A stretch of 64,000 nucleotides of DNA from Octopus vulgaris (taxonomy: Eukaryota): positions 86,118,001-86,182,000 of the forward strand of contig OX597825.1 in assembly GCA_951406725.2 (NCBI GenBank), read 5' to 3'. The notes beneath the pieces are model-generated. The model was not told the origin of the DNA. It ran no database searches and was given only the letters and a program-made list of their open reading frames with translations. Of the stretch, positions 1-64,000 are shown one piece after another. Every line of letters starts with the position of its first letter. Positions within the stretch are counted from its first letter, which is position 1. Made by a program: the position numbers and the translations under genes.

Positions 1-155
1 AACAATAATAACATTGAAAAATACCTTAGGAATGAGAACCCAGGTTCGAAATTTTCCCAAGACACCTGATAAAGGCTGGAGGGTATATCAGCCAAAACGT
101 TGTGTTAACAACAAACAAGATGACGATAAATATCCGTCAAATGTAAATAATGAAC
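1..155 (+). mobile_element. Penelope-type terminal segment with degenerate hammerhead motif
   Basis: gacac-ctgataa-aggctg...cagcc-aaaac-gtt-gtgtt at 61-106. Same family as 53145-53312. Confidence 0.65.
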
Positions 156-385
156 TTTGATAAGCTTTTCAACTCAGAACTTTGTGTCATGAAATTCAAT
201 ACATCAAATGAGTGGATGTTCTTGACTTCAGATTAATACAAGAATTTCGATATATAATGAAAGAAATTGAGGTTGTGCAATGCAGTTTCATCAAAACAGA
301 CATTAGGGTATTACAGTTCTGCAATGGAGTGAAGGCATGTTGCTTAGTGCTTAGCGCTTTCAGCTCATGATTGTGAGATTGTGAG

Positions 386-604
386 GCGGCGAGCTGGCAG
401 AACTGTTAGTACGCCGGACGAAATGCTTAGCAGTATTTCGTCTGCCACTACGTTCTGAGTTCAAATTCTGTCACGGTCAACTTTGCCTTTCATCCTTACG
501 GGGTCGATTAAATAAGTACCAGTTACGCACTGGGGTCGATGTAATCAACGTAATCCATTTGTCTGTCCTCTCGGTGTTTAGCCCCTTGTGGGCAACAAAG
601 TAAT
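386..604 (+). mobile_element. tRNA-derived SINE (family A, Nin/Deu-like core) nested in another SINE
   Basis: 10-bp TSD agattgtgag at 376-385 and 605-614. Core gcctttcatcc..ggggtcgat..aagtaccag. The host SINE (family E) spans about 330-800. Confidence 0.85.
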
Positions 605-1392
605 AGATTGTGAGTTTACAAGTTCAATTCCTGCTGTTCCAATCCACTCAGCTGGGAATAATGAGTTATATCTTTAATTCAAAGGGGCCAGCTTTGTCAC
701 ATCCTGTGTCCATATGTCTGTGGAGTACTCAGCCACTTGCATGTTAATTTCACCAGCTAGATGTTCTGTTGATTGGATCAATTGGAACACTTGTTGTAAA
801 TGCCTTGGTGGAATTTGAACTCTCAATGTAAAAGAACAGAAATAGCACAAGACATTGTGCCAGAAACTCGGCTGATTCTTCCATTCACTATCTTTTAGAG
901 AATTGGTTTCTAACCCAAGTACAACACCTCAATTTGGTAGAGAAGAAAAGGTGATTAACCCAAAGCCAGAACATCAATGGCATTGTATGTACCCAGGATA
1001 ATGAAAGGTAAAGAAGGCCCTAGTGAGATTTGAACACAGAATGTTAAGGATTATTTCTCTGTACCACAAGCCATTTTAACAGCAATCTATTGATTTTGCC
1101 AACTCAATGCCCTCCAATAGTATTAATATTGATTTCTAATATAAATATTGATTTCTAAATGTAGTATTTTCACATGGGTATTAATATTAACAGTAACTAC
1201 ACCATCTGTGTTCTCCTTGCTGAAGGGAGTCTGACGATGTTAAATATTTAACATTGTAAAAAGTAACGGCCAACTTCACATGGTGTCCTTCAGCTGCAAA
1301 TAAACCGAAGCAATATTTTGCTGATCCCAAGTGAATTTGTGAACCGCTAAACCATATTTCTAGGGAGGCATATGAAGAAATAAGTGAAAGAC

Positions 1393-1401
1393 AAAGGATA
1401 C
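1393..1401 (-). other. U12-type (minor spliceosome) 5' splice site GTATCCTTT
   Basis: Exact RTATCCTTT consensus at the point where DAP3 similarity stops. Confidence 0.8.
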
Positions 1402-1510
1402 AAAGCATAAGTCTGAGTACGGGATGGTCGTAATTGGCATTCTTGATGTAGTCAATAATTTCCAAAGCTGGTTGCCTCACCATAATACTAGTCTCACGAA
1501 ACAGTTGGCA
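1402..1510 (-). CDS. DAP3: DAP3 coding exon (109 nt, phase 0-1), just before the P-loop
   Basis: tctccttcag|CQLFRETSIMVRQPALEIIDYIKNANYDHPVLRLML+T|gtatcctttg. Aligns with recalled human [37 protein letters not shown]. The GxxGxGK exon is not in the window. Confidence 0.92.
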
Positions 1511-2162
1511 CTGAAGGAGAAAAATAAAGAGATAGGAAAAAAAAAGAAAAAAAAAGATTGTAATTATGCATTGAAAAGTGGCAGCAGTGAACATGGGAGA
1601 GGGAGGGGGCAGAGGGAGGGAGAGATCAATATTAATCAATAGAAAAGGACAACTAAACAGGGCAACACAACAGACTCAAAATGTCATGTTGTAAGTAGTT
1701 TTCTTGTGAAACAAATCAAGGTGTTTTAAAAAGTAAAAGAAAAATTGTACATACACGGTGTGACGTGTACAAAACATGAAGAGAAGATGGTGTTAATTTG
1801 AGAGATGAAATAACTATTCTATGGAGTGGCCATGGTTAGGATAACACTGGGTCTTAATCTCTTATTTGGGGATGCCGATATTTGAAGGGGTAAGATAGGA
1901 ACATGTTAATGGAGGTGGGTTAAGCATTTATACCAGGTTCTTAAATAAGGGAACAACACACTCTAGTTGTACATAATTTTACAAAGGACTGGTTGGTCAC
2001 AACTGGAATGCCTTGTACCATTTGTCTACTTTAGCAGAGCGAAAAACAACACAATTCCTCTTCTCCAGAATATGACTAAAACGAACCATCTAAAGATGGT
2101 AATAAGATCTATGTTAATAAAGGACAATCATAGTTATGATGTTGTTGTTGTTGTTGTTGCTG

Positions 2163-2503
2163 TTGAGCGTAGCGGTCTTTGTCCATGGTGGGAGAAGTCC
2201 GAAACGTGGTCCTTTGCTATTCGTAAGAACCACAGAAGAGAAAGCAGGTCAACCCCTGACACTGAGAGCATCAACAGATAGATGAATGCGCATCCAGGCT
2301 CAGCGGTTGAGTAGGAAGAAAGAGTGAGAGAAAGTTGGAGTGAAAGAGTACAACAGGGGTCGCCACCACCCCCTGCTGGAGCCTTGTGGAGCTTTTAGGT
2401 GTTTTCGCTCAATAAACACACACAACGCCCGGTCTGGGAATCGAAACCGCAATCCTCCGACTGCGATTCCGCTGCCCTAACCATTGGGCTATTGTGCCTC
2501 CAC
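2163..2503 (-). mobile_element. tRNA-derived SINE with (CAA)n tail
   Basis: Minus strand has A-box-like tagcccaatgg and B-box-like ggtttcgattccc, and ends in (caa)n. Confidence 0.75.
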
Positions 2504-3064
2504 TTGTTGCTGCTGCTGTAGGAATGACAAGGAAGGAAGGAGCCAGTAAGGTGTTGACCTTATTCAGGTAAATCAGTCAAGATTTTATAGGCTTTTATTA
2601 ACAATGAGCTTTATTGTGTCCTCAACTACAAAACTTAACAGGTAATAGAAGAGCAGGTAAGGTAACACACACACACATCATCATTTCTATGTCCCCGTTT
2701 CCAGGCTTGCATGCATCACAGAGAATTTGTGGAGACACATTTTTTGCCACCAGATGTCCTCCCTATCACCACCCTTCACTTGCAAACAAGGGAAGGGTAA
2801 TATTGTGTTCCATGGCTAGACATATTTTCACAGAACATTGGCAGTGAAGGGCAATGCCTGAATGCCAGTGGCACAATTCACATATTCTGTTAGGACAAGG
2901 AGACACAAACGCACATACATACACACACACACACGATGGGCTTCTTTTAGTTTCTGTCTACTAAGTATATTTATAAGGCTTTTGTAGGCCTGGGGCTTTA
3001 TTATAAGACTCTATCCAAAAGTAGCATACAGTGGGACTGAACTCAAAGCCGTGTACTTGGAAAA

Positions 3065-3186
3065 CTATCTGTCTATCATCTGTCTGTCTATCTGTCTGTC
3101 TGTTTATCTATCTGTCTGTCTATCTCTCCGTCTATCTGTCTATCTATCTAACTGTCTGTCTATCTATCTATCTATCTAACTGTCTG

Positions 3187-3233
<47 letters not shown>

Positions 3234-3512
3234 GTCTGTCTATCTGTCTGTCTAGCTGTCTGTCTATATGTCTGTCTATCTGTCTGTCTGTCTGCCTGCC
3301 TGTCTGTCTGTCTATCTGTCTGTCTGTTTGACTATCTGTCTGTTTATCTGTCTATCTATCTATCTATCTTTCTATCTATCCGCATATATGTGTGTGTGTG
3401 TGCGCGTATTCACACACACACACACATACAGAGAATAGAGAGAGGGAGACAAAGACAAACACAGAGACAGATAGATAGATAGGTAGATAGATAGACAGAT
3501 AGATAGATAGAC
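3065..3512. repeat. (TCTA/TCTG)n and (GATA/GACA)n microsatellites
   Basis: Directly visible. Confidence 0.95.
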
Positions 3513-4747
3513 AACAACAGAGGAGAAAAAGAGGGAGGGAGATTGTAGACACCTCCACCCACAACCACACGAGGGAAATAAGCAACTTATACAATTGATC
3601 TGCACAACATAGCAGCCAAATATCTCTCAACAAACTTGCCTTCATCTTTAAAACGGTGACCATATGTTTGAAGGTGTAAAACTTACACCAACATAAGACT
3701 CGAGTTATGACCGAGATGGTCACAGCAAGGAGGCTGGTCATGGGACGAATTTAAACTGTTTAATTAACTAATGTAATAAACTTAAGTCCCGTGTCAGAAG
3801 TGTTTACAGTGATGTATTTACAATAATATCACAGCAATCCCAAAAGATACGTCTACAGTAACATAATAGAGTTGAGAGATGATAAGAAATGCTTTTCCCG
3901 CTTTTTCCTTCCCTGAGAACAAGCTTTTCATTCACTGACTGCATCAACTTGCCTCCACCACCATCATCATCATCATCATCATCAGAGTCGCCCACGTCAA
4001 CTGCACTGGTGTCACCCACATTAACTACACTGTCATCATCCTCTGGACCTGTACAGTTAACCATAAGCCCCTGTCCAAGAGCCTGGCCCCTATTCCTTCA
4101 GTAATAATAATAATAATGATAAAATAAAAAGAAACCCACCATTCATTCTATTCTCATCTCAATCTCTACTTATACACCTTTCATTTCATAGGATTATTTA
4201 TTCAATTAATCTCATTGTCCAAATAAGCAGTGTGTGTGTGTGTGTCTGTCTGTGTGTGTGTGAGTGTGTGTGAGCAGTCTCTCTCTCACACACACAGGCA
4301 GAGTCATGCCCCATTAATTTCCTGGCTGCCCTCCTCTTACCCCAAAATACCTCACCTGCATCATGGTTTGTTAACTTTTGTCAGCTCAGCTGTCCCTCTA
4401 CCCTCTGGCTGTTTACCTGGCCTCTCCCTACACACCATTTCACCACCACATTTCTTGCCAGTACCTCCACCACCACCTTCACCACCACCTATGACTCAGT
4501 CAAAAGGCTCAAATCCTTAATGAATACATAATTAATACAATACAGGCTAAACAAACACACACAAAGATTAATTAGTTATATATCATAAACATTAAGATTT
4601 TCAAATCTAAATTGTACATAACTTATTTATGAACAACCTAAGACAGACAAAAGCGAACAGATATATATATATATATATATAATATAAATAATATACATAT
4701 ATGCATATATACATACGTATATGTACATACTTATAGCTATACGTGTG

Positions 4748-4787
<40 letters not shown>

Positions 4788-4996
4788 TATGTGGGCACAG
4801 GATATCACAAAACGAGTACCACAAAATTTACGAAGCACGAGTACATGGAATATGAACTATTTTCTTGAACAATGAAAGACACAAATGGAAAACAAAACAA
4901 ACAGCATAAAGAACGACCCTTCATCAGTTGTTGGCTGTTTTTCTACTCTTGTATTTCGAGCATTTGGTTTCCACAGCTGGATGCCCTTCCTTAACA

Positions 4997-5508
4997 TTTT
5001 CTTTATTTTGGCACTCAGGCCACTAAGACAGACGGGACACTACAAGGACAGACACATCACCACAGTAGGGACAAAAAACACAAAATGAATGAGTATGAAT
5101 ATTATATAAAAATGAAAGATGAATGGCTACATGGGCCCCACTCCTCATGCAGTACCATTTGAATGTTTGTACACATGGTCACTATCTGTTGTTTTTTTCT
5201 TAATTATCGTTTTTTTTTTCAAAAACTTTTTCCTTTTTTTTTCCCCTTAAATAACAAGTAATTAATTTTTTGTCCTTTTAACGTCTCATATACTGCTCAA
5301 GTTCTAACAAATCAACCCCTGGTGGCAGCTCATTGAATTCCACCAATGCTCCAGCTGGGTCAATTCTACACCCGCACATGTCTCTAAGTTTCTTATAGGT
5401 TTCCCTATCGACCACCATGGCCTTCACACACTCTGGGTACACGTTGTTGGGTAACTTTACCCTTATGATGTGCTTGAACTTGGCAATTTTTCTCTCCACC
5501 TCCTTGTT
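4997..5508 (-). mobile_element. 5'-truncated retroposed insert (probably L1/Tx1-related) with an open ORF end
   Basis: Flanked by 7-bp direct repeat cttaaca (4990-4996, 5509-5515) inside an RTE-3' repeat. Minus strand carries an ORF ending at 5278 and terminates in AATAAAgaaaa. Confidence 0.7.
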
Positions 5509-7490
5509 CTTAACACCAACCACTTCACAGAGTGCTCCACTGGGTGTTTTTTATGTGACCAGCACCAAAACCAATGCTTTTTACAGGGCACCAGCACCAA
5601 TACCAATGCTTTTTACATGGCACCATGGTTTTAGGATATCATATATTTTGTGTGTGTGTGTGTGTGTCTTTGTATCTGAGTTTGTGTTCTAGCAGCATTT
5701 GACATTCAGTGTTGGTGCGTTTATGTCCCCGGGATCTATTCATTTGACTAAAACTTCAAGGTGGTGGCCCAGGATAGATGCAATCCAATGATGAAGCGAG
5801 TAACAGGTAAAAGGTAATGCAAGAAGGGACTCTACAATGGGCTTCCATACAATTTCTCCAGACCAAATTCCATTCAGAAGACTTTAGTCAACCTGTGGGT
5901 AGAGAAGAAAACACTGGCACAAAATGTTTTAATTAATGGAATCAAATCAGATTCCAGAGCTGCTAATTGAACTTCCAAAGAATGCTGCCATGGATGTGGC
6001 CAAGCTGTAGGTCTATAGAAACTTATAGCTTTGATGTAAAATGGTAAAGAAACCATTATATGCTTAAAGTAAAAGAGTTGTCTTTTTCAGTTTTTTAATA
6101 AGTTAGCCAAAAAGAAGGCAGCAAGCTGGCAGAATCGTTAACTCGTCAGGTAAGATGCTTACTGGTGTTTCATCCAACCTTATGTTCTGAGTTCAAATTC
6201 AGCCAAAGTCGACTTTGCCTTTCATCCTTTTGAGGTCAATAAGATAAGTACCAATCAAGCAGGGGTTGGGGTTGGCAATGTAATTGGCATATGACTGCCC
6301 TCAAAATTGTTGGGCTTGTGCCATGTTCGGCAAAGGAGTTATTGGTGAAGTCCATGACCTTTGCGGGTCAGAATCCAAGACCAGTGAGACTCCAATGTTG
6401 AAACTAAAAAGCTATCAATGAATTTCTGGAGGCAAAATGGAAAGCACTGCAGTGTAGGGAAGGAAGTTGGCAGGAGAGCGGTGATGTGGTGGGTGTAGAT
6501 CACCCAACCATAAGGGCAAAATATTCTCAAACATTCTCAATTGCATTTATCACTGAACCCTTAAAGATTTGAAACTTTGACTAATAACATAATCTATAGC
6601 AATCTATCACACACACACACACACACACACACACTTACATACCATCATCATCATCATTTAACAACTGTTCTCCATGATGGTAGGGGTTGGATTGATTGTT
6701 TTTATGGGAGCTGGAAAGGCCTGTGAGCTGCACCTGGTCCCAATTGTCTATTTTGGCATGGTTTCTAGGGCTGCATGCTCTTCCTAACACCAACCACTTA
6801 CCATAGGGTACAGGGTGCTTTATACATGGCACCAGTGTGGGTGCCTTGTGTGCAAAACCAGTCTGGGTGCTTTGTATATGGCACAAACACATGTGCTTTT
6901 TTTTCACACACACACACACACACACATGTTGAATAGAAAATACTGTTGATATCCTCCTGTCACTGTTGATGGATTCAAGGCTATAACACCTTTGGATTTA
7001 CTGACTGCAGCCATTTGATTCCGTTGCCATAGCAAATGACTTTGAGAAAGGCATGAATGCCAAAAACTCTTATTTAATGTCCTCATTTCCTTCATTAACA
7101 ATTCAGTTATACCAACCTGTGGGCATGTATAAACGAGCAGAGCAACTCTGTCTGTCTGTCTGTCTGTCTGTCTACTGCTCTGGTCACCCAGTCCAGTCGG
7201 TCGTTCTGCCAATCCAGCCGTCTTCTCCCCTTCACCCAATATTTTCATGCAAATCACAAATAGGATACCAAGGTATGAGGAAACAAAGGGAGGTGTGCTG
7301 AAATTCTTAAAGCTAATTTCAAATCTTAATGGCAGCAATAATATGTTGGGAGGAGAAGGGGGTGGGGGGCTGTTGCTGAAAAGATGGTGTAAGGTCATTG
7401 AGAATCCTGGTAGCCATTTGAAAACTGGGGACTAGAATGACAATGATGAAGATGCTGAGTTTCAATATGAATGAAGAAGGAACATCTTAC

Positions 7491-7595
7491 CTGTTTCTGA
7501 TAGACTATGGAAAGACCTTTCGTTTCGAAACACTTTTTCACATCTGCATCAGGGATGGTGTAATAGAGGCCCACATGCTGTTTGGTATGTTTTTC
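7491..7595 (-). CDS. DAP3: DAP3 coding exon (105 nt, phase 0-0)
   Basis: ttattttcag|EKHTKQHVGLYYTIPDADVKKCFETKGLSIVYQKQ|gtaaga. Aligns with recalled human [34 protein letters not shown]. Too short to appear in the ORF track. Confidence 0.9.
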
Positions 7596-8832
7596 CTGAA
7601 AATAATTATAATAATCAAGTCGTGGGGTTGATCCATTCGGTTAAAAATTCAAGGCAGTGCTCCAGCATGGCCACAGTCTAATGACTGAAACAAGTAAAAA
7701 AAGAAAGACAGACAGACAGATATATATAACACCTTGCTTGTTTGCTATCATTCTCAATGCCCTCACATACCTAACACAGTCCTTGCCCCTGAGTATCTCT
7801 TATATTTCTCTCCATCATTTGCTAGTCACCTCAATCCTACCCACTCACCCAGTCCAAAGCCCTATATCACCCTCACCTGTTCTTGACACTACCCCCAATA
7901 TCCCTCGAAGCCTCCAACACATCCTTGCCACCATCTCTCTCTCATTATTACTCTCTTTAGGTTCTTCTCCAACTCACTCTCCTTCTTTTTCCAACTGGAG
8001 TATCCATGTATCTACTCTACAGCAGGGCCCCTATTTCTGTTCCTGCTATACCTTTAATCTCTCAAATGACATAAGGCCACCCCAACCTAATACTATTCCC
8101 CTGTCCCAGTTGAAGGGATTTTGCCTTGCAAGGTTCTTGGTGACCCTGTTGGTGTTAGTACCACATAAAAAGCACCCAGTCCACACTCTGCAAAGTGTTT
8201 GGCATTAGGAGGGGCATCCAGCCATAGAAACCATGCTAAAACAGACATCTGGAACCTGGTGCAGCTTTCTGGCTTGCCAGCTCTGGTCAAACCATCCAAC
8301 CCATGCCAGCAAGGAAAACAGACATTAAAGGTTGATGATGAGGACACACACACACACACACAATCTGATCTGGCGATGTTTCTACAGCTGGATGTCCTTC
8401 CTAACGCCAACCACTCTCAAAGTGTAGTGGGTGCTTTTTATGTACCACCAACACAGAAGCCAGTTAAGCGGGCCTGGCATCGATCACGTCTGGATAGTGC
8501 TTTTTACGTGCCACTGGCATGGAAGCCAGTCAGGGGATATTGGCATCGGTCATGATTGGATGGTACTTTTTACGAGCCACCAGCATGGGAGCCAGTCAGG
8601 CGGACCTGGCATCAACCATATTCGGATGATGCATTTTATGTGCCACCAGAATGGGAGCCAGTCAGGGTGCACTGGCCACAGCTATGATCTTGGTTTAATT
8701 TGACTCAACAGGTCTTTTCAAGCATATCTTCCCGGTTAAACTTCCTTTGATATTGCAGTACCTTTTATGAGTCCATAGCTTACACTGGGTACATCGTATG
8801 GAGTTTCTACCCATGCCTTTTCTACAGGCATG

Positions 8833-8871
<39 letters not shown>

Positions 8872-8888
8872 GAGTACATACACACACA

Positions 8889-10480
8889 TCATCATCGTTT
8901 AACGTCCGTTTTCCATGCTAGCATGGGCTGGACGACTTGACTGAGGACTGGTGAACCGGATGGCTGCACCAGGCTCCAATCTTGATCTGGCAGAGTTTCT
9001 ACAGCTGGATGCCCTTCCTAACACCAACTACTCTGAGAGTGTAGTGGGTACTTTTACGTGCCAGTCAGGCGGTTCTGGCAATGGCCACGCTCAAGTGGGT
9101 TTTTTACAGGCCACCTGTACAGTAGCCAGTCCAGCAGCAATGGCAATGATCTCGCTCGAATGTTTTTCACGTACCACCAGCACAAGTGCCGGTAAGGCGA
9201 CGCTGGTAACGATCAGGTTTGAATGGTGCTTTGAATGTGCTATCGGCACAGAAGCCAGTCAGTTGCTCTGGCAACGATCACGCTTAGATAGTGCTCTTAA
9301 CGCTCCACTGGCACGGATGCCAGTCATTGAATTTGCAAATTTGATTTGATTTCGATTACACTTGCCTCAACAGGTCTTCGCAAGCAGAGTTTAGTGTCCA
9401 ATAAAAGAAAGGTACACATAAGTGGGCTGGTTACACCCCTGGCATAGGCCATGAGGTTATGGTCTTACTTGGCTTGCCGGGTCTTCTCACGCACTGCATA
9501 TTTCCAAAGGTGTCTGTCACTAGTCATTGCTTCGGTGAGGCCTAATGATCAAAAGTCGTGCTTCACTACCTCATCCCGGGTCTTCCTCTTCCACAGGTGT
9601 GGCACTTTTTCACACAGCTATCCTCATCCATTCTCGCCACATGACCATACCAGTGCAGTCGTCTCTCTTGCACACCACATCTGATGCTTCTTAGGTCCAA
9701 CTTTTGTCTCAAGGTACTTACACTCTGTCGAGTATGCACATTGACATTACACATCCATTGGATCATACTGGCTTCATTCCTTGCAAGCTTATGCATGTCC
9801 TCAGCAGTCACAGCCCATGTTTCACTGCCATGTAGCATGGTTGTTCGTATACATGCATCATATAGTCTACCTTTTACACTGAGCGAGAGGCCCTTTGTCA
9901 CCAGCAGAGGCAAGAGCTCTCTGAACTTTGCCCAGGCTATTCTTATTCTAGCAGTTACACTTTCAGTGCACCCTCCCCCGCTACTGACTTGGTCACCTAG
10001 GTAACGGAAGCTATCAACTACTTCTAGTTTTTCTCCCTGGAATGTGGCAGAAGTTGTTCTCTGCACATTTTCAGTGTTTATTGCTCCTGAGCATCTGCCA
10101 CATACAAAAACTATCTTCCCAGTTAGACTTCCTTTGATATTGCTGCACCCCTTATGTGTCCATAGCTTACATTGGGTACATCTTATAGAGTTTCTACCTA
10201 CGCCTTTTCTACAGATCAAGCAGGGCCATCTACCTGAAGGGATTTGTGGTTTGTTTGCCTTCCTACTTATTAGGACTTTGGTTTTAGCTAGGCCCTTCGA
10301 TTCTAATCCTTGTTTCCACACCTGAAACTTCTCTAGTTCTGATAGTGACTCAGCAATTAGAGAAAGGTCATCAGCATAGAGGAGCTCCTAGGGGCATCCT
10401 GTTTTGAATTCCTCTGTTATTGCCTTGAGGACTATGATAAATAGGAGGGGGCTGAGGACTGAACCTTGGTGGACCCCTAC

Positions 10481-10485
<5 letters not shown>
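8889..10485 (-). mobile_element. RTE-clade LINE, 3' portion (RT C-terminus, 3'UTR, (ATG)n tail)
   Basis: QG.VLSP and LYADD motifs at about 10370-10470. ORF 9566-10321 has FRYLGD, MLHGSETW and RLHWYGHV. Tail (atg)n at about 8889. Confidence 0.92.
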
Positions 10486-10521
<36 letters not shown>

Positions 10522-12494
10522 CATATATATACAAACATACATACATACGTGTGTGTGTGAGTGTGCATGTGTTCTTGTATCAGGGCAGTATGGGTTCGTA
10601 GTCACAGAATCATGACCACAAATACAAAACAGAATATAAAAGAAAACAACAAAAGACCATTCTTAATGCCATGACTTTCAATATAACAAAAGACATCAAC
10701 AACAACAACAGGCCTGCATGATTGGGGCTGACAGAATGATAGAGGGGTGAGGGGTTCACTGCACAACAACAATAACAACAATAAAACTGGGGAGGAAATA
10801 TTAAGACAAAATTAACAAGTTTCTGAAAAAGGAAAATTCACTGAAGCATGTCTGAATAAAGAAAGAAACATGTATATGTATACATGTGTACATATATATG
10901 CTTGTGTGTGTGTGTGTGTGTGTATGCGTACGCGTGCGTGTACACACACACACATGCAATAAGACACATGCGTACTCCACTGAGTACTTTTCACTAACAG
11001 TGCTCCACAAATATTCACCAAAGGTGCTTTGGATTATTTGGGGCTATGATCCAAGTCTATAGAGTGAATAAATAAGATGGGAAGAGCTAATGTCTCATAA
11101 ATTTTATAAATGGAATCTGTGTGGTTTTATCTTTGTAGTAAATCTTCCATTTCAGAATCTGACTCTCATCAGATGGTGTAAAAAGACAGAATCCCTTTGT
11201 GACCAGGAGTTAGAACAAGTTGAACATCAGGGCACATAATAGATAAATGTGCCAAAACACAAAAGAAAAAGAAAAACGAATGCTTTGTACCCAAACAGAC
11301 AGAACTGTCTTATGAGGGAAAACTGCCACAAAGGAGCGATTCTTCACTTCAGTTCTTAAGAGCTGACAGACTCAGTGCTAAGACATAAATACTCCATAGG
11401 GTACAATACTATTAGTCTAAGCAAAGTATTTTCCACCAAAAGTGCTAAACAAATATTTATATAAATTCTTAATTATTTGGAGCTATGACACAAGCCAGTA
11501 GAGTGAAAGCTTTGTGTGTGTGTATTCTTTTATTTCTTTAAGTCATTGGACTGCAGCCATGCTGGAGCACTGTCTTTAGTCGAACTAATCGATCCTAGGA
11601 CTTATTCTTTGTAAGCCTAGTACTTATTCTATCACTCTCTTTTGCTGAACTGCTAAGTTATGGAGACACAAACACACCAACATCAGTTGTCAATCAATGG
11701 TGGGGGACAAACACAGACACACAAATATATATATATAGGGAAAGTTTACGAAAATTTATATATATATATATATCATCATCATCATCATATATATATATAT
11801 TTGTCCAACCCATGTTAGCAAGGAAAACGGACATTAAACGATGATGATGATGATGATATATAATTTCAAATTAATAATAAAAGGGTAAAATTAATTAATC
11901 AAATTTGGCTGAATTTCTGGAGTTTAGAGTCACCTGCAAAAGCTGCTTTTATCATTATTCAATTGTTACCTATGTGTGTGTCAACTGCTCCCCCCCCTCT
12001 CTCTTTATCAAGCAGCTGGGCAGGTCGATGGATGAAAAAACAGATATATTTGTGCCTATTCACTTTTGTGACAGCCTAAAAAAAAGGCACTGGTATTGTT
12101 TATATTAAGTTCCTTTAAGTCTCATAACTGAGCAGGTTGACAAAGATTGATCAAATAAAAAAAACAAACAGAAATAAACACAGTGGGGTGAAATAAATAT
12201 GACTGAAGAAACTCCTGAAGGCAGTGCCCCAGCTTGGCCTTTCTAATACATTTGGCTTTTCTCTGTCACTTGTTTCAGTCACTGGACTGCAGCCATGATG
12301 CAGGGGCAGCATCTTGAATCGTTTATCATGCAAATCAACCGCAGGACTTATCTTTTTAAACTTCGTACTTATGCTTCCAGTCTCCTTTGTTGAAATGCTA
12401 AGTTACAGGGGACATAAATGAACCAACACCAGTTGTCAAGTGGTGGTGGTGGGGGGAGGGAAACACAAGGACAAACACACATATAGATGTATAC

Positions 12495-13130
12495 CAGCCC
12501 ACTTATGTGTACCCTTTCCTTCTTTGGACACTAAACTCTGCTTGCGAAGACCTGTTGGGCAAGTTAAATCAAAATCACATTCGATGACTGGCATCCGTGC
12601 TAGCGGGGTGCAAAGAGCACCATACGAGCGTGATCGTTGACAGAGCAGCTAACCAGCTTCCATGCCAGTGGCACATAAAAAGGCACCATTCGAGTATGAT
12701 CGTTACCAGCGTCGCCTTACTGGCACTTGTGCCCGTGCTAGTAGGGTGCCAAGAACACCATCCAAGCATGATCGTTGCCAGAGCAGCCAACTAGTTTCCG
12801 TGCTGGTGGCACGTAAAAGGGCACCATTTGAGCATGATCATTACCAACGTCGCCTTACTGGCATCTGTGCTGGTGGCATTTGTAAAAAGATTTGAGCGAG
12901 GTCGTTGCTAGTACTGCCTGATTGGCCCCTGTGCCGGTGGCACGTAAAACGCACCCAATACACTCTCGGAGTGTTTGGCGTTAGGAAGGGCATCCAGCTG
13001 TAGAAACTTTGCCAGATCAAGATTGAAGCCTGGTGCAGCCATCTGGTCCACCATCCCTCAGTCATTCGTCCAACCCATGCTAGCATGGAAAGCAGACGTT
13101 AAACAATGATGATGATGATGATGATGATGA
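12495..13130 (+). mobile_element. RTE 3'UTR fragment with (ATG)n tail
   Basis: Reverse-complement match to 8889-9420. Confidence 0.85.
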
Positions 13131-14039
13131 TATACATATATATACAACAGGCTTCTCTCAGTTTCCATCTACCAAATCCATTCACAAGGCTTTGGTTGGA
13201 TCAAAGCTTTAGCTGAAGACACTTGCCCAAGGTGCCATGCAATGGGACCGAACCTGGAACCATGTGGATGGGAAGCTAACTTCTTACCACACAGCCATGC
13301 TTACACACACACACACATGTAGCAATGACATAAAAGTAAACCCCCCACCCCCACCTCCCCTGCCAAAAAATGTGTTAAACCATTACTAACTAGTTTTTCT
13401 TCCTTTCATAACAATGCCCTCCCTGACACTCCACACACTGTGTATGGCGGCGGCGGTGCTGGCGCACATTGCAGCTCTGGCACTTGTGTATGCGTGCATG
13501 CACGTGTATGTGTGTGTGTGTATGAGTGACAGATCAAATTACCAATGTGTTACTACCCACAAAAGTCTTTCTTTCTTCTCCACTTTTTCTCATCCACCAC
13601 CGCCACCGCCACCACCACCACCCATGGCTTATAAGTCTGTTTGTTTGTTTGTCCCCATGTCTGCTTTCTACTCCCTCCCCCTCCCCCCCCCCCCTATTCT
13701 ACTACCTACATTTATTACTGAGGCTTTCTTCTCTCCTCTGCTCCAACAGTTTCTGTTCTTTAGTTGTTGACTTAGCTGTACAGTATTATCACCATCACCA
13801 TTATCATCATCATCGTTGTCATCATCGTTATTATTATTTATTCTTGCCATTGTTCCCTCTACAGCTCACTCCTCACATACCAGCTGTGCCAAGCAAAGCA
13901 GCCAGCTGGCCTTTTTGTAGTTGTTGTTGTTGCTGTTGTTGTCTGTCTTTGTAGCTTCTTTTGTTGTTGTACTTACTGTTGAGTAGGACTAAAAGCTACA
14001 TACTCCACTGCCTTCCTGCCTGCTCACCAGATTCGCTCT

Positions 14040-14133
14040 CATATATATATATATACATATATACATATATACACTTTATATATACATATATGCATATATA
14101 TACATATACATATATATACACATACATATATAT

Positions 14134-14172
<39 letters not shown>

Positions 14173-14792
14173 CATATATGTTTATATACATATATACATA
14201 TATATACACATATATATATATATAAATATATACATACATATATGTTTATATACATATATATATACATATGTATATATATACATATATACATACGTATATA
14301 TACATATACATATATACATACGTATATATACATATACATACATACATATACATATATACACATACATACATACACATATACATACATACACATATACATA
14401 CATGCACATATACATACATACATACATACATATATATATATGAGAGACACAGGTAATAAGATGGAGAGAGAGAGAGAGCATGCTTATACAAGGTGGAAGT
14501 GAGAATCAGGTGAGCAAGTTTGAGGGTTCAATTCCCACCCTGCTCTCTCACTGCACCCTTTTACACTTGGGATATATGTCATTATTATCAATATACCTGT
14601 ACATATGCATATACACATACGTGTGAGATTATATATATCTGTGTGTGTGTGTGTGTCTTTGTAGGTTTTTATATACACGAATCTATATAAGTATTTGTAT
14701 ATAAAAACGTGTGTGTGAATGTATGTGTACATGCCCATGTGCATTTTATTTAACATGCATGTATACATAAATATATATATATATATACATAC

Positions 14793-14845
<53 letters not shown>
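14040..14845. repeat. Compound (TA)/(TACA) microsatellite block
   Basis: Directly visible; the source of the many YIYI ORFs. Confidence 0.95.
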
Positions 14846-14849
<4 letters not shown>

Positions 14850-14968
14850 GTGACAATTATTCGGTTGCCATAATAAAACTCAGAGTTTCGGGTATTGGGG
14901 TGGAAGTCTGCTCCGACATCCGAAACTCTGAGTTTTATTATGGCAACCGAACAATTGTCACATATTAT
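14843..14968. repeat. Inverted repeat, 49-bp arms with a 28-bp loop
   Basis: ataatatgtgacaattattcggttgccataataaaactcagagtttcgg and its reverse complement, one mismatch. Confidence 0.9.
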
Positions 14969-15051
14969 TTTACAGATAAATTCCTCTATTTACATAATAT
15001 CGAGGTCTCATTCATTCTTTTTTTTTGTCATATATATATATTATATATAAA

Positions 15052-15367
15052 CGGCTTAGTGGTTAGGGTATTCCACTCACGATTGTAAGGTCGTGAGTTC
15101 AATTCTTGGCGACGCGTTGTGTCCTTGAGCAAGACACTTTATTTCATGTTGCTCCAGTCCACTCAGCTGGCAAAAATGAGTTGTACCTGTAATTCCCAAG
15201 GGTCAGCCTTGTCACATTCTGGGTGTCACACTGAATCTCCCCGAGAACTACGTTAAAGTGACACGTATCTGTGGAGTGCTCAGCCACTTCCACGTTAATT
15301 GCACAAGCAAGCTGTTCCGTTGATTGTATCAGCTGGGACCCTCGTCGTCGTAACCGACCGAGTGCTC
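15052..15367 (+). mobile_element. tRNA-derived SINE (family E)
   Basis: ggcttagtggttaggg...gagttcaattc head followed by gtgtccttgagcaagacac. Related copies at about 330-800 and 59225-59460. Confidence 0.8.
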
Positions 15368-16330
15368 CTAGGGATACAACAAATATTTATATATCCATTA
15401 CAGTATTTTGAGTTCAACTCCCACTGATCATCATCATCATCATCATAATACATCCACTTCTCATGCTGGCATGGGTTGGATGCGTCTTCATGGTTTCAGT
15501 CAGCTGTTCTCAGAGACTGGTGCTCGTGGGTCCCATTTAGGGCCAGTCTCTATGACTTGGTGCTCTCCCCGTCACCAACTGCACCACAGACTTTATTGGA
15601 TGCAAGACAAGACTAAACGATCCTCTCTCCGCTTTCTACCTTTTACTCGTTTCAATCATTAGGCTGCGGCCATGCTGGGGCACTGCCTTGAAGAACTTTA
15701 GTTGAAAGAATCAACCTCGGTATTTGTTTTTGTTTTCAAAGCCTGGTGTCTATTCTATCAATCCCTTCTGCTGAACTGTTAAGTTACAGGAATGTAGACA
15801 CACCAGCACTAGTAGTGGTGAGGAACAAACACAGCTACAAGGACATAAACACATAGATATATACAGGCTTCTTTCAGTTTCCCCTCAATCATATCCACTT
15901 GCAAGGATTTGGTTAGTCCAAGGCTATAGTAGGAGACACTTGCTACACAGTGGGACTGAACCCAGAACTATGTGGTTGGGAAGCAAGCTTCTTACCACAC
16001 AGCCACACCTGTACCACGTTTTCTACTTGTTTCCCAACCACCACCGCTTTGCAGAGTGCACTGGGTGCAGTTTTCCATGGTGCCAGCAGGACTAAACAAG
16101 TTGTTAAGTCCTCAGCAAAACAAGAAGGACCTCCCCCGCCACTTTACTTTCCATCTGCTTGCTTGCTTGCAAATCACTCCAGGGGGTGATTTGTAATCCC
16201 CCCCACAGTTCTGGTGTGACAGCATGGGGGCTGGGGTTTGCTTTGTACACACTGTCAATGTAGAATAGTCACTACCCAGAGACATGCTTGTGAGGAGGGG
16301 AACAGGGAGATAGAGAGGTAGAGAAGGGAG

Positions 16331-16399
<69 letters not shown>

Positions 16400-16951
16400 C
16401 AATGACAGAAGCCAGAAATGAATTTTTCTCAAGTTTGAAGTATATACCTGTTATATATTGGGGTTGACTTCAATTAATTACACCTCAACAATGTAAATAC
16501 ATTTTCTGCAACATGCAATTCAAATTTAGAGGCAGAGATCCACAAATATTCTTTTCTACTCAAGGCACGAGGCTCAAAATTTTTTTTTGGGGGGGGGGGC
16601 AGTCAGTTAGATAAACCTCAGTATGTAACTGGTACTTAATTTATTGACCCTGAAAGGATGAAAAGCAAAGTCGACCTTGGTGGAATTTGAACTCACAATG
16701 CACAGACAGACGAAATGCCACTAAGTATTTTGCACGGCATGCTAACAATTCTGCCAGCTTGCCCACCTCAGAGGTCCACAAATATTAAGTGGGAAAGGTG
16801 TTCAATTACACTGACACCAATAGTTGACTGGTATTTTAGTTTTATCAACCCTGGAGGGACAAAAGAACCCTTTAGTCAAAACATACAGCTGAAATAAATA
16901 CTGGGAGGCATTTTGTCCATCCAAAGCCATAATAATAATAATAATAATAAA

Positions 16952-17505
16952 TGCCTTGATGCAGTACAGGGCAGTGGCTCTCATGGCTTCTGATCTTAAC
17001 TGATTGGAAGTGTTATCATGTCCATTGTGTCTTGGTATAAAAGATAGGCTACAGCAAATATTCTGCTCAAAATCATAGATTTGCTTGTCAGTTGTTTGAC
17101 CTCAACCAGTTGAGCATGTCCCTTAGTGGCTGACGATATGTGCATCTCTGATCACGAGCAGAAGTAGTGGGGGAGCATCATAGCCATGTGCTGAGAGGAA
17201 TTCTTTGGGGTTTGAATAATTTACCTCTGGAAACATGGGTGTTTCGTTCAACATCCTTAAACAACCCTTATTCAGGGACCTTTTGAGGGGGATGGGTTAC
17301 TCAACCAGAAGAAAATTCTAAGTGGGCCCCACCTGCAAGGTCATACACTGTTTATCTTGATTCGAGATCACCATATCGCACACATTTGGTTGTGATGCAT
17401 GTTCCTGGTGTAGCCTTATCAGACGGGTAGTCATGATGGGTATGCTGGGCTTTGTATATTTGTACCCCAGTGTCACTCTGATGGCATGCACTGCTCTCTC
17501 ACTCA
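16952..17505 (+). mobile_element. ~550-bp interspersed element embedded in (AAT)n
   Basis: Second copy inverted at about 48004-48520. Both copies have AAT repeats on both sides. Confidence 0.8.
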
Positions 17506-18368
17506 ACAATAATAATAATAATAATAATAATAATAACCCTTTCAACTGTAAGCACAAGGTCTGAAAGTTTTAGGGAAGGGGCCAGTCGATGACATCAACG
17601 CTCATGTCCAACTGGTTCTTATTTTATCAACCTCACAAGGATGAAAAGCAAAGTCGACCTTGGCAGAGTTTGAACTCAGAACATCAGCCAAAAGAAGTGC
17701 TGCTAAACATTTTGTCCAGCCTGCTAATGACTCTACCAGTTCACCACTACCAATAACTCCTTACATAGGCAAGCAGGCCAAACATAGGAGACATATCTAA
17801 ATAGGATTATCTCAGAACCAACAACCATTCTAAATGTAAATTTACTTCTCATTCACAGAGCAATTTTAAAACCAAAACTAAAACTAAATAAAAAAACAAA
17901 ACAAGAATAAAACAACAAAAATAAACCCTCATAATTATTCCCGGTCTATCAATAAGGTGACAGTTTCAAGGCCACAACTGCTAACGGTAACATGTGTAAT
18001 AATTTGTATGTATAATTATTTAGAGCAGAAAAATCCATTCTACCTATAAAATAATGCTACAAGAAATAACCACTTTAGTTCTACAGCTGTTGGCAATGGT
18101 GAGAAACAGGTCTTTTAATGGCAGCCCTGATCGCTTTCTGTGTGTCTGTATTTGGTGGGAGCAAAATCAGAAGTTACCCTCAAACCATACACCTGATCAG
18201 AAGGGTTACAACAGAGAAATATCCATTAAAATATCTGTCTAATGATGAAATAGTGATCCAAGGTACTGAGTGATGGGATTGAACACAGAACAATGTAGTT
18301 ACAAAGCCAAATTGTTAGACTACACAGCTTTGCCTACTAACAGAATTGCTTTATTATTAACGAGATAC

Positions 18369-18583
18369 GAAGGTGGCGAGCTGGCAGAAACGTTAGCACA
18401 CTGGGCGAAATTCTTAGCAGTGTTTCATCTGTCTTTACGTTCTGAGTTCAAATTCTACCGAGGTCGACTTTGCCTTTCATCCTTTTGAGGTCAATAAATT
18501 AAGTACCAGTTGCATACTGGAGTTAATCTAATTGACTGGTCTCCTCCACAAAAATTTCGGGCCTTGTGCCTAATGTAGAAAAG
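18369..18583 (+). mobile_element. SINE family A (tail type ii)
   Basis: 16-bp TSD attattaacgagatac at 18353-18368 and 18584-18599. Other copies at about 6117, 16550(-), 17540(-), 23965(-), 46920 and 57190. Confidence 0.85.
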
Positions 18584-21035
18584 ATTATTAACGAGATACT
18601 AACAAATATCTCTACTTCAGCAACTATGTTGTGTTCATGGGAGTATCGTTAATTAGGCCTGAATCTGCCTGGCTGACAAACATCCCCCACTTCAAGATAA
18701 TACTATTTAGATACGTCTGTCTTAGGACTACGTGCATGTGTAAGAAGAAAAAGGAGGGGGAGAAGAGGAGAAAGGAGAAGAGGAGGAGGGAGAAGGGGAG
18801 GAGGGAGAAGAGGAGGAGGGGTTGCTGTGACTTCTATCGTCATAGGCAAAGGAATAGCTGCATGGTTAGGAAGTTCGCTTGCCAACCACATGGTTTTCTG
18901 TGGCACCTGATCTGACCAAAGCTTTGTGAAGTGTTTGGTAGAAGGAAACTGAAAGAAGCCTGTTGTAAACACATATTTTTAAGTGTGTGAGTGCATTTCC
19001 CTTTGCCTCAACATTGTAAACAAGCATCTAATCTTCTGTTGAAACATGTCTGACCAACAGGAAATATTACTGAGTTTAGAAACAGGTGAGAGTACGTGAC
19101 AGGAAAGGCGTCCAGGCATCCGACCCATTTATTGGTGCCATTACTTTTGTCTCTAACTTTAATTATGATGATAAAAGGATTCTAATACACCCCCACCCTG
19201 ACCCCTGAAACTGCATTTCTGTGATTACACCATTAATTGCCAAAAAAAGAAAAAAAGACATGTGACTTCCAAAGGCTGTTTATGGACCACTCCTGCCACA
19301 GAGTATGGTCAATGAGTCAACCTAATTTTTTCTTATGGCAAACAGCTGTTGACATTAATTATAATAATGATGAAACTTGATCAAGTATGATTGGAAAAAA
19401 GGGAGGAGGAGGAGGAGGAGCAGAGCGGGGGTGCGGTGGGGGTGGGGAGAGGAATATATAAAAGGACTGGAAGTTTTGCTCCATTGTTTTCAGCAGAATT
19501 AGCAGAGCAGTGGAGGAAATATCTTGCAGAATTTCTACCAGCTCTTTACACCGTGAGTTCAAATACCTCTAAGGTCAACTTTATCTTTCATTCTTTCAGG
19601 ATCGATAGAATAAAATACCAGTCATGTACTGGGGGTCAACACTATTGACTAACCCCGACTCAAAATTACTGCTCCTCTGCCTCAGTTACAAACCTGTCTT
19701 TTGTTATTAGTAGTTGTTTAATCCCATGTTAGCCCTCATCAAGCAGACTTTTTATGAAAAGCAATCCTGCCATGACCACCCGACCTTATGGATGGGAGGG
19801 GGTGGGGATAGTATATAAAACCTTTCAGATTAGCAAACAGGAACCATGAGAAAGGGCGTTAAATCTACTTAATACTCTAAAACAAAACAAAAAGCAAGTA
19901 AATAGTTTCAAGTGTTATTCATGGGTGTAGATAGTGGGAGAACTGTAGAATGGATGAATGTTTCATCAGCTTGCACAACTGGAGTGTATTCAATGCAAAT
20001 GAGGCATAAAGTTGTTGAAAGAGAATGACTGAATTCAACAGCAATTTCACAGTGGAGGCACAAGAACAAGGTAAGATAGCGTGAGTAGAGCTATTTACCT
20101 GTACAACAAACATCAACCACGACAGACATCACACAAGCATTATTGTTGTAAAACTTATTCATATTTTTCTTCTGACTTACTTTCTATACATTCTCGACAA
20201 GTCAGTCTCTGATAAAAATCATTAAAGCAAGTCCTGAAGACATGAATTTCTCATAAACCTCAAGTTTTATTCCCAGATCAAATTTCAACAAAATTACACG
20301 TGTTGGTGGTGGAGGAGGACGTGGTGGTGGTGGTGGTGGTAGCAGTGAGTATTGTTGGTGCCGTGCCTTTTGTTGTTGTTGCTGTTGTAATCTTTTCCAT
20401 TGACATGACATACAACAAAAATATAACAGAGAACCCTCAAAAGACAAGTGTTTAACTTTATTAAAACAGATTTTTCTTTGTGTGTGTGTGTGTGTATTGT
20501 TTAATACAGTTAGATACTTAAATATTTACTGTCAAGACTGATGAACTAGAAGAACAGGTTTGACATCTAATATATACAGATAGATAATATACATACATAC
20601 ATACATATACGTATATATATATATATCTGTAAATGCATTTTGTTATCTAACCGTTTTTACCTATATATATATACACATATATATATACATCACACACACA
20701 TATATATATAACTATATATACAGACACAGTAACCTGGTGTAGTCTTCTACTTGGCCAGCTCCCATCAAATGGTCCAACCCATGCCAGTATGGAAGACAGG
20801 TGTTAAATGAAGACAGTATGGCCGCAGCCTAATGACTAAAAGAATAAAAGCATATATATTTTATTGTGGTGCTCCAGCATGACCACAGCCACCTGGTTGA
20901 AACACATAAAAGATAAAAGATACAGAAAGATGTTTTAATATTTCACTTAGGCATAGTGAGATTAATAACCTGGTGTAGAACTCAATACTTGTGTAGTCCA
21001 GAACACAATGTTATATGAGTATAGAGTGGGGATAG

Positions 21036-21481
<446 letters not shown>

Positions 21482-21929
21482 ATATAAATAGATATATATA
21501 TACATGGAAATTAGTTAAGAGAAATAGCTGAGGGTGGTGGGTAGCATGGTTATAAACAATGCAAATAAGTAAAGATATTAAATACCATACAAGATAAATT
21601 CTTGACCGTGAAATTATCTTCCCTTCAAGAAAAGAATAAAGTAACACCTTGTGGCAATTGCAACCAACACCAAATAAGAAGGGGAGATAATCTCAAGAAT
21701 GAAGAATTCTCCAAAGCAGACATGCCATTAAGGGATAAACAGTCTGACTGGAAACAACAGGACAGCTGTGAACATGTTTCTACCTCAATAGGTGTCATAA
21801 GCTTAGCAGTTGTCTTATCATGAATACAAACAAGACACTTAGATACATATGGAGTAAGAAAAACATTTATGGCCTAAAGTAATTAGTACACATGTGCACA
21901 CACACACATACAAATTATGAGGTACAGTC

Positions 21930-22315
21930 ATTATCATCGTTGTTTAACGTCTGCTTTCTATGCTGGCATGGGTTTGACGGTTTGACTGAGGACTGGCAAG
22001 CCAGAAGGCTGTACCAGGCTCCAGTCTGATCTTGCAAGGTTTCTACAGCTGGATGCCCTTCCTAATTCCAACCACTCCGAGTGCGTAGTGGGTGCCTTTT
22101 ACATGCCACCGGCACAAGGGCCAGTCAGGCAGTACTGGCATCAACCACGCTTGAATGATGCTTTTTACATGCCACCAGCACAGGAGCCAGTCAGGCGGCA
22201 CTGGCAACAACCTTGTTCGAATGGTGCTTTTTACATGCCACTGGCACAAGGGCCAGTCAGGCAGTACTGGCATCAACCACGCTCGAATGGTGCTTTTTAC
22301 ATGCCACCGGCAGTC
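21930..22315 (-). mobile_element. RTE 3' end with 66-bp tandem units
   Basis: Same 3' end as 8889; about 3.3 copies of a 66-bp unit. Confidence 0.85.
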
Positions 22316-23563
22316 TCTTGGCCATTTCTTCCTATGCCACAGCTATCATCCATTAACCATCATGCAACAACACATTTCCAGTCAGCTCACAAGTCATATC
22401 CTGAAGTCACCTTTCCAATCTACATCAACCTTAAGCCATTCTCTCAGCTCACCGATGCTCTGCCATTCCTTTGGCCAGTAACTTTACACATCAAAACAAA
22501 CCAACTTTTACACAAAGACAGAAATCATTTCCAACCAACACCAAACACCCCCACCCTCCAAAAGAATACAATCTCCTCACCTGTACACATCACCTGATTG
22601 CTTCACAGTCATCTGCTGTTCGCACACGGGTCACTTTTCAGACATATCATCCAATTGATCCATTCTTACCACATGTCACACAAACATGTAACATCACACA
22701 CCTCCAAAAGACCATCCTCATCAGCCTCCACAACTCCTCTTCCCGTGCAATGCCCCATGTCACACGAACATGCAACATCGCCCGTCTACATTTTTCCATG
22801 ATGATATAATCCCGATTACCAACCACAAACAGCAACTCCTTAAACTTCCTATTCCAACCACCCTACCCCCAATACTAAGTAGATCACCTAGGTAACAGAA
22901 ACTATCAACTACCGCCAGTAAGTTATTTCACCACCTCCGCTGCCACCACCACCACCACCACTGCCATTACCATCATCTATTCTGACTTCAGTGCTTCAAT
23001 TGTTGCAGGAGTGTTGAGTCTTCTCTTTGACATTTCTCTTTAGTATTCTTGAAATACTGAAGTCTGCTGGTTATTTGAGAGAGAGAGGGGGGAGAGGAGG
23101 AGAAAACAAAGCAGAGATACAGAGAGGGTGGGGAAACAAAGCAGAGAGAGAGAGAGAGAGAAAGTTGTGAGAGGCAAAGAAAAAGGAAAAGAAAGTGTCA
23201 AAATAAAAAAAAAGAAATCAGAGGCAAGAATGGGAGGGAGAAGGAGAAAGAGAGAAAAAGAAGAAATGAAAAGATAGACAGACAGACAGACAGACAAAAA
23301 AAATAACTGGAAGCATTGAATGTTTGTGAAGTGTGAGAATTATTGTTGGAAAGCAAATATTTCACAGACAGCCAAAACACTAAGATGTTTAAGAAGCCAA
23401 GAATCTGGGTTATGATTGAATTTTGATCAATTGATGGCATCGTAATGTATTACTGGTAATAGTCTGTGGTGACCTCGTTTCAATGAAAGTTGACCCAAGC
23501 AAGGATTCGACAACGTCTGAAATGCAAAGCAATAAAATTAAATACCACAAACTAATCTTGTAA

Positions 23564-23597
<34 letters not shown>

Positions 23598-23660
23598 CCC
23601 CTGCTGTGTAATTCTGCTCACCACCCCCAACCCGTCCTATCATAAGAAATATTAACTTAC

Positions 23661-23855
23661 AGGGTCTTGAATCTGTGTGCGGAATTGTTTCTTTTGGTTT
23701 GCCTCTAAGAACTGCTGAGCTAACGTGGAATATTTCCCACTGATGGTAGCAGCAGCTGTTGCTGCTGCTGCCGTGGTTGCAATAGATGTTTGTAGCTTGC
23801 ATTCCAGCCGATTCCAGACCAATGAGGAGGTTGCTAGTTTTCGAAGGGACTGCAT
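23661..23855 (-). CDS. DAP3: DAP3/MRPS29 first coding exon (mitochondrial presequence-like N-terminus)
   Basis: Acceptor ttttctacag before 23875, ATG at 23855, 65 codons MQSLRKLATSSLVWNRLECK...KKQFRTQIQDP, then donor gtaagt (phase 0). FRTQIQDP resembles vertebrate DAP3 SRTNENDP (recalled). N-terminus is basic, Ser/Thr/Ala-rich and acid-poor. Confidence 0.85.
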
Positions 23856-26800
23856 CACTTCAGTTGGGTTGATACCTGTAGAAAATGGAGATGTAACACA
23901 TGTGAACACATGAAATCTCTAAGCACTTTACTTTAGACTGGCTTACAATTATATTAATAATAATAATTCTTTCTACTAAAGGCAAGAGGCCTCAAATTTG
24001 GGGGAGGGGGATAATCAATTACATTGACTCCCCCAGTGAAACACTGGTACTTAATTTATCAATCCCAAAAGGATGAAAGGCAAAGTCGACTTCAGTAGAA
24101 TTTGAACTCAGAATACAAAGACAGACAAAATGCAACTAAGTAGTTTGCCTGGCATCTTAACAATTCTCCCAGCTCAACACCTTAAACACAATAGTAATAA
24201 CAACAACAACAACAACAATAATAATAATAATAATAGTAACAACAACAACAATAATAACAATGTTTCTTGGGGTGTTACAATACCATTTAAATTTCTCAAG
24301 TCATAAGAATTTCTTTCTTTTTATTAATGTTTAGTAGAAAACAGAGCAGCACTGAGAAGACCATTGCAGGAGAAAGATGGTTGGTACCTACAACTACTAC
24401 TCTGTTGCTTAACTCTTTAGCATTGAAACCAGCCAAATCCAGACCAAATACTCTGTTTTATGTTCAAACCAACAAGATCTGGCCTCTCACACATATCCGA
24501 TAATATCATCATCATCGTTTAACATCCACTTTCCATACTGGTATGGGTTGGACGGTTTGATTGAGGACTGGTAAGCCAGAAGGCTGTGCCAGGCTCCAAT
24601 CTGATCTGGCAAAGTTTCTACAGCTGGATGCCCTTCCTAACGCCAACCACTCCGAAAGTGTAGTGGGTGCTATTTACGTGCCACCGGCACGAGGGCCAGT
24701 CAGGCAGTTCTGGCAATGACCACACTCAAAAGGTGTTTTTTACGTGCTACCTGCACCATTCTAAAAATAAACAATCACATCATCAAAGTGTTGAAGCTGA
24801 GATGATACCTGACAGCCAAAGCCTGACATTGAAAGAGTCACGTGAGTGCTACAAGGTTATTAGTTGAAGTTTGGTTATCACAAGAAGTGGGCCTTATGAG
24901 ATCCTGTTTGTTAGGACCCCAGTTATGAACTGGGGGAGTAGGGAAGAGACAGGGTTCAAAACCAGCCAACAGAACAATCTTTTGAGGTAGAAAGATTTTC
25001 ACCCATTTCATTCCGTCAATTGTTTTTGGATGCTTCAGTAACAGGTCCAACATGTGACATGGTCTGCCATCCGAAAGTAAGCTGACCCCTTCCCCCACCA
25101 AACTAGCCAAAAGATGAAGGTTGCTGTAGCTCGGCAGGACAAAAACATGTCAAAAGAACAGATTAGCCTCAGTTTGGGGTCAATAATTATCTAGCAGTGC
25201 TGTGTGGGGGACATGGAAATACAGACAACCAGTGTGAGAGTGGTGGAGCCTAAGTCCTTGTTACTTGAAATCCAAAATTCAGCTGTTCCTGTTTGTGTGT
25301 ATCAAACTGAGAGTAAAACAAATTGTTACTTAAACTCTGAGGATTTGGTTGATTCTTTCAATTTGAGAATATCTCGGTAATCACAACACCTGACTTGATA
25401 GGACCAAGGACCCAATTGTATACCTGTCTAAGAAATCTTTGAATATACATCAAATAGCCTCAGACTAGTTGTTTTATTCTGAGGGTAGGGCAGGTCTCCA
25501 TGGTAAACCACTTCTACCATCAAACAGTGTCACTCTATATGGGAAGGTCAACTGTCTCCCTCTAACAAACAGTACTGGTGTGCATGGTTACCTGTACCAT
25601 CAAATAATGTCACAATATAAGGAAAGGTTTCTCAGCATCTCACGTGGGGTGTTTGTTTAATTGGAAACTGAATTCAGTTTTGCATTATTTCTAACTCAAT
25701 GACATCCAACATTATTTGGTTAGAAGTTGCACAAGTATTCTGAGAGGATTGAAACCCTTAACTAATACAACTCAAATCTTTATCTTTATTCTTGGAGACT
25801 TCAATAATGAGGTTACACCTTCTGATATAGTCTTGTTCCAGGATTCTGGGACAAATCCACAACTGGCAGGGAGAAAGGGGCTGGGTGGGGGTGGAGAAAG
25901 TAAATCTTGTGAGTGGATTTGGTACAAGGAAACTGAAAGAAGGCCATCATGTGTGTGTGTGTGTGTGTGTGTCCTTGTGTCTGTTTGTCCCCCAGCACCG
26001 CTTGTTGGTTTATGTCCCCATAACTTAGCAGTGCAGCAAAAGAGGCCAACAGAATAAGTACCAGGCTTAAGATAACCAAAAGGTACAGAGGCTGATTCAT
26101 TCAACTAAGAATTCTTCAACATGGTACCCCAGCATGGCCACAGACTAAGGACTGGAACAAGATAGCAGATAAAATATTTTAAGGATCATAGGCAAGGGTC
26201 ACTGCTGCAAAATCAGATCTCAAAAAGGGGAGAGAGAGAGAGAATGCTAGAAAATGTAAAACATTTACTAAAATGCTTACTATTTCTGACCATTGACAGT
26301 ATATAGGTAAATATGAAAATTTCAAGACCAATCCAACCCATACCAGATAAGGTTTAGAATCGAAGAACACAATCAATAAGTCATTCTTCTTGTAGCTTTT
26401 AGTCTTCTGTTAAAAAAAATGTTCCCATTTTCCGTCAGCAACTCAAATACTCTCCTATATTCTTGCATATATATTCTTACACACACACACACACACAGAT
26501 ATGTGTACGTATATATACATGCACACGCACATGTAAATGTACTTCTTTTATTTTGAAATACAAAGCTAAGTGTCAGGAAGTGTTTACATCTGTGGTTGAG
26601 TGGGGATGCGGTGGGGTGGGGGAGGAACTGCAAAAAAAAATCAATTAAAGGTAATTTTTCTAAAAGACAAGCAAAAGAAAAAAAAATCAAGAGAGAAGTG
26701 AGAGAGAGAGAGAGAGAGAGTGTGTGTGGAGAAGATGAAGAACTATGGAGAAATAGGAAGAGGTAAAGCAAGAGGGGGAAAAGAAAACCTGAAGAGAAGA

Positions 26801-26895
26801 TGTAGAAGAAATGAAGGGGAAGGAGAGACAGGAGATGGAGTGAGAGGAAGAGGAGGGGAGGAGAGATGAGGAAGAGGGGAGAGAGTAAGGCAATA

Positions 26896-26926
<31 letters not shown>

Positions 26927-28079
26927 CAACTAAATTAATATTTTAATGGGTTAGTTGAGTTGTATTTAAAAATTAATGTTATTTAATGAGAAAGAGAAAG
27001 ATAAAAAGAGAGAGAGAGGGGGAGAGAGAGAGAGGGAGAGAGAGAGAGAGAGGACAAGCAAAAAACACATCTTATTTGAAAAGAGCAGAACATGCAACTA
27101 CCACCATCATTGCTATACAACCACTGGCACCACTCCAACCACCACCACCACCACCAGTTCCAACATCCAACCAAAATTGGCCATTGATGTCAACCACCAC
27201 GAAGACTATTTGCAGCTGATAATTAAGTACCTCCAGAAGACAACCCTTCCTCTTTCTCCCTGCTTCCTTCCCCAACATCAACAAGAACCCATCCCACCTG
27301 ACATCACTACCACCTCAACCACTCCCCACTATCACCACCTTCACAGAAAGATTAAATTGCTTGTTAGATTCTGGAATGGTTGTGTGAAACTGGGATTGCA
27401 GTGACGGCAATGGAGGATGGAAGTTTTTTGAAACATTGTGGGAATAGAATGGAATGGGCCTTGGAGATTTCTCATTGGTTCCATTAGTTACTGGGAGAAT
27501 AGGAAAGAGCCAAAATACAAAGGCTTCAATTTATCTTCTCTCTTTCAATCACTTGGCTATGGCCATGCTGGGGCACCATCTTGAAGAACTTTTGGTCAAA
27601 TCAATTGACCCCAGTACGTTTTTCTTTAAAGCCTGGTACTTATTCTATCAGTCACTTTTGCTGAACCACTAGGTTACAGGGATGTAAACATACCAACACC
27701 GGTTGTCAAGCAGTAGCGGAGGATACACAAAGACACACACACACATCATTCATCATCATTTAACATCCGTTTTCAATCCTGGCATAGTTTGGATGGTCTG
27801 ACTGGAGCTGGTAAGGCTGGGGGGGGGGGGCCTGCACCAAACTCCATTGTCTGTTCTGGCATGGTTTTTTATGGCTGGACACTCAGCCTAATGCCAACCA
27901 CTCCACACAGTATAAAAGGGTATTTTTTATGTGGCACCAGCACGAGTGCTTTTAACATAGCCCCTGCACCAGTGCTAATCTTGTGTGGCCCCTGCACCAG
28001 TATCAATTCTGCTGTGGTAGGCGGATCTTCTTGAGTAGAGAAAGGCAGCAGATATCTCAGTCCTTTCTCGTCTCTTTTG

Positions 28080-28375
28080 TAAGGCTCATCTCTTTTGAGA
28101 TCAGCTTTCAATATTCTTCATCCCATGTCTTCCTGGCTCTCCCTCTTGCAGGACTTCCATCCACTTTAAGTAATTGGCAATTCTGTATGCAACTGTCTAC
28201 ATTCATAAGCATCACATGACCAAACCAGCACTCACTTCTCTCGTACACATTGCATCTAATACCTCTTGCGCCCAACTTCAATACACTAGCGCTCTGTTGC
28301 ACATATACACTGACATTGCACATCCAGCTGAGCATACAAGCTTCATTCCTCTCTAAACTTCATATGTCTTATGTA
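28080..28375 (-). mobile_element. Degenerate RTE ORF fragment
   Basis: WMCNVS...WFGHV...RGRARKTW. Confidence 0.8.
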
Positions 28376-28532
28376 ATCAGTGTGTGTGTGTGTATATCTA
28401 TATATATCATCATCATCATCATCGTTTAATGCCCGCTTTCCATGCTAGCATGGGTTGGACGATTTTGACTGAGGGTTGGCGAACCAGATGGCTGCACCAT
28501 CCTCCAATCTTGATCTACACACACACACACAC

Positions 28533-29003
28533 ACGGTGTGATGGGTAAATTGTCACCATTTTATATTTTTAATTTTGTGCATGCACGTTCTTTGTATTTG
28601 ATTTTGTCAACTCCACAGTATAGTAGGGTCATTTGAGCATTGTTTGTTTGTGAGAAAAACAGCACCATGACACAATTCACTCTGCCAGAAATTTGGAAAT
28701 GACATGCTGCACTGCTTGGCATTCAGGCCGGAAGCTCTAATATGAACATTTCAGAGTGTTTGGATGCAAATCTGAGGACCATCACCAGGGATATGGGAGT
28801 GTCTGAGTTTCTTAGGCAAGTAGTGCATGAAGACATTTGGTATTCCTCATACAAGATAAGAAAGGGCCAGCTTTTATGCCAAGCCATCAAGGATAAGAGG
28901 AAAGACCCCACTATGAAGCTTTTGAACAAACTCAAGCATCCCCTCCCACCGAACATGCTTTGGTTTTTCTCAGATGAGAAAAATTTCTGCCAGGATCAGG
29001 AGT
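28533..29003 (+). mobile_element. Tc1/mariner-superfamily transposase relic (internally deleted)
   Basis: HTH-like segment followed by WFFSDEKNF (first catalytic Asp motif). Confidence 0.75.
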
Positions 29004-30529
29004 GATTCTTATGTTGGTTGTCATTGCTGCTGTTTAACCACAGGTCAAGTATAATTGAGAAGACCACTGATCAACAGTTTTCCACTCTTTGCCATCCTGT
29101 CTTTCTTAGGTTGTACTTAAAGCTACACTATAAGGGAGATTTAGCTGCTATTTCTAGAAAGTTCAGCAACCTCAAAAAGATTTCCTTGTTAGTTTGCAGA
29201 GATGTTTCATGATATTGGTCAGTGCTTTGTAAAAGTAGCTTTATAATTGGTGATTAACAAGTTTGCTTTGCGATTGTGTATTTTCAGGTGCAGTCCCCCA
29301 ACTGGGCACCTCAAGCAAGTAGATTTCACCAAGACCTTCGATCGACCAAAACCTCAAGTGTGAAATTTGGAAGAGAGAAACAATATGAAAGCATGGTGGG
29401 TGGACTATATTCCTGTTGTAGGGAGATAAAATTAAAATGTGGTTTAATCTGCTTTAGTTGAGTCCACTCTGTTGTAAGCGTGGTGGCCAGTCTACAGAGA
29501 AATCCTTTCTTTTCTCATATCATCTTCAGAGATCCCTGGAAAAGGCCACGGAACACTATCCATCCTAGACCACTAAAATAAGCCTAGTGCTACAGGCCTG
29601 CAATGAAAGCCTTTATTATGTGCCATCACCAAACAAACTCGTACATTAAACAAGAAACATGTTATCAATAAACGGCTGTTTTATCTCTGGGAATATTTCC
29701 TACAATATTGCCAGCAATGGGAAAAAGTTGACCATGAAAAAATCAGTGACAATACCCAGGTCTACTATCAATTAACAAGGTCAGTGATGTTTGTTGTTTT
29801 GATCAGACATTTTGTTGTTCAACCAGATACCTTTTCATATCATTTTTACCCCACTCACCCACTCTTAACCCTAATTTGCCCTTGTGATCTTCACCCCAGC
29901 ACTCTGTATGAAATGCTGCACATATATATACATATATATTATTTAGAGAGGTCATCAAAGCACTCATCAGAATGTTGAAATATATTGCTTTTAGTTGTTG
30001 CTTTTAGCAATATCTTTACCTTACAGCAGCTTAATATTGATCCTAACTGGAATCCTTGTTCACATTTGTGAGAGTTTAAAGTGGGGAAGAAGGACTGGCT
30101 GGTTATTGTAGTATATGTGAAGAGAGGTAGCAAGACAAGTGAATATGTGAAGGAGTGTGAGTGGAGGTGATGTGACACAAGTGTAGTCAGCTAAGGGAAA
30201 CAGGAGCCACTCAAGTCGCAGTGAAAAAAAGAGGAGGGTGAAGCCAGCAGATCTATGGGTCAGAAGTTAGAGTGTGTTGCTGATTGAGTTTATAAACCAA
30301 TTAAGTAGCCTTTCTTGGGATGTGGTCTGTATTTGTAGAAGAAGCAGCAGCAGCAGCACTGATCTAAATTTGAGAGAAGTGCTCCAGTATGGGATTTACC
30401 TGAACTTTGTAGAAGATCAGTAATTTGGGGAGTCTGAAGAGAAGGTCAGTTTCTGGACAGTCAATCAACATAGAAAGGTTGCAGGTTGTAGACTTCCGTA
30501 TGTGACTTCGTTTAATATTGGTTTCAAAT

Positions 30530-30757
30530 CAGGGTGGCGAGCTGGCAGAATCATTAGCATGCCAGGCGAGATACTTAGTGGTATTTCGTCTGCCGTTAGG
30601 ATCTGAGTTCAAATTCTGCCAAGGTCAACTTTGCCGTTCGTCCTTTCAGGGTTAATTAAATAAGTACAAGTGATGCACTGGGGTCGATATAATTGACTTA
30701 ATCCTTTTGTTTGTCTGTTTGTCCCCTCTATGTTTAGCCCCCTGTGGGCAATAAAGA
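30530..30757 (+). mobile_element. SINE family A (tail type i, AATAAA-ending)
   Basis: 16-bp TSD aatattggtttcaaat at 30514-30529 and 30758-30773. Confidence 0.85.
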
Positions 30758-32079
30758 AATATTGGTTTCAAATTTTGGCACAAGGCTGGCAATTTCAGGG
30801 GAGGCTCTAAGTCAATTACATTGACCCTCAGTACTCAACTGGTACTTAATTTATTGACTCTGAAAGTCAAAGCCTCAACAGAATTTGAACTTAGGAATGC
30901 AACAAAGTATTTTGCCCAAGAAACTAAGGATTCTGCCAGCTCACCACCTTAACAACTTTGTTTAATATCACCACCTGGCCAACTATTTGACAGGGTTCAC
31001 ATTATTGTAATCCCTGGAACTACAGACTGCACAGTCTTCTCTTGCAGACATCAGTCTAAAGAAGTTCATACTGGGAGAACTCAAGAAATGCAATGGACCC
31101 TACTTTACCTGCCTTGATTAAATAAAACATCTGATTCAGGTGAGAATCACACTAAATATTCACTACCCTGCACAGGAAACTATTTGTGATGGCAAAAGTT
31201 AGAATTCACATCGTCATCATCATCATCATTTAATGTCCCCTTTTCCAATACTGGCATTGGTTGGACAAGAACAGACGAACAGGGGTCTCAGCCAAGTTCT
31301 GTGCCTGCTTTGGCATAGTTTCTACAGCTGGATACCCTTCCTAATCTCAACCCTATAACAGGGTGCACTGGATGTGTTTCACATTGTACTTTACAGATAA
31401 TCAAACAAGAAAACATATTTTCCCAAACAGACACACAGACACACACACAAGGTGCAGGTGTGCTGGGTAACTAAGAAGCTTGTTTCCCAATCATTGGACT
31501 CAGGTTTGATCCCACTGAATTGCACCTTGGGCAAGTCTCCTCTACTATAACACTAGGCCAACCAAAACCTTGTGAGTGGATTTGGTAAATGGAAACTGAA
31601 AGAAGCCCATTGTGCATGTGTGTGTGTGTGTGCTCTTTCTTGACATCACAAGATGGTTACAAATGAGTATCACCACCATACAAGAAGTTTGCTTCGTATG
31701 TCTAATTATCAGGAAATACTACCATGATAGGAAAGAGGTGAGCACTGGTGACAGGAAGGGCATCCCAGCCATACAAAATCTGCCCACGACAAACTCCTTA
31801 TGCAAGCAAGGAAAAGTGGATGTTAAAACAATGATGATGGTAATGATGATGATGTAAGTAGAAGCACCGTTCAATGACTATCAGGGGAAGTTTGTAATTT
31901 AGTTTCCAATTACGGTCGTTTCTTTCATTTGAGTTGCTGTCACCAATAAAAAAGATGCAAAAGAGTCAATTCCTTCTCTTTCCAGAAATGGGAAAGTCCC
32001 CCTCAAGGAGCAGCCAATCACCTGTAAAACACAGCTAAACACATGCCGAAAGAAAGGCTCTTATTCATTCTATCAACCA

Positions 32080-33078
32080 CAGAGAGACAGTTCATCCAGT
32101 CCCCACCTCCATCTTGACAGCCCATCAAGCTACTGACAGACAGCTATTCCACCCAATGACGGACTGTTCATCCAGCCCCTAACAAACAGCTAATCCACCC
32201 AATGACAGAGCTAATTCAGCCACCAAGAGATAGCTAATAATCCACTGACTGAAAGCTATCTGATCCTCTTTAACAGTGAACTAATCACTTATTAATACAC
32301 AGATAATCCCCTATTAACAGATAGCCAACCCCCCACTAACACAGCCGGTCCACTCACTGACAGAGGATTAATCTGCCACTAACAGTTAATCATTCTTTAA
32401 CAGACAACTAATCACTTTTTAAAGATAGCTTATCCTCCACCAATACGGCTAATCCATTTACTGACAGACAGCTGTTAACCCCCACACAATCAGCTAATCC
32501 CTTACCAACAAATAATCAATCATCCATTCATAAACAGATAGTCAATCACTCACAGACAGTTCTGCTGATCCACTCACCAACAGGCAGCTAATTACCCACA
32601 AATCCACTCAGCTAATCTTCACTGAGACAGCCATCGACAGGGGCTAATCTACCAGTCATCCACAAACAACTAATCCACTGATAATCGCCCATCAACAGAG
32701 AGCAAACCACTCATTAACTGAGAACTAATCTCCTCGTTACCAGACAGCCAATCCTCCAGCAACAGACAGATAATCACCCAATGACAGCTAGCTAATCACA
32801 TACTGACAGCTATACCACCCAACAACAAAGATAATCCATCCACCAACAGACAGTTAATCACTCCTTAACAGTGGACCTAATCACCCACTGACAGACAGCT
32901 AATCACTCTCTGCCAGAATAGCTAATCATCCATTAAGAAAGAGTTAATCCACCCATTAAAAGACAGCCAACCCCCAAATGACAGACAGCTTATCACCCAC
33001 CACCCCGCCCACTAATCACCCATTAACAGACAGCTAATGACTCATCGACAGACAGGTAATCACTCATTGACAGTTAGC
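32080..33078. repeat. Degenerate ~21-22-bp tandem array, consensus about TGACAGACAGCTAATCACCCAC
   Basis: Roughly 40-45 diverged units counted by eye; no ORF. Confidence 0.85.
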
Positions 33079-33665
33079 AGTGATTATGACACCAGGTCCA
33101 CTTGACTATTGCCATTAGTTGTCTTTTGAGAGAAAACAGAAAAGATCCAGACTCTCGAAAACTCCTCCTTCGAAGGAGATTGTTGTCAGTCAGGCAGACA
33201 GGGGCAACGGAAACAGAATGTAAGATTGAACTTACGACCATGAAAGTCAGTGTGTCCCGGTCCCACCCTTCTCTCTTCCTTCCCTTACAGAGCCCCCAAA
33301 AGGGAAACGAGAAAGTGCAAGATGAGGTTAGGGTGCTCATCACTCGCTGATTCCAAGATCCTGTTGTCATTCCGTTGTTGTTCGATCGCATGCCGATGAT
33401 CAAACACATTCCAGCCATGATCATCTCACCTCCCCCCTACATTATCCAATATATACTTCTCTTTCTTAAAATGATGGTATGGGATTTGAGGGAAATTTGG
33501 CTGCTATTTCTAACGGGTCAGACGATCACGTACAGCCATGCCATTTCGTTCCAGATAGTATCTCTGTGAAATGACTATCCGCGTTAAAATTTTGTTGTTC
33601 TTTCCATGGCTTTTGATTCCGTCATGTAGAAATCAAAATAAACAACACGTGTTCGACACCCGAAT

Positions 33666-33872
33666 GGTACTACTAGCGAACAGTGGTCCCGGTGCGCGCT
33701 AGCTAGTCGTGACTAGTCGATCCTACAACGACTACCTAGCAAAGTAAATAAAACACAAAATAAATAATTTTTGTTAAACAAAGTAAATAACACAAAAACA
33801 CAAAGTAAGGAACGACTAGCTAGCGCGGATGCGCGAGTACTCGCACCGGGACCACTGTTCGCTAGTAGTACC
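33666..33872. mobile_element. MITE, probably Mutator-like
   Basis: 31-bp perfect TIR GGTACTACTAGCGAACAGTGGTCCCGGTGCG plus an inner 14-bp inverted segment. 9-bp TSD cacccgaat / cacacgaat. Confidence 0.8.
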
Positions 33873-33989
33873 CACACGAATTCCTGGTTACCAAGGAATA
33901 ACAAATCCCTAAACATCGTAATCTAAAAGTTATTTTTAATTCTCTGGTCCAGGACATATCTGTGTTAACCACGTTTAAAAGTTTGCATA

Positions 33990-34030
<41 letters not shown>

Positions 34031-34169
34031 GGTCCCGGGTTGATTCGGGGTTAACCACAGTAAATAAGGTACTCAATACATAGCAGAGTATATATATATA
34101 TATAACATAAGGGACTAAAGCCATCTGAATATGGCTAGGGACAGGGCAGGGTGGTGGGGGTGTTACTGT

Positions 34170-34211
<42 letters not shown>

Positions 34212-34225
34212 TAATTTGTTATTAT

Positions 34226-34288
<63 letters not shown>

Positions 34289-35385
34289 TGTATATAGTTC
34301 CCTTGGTTGGACTATTTTGAAACATTGTTAATAATCACTGCCTATTGAAGGGATCGAACTTCGGCATTTCCTTATTTATTTATTTCTTCCGCCTCTCAAG
34401 GACATTACGACACATGCGAAGCGAGTTCGAGTATTACCAGATCTACCCACTAATTTAGACATTAACCTTTAAAAGTTTGGTGTGCAAGTGAGACAGGTAA
34501 TAGTAATTGAACACACTGAACTAGAAATAAAAGGGAATTTGGGGGATATATCCAGGATGGGGCAGAGGAGGTGATGCGAATCAACCTGGACATTAGAAAC
34601 AGAATCGTTTTTCAATTTGATCCACCAAAAAGTAAGGACATAAAAAAGGACTTCAATGTCAACTGAGAGATATAGTTTTGAACTTATTTCCCGGCTCCAT
34701 TAGGACACGTTTTTGGTTTTCAATGTCATCTTAATTAAAAAGGTTAACAAGGTAATTAGCAAGAAAGAAAAACGTAGAAACTTGATGAATGAAAACACGG
34801 GATCGGATCTAATGCTTTCTTTTATATAAAAGTTTCCATATCAAACAAACAACAAGGGATCGGGGTTAAATTAAGGAATCACCTTAACCCTCCCTCCAAA
34901 TAATAATTTAAAAAACGTGTTTTAGAAACTCGAAACTTTATTTGTGAATAAATTATGGAAGGAAAGTAATAAAGGTAAATGTTTAATAATAAATACCAAC
35001 ACGACTCGTTCTAATGAGGAAAATTAATTGAACTCGAAAGAATCCGAATATTTGCAAACAATATAATAAAGCTTGCTAAATATAAATAATTAATTTTATA
35101 TATACATATATAAATAATTGAACATATACAATTCGAGCACATGTCTGTGTGTGTGTATATATATATAATTAATTTTATATACATATATATATATATAAAA
35201 TTAATTATAAACATATATAATTCGAGCACATGTTTGCGTGTGTATATATATATGTATGTATACACACATATATATGTATATGCATATACACACACACATC
35301 AATGTATGTGTATGTGTGTGGAAGTGAAGTAAATACAGCAATTGTGGTAATAGAAATGGCACATAATTGCCAGTGTTTCGCTTAC

Positions 35386-35530
35386 CTGAGTGCTGCTCTT
35401 ATAAAATTGATAGAACCAGTCCGACGATCATCCAAGGTAGACGATATAAGGTAGACAACCGACGAGTTGCAATATTTTGCTCTTTCGCCGTCTCTGATCA
35501 AATTACACGGAGAAAGCCATCTTTGAAGGA
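35386..35530 (-). other. DAP3: Probable DAP3 non-coding first exon (5' boundary approximate)
   Basis: Strong donor CTCAG|gtaagc at 35386/35385 in CpG-rich DNA. Splicing to 23875 places an in-frame TAA upstream of the ATG at 23855. Confidence 0.55.
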
Positions 35531-36700
35531 GGCCGACAGGATTCTGGGAAAAGAGGCTGGAAGCTATTTTTTGGGAAAATTATTTCTGTTTTCGATTTTG
35601 TCGATGTTATTTCTAAAATTGAATCGATTACGAAAAGAGAAAAGATAGAGGCAGAGTATTATTTGATGACCTGAAAAATGAATCTCGCGAGATGTTATTC
35701 ATTTATATCTTTACCACAACAACACGAGTAAATCCGAAAGGAGTAGAATTTCCTAATCCGACAATCTTTTCAAGTATTAAACTGATTCGTTCGATCCACG
35801 GCGAATAGATTCGACTGGAAAGGAAACATCATATTCTTTGTGATTAATGTAAGGATCGTGAGGAAAAGAGGCGTTGGAAGTGGTTGGAAGGAATTGATTT
35901 TCGGTTCGGAAACTAGATTTACGTAACTGTCGAGCTCCGCTGCCAACCGCCATATTGTGAATGTATCCTAGAATGGTTTGTACGGATTGTTTGGGTGAAC
36001 CATTTGCCCGATATTTTCACTATTTCCACCTATCAAACTGAAAGAAGATAAGGTAGGCTATCGAGCAGATGATGTTTGAACTGGATGACATGTATTGTTT
36101 ATATCATAGTCGCTTCATGTCTTCTGAAAAGAGTAGTTTTGGCGGTCACCTACGTGACCACGCTTCTTAGAAGAGAAAAAAAAAAGAAAAGAACCAAGCA
36201 AATCTTTGCCTATTTCTCTCTCTTTCAAACTATCTCAAACGGTACTTTACCCAACACCATTTCCACCTTGTATCTCTAACGATATTGCATTTATTTATCA
36301 ATCGTTTTCTCTCATCGGAACCGTCTGCAATTATTCTCTGCCAACACCACACACACACACACACACAGATACACACACACCTATATACATATGTGTACAT
36401 ATATATACATCGACACACACACACACACGCACGTACAGTTTTATTATTAAGGAAGCTTGTTGTTGACTGCCAATTTCCATCACAAATCGCTCAATTATTC
36501 TCGTCGCTGTTTTTCCTCTTCAGCCAAAAACTCATTTTTCTCCCAAACCAAAATCTATTCCAACCAAAATCTGCTGCGATTTCTCTTTTATTATCGACAC
36601 AAATCACAACACTTGTTCTGCTTTTTGTAAACACTCTTCACCATCGAAGAGACCTCGAAATCAACTGGTATTTTCCCCGGGTTCGATCCCTTTTCACTGC
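35400..36700. promoter_or_regulatory. Bidirectional promoter region of DAP3 (-) and ASH1L (+)
   Basis: CpG-retaining unique sequence between two divergent genes. YY1-like GCCATCTTT at about 35516. Minus-strand donor at 35385 and plus-strand donor AAG|gtaggc at 36052/36053. TSSs cannot be located from sequence alone. Confidence 0.55.
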
Positions 36701-37350
36701 TGCTATGCTGTAACAAGTCCTCCTTCGAGCTGCTCCTATCTTCTTCTCCCATCTTCTTCTTCTTCTTCGATATCTATTCACACTAACCACACATTTATGA
36801 TCACTATTGTAAACAACGAACGATGCACATGGATTTGTTTGATAAACTTGGATTATAACCGTCTCATTAATTCGCCCTAATTAATATGTAATAATCGTAT
36901 TGTAGAAACAAAAACAAAAAAAAATACAAAACGAAAGCTTTTGCAGTGATAATCATCATTTTTATTATTATCTCCGATCGATAATTGAATATTTTCCATA
37001 TCTGTTGTGGATGTTAATTAATTATATATGTCATACTTTTGACAAAAGTGCAATGAGTTGCGCTCAACGAAATAAACCAACGGAGACGTTTATTCTGTAA
37101 ATTTGTAGATCGAGCCATCAAAAAGGGAATCACAAAAAGAAACAGGAAGATCTTCCAGGCTTCTTTGCAGTTTCCACTTATATATATATCGTTATTATAT
37201 TATTATATCATATAACTATTTATCTATTATTAATATTGTCATTATTGTTCCTTGGTTCTGTCTCACATTGTTGTGAGAAGGAGAACCAAGCAAGTTCGGT
37301 CGCACGAACTAACTTCCAGGAACAACTGGAGTTGGGGCGTGTACCAAGCA

Positions 37351-38127
37351 ATGAGTGAGTTGGACAGATCGAATTCAGCGTACGACAAGAAACTGACCCA
37401 CGGATATAATCCTGAAGCCGAAAATAGTAGTGACGAGACTGATTCCTCATCTTCGCCATCATCATCATCACCTTCTTCATCTTCCTCATCGTCTTGTTCT
37501 TCTTCCACATCGGAGAACTGTACCTCTAGTGGCGGTGCCGAATCTAACTACGACGACAACAACAACAACAGCAACAGCAACATCAAAACCAGCCACCACC
37601 GCCGCAACAGCAGCAACAACAATAACAAAGACAAGAACACAAACGACGACGATGATGATGATGATGACGACGACGACGACGATTACGGAGACTGTCAGCA
37701 CGAAACGAAGGAGTTTCGGATTCAAGAGACGAACTTCGATCGGGGCCAACTGAAGTTAAAGATCTTTGCCAAAAGGAAAAGCGTCCAGACGAAACGATCC
37801 CACGTTTGGCAACCAACAAATACAAACAACAATAACAATAACAACAACAACACTAATACCACCACTACCACCACCACAACTACTGCTGCTGCTACTACTA
37901 CTACTACCACTAGTAATACTACCACCACTACCACTAGTAGTTGTAGTAGTAAAGCACCTGCTAGTAAGGTGTCCAGTACCTGTGGCGACGGCGGCAGTGT
38001 TACCGCTTCTTTGGATATTACTACTCCAGATCAACGACCTCCCTTAAGAATCACAATAAAGCAACCTCACCAGTCTTCAAAGACCCCCGTCGGCACCTCT
38101 CAGCCTGTTAAGGAACACAAGGAATTG
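37351..38127 (+). CDS. ASH1L: ASH1L/ash1 histone H3K36 methyltransferase, first coding exon (259 codons)
   Basis: ATG at 37351 to GAATTG|gtaaaa. Contains FRIQETNFDRGQLKLKIFAKRK and RPPLRITIKQP, matching recalled human ASH1L [23 protein letters not shown] and RPAIKTTIKHP. Otherwise Ser/Asn/Asp/Thr homopolymers. SET/PHD/BAH exons are not in the window. Confidence 0.85.
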
Positions 38128-38241
38128 GTAAAAACAAAAACAAACATTCTTATACATTCTCTTGTTTTTGTTTGGTTTTAAATTTTCCCTATTTCTCTCT
38201 CTCCAGTCGCCTATCCATTTTGCTTCTATATTCCCCCGATC

Positions 38242-38321
<80 letters not shown>

Positions 38322-39261
38322 GTATCGATCACTCTATCATTGTGTCTGTTTACCTCTGATTCTATTTGTCTGTGTATATCTAACAATATATGTCTGTTTA
38401 TCTCTCTCTCTCTTTCTTGTATAGTCTTTTGACAACCGTCATCTCCAAACAAATCTATTTTAAAAATTGTTCAACGAGTCACTACATTTATTCATTTATT
38501 TATTTTCTAGTTGTTGTTGTTGTTGTTGTTCTCTTCATTGATTGATGATGACGAACGTCATCATTTGCGATCCATTTAAATTTCTATCTTTCATATGATG
38601 CTGATGTTAACGGTGATGATGATGATGATAATTGAGAAATGTCTTTTTAAAAATATTTCTCTATACTCGTTCCATGTGTTTATTTCCCCGTTTTGTTGGA
38701 AGAGAGGAGGGGGGTGGATTGAGACGGGTTTAACATCTCAGTGCAACATAAATAACTTTATTAAGAACCAACAATTAATTAAATTTCATGCTTAATTGAG
38801 TAATTACGAAACTGTTGCCACGATTACTATTATTATTATTGTTATTATTGTTATTGTTGTTATATAAATCGCTGGCTTATGTAACTGGAATCATAATTAT
38901 TGGCTCAGACAAGAGAGCGCCGAATTCGATGCTTGAAGCTTGGTGAGTCAAAAAGTGATGGAGAATGATTCAGACTTGCATTTCCGTCATCGACTTTCAT
39001 CTGTTGTTTAGCCACAGGTCAGTCCTCGTCCTGCACATCCTATCATCACAGATGTTTTCAACGTGACCACTCCGTCTTAATTAGATCAGACAGTATATAT
39101 CTAGGACAACATTATCAAATGTGTCTTTTTTTTTTTTTTTTAAAGTTTGTAAGGAATCGTTTGAGGGAGTGTTGGCTACTTTTTCATCTAGAGATCGATA
39201 AAACGAGCAGAAACTGGATACTGATGCCGAGTTAATCGCCAAATACACTCACACACACACC

Positions 39262-39304
<43 letters not shown>

Positions 39305-39968
39305 CCTCTTTCTCTCACACACACACACACATACACATTCCTATGGTAGGGAGTGAATGTATTAATATTTGTAATAGTCACGAATCTCGACTGAAAACCT
39401 TCGTGGATAATTGTCATGAGGGTACCCTTGTGGTCTGCATCCCCGTGAGTAGAGAGAAGTGGATCTCTTGGGTATTAATGTGAAGATATAAACAGGGGAG
39501 AGGATATAAGGGGAAAGTTTTTAGATTAGAATCAGCGTTTTTAGATTAGATCAGCGTGGAATGGAAGGGTTTAATAGGTAGAGGATACCCGTGTGGGATC
39601 ACCTCAGAAAGTGGGGTTTGTCCTATGTGAGGAGCATAACCCGAAACGTTACTTCCCTCCCCCCTCTCTCTCTCTCTTCTCCTCTCCCCGATCTCACAGA
39701 CGACCCACTATTCACCGTAACCCAGTTTATATAAAGTTGTTTGCCTGAAATTCAATAAAATATGTAGAAAATTTCGTCTGCCCGAAATGTCAGGACTCCG
39801 TTCTCCTTATCTTGTTTTACGGATTTTAAACAAAACAAACGATCCACTTTCGTATCATTCAGTGTTTAACGATTGAGCTGGAAGAAGAGTTTCGGGCGGT
39901 AAACTGTGAGGACGAACAGACACACACACAACGCGCGCGCACACACATGCACTGTGCTTGGTAAAGCT

Positions 39969-40007
<39 letters not shown>

Positions 40008-40180
40008 ATAAAAGAGCTTAGCAAATGTTTTAACATATCGGTGTGTTATGTATTATAGACTGTTAAATCAACTAATGGTGAACTCCCCTCGTGATTAAAT
40101 ACTTCTGAATACACTCTTTAGATGAAAAGACGATGGGAGAGGGCGTGTGCGTCGCCGCCTCATACAAATGGGATATATAT

Positions 40181-40215
<35 letters not shown>

Positions 40216-40655
40216 AGTTATATATATAAGGAGGAGAGAGGGAGAGAGAGATACATAATTTTATATTAGACGAAATTGTTAAAGGAGTAACTCAAAGATC
40301 TAGAGTTTCGTGTAGATGAATATAGATGTGTACACGTCCCTCTCCATGCCTTTATATCTAATGACTCCAAGTTATATATACACACATATATATAATGTGT
40401 GTAGACGTTAGCTTTTGCTGACTGAGCTCCATTCATTTATGTGTGTCTCTCCCCCTCCTCCTCCCCCCGTTTCAGTCTTTACGATAGCACATCTCTCTCC
40501 CTCCCTCCTACTTCTCTCTCTGTGTTCCATATTTCATTATCATGAGAACCAGTCTCCGTGTGTCTGTGCGCGCCTATTTCTGCTTTTTCTACACAGTGTG
40601 GGTGTGCACACTCCCACCTACACTCTCCATTTGTATTCATGGATATATAATATAT

Positions 40656-40688
<33 letters not shown>

Positions 40689-43539
40689 GTCTGTGTGTAT
40701 AAAAATACACACATACACACACCTGTGTGTGTGTGTGTATACTATCGAATAATTAACGTCAGTGATTTATTATTTTCGAAACTGTGTGTCTACCCGTTTG
40801 TGTATCTGATGTCCTATATTATCATTATTATTATGTGTCTAGAATTCTGTTTGTGTATTTGGTAATCCTTCTGCTTCTGTCTACATATTTTGTGTCCGTG
40901 TGATCTGTACTCAGTCGCCTCTCTCTCCCTATATATATGTATATATATATAATGTATGTGTATGATGTGTGTATAGACGTTGCTTCGTTATGATTGATTA
41001 GTCAAATGCTCTGTCGATGTTTAATGCCTTCTGTTTTCATCACTTTTTATTGTTTATTTATTTGGTTTTTTCTTTTTTTTTTTCTTCTTGTGACGTTCCA
41101 AGAAAATCTACTGCTGTCTGTGTTTGGCTGATATTTTAGGTCAGCAGGAGAAAAACATAGATAAATAGTGAGAAACTGTAGCCGTGTGTGTGTCTGTGTG
41201 TGTGGACGTGTTTATGTAAGTGCAATCATTTTGATTTCTGAAATAGCTGCGTTGTTGTTGCCACTGCTGATTAGCCCTAGGTCAGGCCTGATTGAGTAAA
41301 CATGATCAAGGGCAATCCAGCCGAGACCACGCTTCGCTCGGAACACATTGTGATGGGTCCTTCCTTGTTTATGTCAGCCGTGATCGAACTGACCTGTGGT
41401 GAAAGGCGTTCCAGCCATGACCATCCTATCCTTATCAGGAACACTATATAACCCTTTTCTCATTTAAAACAGAAAGGTGTGATGGGGGTAGGATTTAGTT
41501 GCTATTTCTAACGGGTCAGGCGACCGTAGAGAGGTTCCGTGTGGTCTTGCAACTATCTGTGTAGGTCTTCTTGTTGGTTGATAGAAACAGGAAGGCGACC
41601 CGGAGAGATGGGGTAGGGTTTCCGTTACCCCGGTGTCGGATCAAGGCTGATTGCATCAACATCCATCTTAGGAAAATATCCATGTAAACAAACATTGTTT
41701 TCCTACCTTCTTTAGTATCGCTCGATTACTCGGATATTTTTGCCACTTGGAATGGACCATCATCATCCCTCTAATAATGATGATCTTACCATTTCCATCT
41801 TTCGACGTTGGCAGCACCGTATTTTTATTTATTTATTTATTTAAAGTCTTCACTCCTTCCTCCTCCTCCTCCTCCCTCCTCCCTCCAGTATAGTATTTCG
41901 GTGTCAGATTCCAGAGTTATTAATATATTTATATATTTTCACTACTACTTCACTAACTGGTCTTCGTTTTTTTTTTGTTTTTAGTGGGGTGAGGTTTCCC
42001 TCCTTTACTCTTCTGTGATTCATTAGTTTTCCAGAAAGAGCAGCTGAATCCACCCTCAGATCGCATCTTACAGTCTTTATTACAAAGAAGGATATAATGG
42101 CCAATGTAGTCCTAGATACACCAGACCTGAGAAGGGGGAAAAAAAACTGGATGATCCTAAGTCTGCTACTGTTCAATAATTAGTTTTGCAGTTTGTGATG
42201 TTGGTGAAAGCCAACCAATTGCTCCCATACACCCCCCCCCCCTCTGTGTGTGTGTGTGTGTTCATACCTAATGTTTTCTTTTCTTTTCTCTTGCAAGTCC
42301 TACCTTTGAATATGGCTTGTAATATATCTTAAGATTTTCCCTTTGAACTTTTTTCTTCTCATTCTGAATATTGTATGATTAAATTCATTGATAAGTTAAG
42401 GTTTGCCTCTGATGTGATCCTGTATAATAACAATAATAATAATAATAATAATGGTTTCAAGTTTTGGTAGGAAGCCAGCGGTTTCGGGGAAGGGGGTAAT
42501 TACATCGACCCCCATAATCAACTGGTACTTTTTTATTGATCCTAAAAGGATGAAAAACAAAAACAACCTCAGTGGAAATTGACCTCAAATACAAGGACTG
42601 ACAAAATGCTGTGAAGTACTTTGCCTGACATGCTAACGAGTCTGCAAGCTTGCCACCTTGATTAATAATGATAATTTTTATACAAATTATTAATTAATAA
42701 TAATCATTTCTATTACAAAGTCAGGAAATGGGGTGAGATAATCACTTGAACCAACTCCAGTATATAAATGGTACTGTGTTTTATGAACTCTGGTTGGAAG
42801 AGAGAAAAGGTTGAAGAATGATTTCTGACACAAACACAAGTCTTGGAATTTTGGGAGAAAATTTAATCTTAACGTAATGCCCAGAATGGAAATGGTGACG
42901 GCCTATGTGATTGATGATAAATCTAATGGAGAGTTTATGGAATAATGTCATATCAATTTGTTAATAGAAATTGAGAGGCTATTGTCCTGGACTCTTGCCC
43001 TTGAATAGAAGAGTAATAAATGGAGAGTCGAAGGTTAATGGCACATACAAACTTCTTCATCTCTTTTTGACTTGAAGGACAAAAGTTGAAAACGTTTACC
43101 TCTCAACTTCTTATAAGCAACTAAACTTTATTGACACTCCGCAAACTTTCTTAAACTGTTGATATTGATCCTCAATTCTGCCACATTGTTTTATCAACCC
43201 CAGAAGGATAAAAGACAATATCAACTTTGATGGGATTTGAACTCAAAGCAAAAACAAAAAAAGCTATGTAGGATATTTTTGTCTAACACTCTACCAGTTT
43301 TGCCACCTCACCCACTGCCCGTTATTTATTATCATTATCCTGAAGGCGGTGGATTGGTAGAATCATTAGTGTAGGGCAAAATACTTGTGGTATTTGTTGC
43401 AGCTCTTTACACTTTGAGTTCAAAACCTACCAAGGGCAACTTTGCCTTTCATCCTTTCAGGGTTGATGTAATAAGCCTAGCCCCTCCCCTCAAAAATGCT
43501 CACCTGGTGCCAAAATTTGAAATCATAGTTAACTTCCAG

Positions 43540-43920
43540 AAATCTCTGGCCTGGCAGTGCTACTGAGGACACTGTCAATTTGAGATAAATTCTATAGGCA
43601 CAAAAGTGTTGTTTGGCAGGACTGTCTGAGGTGCAGAATGATGAAACCATTTTGCATGCACTTGCACAGCGTTCGAGCATTGTTGATTTGTGGAGTTGGG
43701 TCAAACAGCTTTTGTCGTGTGTGGGGCAAATCTGTCGTGAGTATCTCCCCACCACCCACCATCAACAAAGCAGGGCAGGCAGTCTTCCTCTGACGAGTGG
43801 CTATAGCAAATAAAGTTTTATGGTGGACGAGACTGAAAGGATAAGTTCCACTTGGAAAGGAAAGTGCTATTTGTGAGAAGATGGGTGACTGTTGCAAAAA
43901 TGGTTAGAGTGAACCTGTGG
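43540..43920 (+). mobile_element. L1/Tx1-like ORF2 C-terminal relic
   Basis: QNDETILHAL..C-like zf-RVT region and RRWVTVAKM end; homologous to 46040-46450. Confidence 0.65.
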
Positions 43921-44479
43921 ATTGGAAAGCAGAAGAAAGGCCTCATACCTTTAGTGGTTAGAATAATCCTGGATCTGTGGGATTTCTTGATTGGCCATAA
44001 TTGGAGTTTCCGCCAGTGGCACATAAAAAGCACCCATTATACTCTTGGAGTGGTTGGCATTAGGAAGGGCATCCAGCTGTAGAAACCTTGCCAAATCAGA
44101 TTGGAGCCTGGTGCAGCCTTCTGGCTTGCCAGCCCTTGGTCAAACTGTCCAACCCATACCAGCATGGAAAACGGACGTTAAACAATGGTTATTATTATTA
44201 TTATTACTTAGTAGAGTTGGCTCAGGTGGGGAATTAGTCTAAATGCTTTACAAAATCAAGTTCATTATTTTACTGTTTCGACGTTACCTTTCATCCCTCC
44301 AAGAGTCAATAAATTAAGTACCTGTAAGATAGCGGGGGTTACATTTGCTATATTCAGTTGTATTGTATTTCCATTCCTTGAAACAAGTTTTGTGCCTTGT
44401 GGGGTGGGTAAAAGAAATCACCCCCTTCCTTTACCATGTTCCCATAGATTAAATGTGTGTAGATTGTAGGGCACTGGTT

Positions 44480-45260
44480 TCTGTTGCAATCTTACATGAC
44501 TGTGTGAGTCAGGCCCCATAGCACAGCCTTCTCATCTGGCTCCATCACTTCTCATGGTTTACTTTATTTTACTTCTCTTACAGCTGCTACTCTCCACGGC
44601 CAGTTGTCCATAACTGACAGATGTTCACACAACATGCCCGAATCCGTGCAGCTGATTCTTGTCTATTCATTAATTGATACACCTTTTTTATCGCCTGCCG
44701 CTTTCTCAATTCTTCACTTACATTTGCCATTTCATGCGAGTTCTTATAACCCCCCCTGTCCCCTCCATCCACTGAATCATGTTTATCTCATTTCGTTTCC
44801 AGCAAAAGCAAACTCAATCTTTGTTGCACTGCATCATTTTTTGTGTGTCTGCTACTAACAGTTTGGTCTTTGTTATGTTAACAATTGGCTACTTTGGTTC
44901 TGCCACTCTTTGAAATTCTTTCTTCAGCTCTTCTGCAGATGCTGCATTAAGAATTAAATTATTGGATTACAAAAATTCTCAGAGACATCCTATTCTGAAT
45001 CTATGGTTCAAGAGCCATAATGAAACAAAACTGAGTATTAAGCCCTGTTGAACTCCTACCTGTGCATTAAATGGTATTAAATGTCCCCATTGACATGCCG
45101 AGAGCAGTCCTTCAGTTTGCTGCTCCTCCCACCTACAGGCTTATACAGTAAACTCAAAAGTACTGTCCCCTTGTTCCCCCACCTCCAGCTATGTTATTGA
45201 ATACTCCAGCTTGGAACATCTTCATACACAGCCTGAACAATGGTCACGAATCATCATCAT
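44480..45260 (-). mobile_element. Old RTE reverse-transcriptase relic
   Basis: Minus-strand reading gives QVGVQQG.IL, a decayed GC.WE..YADD region, ASAEEL and NITKTK. Confidence 0.55.
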
Positions 45261-45429
45261 CATGATTAGGCTACACCTGTTTAAGTATTCTGAGAGTTAA
45301 TTCCACTGTACCTTGCCCCTAGAAATTTCTGGTCTGGTGCCAGTGTAAGACATCATTATTATGTGTCAAACATCATGGAAATCAAAATGGTTGGCACCAT
45401 TCCAAGGGAATACGAAGTGGTGACAGGAG

Positions 45430-46910
45430 CAATGATTAACCTGGACAGCTAATGTGAGCTTGCATTTTGGCACCTGAAGAAGCAAGTCCGTACGACCAGC
45501 CAACATAGTAGGTAGTGGGGTGGGGTCTTAACCGACACAGCAATTAAGTTGCTTGGGATTTGATTCAGACCTCAAGGTGGATAGGTACTGGGACATGGTC
45601 AGGTTGTCCATTTGCTGTGAACATCCTCTGTTTGAAGGGGACTCAGTGTACTGTGGCTGTGATATGCAAACATGCTTTGAGGCTGCAGCATCTACAGACA
45701 TCCCTAGACTGTGTTCAAGTGTAATCCCCTTTTCAGCCATGTTTTTATCATAGCTTGTCTTTTTGACAGAACTGCCGTCTTGGATCAAGGAAAGTCCAAG
45801 GCTGGAAATTTATCAGGTACTTGCAGCACTCTGCTAGTCAGGCAGTGCAACTGATGGAACAGCCATGTTTGTCATCATTCTTGCCTCTCTTCAGTTCTCT
45901 GTAAAATGTGTATTCTATAGAAGACTGAAGACAGGCAAAAATGATGGCATTTTCAGGAAACACTTTGTAGTTAGTGAAGATTACTTGACTGGGCTATTCT
46001 GGAGGATTTTCAGTCTGGGGTCTATAAATATGTTTGAGAAATTTTTGGCATGGCAATGCTATAGAAGGGCATTACCAATTTAAGATACACTCTACAGACA
46101 TGAAAGTGTCATCGGTGAAGCATGTCTGAGGTATGAAGCCGCAAAATTGTTCTGCATGCTTTTGTTCAAACATTTCTAACCTGTGGAGTTTTATCGAACA
46201 GTTATTTTTGTATTTTGGAAGGACCCATATAAATATCAGCTGAATCATTTGCGAAGATTGTCCCACTGCCTTTTCTGGGGCCAGAAAGAGCAGATAATTT
46301 TCCTCTCTCTGCTGGCTAGAGCAAAGGCAGTTGCGTGGTGGATGGGACTGAAAGGGTTGAAAGCAATAACTTTCCACTTTTGCCAAGAACTCACTAACAT
46401 TTTCGAGTTTCACTTGAAGAGCAAGGTGAGAGTGCAGAGAGAAGTGTCATCATTGTTGTTTAACGTCTGCTTTCCATGCTGGCATGGGTTGGACAGTTTG
46501 ACTGAGGGCTGACAAGCCAGGAGGCTGCACCAGGTCCCAATCTGATCTTGCAATGTTTCTACAGGTGGATGCCCTTCCTAATGCCAACCACTCCAAGAGT
46601 GTAGTGGGTGCTTTTTACATACCACTGGCACGAGGGCCAAAGGGTCTGAAATAGAGTCAGCATGTGCCTATAGACTGGAGAGGAAGAGGGCTGCACTTGC
46701 TCTTTGTAGTTAGACAAATATTGGACCTGTGAGTTCAGTACTGGACACACAGATTTTAATTGGTCCAAGATGATAGTTCTCCTCTCTGAAGCCTCTAGTG
46801 TCCATTTATATACTGTGGATAGCAGTTCTGTCTTTTTCACTCATCCAAATTTATTGTAGACTCTCGTCCTTTCCTTGTAATGTCCCCCTATAGCCCTTTT
46901 GGCAATAACA
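45430..46910 (+). mobile_element. L1/Tx1-like LINE 3' portion, interrupted by an RTE-3' repeat (about 46448-46640)
   Basis: LAWQCYRRALP and FHLKSKVRVQRE. 3'UTR ends tagcccttttggcaataa. Confidence 0.65.
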
Positions 46911-47182
46911 ACAGATTATTGTTATTCTGAGTTCAAATTCCACTGAAGTCGACTTTGCCTTTCATCCTTTCGGGGTCGATAAATTAAGTACCAGTTTCGT
47001 ACAGGGGTCAATGTAATCAACTAGTCTCCTTCCCTCAAAACTTCAAGCCTTGTGCCTTTAATAGAAATAAAAATAATAATTATTATTATTAAGGAGATGA
47101 GCTGGCAGAATTGTTAGCATACCAGACCAAATACTTAACTGTATTTTCCATCTTTATCTTCTAAGTTCAAGTCACACTGAAT

Positions 47183-47683
47183 CGATAAAAAAGGTATCAA
47201 TTAATGAATAGACCAGAATCAGCTGCACGGATTCGGGCATGTTGTGTGAACATCTATCAGTTATGGACAACTGGCCGTGGAGAGTAGCAGCTGTAAGAGA
47301 AGTAAAATAAAGTAAACCATGAGAAGTGATGGAGCCAGATGAGAAGGCTGTGCTATGGGGCCTGACTCACACAGTCATGTAAGATTGCAACAGAAACCAG
47401 TGCCCTACAATCTACACACATTTAATCTATGGGAACATGGTAAAGGAAGGGGGTGATTTCTTTTACCCACCCCACAAGGCACAAAACTTGTTTCAAGGAA
47501 TGGAAATACAATACAACTGAATATAGCAAATGTAACCCCCGCTATCTTACAGGTACTTAATTTATTGACTCTTGGAGGGATGAAAGGTAACGTCGAAACA
47601 GTAAAATAATGAACTTGATTTTGTAAAGCATTTAGACTAATTCCCCACCTGAGCCAACTCTACTAAGTAATAATAATAATAAT
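47183..47683 (-). repeat. Near-identical inverted copy of 44191-44693
   Basis: About 500 bp; by eye 2 substitutions and one 2-bp indel. Confidence 0.92.
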
Positions 47684-48003
47684 GATCATCTATTTGAAGT
47701 CAATGAAATAAGTACCAGTTGAGGACTGGGGGTGATGTAATCGATTAGCCCCTCCTCTCCCCTCAGAATTGCTGACCTTGCATCTATGGTAGAAACAATT
47801 AAGGGCAGTGAGTGCCAAGCAGAATGCTTTGCAGCATTTCTTCTGGTTTTACGTTCTGAGATCAACTTTACCTTTTATCTTTTCAGAGTCAGTAAAATAA
47901 TTACCAGTTGAACACTGGGCTTGAGGTAATCGACTAGAACCCCCACCCTCCCATCCAAGTTTCAGGCTTTGCACCTATAGTAGTTAGGATTATTATTATT
48001 ATT

Positions 48004-48520
48004 GAGAGAGCAGTGCATGCCATCAAAGTGACATTGGGGTAAAATATACAAAGCCCAGTATACCTATCATGACTACCCATCTGATAAGGGTGCACCAGGC
48101 ACATGCATCACAACCATATGTGTGCAACATGGTGATCTCATGAAGATAAACAGTGCATGACCTTGCAGGTGGGGCCCAGTTAGAATTTTCTCATGTCGAG
48201 TAGCCCATCCCGCTCAAAAGGTCCCTGAATAAGGGTTGTTTCCAAAGGTGAATTATCCAAACTTCTAGGAATTCCTCTCAACACATAGCTATGATGCTCC
48301 TCCCCTGCTCATGATCTGAGATGCACATATCACCAGCCACCAAGGTACACGCCCAACTGGTTAAGGTCAAGTAACTGATAAGCAAATCCATGGTATTGAG
48401 CAGAATATTTGCTGTATCCCATCTTGGTATAAGCCAAGACAGAGCATGTACATGGTAACACTTCCAATCAGTTAAGATCAGAAGCCATGAGAGCCACTGT
48501 CTGGTACTGCATCAGGGCAT
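48004..48520 (-). mobile_element. Second copy of the (AAT)n-embedded element
   Basis: Reverse-complement match to 16952-17505. Confidence 0.8.
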
Positions 48521-51500
48521 TATCATTATTATTATTATTATTATTATTTAAGGTGGCAAGCTAGCAGAATTGTTTGCATGCTGGACGAAATGCTTAGCAG
48601 TATTTCACCTGTCACTCTGTTATGAGTTCAAATTCTTCTGAGGTCGATTGCAGATGAACATTAGCAGGGTTGCCTTGTAGTGTACAAGGCAACCCTACTG
48701 GTGCTGGTGTCACATTAAAGCACACAGCACACATCGTAAACTGGTTGGTAATTGAGGAGAAACACTGGATCCATATGACTAGTCTTGTCAAGGACATGAC
48801 ATCTCTGATGCTGGTGAAAATGCACCCAGTACACAGTGTAAAGTGATTGACGTTAAGAAGAACACCCTTCCAGGGAAACCATGTCAAAATAAAACCTACA
48901 AATGAGACATGGGGCCCCGATTATGCATAACAGAGCAGTAGCTCCAAATAAAAAATTATTCAGATCACAACTCATCTAACCCATACGAGCATAGAAAGTG
49001 GGTGTAAAATGGCAGTGGTTGTATTTTAGCTTGCTTTGTCAGAGTTTTGTAATTATTGATTCTGGTTAAATATTGTACACTAGACCAAACAGTAAGTGTT
49101 CAATTTCAGAATTGATATATATGTTAGATTTAACTGCATCATTCTCAATATATATATATATAAACTACAGATAGATGTCCTAGCACCTTATCATCATGAG
49201 CTTTATCTCTCTGGTTACTCTCACTGACCCTTATGTAATGCAGGGCAGCCTTGTATCTCCTCTCCAGTGAGTCACCTTGCATGAAGCCACCTCCTCCTCA
49301 ATACTCAGCTGGTACTTTGGCATGGTTCCTTTGGTTGGATACCCTTCCTAACACCAACCACCTTACCGAGTGGGCTGGGTACTTTTTATGTGGCACTACA
49401 GCATTTGAAGTCACCAAGCAACTTGCAAGCCGGGGCCCTTTCCCTCTCAGGTAGAGAATATAGTATTGAGGGAGCTGGCTTTGTGCCTGGTAAGGATTAG
49501 GTTAGAGTATGAATAGAGGGACAGAAATAGGGTGTCTTGTAGAGGAAATGCATGATGGCCCCCAGTTGTAGAGAGAGAGGAAGATGAAGATATGTCAGGA
49601 CTTACCTTCAAGTTACTAGGTGGGGTTTATAAGTGGTAGAGCGGATTGGATAGGGGAAGTTCATGTGAGTGGCAGATGGAGGAGAGGAGAATGCAATGAG
49701 GGGGAACACAGGTGAAGGAAGGAGGTGTTGGGAAGATATGTTGTGGGGGAAAGATTTGTCAGGGACAGATTGTGTGCAAGGGTATAGGTGTAAAGGGTGT
49801 CACTTTTACTTAGATGGACAGGATGATGTTGTGAATGACAACAATGTGTGTGTGTGTGTTGTCCCCAAATGCAGAAGACAATGTCAAGAGAGAGAGAGAT
49901 TAAGGCATTGAACTGGTAGAAACAAATGCCCTACAGATTCATACTTTTTTGTTGTGTATTAAATTCTGTTTGTGCCCAATTTCTCTTTAAATCCTTTGTC
50001 CTTGTGCCAAGGGCTGTGGAGTCATCAAAACTGGATTGACAAACCATTAGAAGCTGAGTTCAACTTCTACTCAGGATGACTTTCCCCCCTTTCCTTCATT
50101 GTTACAAGTTAAGTATGGACCATTATTTCTTGTAAAAATAAGTGTCCAAAGTTATAAGTCCTTCTTGGTGGCATTGTATTTTGGTGTAAATAACAGACAG
50201 TGGGATGAGATGATGTTTATGGTAGCCAGAGGCCAGTTCCTCATTTTCTCCATTCATATATGTATTATATATATATTAGTACAGTTACACCTCATATACT
50301 TTTTGGAACCCATGCCAGCATGGAAAACGGACGTTAAACAATGATGATGAAGATGATCTAATACATTCTTTTAATGAAATATTCATTTCTTTGGTGTTGG
50401 CAGTGACAAAATAAGATTACTTTTTGTGGTGGTTCCTGTGATATAGTCTCAGTTTATTGTAGAATATATGTGTGACCCAATTTGAGATTCTGGTTGAAGC
50501 TACTTTTAACCTGTATCCTGGTTGTTGATTTGTTTAATTATAAGATCTCAGATGTAATATGGTCAGGGAAATCAAAGGGAAGAGCCTCCCTGTTATGCAC
50601 CATGTTTTCTTCAAGTCACACTCTACCATCTTAAAAAAAGGTAAAAAGCCATAATAAGATGGTCATGGTTGGATTGGATGTGATCTGGAGCTGAGCAATC
50701 TCAGTGGCAGTCACTGTTTTAGTTAATCTCTTCTTATAGACTGCTCAATGTTACCTTTATTGTTCAGCTCCAGGCTGTTGCAATGTATGTCTTCTCTGAG
50801 TTGGTAATCAATATGGAAATTTCTTAGGTTTTTAAACTACTTTCCAACACACTTTGTCTGGCCTCTTCTCTGAATAACTTGCAATATATTTTGGTAGGAT
50901 CCTGTCAGCCATGTAAATGATTTGTCCTCTCTTTTTGCCCGTATCTGTTGTACTCTTTGGCTCCACCAATGAGTACCAATGTTTGAATGGTTTGAAAAAA
51001 TGATAGAGCATCAAAGTTACTTGTGCAGTCATGCTGGTGCTATATAAAAGCACCCCTGCTGGAGCCATGTAAAGAGCACCCAGTACACTGTGTAAAGTGG
51101 TTGATATTAAGGGCATGCAACCCGTAGAACCATACCAACAGAGACAATTGGAGCCTGCTGCAGCTTTCCAGCCTTGCCAACCTGTCAAATTGTTCAGCAG
51201 ATGGTTGATGATAAAAGAGAGTTGAGTGGATTGATATGGACATGTGAAGTGATTGAATAATTTAAACTGGATAAAGCCTATGCCTGTTGAGAATATATAC
51301 CCACCAGGTAAATGTAGAAAGTTTTGGATTGAATTAATTGGGTTAGATTGAAGAATAGTTAGCTCCATAGGTAATATGGAAGATGCTGTATTGTAATTCT
51401 GTCCAACTCCTGCCAGGAGACATACAACATACACAGATAGGGTAAATATCTTAAAAACAGTTTGAGTCGGCTCTGAGCAGTGGAGGAAAGTTGAGTCCAC

Positions 51501-52904
51501 AGCCGGCTCTTTTACTTTGGAGAAAGATACACAAGTTCATAGTTTCTCTGTTGTGAATTTCATACCTCATAGACATGTCTGAAACCATTATTCTTTATTT
51601 TATGTCTCTTGTCTTAATCAGTTTCAAGTTAATTAATGCACATGATATTCCCAGTTGCTTATTGGGAATGCTTGCTTGTATTCAGTTTTAACACAGTTTT
51701 TCAGTACTTAGAATGTATAATCTTTTACTTCAAAGGAGATGGCATGGAACAGGTGTTGACCTTGTAACTAATGGAAAAACTGAACTGGTGCTGGTGCCAC
51801 ATAACAAGCACCCAGTATTCTCCATAAAGTCACTGGCATCAGGAAGGGCATTTAGCTGTAGAAATCATGCCAAGACAGACAGTGGAACCCAGTGCAAATC
51901 CAAGCCTTACCAGTTCCTGTAACACCATCCAACCCATGTCGTCATGGAAAACAAATGTTATACTATAATGATGATGATGATTGTTTCAGAAAGTAGAAGT
52001 TAGACTATTCTTCTCTCTATTTCCAGTCAAGACAAGCAAATGTTACATGGACACAACATCAATTTTTAATTCCTCTTACATCATTAATGTTCCCAACTGT
52101 ATGGTTCTGGGTTCAGTTCCACTGCATGGCACCTTGGGCAAGTGTCTTCTACTATAGCCTCAGACCAACCTAAGCCTTGTGAGTGGATTTGGTAGAAGGA
52201 AATATATATCATCATCATCATCGTTTAACATCTGCTTTCCTTGCTAGCATGGATTGGAAGATTTGACTGAAGACTGGCGAACCAGATGGCTGCACCAGGC
52301 TCCAATCTTGATCTGGCAGAGTTTCTACAGCTAAATGCCCTTCCTAACACACACACACACGCACCCATATGTTTGTGTGTCTGTGCTTCCCCTCCACCCT
52401 CGCTAGGCAACCAATGTTTGTGTGTTTATGTCCCCATAACTTAGTGGTTTGGCAAAGAGATCAATAGAATAAGAATCTGCTTACAAAGTGCATATCCTGG
52501 GCTTGATTTGTTCAGCTAAAGGCGGTGCTCCAGCATGGCTGCAGTCAAATGACTGAAACAAATAAAAGAATAAAATGAATATTAAACCTCCCCAACACTC
52601 GAGGTAGAGAAAGGAACTGGTTTCAAATCCTACTTCTGCTCTTTGTGCAGATATTCTTTTTCTTTCTTTTTTTGTTTTGTTCCTTTTATTCTCGAGCCCT
52701 GTGACTCATAAGGCTGGTTACCCGATTTCCATGGCATATAAGTAACTGGGATCACAACATTCCCCTGAACAGGCGATACCAGTCTCTTCTAGGGTTCAAG
52801 ACCAGCAATTTTGATGGAAGGGGACAAGTTGATTACATCAACCCCACTACTTGACTGTTCCCTTATTTTATCAACCCCAAATGGATGAAAGGCAAAGTTG
52901 ACCT

Positions 52905-53312
52905 CATTTACATTATTTATGTTTGACAGATATTTGTCATCATCTTGTTTGTTGTTAACACGTTTTGGCTGATATACCTTCCAGCCTTCTTCGGGTGTCT
53001 CGTGAAAATTTCGACTACACCATATGCCCATGGGCCCACGGGCATATGGCGTAGTGGTTAAGAGCACGGGCTACTAACCCCAAGATTCTGAGTTTGATTC
53101 CAAGTGGTGACCTGAATAATAACAATAATAATAATAATAATGATAATGTCGAAAAATACCTTAGGAATGAGAACCCAGGTTCGAAATTTCCCCAAGACAC
53201 CTGATGAAGGCTAAAGGGTATATCAGCCGAAACGTGTTAACAACAAACAAGATGAGGACAAATATCCGTCAGATGTAAATAATGTACATAATTTCTCATC
53301 TCTTAGATATAG
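52905..53312 (+). mobile_element. tRNA-headed element with Penelope/hammerhead-type tail and inverted 5' duplication
   Basis: 11-bp TSD aaagttgacct at 52894-52904 and 53313-53323. A/B-box tRNA head at 53040-53112, (AAT)n, then CTGATGA...GAAA at 53201-53232. Confidence 0.75.
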
Positions 53313-54578
53313 AAAGTTGACCTTGGTGGGAATTGAATTGAAAAGGTAAAAGAGCTGCAAGAAATGCTGCTTAACATTTGGTCCAATGGTGCTAATGGCT
53401 CTGCTGGTTTGCTGCCTTTTTTGTGCAAACATTAGGTCTTCATAATTAATTGGGATTATTTAATCAGGTATGAAAACTTAAAATGGGAACATTGGTGAAG
53501 TTGAAACATTTAAAATAAGAAATCCCAAAGTAAACCTCAGGATCACTGAGAATATTCTGTAGCAAGTTGGCACTGGTCACAGAGTTTTGGTAAAATATCT
53601 TCTCGATGAATCTATGAAGCAGTTTTGGTTCCTGGTTATAGCATTTTCACTTCTCATTTCACTGATGTGGCTACAATTCTTGAGAACAACACAGAAGTCA
53701 GACAAACTCATTAACTCTAAAACCTGACACTTTGAAGGTAAAGAATAATTATTTTTGAAGAGAAACCAGTTCTTTGGTGAAAGATGGGTAACAACTGTAA
53801 AGCTGACACTTCTTTACGAATCTGTTATCATCCAAGCACATGTCTGTACCAATGCTCTCATCTCTCTTGCACACCAAATCTGATTTACAATATCATCTTC
53901 AGTACCCCCGGGTCTCTTTCTCTTTCCTTCTCTCTCAATCATTCTCTCACACATATCTTACTTCTTATTAAGGAGTTTGAATATCTGACTGGCCATCGTG
54001 CCAGTGGCATGTAAAAAGCACCCACTACACAGTTGGAGTAGTTGGCATTAGGAAGGGCATCCAGCTGTAGAAACTCTGTCAGATCAGATTGGAGCCTGGT
54101 GCAGCCTTCAGTCAAACCGTCCAACCCATGCCAGCATGGAAAGCGGACGTTAAACGATGATGATGATCTGTGTACATTGCATGTCCTTTCATGGCGGTTC
54201 TTTCATTAAAGAATTGATTTTGTTACCATAATGGTGAATGGAATAACAGGAAGACAGGAGCAATGGCCCTAAATATATTCCAGTAATTAAGTTTTTACCA
54301 AAATTTCTGAGCTCAGATCCATTTGTCTCTTCTTGGTTGAGTCAGGTCAACTATATTCATCAAACCTACAAAAAAAAAAAATACTGTCTGTGCCATTGTA
54401 GACTTTACTGAAATTATTTGTGGTTTTTTAACCCTAGGTTATCTCTGACTGAGCAGACCTACCTATAGTCAAAGCCATTCCGACCATCATCATTCCAACT
54501 TTTTTCGCAGACGCAGTGTATCTACAACTACATTATTGAATGTGTTCTTTTTTTTTTTTTTAAACAATACGGTATAAG

Positions 54579-54970
54579 CAGGAGTGGCTGTGTGGTAGTT
54601 AGCTTGCTAACCAACCACATGGTTCCAGGTTCAGTCCCACTGTGTGGCATCTTGGGCAAGTGTCTTCTGCTATAGCCTCGGGCCGACCAAAGCCTTGTGA
54701 GTGGATTTGGTAGACGGAAACTGAAAGAAGCCTGTCGTATATATGTATGTGTGTGTATATGTTTGTGTGTCTGTGTTTGTCCCTCTAGCATTGCTTGACA
54801 ACCGATGCTGGTGTGTTTACATCCCCGTCACTTAGCGATTCGGCAAAAGAGACCGATAAAATAAGTACTGGGCTTACAAAGAATAAGTCCCAGGGTCGAT
54901 TTGCTCGACTAAAGGCAGTGCTCCAGCATGGCCGCAGTCAAATGACTGATACAAGTAAAAGAGTAAAAAG
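54579..54970 (+). mobile_element. tRNA-derived SINE family B, apparently full length
   Basis: aggagtggctgtgtgg...ggttcagtcccac head, accttgggcaag-type core, gactgaaacaagtaaaaga-type tail. Many partial copies (e.g. 11525, 13145, 15640, 25900, 52100). Confidence 0.8.
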
Positions 54971-57854
54971 AGTATAAGGAAAATTTGGCTGCTGTTTCTA
55001 GCAGGGCAAGTAACCTGTAAATGCTCCCTTGTTATCTTTCTTTTATCTTTCACTTGATTCAGTCATTGGACTGCAGCTCCCAGTACTATTTTTTAAGTCA
55101 GTTACTTTTCTATCAACATCTTTTGCTGAACTGCCAAGTTATAGGGATGTAAACAAACCAACATCAGTTGTCAAGGAGTGATAGGAAACAGACACAAACA
55201 TGAAGACACATGTATATGCAACGGGCTTCTTTCAGTTTCCGTCTATGAGATCTACTCTCAAGGCCTTTGGTCAGCCTGGGGCTGTAGTAGAAGACACCTG
55301 CTCAAGGTGCCATGCAGTGGGACAGAACCTGAAGGCATGTGACTGGGATGCAAACTTGTTACCACACAGCCAGTGCCTGTGCCTATTTAATTCAATTGCT
55401 ATTCATCTAAGTCTTGATTGTAGGAAAATGAAATCACTGTTTCCTTTGATCTTTCTTAATAACTACTGTTTATATGGACCATAAAACTTGTGGAGTGGAA
55501 ATGGGAAGTTGTAGAGTTGTGCCTTTACCAAAGTAAGGTAAACAGTTTTATTGGATTGAATTCCCCGGGCAGGCATATCACTACCTTCTCCATAACATCC
55601 ACCATCCTGCAGAGTGTTGTATGAAAATATTGAGCTGTAACTCTAATAGTAGCCACATGTTATTCCTCGTAGATTGAATTACCAAAGTCTGTTGGCGACA
55701 TATGGAAATAGAATCAGAAACACTCTAGCAAGACTGGATTGGTGGAGCAGTTAGTCATGTTGTTTGTCCTTTTGTTACAGACACATGAATGTAGCTGTAG
55801 TTCTCTGCTGTTATCATTGATAATGGCATGAAAATTAAAATTAATCTCTTGTTATGACTGCATGCATCGTTTGAAGATAATCTCTTCTTTTTTATTTCTA
55901 CTTAGTGCTAAGTGCCGAGTTGTGGTACACTTTTATTGAGCTGAGTTTTCAATCTGCTTATTTCTCAATTATAAACATCATTGGTGCCCTGGTCCATATT
56001 CCAGTTATATCACCATTGATATCCTGATATATTTTCCCAGTTACAGACATCATTGATACCCTCTGGAAAGCCGTGACTCTCACATAATCAATAGTCCTCT
56101 GTCGGCTGAGCTATCTGAAAGTTTAAGAATGTATGTCATGCTACCTACACAGAACTGGGTATCCATTAAACACACTTCATTCTCAAATGATTCAGTCCAT
56201 CTAACTATTGGTAGCTTCTCACCAAATACCAACAAATCACTACTGTAGCATTTGTTGAGTATTTTATTAGCCTGAGTTCAGTTCTTATGGGGGACTGAGC
56301 ATTTCATACACAGCTAGATTACATAAAACCCTCTCAGTGGTTCTCTGTAAGAAATACTCAATAAAAGCTTTTAGATGCTTGCCAAATTTTGTAAAGTTAT
56401 GGAAGAATATTACAAACATACACTAATATTTATTGACCAACCCTGATGGAACAGAAAATAAATTAATGTCCTCAGTATTTACAAGAAGGAATATAAAGTG
56501 CCAAACAAGAGCCCCTAAAGTCTGTAGCCTACTTTTCTTCCATTTCCACAAATTCCTCAACCGCAGTGTCATTTTTAATAGCAATTTGGATTTTGGCGTG
56601 TTTTATTTAAAAGACATACTCAGTGTAATCTACGCAGTAATTACTCTTTCATCTGCTTTGATGTATCTTATTGTCTATATTGATAAACTGATTCCATAAT
56701 CTGGCTTTGATTCCCCTTTTACTCACCTCCTTGATGTTAGTCTTACAAGTTTGACCATTATAGTTCCCATCTGTCTTTATTATTAAACATTTTCATTAAT
56801 TATTGATGCACAAAGCAGTGTGTTGTGGATAATGGAGATGGACTAAAAGTAAACATTTTTCTATTTCATTATTGATTTCCTTCCGAGTTAAGAACTGCAA
56901 AGAGTACCATAGAGTACCACAGAGCTAGAAGTATGTCGTCAGCGACGCCTGTCTGTAACCCATGCTCAACTCCCCCCTCCCCCCTGTTGCTTTTGAGTTT
57001 CATTCTGTGAACACAAGGTCACGAATGCGTATAAATGATTGCATCGTGCCTAGTATATGACTGGTACTTATACTGCTCTGGTACAACGAAGGATTAAGTA
57101 GACCATGGAGGAATTTCAGCTGAGAAATGCAAGTCATTCCCGTAGTCTGAAGCATCTTGTCTAACTTCTTAACTTTGTTATTATGAAGTTGGTGAGCTGG
57201 CAGAGTTGTTAGCATGCTGGGCGAAATGCTTAGCGATATTTCATCTGTCTTTACGTTCTGAGTTCAAATTCTGTTGAGGTCAACGTTGCCTTTCATCCTT
57301 TCGGGGTCGATAAATTAAGTACCAGTTGCCTACTGGGGTCGATCTAATCGACAGGCCTCCTCCTCCAAAAAATTTCAGGCCTTGTACCCAGAGTAGAAAA
57401 GATTATTATTGAGGCTACTAACTGACAATCCTGTAACTGATTCTTACTTAAGCATTGTGGTGTTTTTTAAGGAGGGAATTATGAGGAATGTGTTGCATTT
57501 ATGCTTCTCCCACTGGCATAAATTGAGGCTGCTGACTTGGCTTGTCAAGAACCTGCCCCCGCACACACAAACACACACACACATGTATGTGGTGGTAGGG
57601 TGGAAGCAAGTAACTAGACCATTAGCACTAGTTTCATTTAACTGCCTGAGCAAATGTCTGTGATTGTCAATAAACTGGTTGCGAAAGTGAAAGTAAGTGG
57701 TCATGTGATATCAACAGGACTTTGGTTGTCAATTCATGAATTGTTGGCTGAGATATGTTCATAACTACACCTTAGAAGTAATCAAACACTCTGCTTTCTA
57801 CACACTTAACCTCTATAGCTGACCCTCTACACTGCTCTGCAAATGTGTATTTCA

Positions 57855-59148
57855 TCATCATTATCAGTGTCGCTGTTTAACGTCCACTTTCCATGCTGGC
57901 ATGGGTTGGCTTGTTTGACTGAGAACTAGCAAGCTGGGAGGCTGCGCAAAGGCTCCAATCTGATCTGGCAAGGTTTCTACAGCTGGATGCCCTTCCTAAT
58001 GCCAACCACTCTGAGAGTGTAGTGGTTGATTTTTACGTGCCACCAGAATAAGAGCCAGTCAGGCAGCACTGGTATCGGCCACGCTCAAATGCTGCTTTTT
58101 ACGTGCCACCAGTACGGGTGCCAGTAAGGCAGCACTGGCGTCAGCCAAGCTTGAATGGTGCTTTTTATGTGCCACTGGCATGGGTGCCAGTCAGGTGGCA
58201 CTGGCATCAGTTACAACTACAATTTCACTTGGTTCAACAAGTCTTCACAAGCACACCATGTCACCCCATGATTGAAGGGTTCTTTCAAACGGGCCAGTTA
58301 TGTGACACTGGCATCAGCCACGACTACAATCTCACTTTGCTTGCCGGATCTTCTCAAGCATGGCATATCGCCAAAGGTCCCGGTCACTTGGCATTGCATC
58401 TGTGAGGCCCACTGTTTGAAGGTCGTGCTTCACCACCTCATCCCATGTCTTCCGGGTCTACTTCTTCCACAAGTTCCCTCCACTGTTTTGGGTGTGACAC
58501 TTCTTCACACAGCTGTCCTCATCCATATGCATCACATGACCATACCAGTGCAGTCGTTTCTCTTGCACACCACATCTGATGCTTCTTATGTCCAACTTTT
58601 CTCTCAAGGTGCTTACACTGTGTTGCGTATGCACACTGATATTACACATCCAGTTGCACATACTAGCTTCATTTCTTTCAAGTCTACACATGTTCTCAGT
58701 ACTCATGGCCCATGTTTCACCGCCGTGTAGCATGGCTGTTTGCACACAGGCATCATACAGTCTACCTTTCACTCTGAGCGAGAGGCGTTTTGTTACCAGC
58801 AGAGTAAGAGCTTTCTGAACTTTGCTCAGGCTATTTTTATTCTAGCAGCTATGCTCTCAGAGCATCCACCCCCACTGCTGACTTGGTGACCTAGGTAACT
58901 GAAGCTATGTGATGGAATCTGTTTTCTGTACATTTTTTATGTTTATTGCACCTGTGCATCTTGCATACAGAAAAACTGTCCTCCCAGTCAACCTTCCTTC
59001 GATATTGCTGCACCTCTTATGTGTCCATAGCTTACACTGGGTACATTTTACGGAGTTTCTACCTACGTCTTTGCTACAAATCAAGCAGAGCCATCTACCT
59101 GAAGGGATTTGTGATTTGTCTGCCTTCCTACTTACTAAGACTTTGCCA
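57855..59148 (-). mobile_element. RTE-clade LINE 3' portion (second copy)
   Basis: KGRLYDAC..MLHGGETW and RLHWYGHV; same family as 8889-10485. Confidence 0.9.
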
Positions 59149-59819
59149 GTAGTTGAATATTTTTGCAGATAAAACTGTAAACACACACATACACACACAC
59201 ACACACACTTTTGTGTGTGTGTGTGTGAAGGCAAATGGGTCAGTGGTTAGGGTACTCAACTCACAATTGTAAGGTTGTGAGTTTGATTCCTGGTGGCACA
59301 TTGTCCTTGTGCAAGACACTTCACATTGCTCCAGTCCACTCAGCTGGCAAAAACGAGTCCCTGTAATTGAAAGGACCGGCCATGTCACATTGTGTGTCCT
59401 GCTGGCAAGCAGGTTGCTCCATTGATCAGATCAGCTGGAACCCTTGTTGTAACCAAGTGTTGCTTTTTTTTTTTTTGATGATGATGTGTGTGTGTGTGTG
59501 CATAGAAAATAGATAGAACATGCTGCTGATGCTTGCTATGTTATTTGCAATAACATTCATTTTTTTCTGTCATGACCTGCACAAAATTTTATTAATAATT
59601 GGTTCACAGTTATTCTATTTCTGGTCCGATTTGAATTTTTTCTTCTGCAGAAGGAAGAGTAAGCCTTCTTCTATCATACTCTCAATTTTGGCCAACTTGC
59701 CAAACAGGGTCTCAGAGGAGATAGTGTTAGTTGAAGGCTACCAAACCTGCTATACACAAACAACTTCAGCTTTATATATATATGATGGCCATCCACTGGT
59801 GACCAAGGAAGACCATTGC

Positions 59820-60470
59820 TGACCTTTAGGAACATTCTGCCCTCTAGGACTAGCTTATATTTTCATTTGCAGCTCTGTTGGTGGCTAATGAGCCCTGCCC
59901 TTGACAAGCATACACGACTGCAAACATTGCAAACCAAGCTTTCCCCATTCACTACACTGGCAGTGAGCTTTCAAGCAGCACACTTAAGTTCTTCATGCTG
60001 AATCTGTGCTCTCTCAAAGGTGTCGACCCCCTCCTTAACCTGCTTCCTCCATCTGTAGCGATGACAGGCATTGCTCACCCAGTCAGTCTTCTGCATATCA
60101 CAGGCCTTTAATGAGGACTTGGTACAGTCCTTAAATCGCAGCCTTGGTTTCTGCCGGGGTCTCTTTCCATTAACAAGTTCCCCATATAGCATTTGTTTAG
60201 GAATCCTGCTACTCTTCATTCTGATAAAGTGTCCAGTCCCATGTAACTGGTGCTTGTGCACTATAGCCTCAATACTCGAGATATCAGGACCTGTGTGTCT
60301 GGAGTTTTTAAGGTCCAGCCAACATTCAGAATCTCAGACATCTCAGATGAAAGCATTCAAGGACCTTTATATGACATTCGTAAAGGGTCCGTGTATCACA
60401 TGAGTAAAGGAATGATGTCAGTGCACATGCACAGTACACAGCAATTTATGTTTGCCTTGTGATGCCATGC
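59820..60470 (-). mobile_element. RTE/BovB-like LINE relic (distinct family)
   Basis: RIPKQMLYGEL..GKR...KPRLRFKD. Confidence 0.8.
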
Positions 60471-60799
60471 TGGGAGCAGGCATGAGGCTGGAAGGAATCA
60501 GTTGCTCTTTGCAGCCTGAAAGATATTTCATCATCCGGGGAGTGCATGAGTGGGTGTATATATGCTTGGCTGTCTGTTTCTATTACCAACACCACAGCAA
60601 CATCTAGTCTGAAGAAAATAAGCACATCTATTTCAAATAAAAACTTATAAAGTGGTATCCTGGTGTATTGTAAAAGTTGAATGAAATGTCTTTGACCTTA
60701 GGTCTACAAGGATTGACTTGAAACTAAACAGCCACAATACAATTAGCAGCACAACAATATGATCGCCAAACTACCGTCAATACTTGCCCACTATCATTA

Positions 60800-61665
60800 A
60801 CATCTTAACCAATGCAAGCCACATCATCACTGCATTTCTTCTTGAAAGCAAAGATTGTCGTTATTTTTCTTGCACTGACGTAAGCCACTCAGGTTGCTCA
60901 CAGTAGATCTCCTTTGTTATTGTTTGATTTGGGTTTAAAAGTTCAAAGTAGGCTAAACCTTTCATATGCCACAAACAGATTACAACACTTTATGTGAGTG
61001 AAGCCCTTCTTTAGACTGGGGTGCTGGTGTTTCTCCTTTCCTTACCCACTGTTTTTCACACTTGATGTTTTTAGAGAGAACCCATTTCTCATCACCAGTT
61101 TCTATTTGGTCCAAAAAATATTCATTCATGAGAAGTGACAGCAAAGAAGAGCTTACATTCACTCTCTGCGCATGATTAGACTTGGAAAGTTTGTGAGGAA
61201 CCCATTGACACAATTTGCTGACTTTTCCGATGGCATGCAGGTGTTGATGGATGGTTGAATGACCAAATCCAAGCTCTCTGCTAGTTCCTCCAGGACGAGG
61301 CTCGTCTTCTTGGCTGTAGTTTCCGGCTCTGAATTTCTGGAACCACCGTTGACACTGACTTACGCTTATTGTCCAAACCCCGTATACTGCATTAATATTT
61401 CTCGTACTTTCCGTTGTGTTGTTGCCTTTATTGAACTCATAAAGCAAAATATGCTGAATATGCACCTTTGTCACCTCCTTTCTAGTTTTGAAAAAATAAC
61501 TGTTAATATTGAACTGCACTCTTCAAAACTTGCACTAAGAATAAGTACAAGGTAAAATTACTACCTGCTTTTATAGTAAGTTGATGCAGGTTGTTTATCC
61601 CGTCCCCCTCCAACTTTTAGTCCATGCAATTCGAAAAGCCACATTATTTATGGAATGACTCAATA
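60800..61665 (-). mobile_element. mariner transposon relic
   Basis: ORF 60980-61519 has LLYEF, QRWFQKFRAG, WVPHKL and TGDEKWV. TA plus TIR-like end at 61665. Confidence 0.9.
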
Positions 61666-62437
61666 ATTTATTTATTCTTAAATATAATAATATAAATTTT
61701 TTACAAGTCTTAAGTTATGAAACAATTAGTTGTGATATTTGAATTTTCTTATTTTTAAATAAAATTTCATCAAACTAGTTCTGTCATTTATGCCTTTATA
61801 TATCATCATCATCATCATCATCATTTAGCGTCCGTTTTCCATCCTTTATCTTTGACTTGTTTCAGTCATTAGACTGTGGCCATGCTGGGGCACTACCTTG
61901 AAGAATTTTAGTTGAATAAATTGGCCCCAATACTTTTCTTTTTTGTTTTAAGCTTTGTACAGTAGAAGACACTTGCCCAATGTGCTATGCAATGGGGCTA
62001 AGCCTTCTTGCCACACAGCCATATATATATATATGTATACTCACATTATATACTTTTTATATACAAGAGTGTAACACAATGATTGTTTTTCAAATCATTT
62101 ATATATATATATGTGTGTGTGTGTGTGTATATATTTATTTATATATATATATATATACACTTTGATTTTTAGCTAAAACACAAGTGGCCATTGAGCTAAG
62201 GAGGGAGTGTAATTTTAAATTGTTAACGATTTAAAAGTTTCCATAAGAGTGAAATTACAGACCATATCCTGAAATTAATGGTTATACTTTACAATATCCG
62301 TAAGCATGAAATCCCATAACCTGAGGTAGCCACAATATGAAGGACGCCTGTATGTCTTTAGTAATATCTACAGTCTTTGATAATATCTGCTGTTTTTTTA
62401 GGAATATCTACTAAGTGTATCTGTTGTGAAACATCTA

Positions 62438-63275
62438 CGTGGTGGTATCAAAAACTTCCCAGACTAGTTATGTTTAATACAAAATAACTTATTCACCTAA
62501 GTTTTAACATCGTCTCCTTTCCAAATAGTTACCTTGTGCAGTAATACACCAGTTCCTCCATTTTTGGAATCTAACCTGGAAGTCATTTCTCAGGAGCGAG
62601 TTGAGGACTTTCAGCAATTTACTCTTGATCTCGACAATGGTGGTGTTAAATGGTGATATTTGATCTGCATCTTGGGGAAGTGATGTAAGTCCACAGGTGC
62701 TAAATCTAGCAAATAGGGCAGGTGTGGAAACAATGTCATGTTGTTTTTGGCAAGAAGCTCACAAGTCTGGAGAGCTTGGTGATGGTGCATTGTCATCATG
62801 AAGAATTCAATTCTTTGCACTTCACAGATCTGGTCACTTTCACTGAATCTCCTCCCTCAAACACTTCAAAACATCATTGACTGTCCTCCAACGATCCTCA
62901 TAGAGCTGCTGATGAAGTTTATTCACATCTCCGGATGTTGACGCTCGTGGCAGGTCTTTCAGAATGCTCATTGTTTTCCAGAGATGTTCTTCCGCTTTCC
63001 AAGCACCCATGCTACTTGAAACATTGTGTACGACCCATTGCCCCTTCACCGTAACTTTGTCGAAGCATGCTCAATGACAAAAAATCCCAGACGACAGCAG
63101 ACACGTGATTACATAAACACAAATTTCACAACTTGTGAAGTAAACACAGTGATGTCACTTAGCACACTGGCTCATGAAGGTCACTCACTGCTAGCTCTCA
63201 CTGTGCATGCAGCTGTGTGCTGCCATCTGTTGGCATGCTAGAGAACTATTCTGAGAGCTTTTTGATACCACCTTG
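62438..63275 (-). mobile_element. Internally deleted mariner with both TIRs
   Basis: TA|CGTGGTGGTATCAAAAA ... TTTTTGATACCACCTTG|TA, and a decayed HPPYSPDLAP motif (HLPYLLDLAPVD). Confidence 0.85.
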
Positions 63276-64000
63276 TAACTTTTATTCTCTCTAACTCATG
63301 TTATTTATTTTTCTTGTTCATACTATTATGTTTGGATGATCGTAGGTCTTCCAGCTGTGGTAAGCCCATCTTTTATATGAACATGCTATATTATCCAATA
63401 TCTGCTGTTTTTAAATACAGTAAGGTATAATTTGTGGGAGATTTGGCAGCTATTTCTAGTAGGTTCAACAACCATGTAGAGCGACTCCTTTCCTTTGTTT
63501 TAATTGTAAGAGCCACTTGAGTGCTGGAATATGCTTTACATGTAGCACCTAGTATGGTGCCTCAGTATTTGAAGTTCAAATCATAGTTACTTGTTGTCAC
63601 TGAAATAATTAAATGTTATATACCAATGTTCATGCGATAAAAAAATGATGTAACACACCATAGAGCACATGAATTAATTAATTCTAGATATAACTGTACA
63701 TTCAGCCTTGCTCTAAAATAATTTTGTGGTTATAACCCCTGGAGAGAGCATGCTGCTCTGATAACTTAAGGATTGTGATTTCAACCTAGTTAGAAATACT
63801 ATTTTGGAACATGGCTAAATACACATTCTTACTTAGACTATTTGGGTTATACAGTTTATGGTATGTGATGTAATTTCATTGGTTCACTTAGTATCAGATA
63901 TATGCGACTCTAATTTACTGTGGATTTCTGTAGATGTTAAGAACCTAAGAGAGTGTATGTGGCTCCAACTGAGCTGATGACACTTGACACCCAATTAGGA

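Follow-up and report, generated by a model that had tools for sequence, protein, structure and literature searches.

Organisation of the insertion at 52894-53323

The 64,000-nt stretch of Octopus vulgaris DNA analysed here (hereafter the window, whose own numbering is used for all positions) carries on its forward strand an 11-bp repeat, AAAGTTGACCT, whose left copy (52894-52904) lies within an older abundant SINE and whose right copy occupies positions 53313-53323. The sequences on either side align, overlapping by 11 nt, with two unsplit copies of the host SINE (43475-43392 and 19634-19498), and this identifies the repeat as a true TSD, as the sequence-only reading of this region had claimed. 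The target SINE (52761-52904 and 53313-53420) is old and very abundant, with about 15 matches in the window and 70-90% identity among copies. The other parts listed in that reading, namely an inverted tail, a palindrome, A and B boxes, an AAT tract, a hammerhead-like tail and a second copy of the tail, are likewise present in the sequence.

Between the TSDs, the insertion begins on the reverse strand with an inverted pLTR arm (52906-53014) that spans ORF positions +15 to +123, stops at the short 3′ end and has a mutated hammerhead core. This arm pairs in inverted orientation with 53181-53289 (109 nt, 86%). It is followed by an inverted head fragment, also on the reverse strand (53014-53034), which runs from +16 back to about -5 and forms a loopless palindrome (53014-53055, 90%). 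The forward arm then opens with a GCCCAC leader (53034-53039), whose G53034, judging by the positions at which arms of the family end, would be where Pol III starts, 6 nt upstream of +1 of the tRNA-like head. Next come a 75-nt tRNA-like head (53040-53114), closest to tRNA-Arg by tRNA alignment, with an A box TGGCGTAGTGG at 53047-53057 and a B box GTTTGATTCC at 53092-53101 (family majority, GTTCGATTCC), and an (AAT)n tract of copy-variable length within the 5′ UTR (53115-53147). Finally, the start of a Penelope ORF (53167-53312, codons 1-49, with a premature stop) ends at the long 3′ end and includes a minimal type-I hammerhead (53196-53238) in which stem II is weakened and 3 nt are missing at the cleavage site. 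ARAGORN called no tRNA in the 64-kb window and Rfam at E≤10 matched neither a tRNA nor a hammerhead at the element. The Rfam miRNA matches corresponded to microsatellites and were set aside.

The tail seen at 1-155, on the forward strand, is 89% identical to that of 52894-53323 and represents the short-ended arm of a second insertion of the same Penelope family. This insertion (L195:1444-3155) is also two-armed, with the head and an inverted long arm lying ∼1.3-1.55 kb to the left of the window. Its AAT tract is interrupted by ∼1.3 kb of unrelated sequence, part of which is a LINE 3′ end that we take to be R4/Dong-like. At other loci (L013, L021 and L024), R4/Dong-like 3′ ends followed by (AAT)n often abut the Penelope AAT tract upstream of the tail, as if this tract were a target for an R4/Dong-like LINE.

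The head and the tail are parts of an autonomous Penelope

Searches covered a genome of 2.8 Gb in 227 contigs. In longer copies the tail passes unbroken into the N-terminus of an ORF, and what had been described as a tail corresponds to the first ∼150 nt of an 834-codon Penelope ORF that encodes an RT followed by a putative GIY-YIG-type domain, its ATG being located at 53167. The unit reads ATG, 834 codons, TAA, ∼29 nt, the 75-nt head, (AAT)n, ∼19 nt and ATG again, where the 834-codon ORF is that of the majority sequence and contains one unresolved base at an A-run. When loci were selected on the head, the tail was found downstream of it in 28 of the 29 other loci, and the upstream sequence shared by five of them translated as the end of a GIY-YIG-type domain. 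When loci were picked on the end of the ORF, a head match lay directly downstream in 29 out of 30 and the tail in 27. Furthermore, pLTR, ORF, head and tail were found joined within single loci (L184-L187). Since the head lies ∼29 nt past the ORF stop and the tail is the ORF start, head, (AAT)n and tail together constitute the pLTR of the family, which includes the ORF start and occurs in partial tandems and as an inverted 5′ copy, as in EN+ Penelope-like elements (PLEs).

RVT_1 matched two real copies (E values of 3e-7 and 7e-7) and the ORF contains YGLPKIHK, PLRPIV, SLDV.SLF, MGSP.S and YVDD, which we take to be PLE-type RT motifs. The ORFs of relatives are similar in length (∼800-850 aa). 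Identities of 51-68% were seen with relatives P0001-P0004. At the C-terminus we found the pattern VYSIPC..Y.GET..EH..E..W..R; the Pfam GIY-YIG model matches none of the segments of the family itself, and it matches a relative (L319, E = 6.5e-5) whose alignment to this segment covers residues 2-320 (36%). Placement within Penelope/Poseidon is presumed from motifs and domain order, the related RT matches carrying no clade names. When distant PLE proteins served as queries, most of the matches were again to the octopus family.

From these results we conclude, with near certainty, that 52894-53323 is a solo, two-armed pLTR of an autonomous Penelope. The proposed connection of the tail with a Penelope, probably of the GIY-YIG type, is borne out, as is the linkage of head and tail; the idea of a SINE with a Penelope tail fails, given that the head directly follows the end of the Penelope ORF. 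The head belongs to the autonomous element itself, and a separate SINE is very improbable.

The family is abundant and its short copies are not a separate lineage

A 25-mer from the tail gave 4,270 exact genome matches and the reversed control gave none, indicating that the tail is not a chance sequence. The 25-mer was present in 22 of 188 arms from loci that had not been selected on the tail, which gives a rough figure of 36,000 arms genome-wide; candidate counts from a first look (2957, 2251, 2182, 1749, 420 and 219) were not taken as copy numbers. Arms chosen by pattern showed a mean identity of 93% to the majority, and no intact ORF was found in the near-full copies checked (14 loci). The family looks old and inactive.

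We compared 71 short arms with 111 ORF-linked arms and the majority base was the same at every most-differing position listed, which argues against the short copies being a separate SINE lineage. A SINE2 is a non-autonomous lineage that shares only a 3′ tail with its partner and has a tRNA-derived head with A and B boxes. Such a head is present, though below Rfam and ARAGORN thresholds, and both head and tail lie in the autonomous unit. As for non-LTR retrozymes, which consist of head-to-tail tandem hammerhead units, the sampled loci are mostly solo or head-to-head. Tandem copies, which the earlier reading had proposed to look for, do exist and are rare: two head-to-tail arrays (L030 and C2:2734832-about 2736107) are made of tail units of ∼190-215 bp, all of which include a hammerhead region, and have a retrozyme-like appearance.

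Paired arms combine one short and one long 3′ end

The position-ordered sample used for the analysis of copy ends was drawn from one chromosome, starting with the first 96 places listed for the 25-mer. After close pairs had been merged and one locus already in use had been omitted, 90 loci were left; three overlapping loci were then dropped, giving 87 loci with 149 arms, including 55 head-to-head pairs. The two 3′ ends of a pair were one short and one long in 50 of the 55, both short in the other five and both long in none. In majority numbering the short end lies at about +129 and the long end at about +157, ∼30 nt apart, and either of the two arms can be the long-reaching one. TSDs of 11-13 bp, the mode, were found in 19 of the 55 pairs; only this mode was used because a screen at ≥7 nt has a null rate of 19%. 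Paired arms had 54 derived changes in common compared to 15 in random pairs (maximum of 29 in 500 shuffles), suggesting that in many cases the two arms had one source or underwent later conversion.

An inverted arm, a TSD of 11 bp and an extension of ∼30 nt on one side only are textbook Penelope anatomy. In published descriptions of Penelopes, the pLTR takes in the ORF start, the 5′ pLTR is inverted, one arm has a tail of 31 bp, palindromes occur at the junction and TSDs measure 8-10 bp (passages in PMC3846280 and PMC8557442). In the in vitro experiments with the anole element PAc that PMC11167929 describes, both strands were nicked and extended and reverse transcription started at two internal sites that define the tail. 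By analogy, there may be one priming event per target strand in the octopus family. Pure fold-back of a single cDNA, considered as a general origin of the inverted arm, was rejected on the grounds that a 3-nt deletion (see below) differs between the arms in 20 of the 28 pairs that carry it.

In three loci (L163, L165 and L170) the ORF end lies upstream of the 5′ pLTR, and hence their templates, whether tandem, circular or jumped, must have started before a head; circles have been proposed in a passage of PMC4209133. Several further rearrangements were observed. At L028:1165-1300 and L159, ORF N-terminal sequence directly abuts the head start, a joint resembling the product of a template jump that led from the 5′ end of the RNA into the interior of the ORF. 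L166/L171 contain three tandem duplications of ∼326 bp of the ORF N-terminal region. Four pairs of loci (L151/L152, L100/L101, L118/L119 and L132/L133) are 97-100% identical over the copy or its flanks, which suggests segmental duplication.

The ORF start contains a minimal hammerhead motif

The predicted hammerhead occupies ORF codons ∼10-25. Its core is complete in the family majority, which contains both core boxes, an extra A before G10.1-C11.1, a palindromic ACGU and GUU at the cleavage site, and thereby every minimal type-I trait in the list given by PMC4209133. All 10 scored core bases were kept in 79 out of 121 arms. The copy at 52894-53323 is probably inactive, as the sequence-only reading had anticipated: its forward arm has a damaged stem II and has lost the 3 nt that hold the NUH triplet, and its inverted arm contains core substitutions.

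Of 121 arms in the position-ordered sample, 11 carry this in-frame deletion at the cleavage site (53233-53238). Considering that it differs between the arms of pairs, as mentioned above, and is linked to no other variant, it must arise repeatedly. The deletion could be the scar of an RT that jumped across cleaved RNA by means of a 2-nt GT overlap, an origin about which we are hesitant; slippage in GTTGTGTT would produce it too. In the anole, Frangieh et al. report finding no RNA reads that end at the hammerhead cleavage site (passage in PMC11167929).

The 5′ ends of copies cluster at the start of the tRNA-like head

The head was compared with 30 tRNA loci of this genome belonging to isotypes Arg, Ala, Thr, Cys, Lys and Glu. 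The best matches were tRNA-Arg(TCT), with 51 identities out of 75 (z = 7.8), and tRNA-Arg(TCG), with 49 out of 75 (z = 7.5); the remaining tRNAs also exceeded shuffles (z = 2-7). The head is collinear with one full tRNA length, keeps both A and B boxes intact and is located at the promoter position of the pLTR. In 30 related loci, some of which lie on contigs that end early, the 400 nt following the ORF contained no pair of A and B boxes. Elsewhere in the genome, locus L291 has seven tRNA calls (six Cys and one Ser) in 3 kb.

Forty-eight of the 149 arms reach the head start. Of these, 31 end between about -9 and +4, two end at -13 and -25 and 15 run on, extending 166-1599 nt into the ORF end. 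Among the 33 arms whose end lies near the head, 32 retain no more than 7 native bases upstream of it, several of them with short fold-back letters, and many arms that end at the head start have a partner without a palindrome. In the insertion at 52894-53323, the centre of the palindrome at 53034 coincides with this cluster of 5′ ends, both arms joining at G53034 (-6). The distribution of ends suggests that the RNA 5′ end probably lies at the head start and, on the same evidence, Pol III is likely to start ∼6 nt before the head. Three RNA-seq runs and one contig set mapped on one ORF-bearing locus (L184) gave no start pile-up at the head and equal depth in both mate directions that tracked the copy-number gradient, a result that is uninformative on Pol III for an old and dispersed family. 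The Pol III component of the sequence-only reading survives as a likely promoter, predicted from sequence, and it belongs to the Penelope itself and not to a SINE.

The sense strand contains no T4 or TTVTT terminator

A long RNA made by Pol III would be expected to come from a sense strand that avoids T runs. The 2,632-nt sense majority contains no run of T4 or longer, compared to 2.9 expected from synonymous shuffles (P = 0.026) and 4.4 from base shuffles (P = 0.012). When TTVTT, the most degenerate Pol III terminator type among those whose testing PMC3141230 describes, was included in the score, an addition made after five patterns had been tried, the count was again 0 compared to 5.7 expected, and zero was reached in 3 of 3000 synonymous shuffles. 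Thirty real copies contained 22 T4+ runs versus 109 expected.

As controls we used stop-free ORFs of at least 1.2 kb, available in 30 of 80 related metagenome loci. These 30 PLE ORFs contained 202 T4+ runs versus 138 expected, and one of them (L346, 1.4 kb) had none. T4+ runs also occurred in all seven RT families of this genome, one of which has a weak GIY-YIG match. With TTVTT included, and with L468 (an ORF under 400 aa) left out of the host re-scoring, at least one motif was present in each of 36 control ORFs (the 30 relatives and six host RT ORFs), the longest free stretch being 1,046 nt; in this comparison the family is represented by its majority sequence and the controls by single copies, several of which are not independent (e.g. 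L329-L332, L355/L356). Among the host loci, L486-L500 comprise two other RT families with open frames of up to 1119 aa, a YIDD motif and T-rich sense strands; they are probably younger Penelope-like elements, with a weak GIY-YIG match in L488.

One TCTTT at ORF position +231 and three T3VT remain on the sense strand. The TCTTT is the only weak terminator of the TVT3 type and lies ∼85 nt beyond the long 3′ end; this motif gave ∼50% termination by human Pol III in vitro (according to a passage in PMC3141230), and it could release a short SINE-like RNA. The family has a T content of 22%, its Phe and Tyr codons favour C endings and G4+ runs are equally absent (P = 0.04 with base shuffles and 0.29 with synonymous shuffles), so general U-avoidance contributes to the loss of T runs. 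With these figures in mind, we give the possibility that the coding RNA is also a Pol III product an even chance.

Comparison with known systems

The octopus family resembles anole PAc and Adineta Pen2a in having a single ∼835-aa ORF with an RT and then, in the octopus, a putative C-terminal GIY-YIG-type domain, a pLTR that contains the ORF start with a hammerhead in it, an inverted 5′ pLTR, an optional one-arm tail of ∼30 nt, a junction palindrome and a TSD of ∼10 bp (passages in PMC11167929 and PMC3846280). It differs from them in that those sources describe a TATA/Inr-like or Pol II internal promoter where the octopus element has a tRNA-derived A/B-box segment, and in that its sense strand lacks T4 and TTVTT terminators. 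Schistosoma Sm-alpha/Sj-alpha also combine a tRNA-related Pol III element with a hammerhead, but they are described as non-coding and often tandem, with canonical hammerheads (passages in PMC2770079 and PMC6765202), whereas here these are parts of an autonomous RT-coding element. A Pol III promoter derived from a small RNA is found in the terminal repeats of the TRIMp3 elements Cassandra, Helenus and Ajax; according to passages of PMC10886601, TRIMp3 elements are LTR elements that reach 1.3 kb at most and are non-autonomous, their autonomous partners being expected to use Pol II, whereas in the octopus it is the autonomous element that has the repeat. Animal non-LTR retrozymes, proposed to be PLE derivatives (passages in 10.64898/2026.07.22.740005), and the non-autonomous PLE MRC1 (passages in PMC8557442) are likewise short Penelope derivatives bearing hammerheads or pLTRs; retrozymes form tandem arrays, unlike the octopus copies, which are mostly solo or head-to-head and constitute no separate lineage.

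We found no tRNA-headed autonomous Penelope and no Pol III-transcribed self-mobilising retrotransposon with a tRNA-derived promoter in the open-access articles searched. A precedent for an autonomous retrotransposon translated from RNA that is not made by Pol II is R2, which lacks its own promoter and depends on being co-transcribed with rDNA by Pol I. R2 carries an HDV-like ribozyme (passage in PMC6765202). Main-text passages of the O. vulgaris annotation paper give counts of Penelope and SINE elements and mention no such chimera (PMC13282606). The architecture is that of an ordinary Penelope; the new and surprising part is the likely tRNA-derived promoter in an autonomous, terminator-free Penelope.

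Discussion

The reading that we favour, and consider fairly probable as a whole, is that 52894-53323 is a solo two-armed pLTR whose tRNA-derived A/B-box segment is a likely Pol III promoter setting the 5′ end ∼6 nt upstream. According to this model, Pol III would start ∼6 nt before the head in the pLTR, and the Penelope protein would nick both target strands and prime at two internal sites of the ORF start, one per strand. Priming in the first pLTR of the RNA would reach the 5′ end after ∼300 nt and leave a SINE-like solo pLTR; priming in the downstream pLTR of a long RNA would yield ORF-bearing copies. The long coding RNA may also come from Pol III, as the absence of terminators suggests. Several points stand against this model: the small GCCC-AC-GGGC palindrome at the head start could favour truncation without being a start; the TCTTT at +231, the three T3VT, the absence of G4+ and the U-avoidance weaken the terminator argument; and L163, L165 and L170 require templates that begin before a head. 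Moreover, Pol III RNA is uncapped. A passage in PMC10886601 attributes a size limit of ∼1.3 kb for such elements to the processivity of Pol III.

An account that comes nearest to the sequence-only reading, and that is partly nested in the model above, differing from it on the long RNA alone, would confine Pol III to the short pLTR RNA, which would be copied in trans as SINEs are, and have the coding RNA arise by Pol II read-through. It dispenses with the translation of an uncapped RNA, agrees with the prevalence of short copies, only 15 of 149 arms entering the ORF end, and gives a role to the TCTTT just past the two RT start sites, which perhaps ends the short RNA. SINE-like elements with Pol III and a hammerhead are described in Schistosoma (passages in PMC6765202 and PMC2770079). 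However, it leaves the absence of T4 and TTVTT in the remaining ∼2.3 kb of the ORF unexplained, and we regard it as possible but unlikely. In another scenario the element would be a Pol II or read-through Penelope in which a captured tRNA or SINE head goes unused, the palindrome or the fold of the head stops the RT or aids joining and the loss of T runs reflects base bias. Known pLTRs carry Pol II-type promoters and 5′ palindromes of 18-38 bp (passages in PMC3846280 and PMC8557442), multimeric templates exist, and the 22% T, the C-ending codons and the missing G4 runs point in the same direction. Against this, arms stop just upstream of the structured head and not inside it, at the offset of a type-2 promoter, and they do so also where the partner arm lacks a palindrome; besides, synonymous shuffles that keep the codon bias still expect 5.7 motifs and the 36 control ORFs, several of them with 20-22% T, all have at least one. 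We judge this scenario improbable. As to an independent tRNA SINE lineage with a borrowed Penelope tail, or chance nesting, the short copies do resemble SINEs of the head-(AAT)n-tail type, and their head is closer to the majority (92.5%) than that of ORF-linked copies (87.7%), a difference biased by the different selection of the two samples. The position of the head after the ORF stop, the presence of this tail and no other downstream of it in 28 of 29 loci and the identical majority bases of short and ORF-linked arms at the positions listed largely refute this idea, which we consider very improbable.

In its complete form, the model that we favour describes an autonomous retrotransposon transcribed end to end by Pol III from a captured tRNA gene, with a 2.5-kb ORF purged of terminators, the same promoter yielding the SINE-like solo pLTRs and the 3-nt deletion being the scar of an RT jump; for and against, we find this form evenly balanced.

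The need for translation underlies the assumption that autonomous retrotransposons depend on Pol II, or on co-transcription by Pol I, and a Pol III promoter is the mark of their non-coding parasites. A Penelope on a tRNA promoter would, if true, break this division between Pol II-autonomous and Pol III-parasitic elements and unite the roles of LINE and SINE in one element. SINE-like copies would then derive directly from an autonomous element, with no SINE lineage of their own, and a Pol III RNA of 2.5 kb would have to be translated independently of a cap. Tens of thousands of copies of the family would be mis-annotated as tRNA SINEs. In addition, the family offers a large natural test of the Penelope mechanism, in which the combination of one short and one long end fits priming on both strands at two internal sites.
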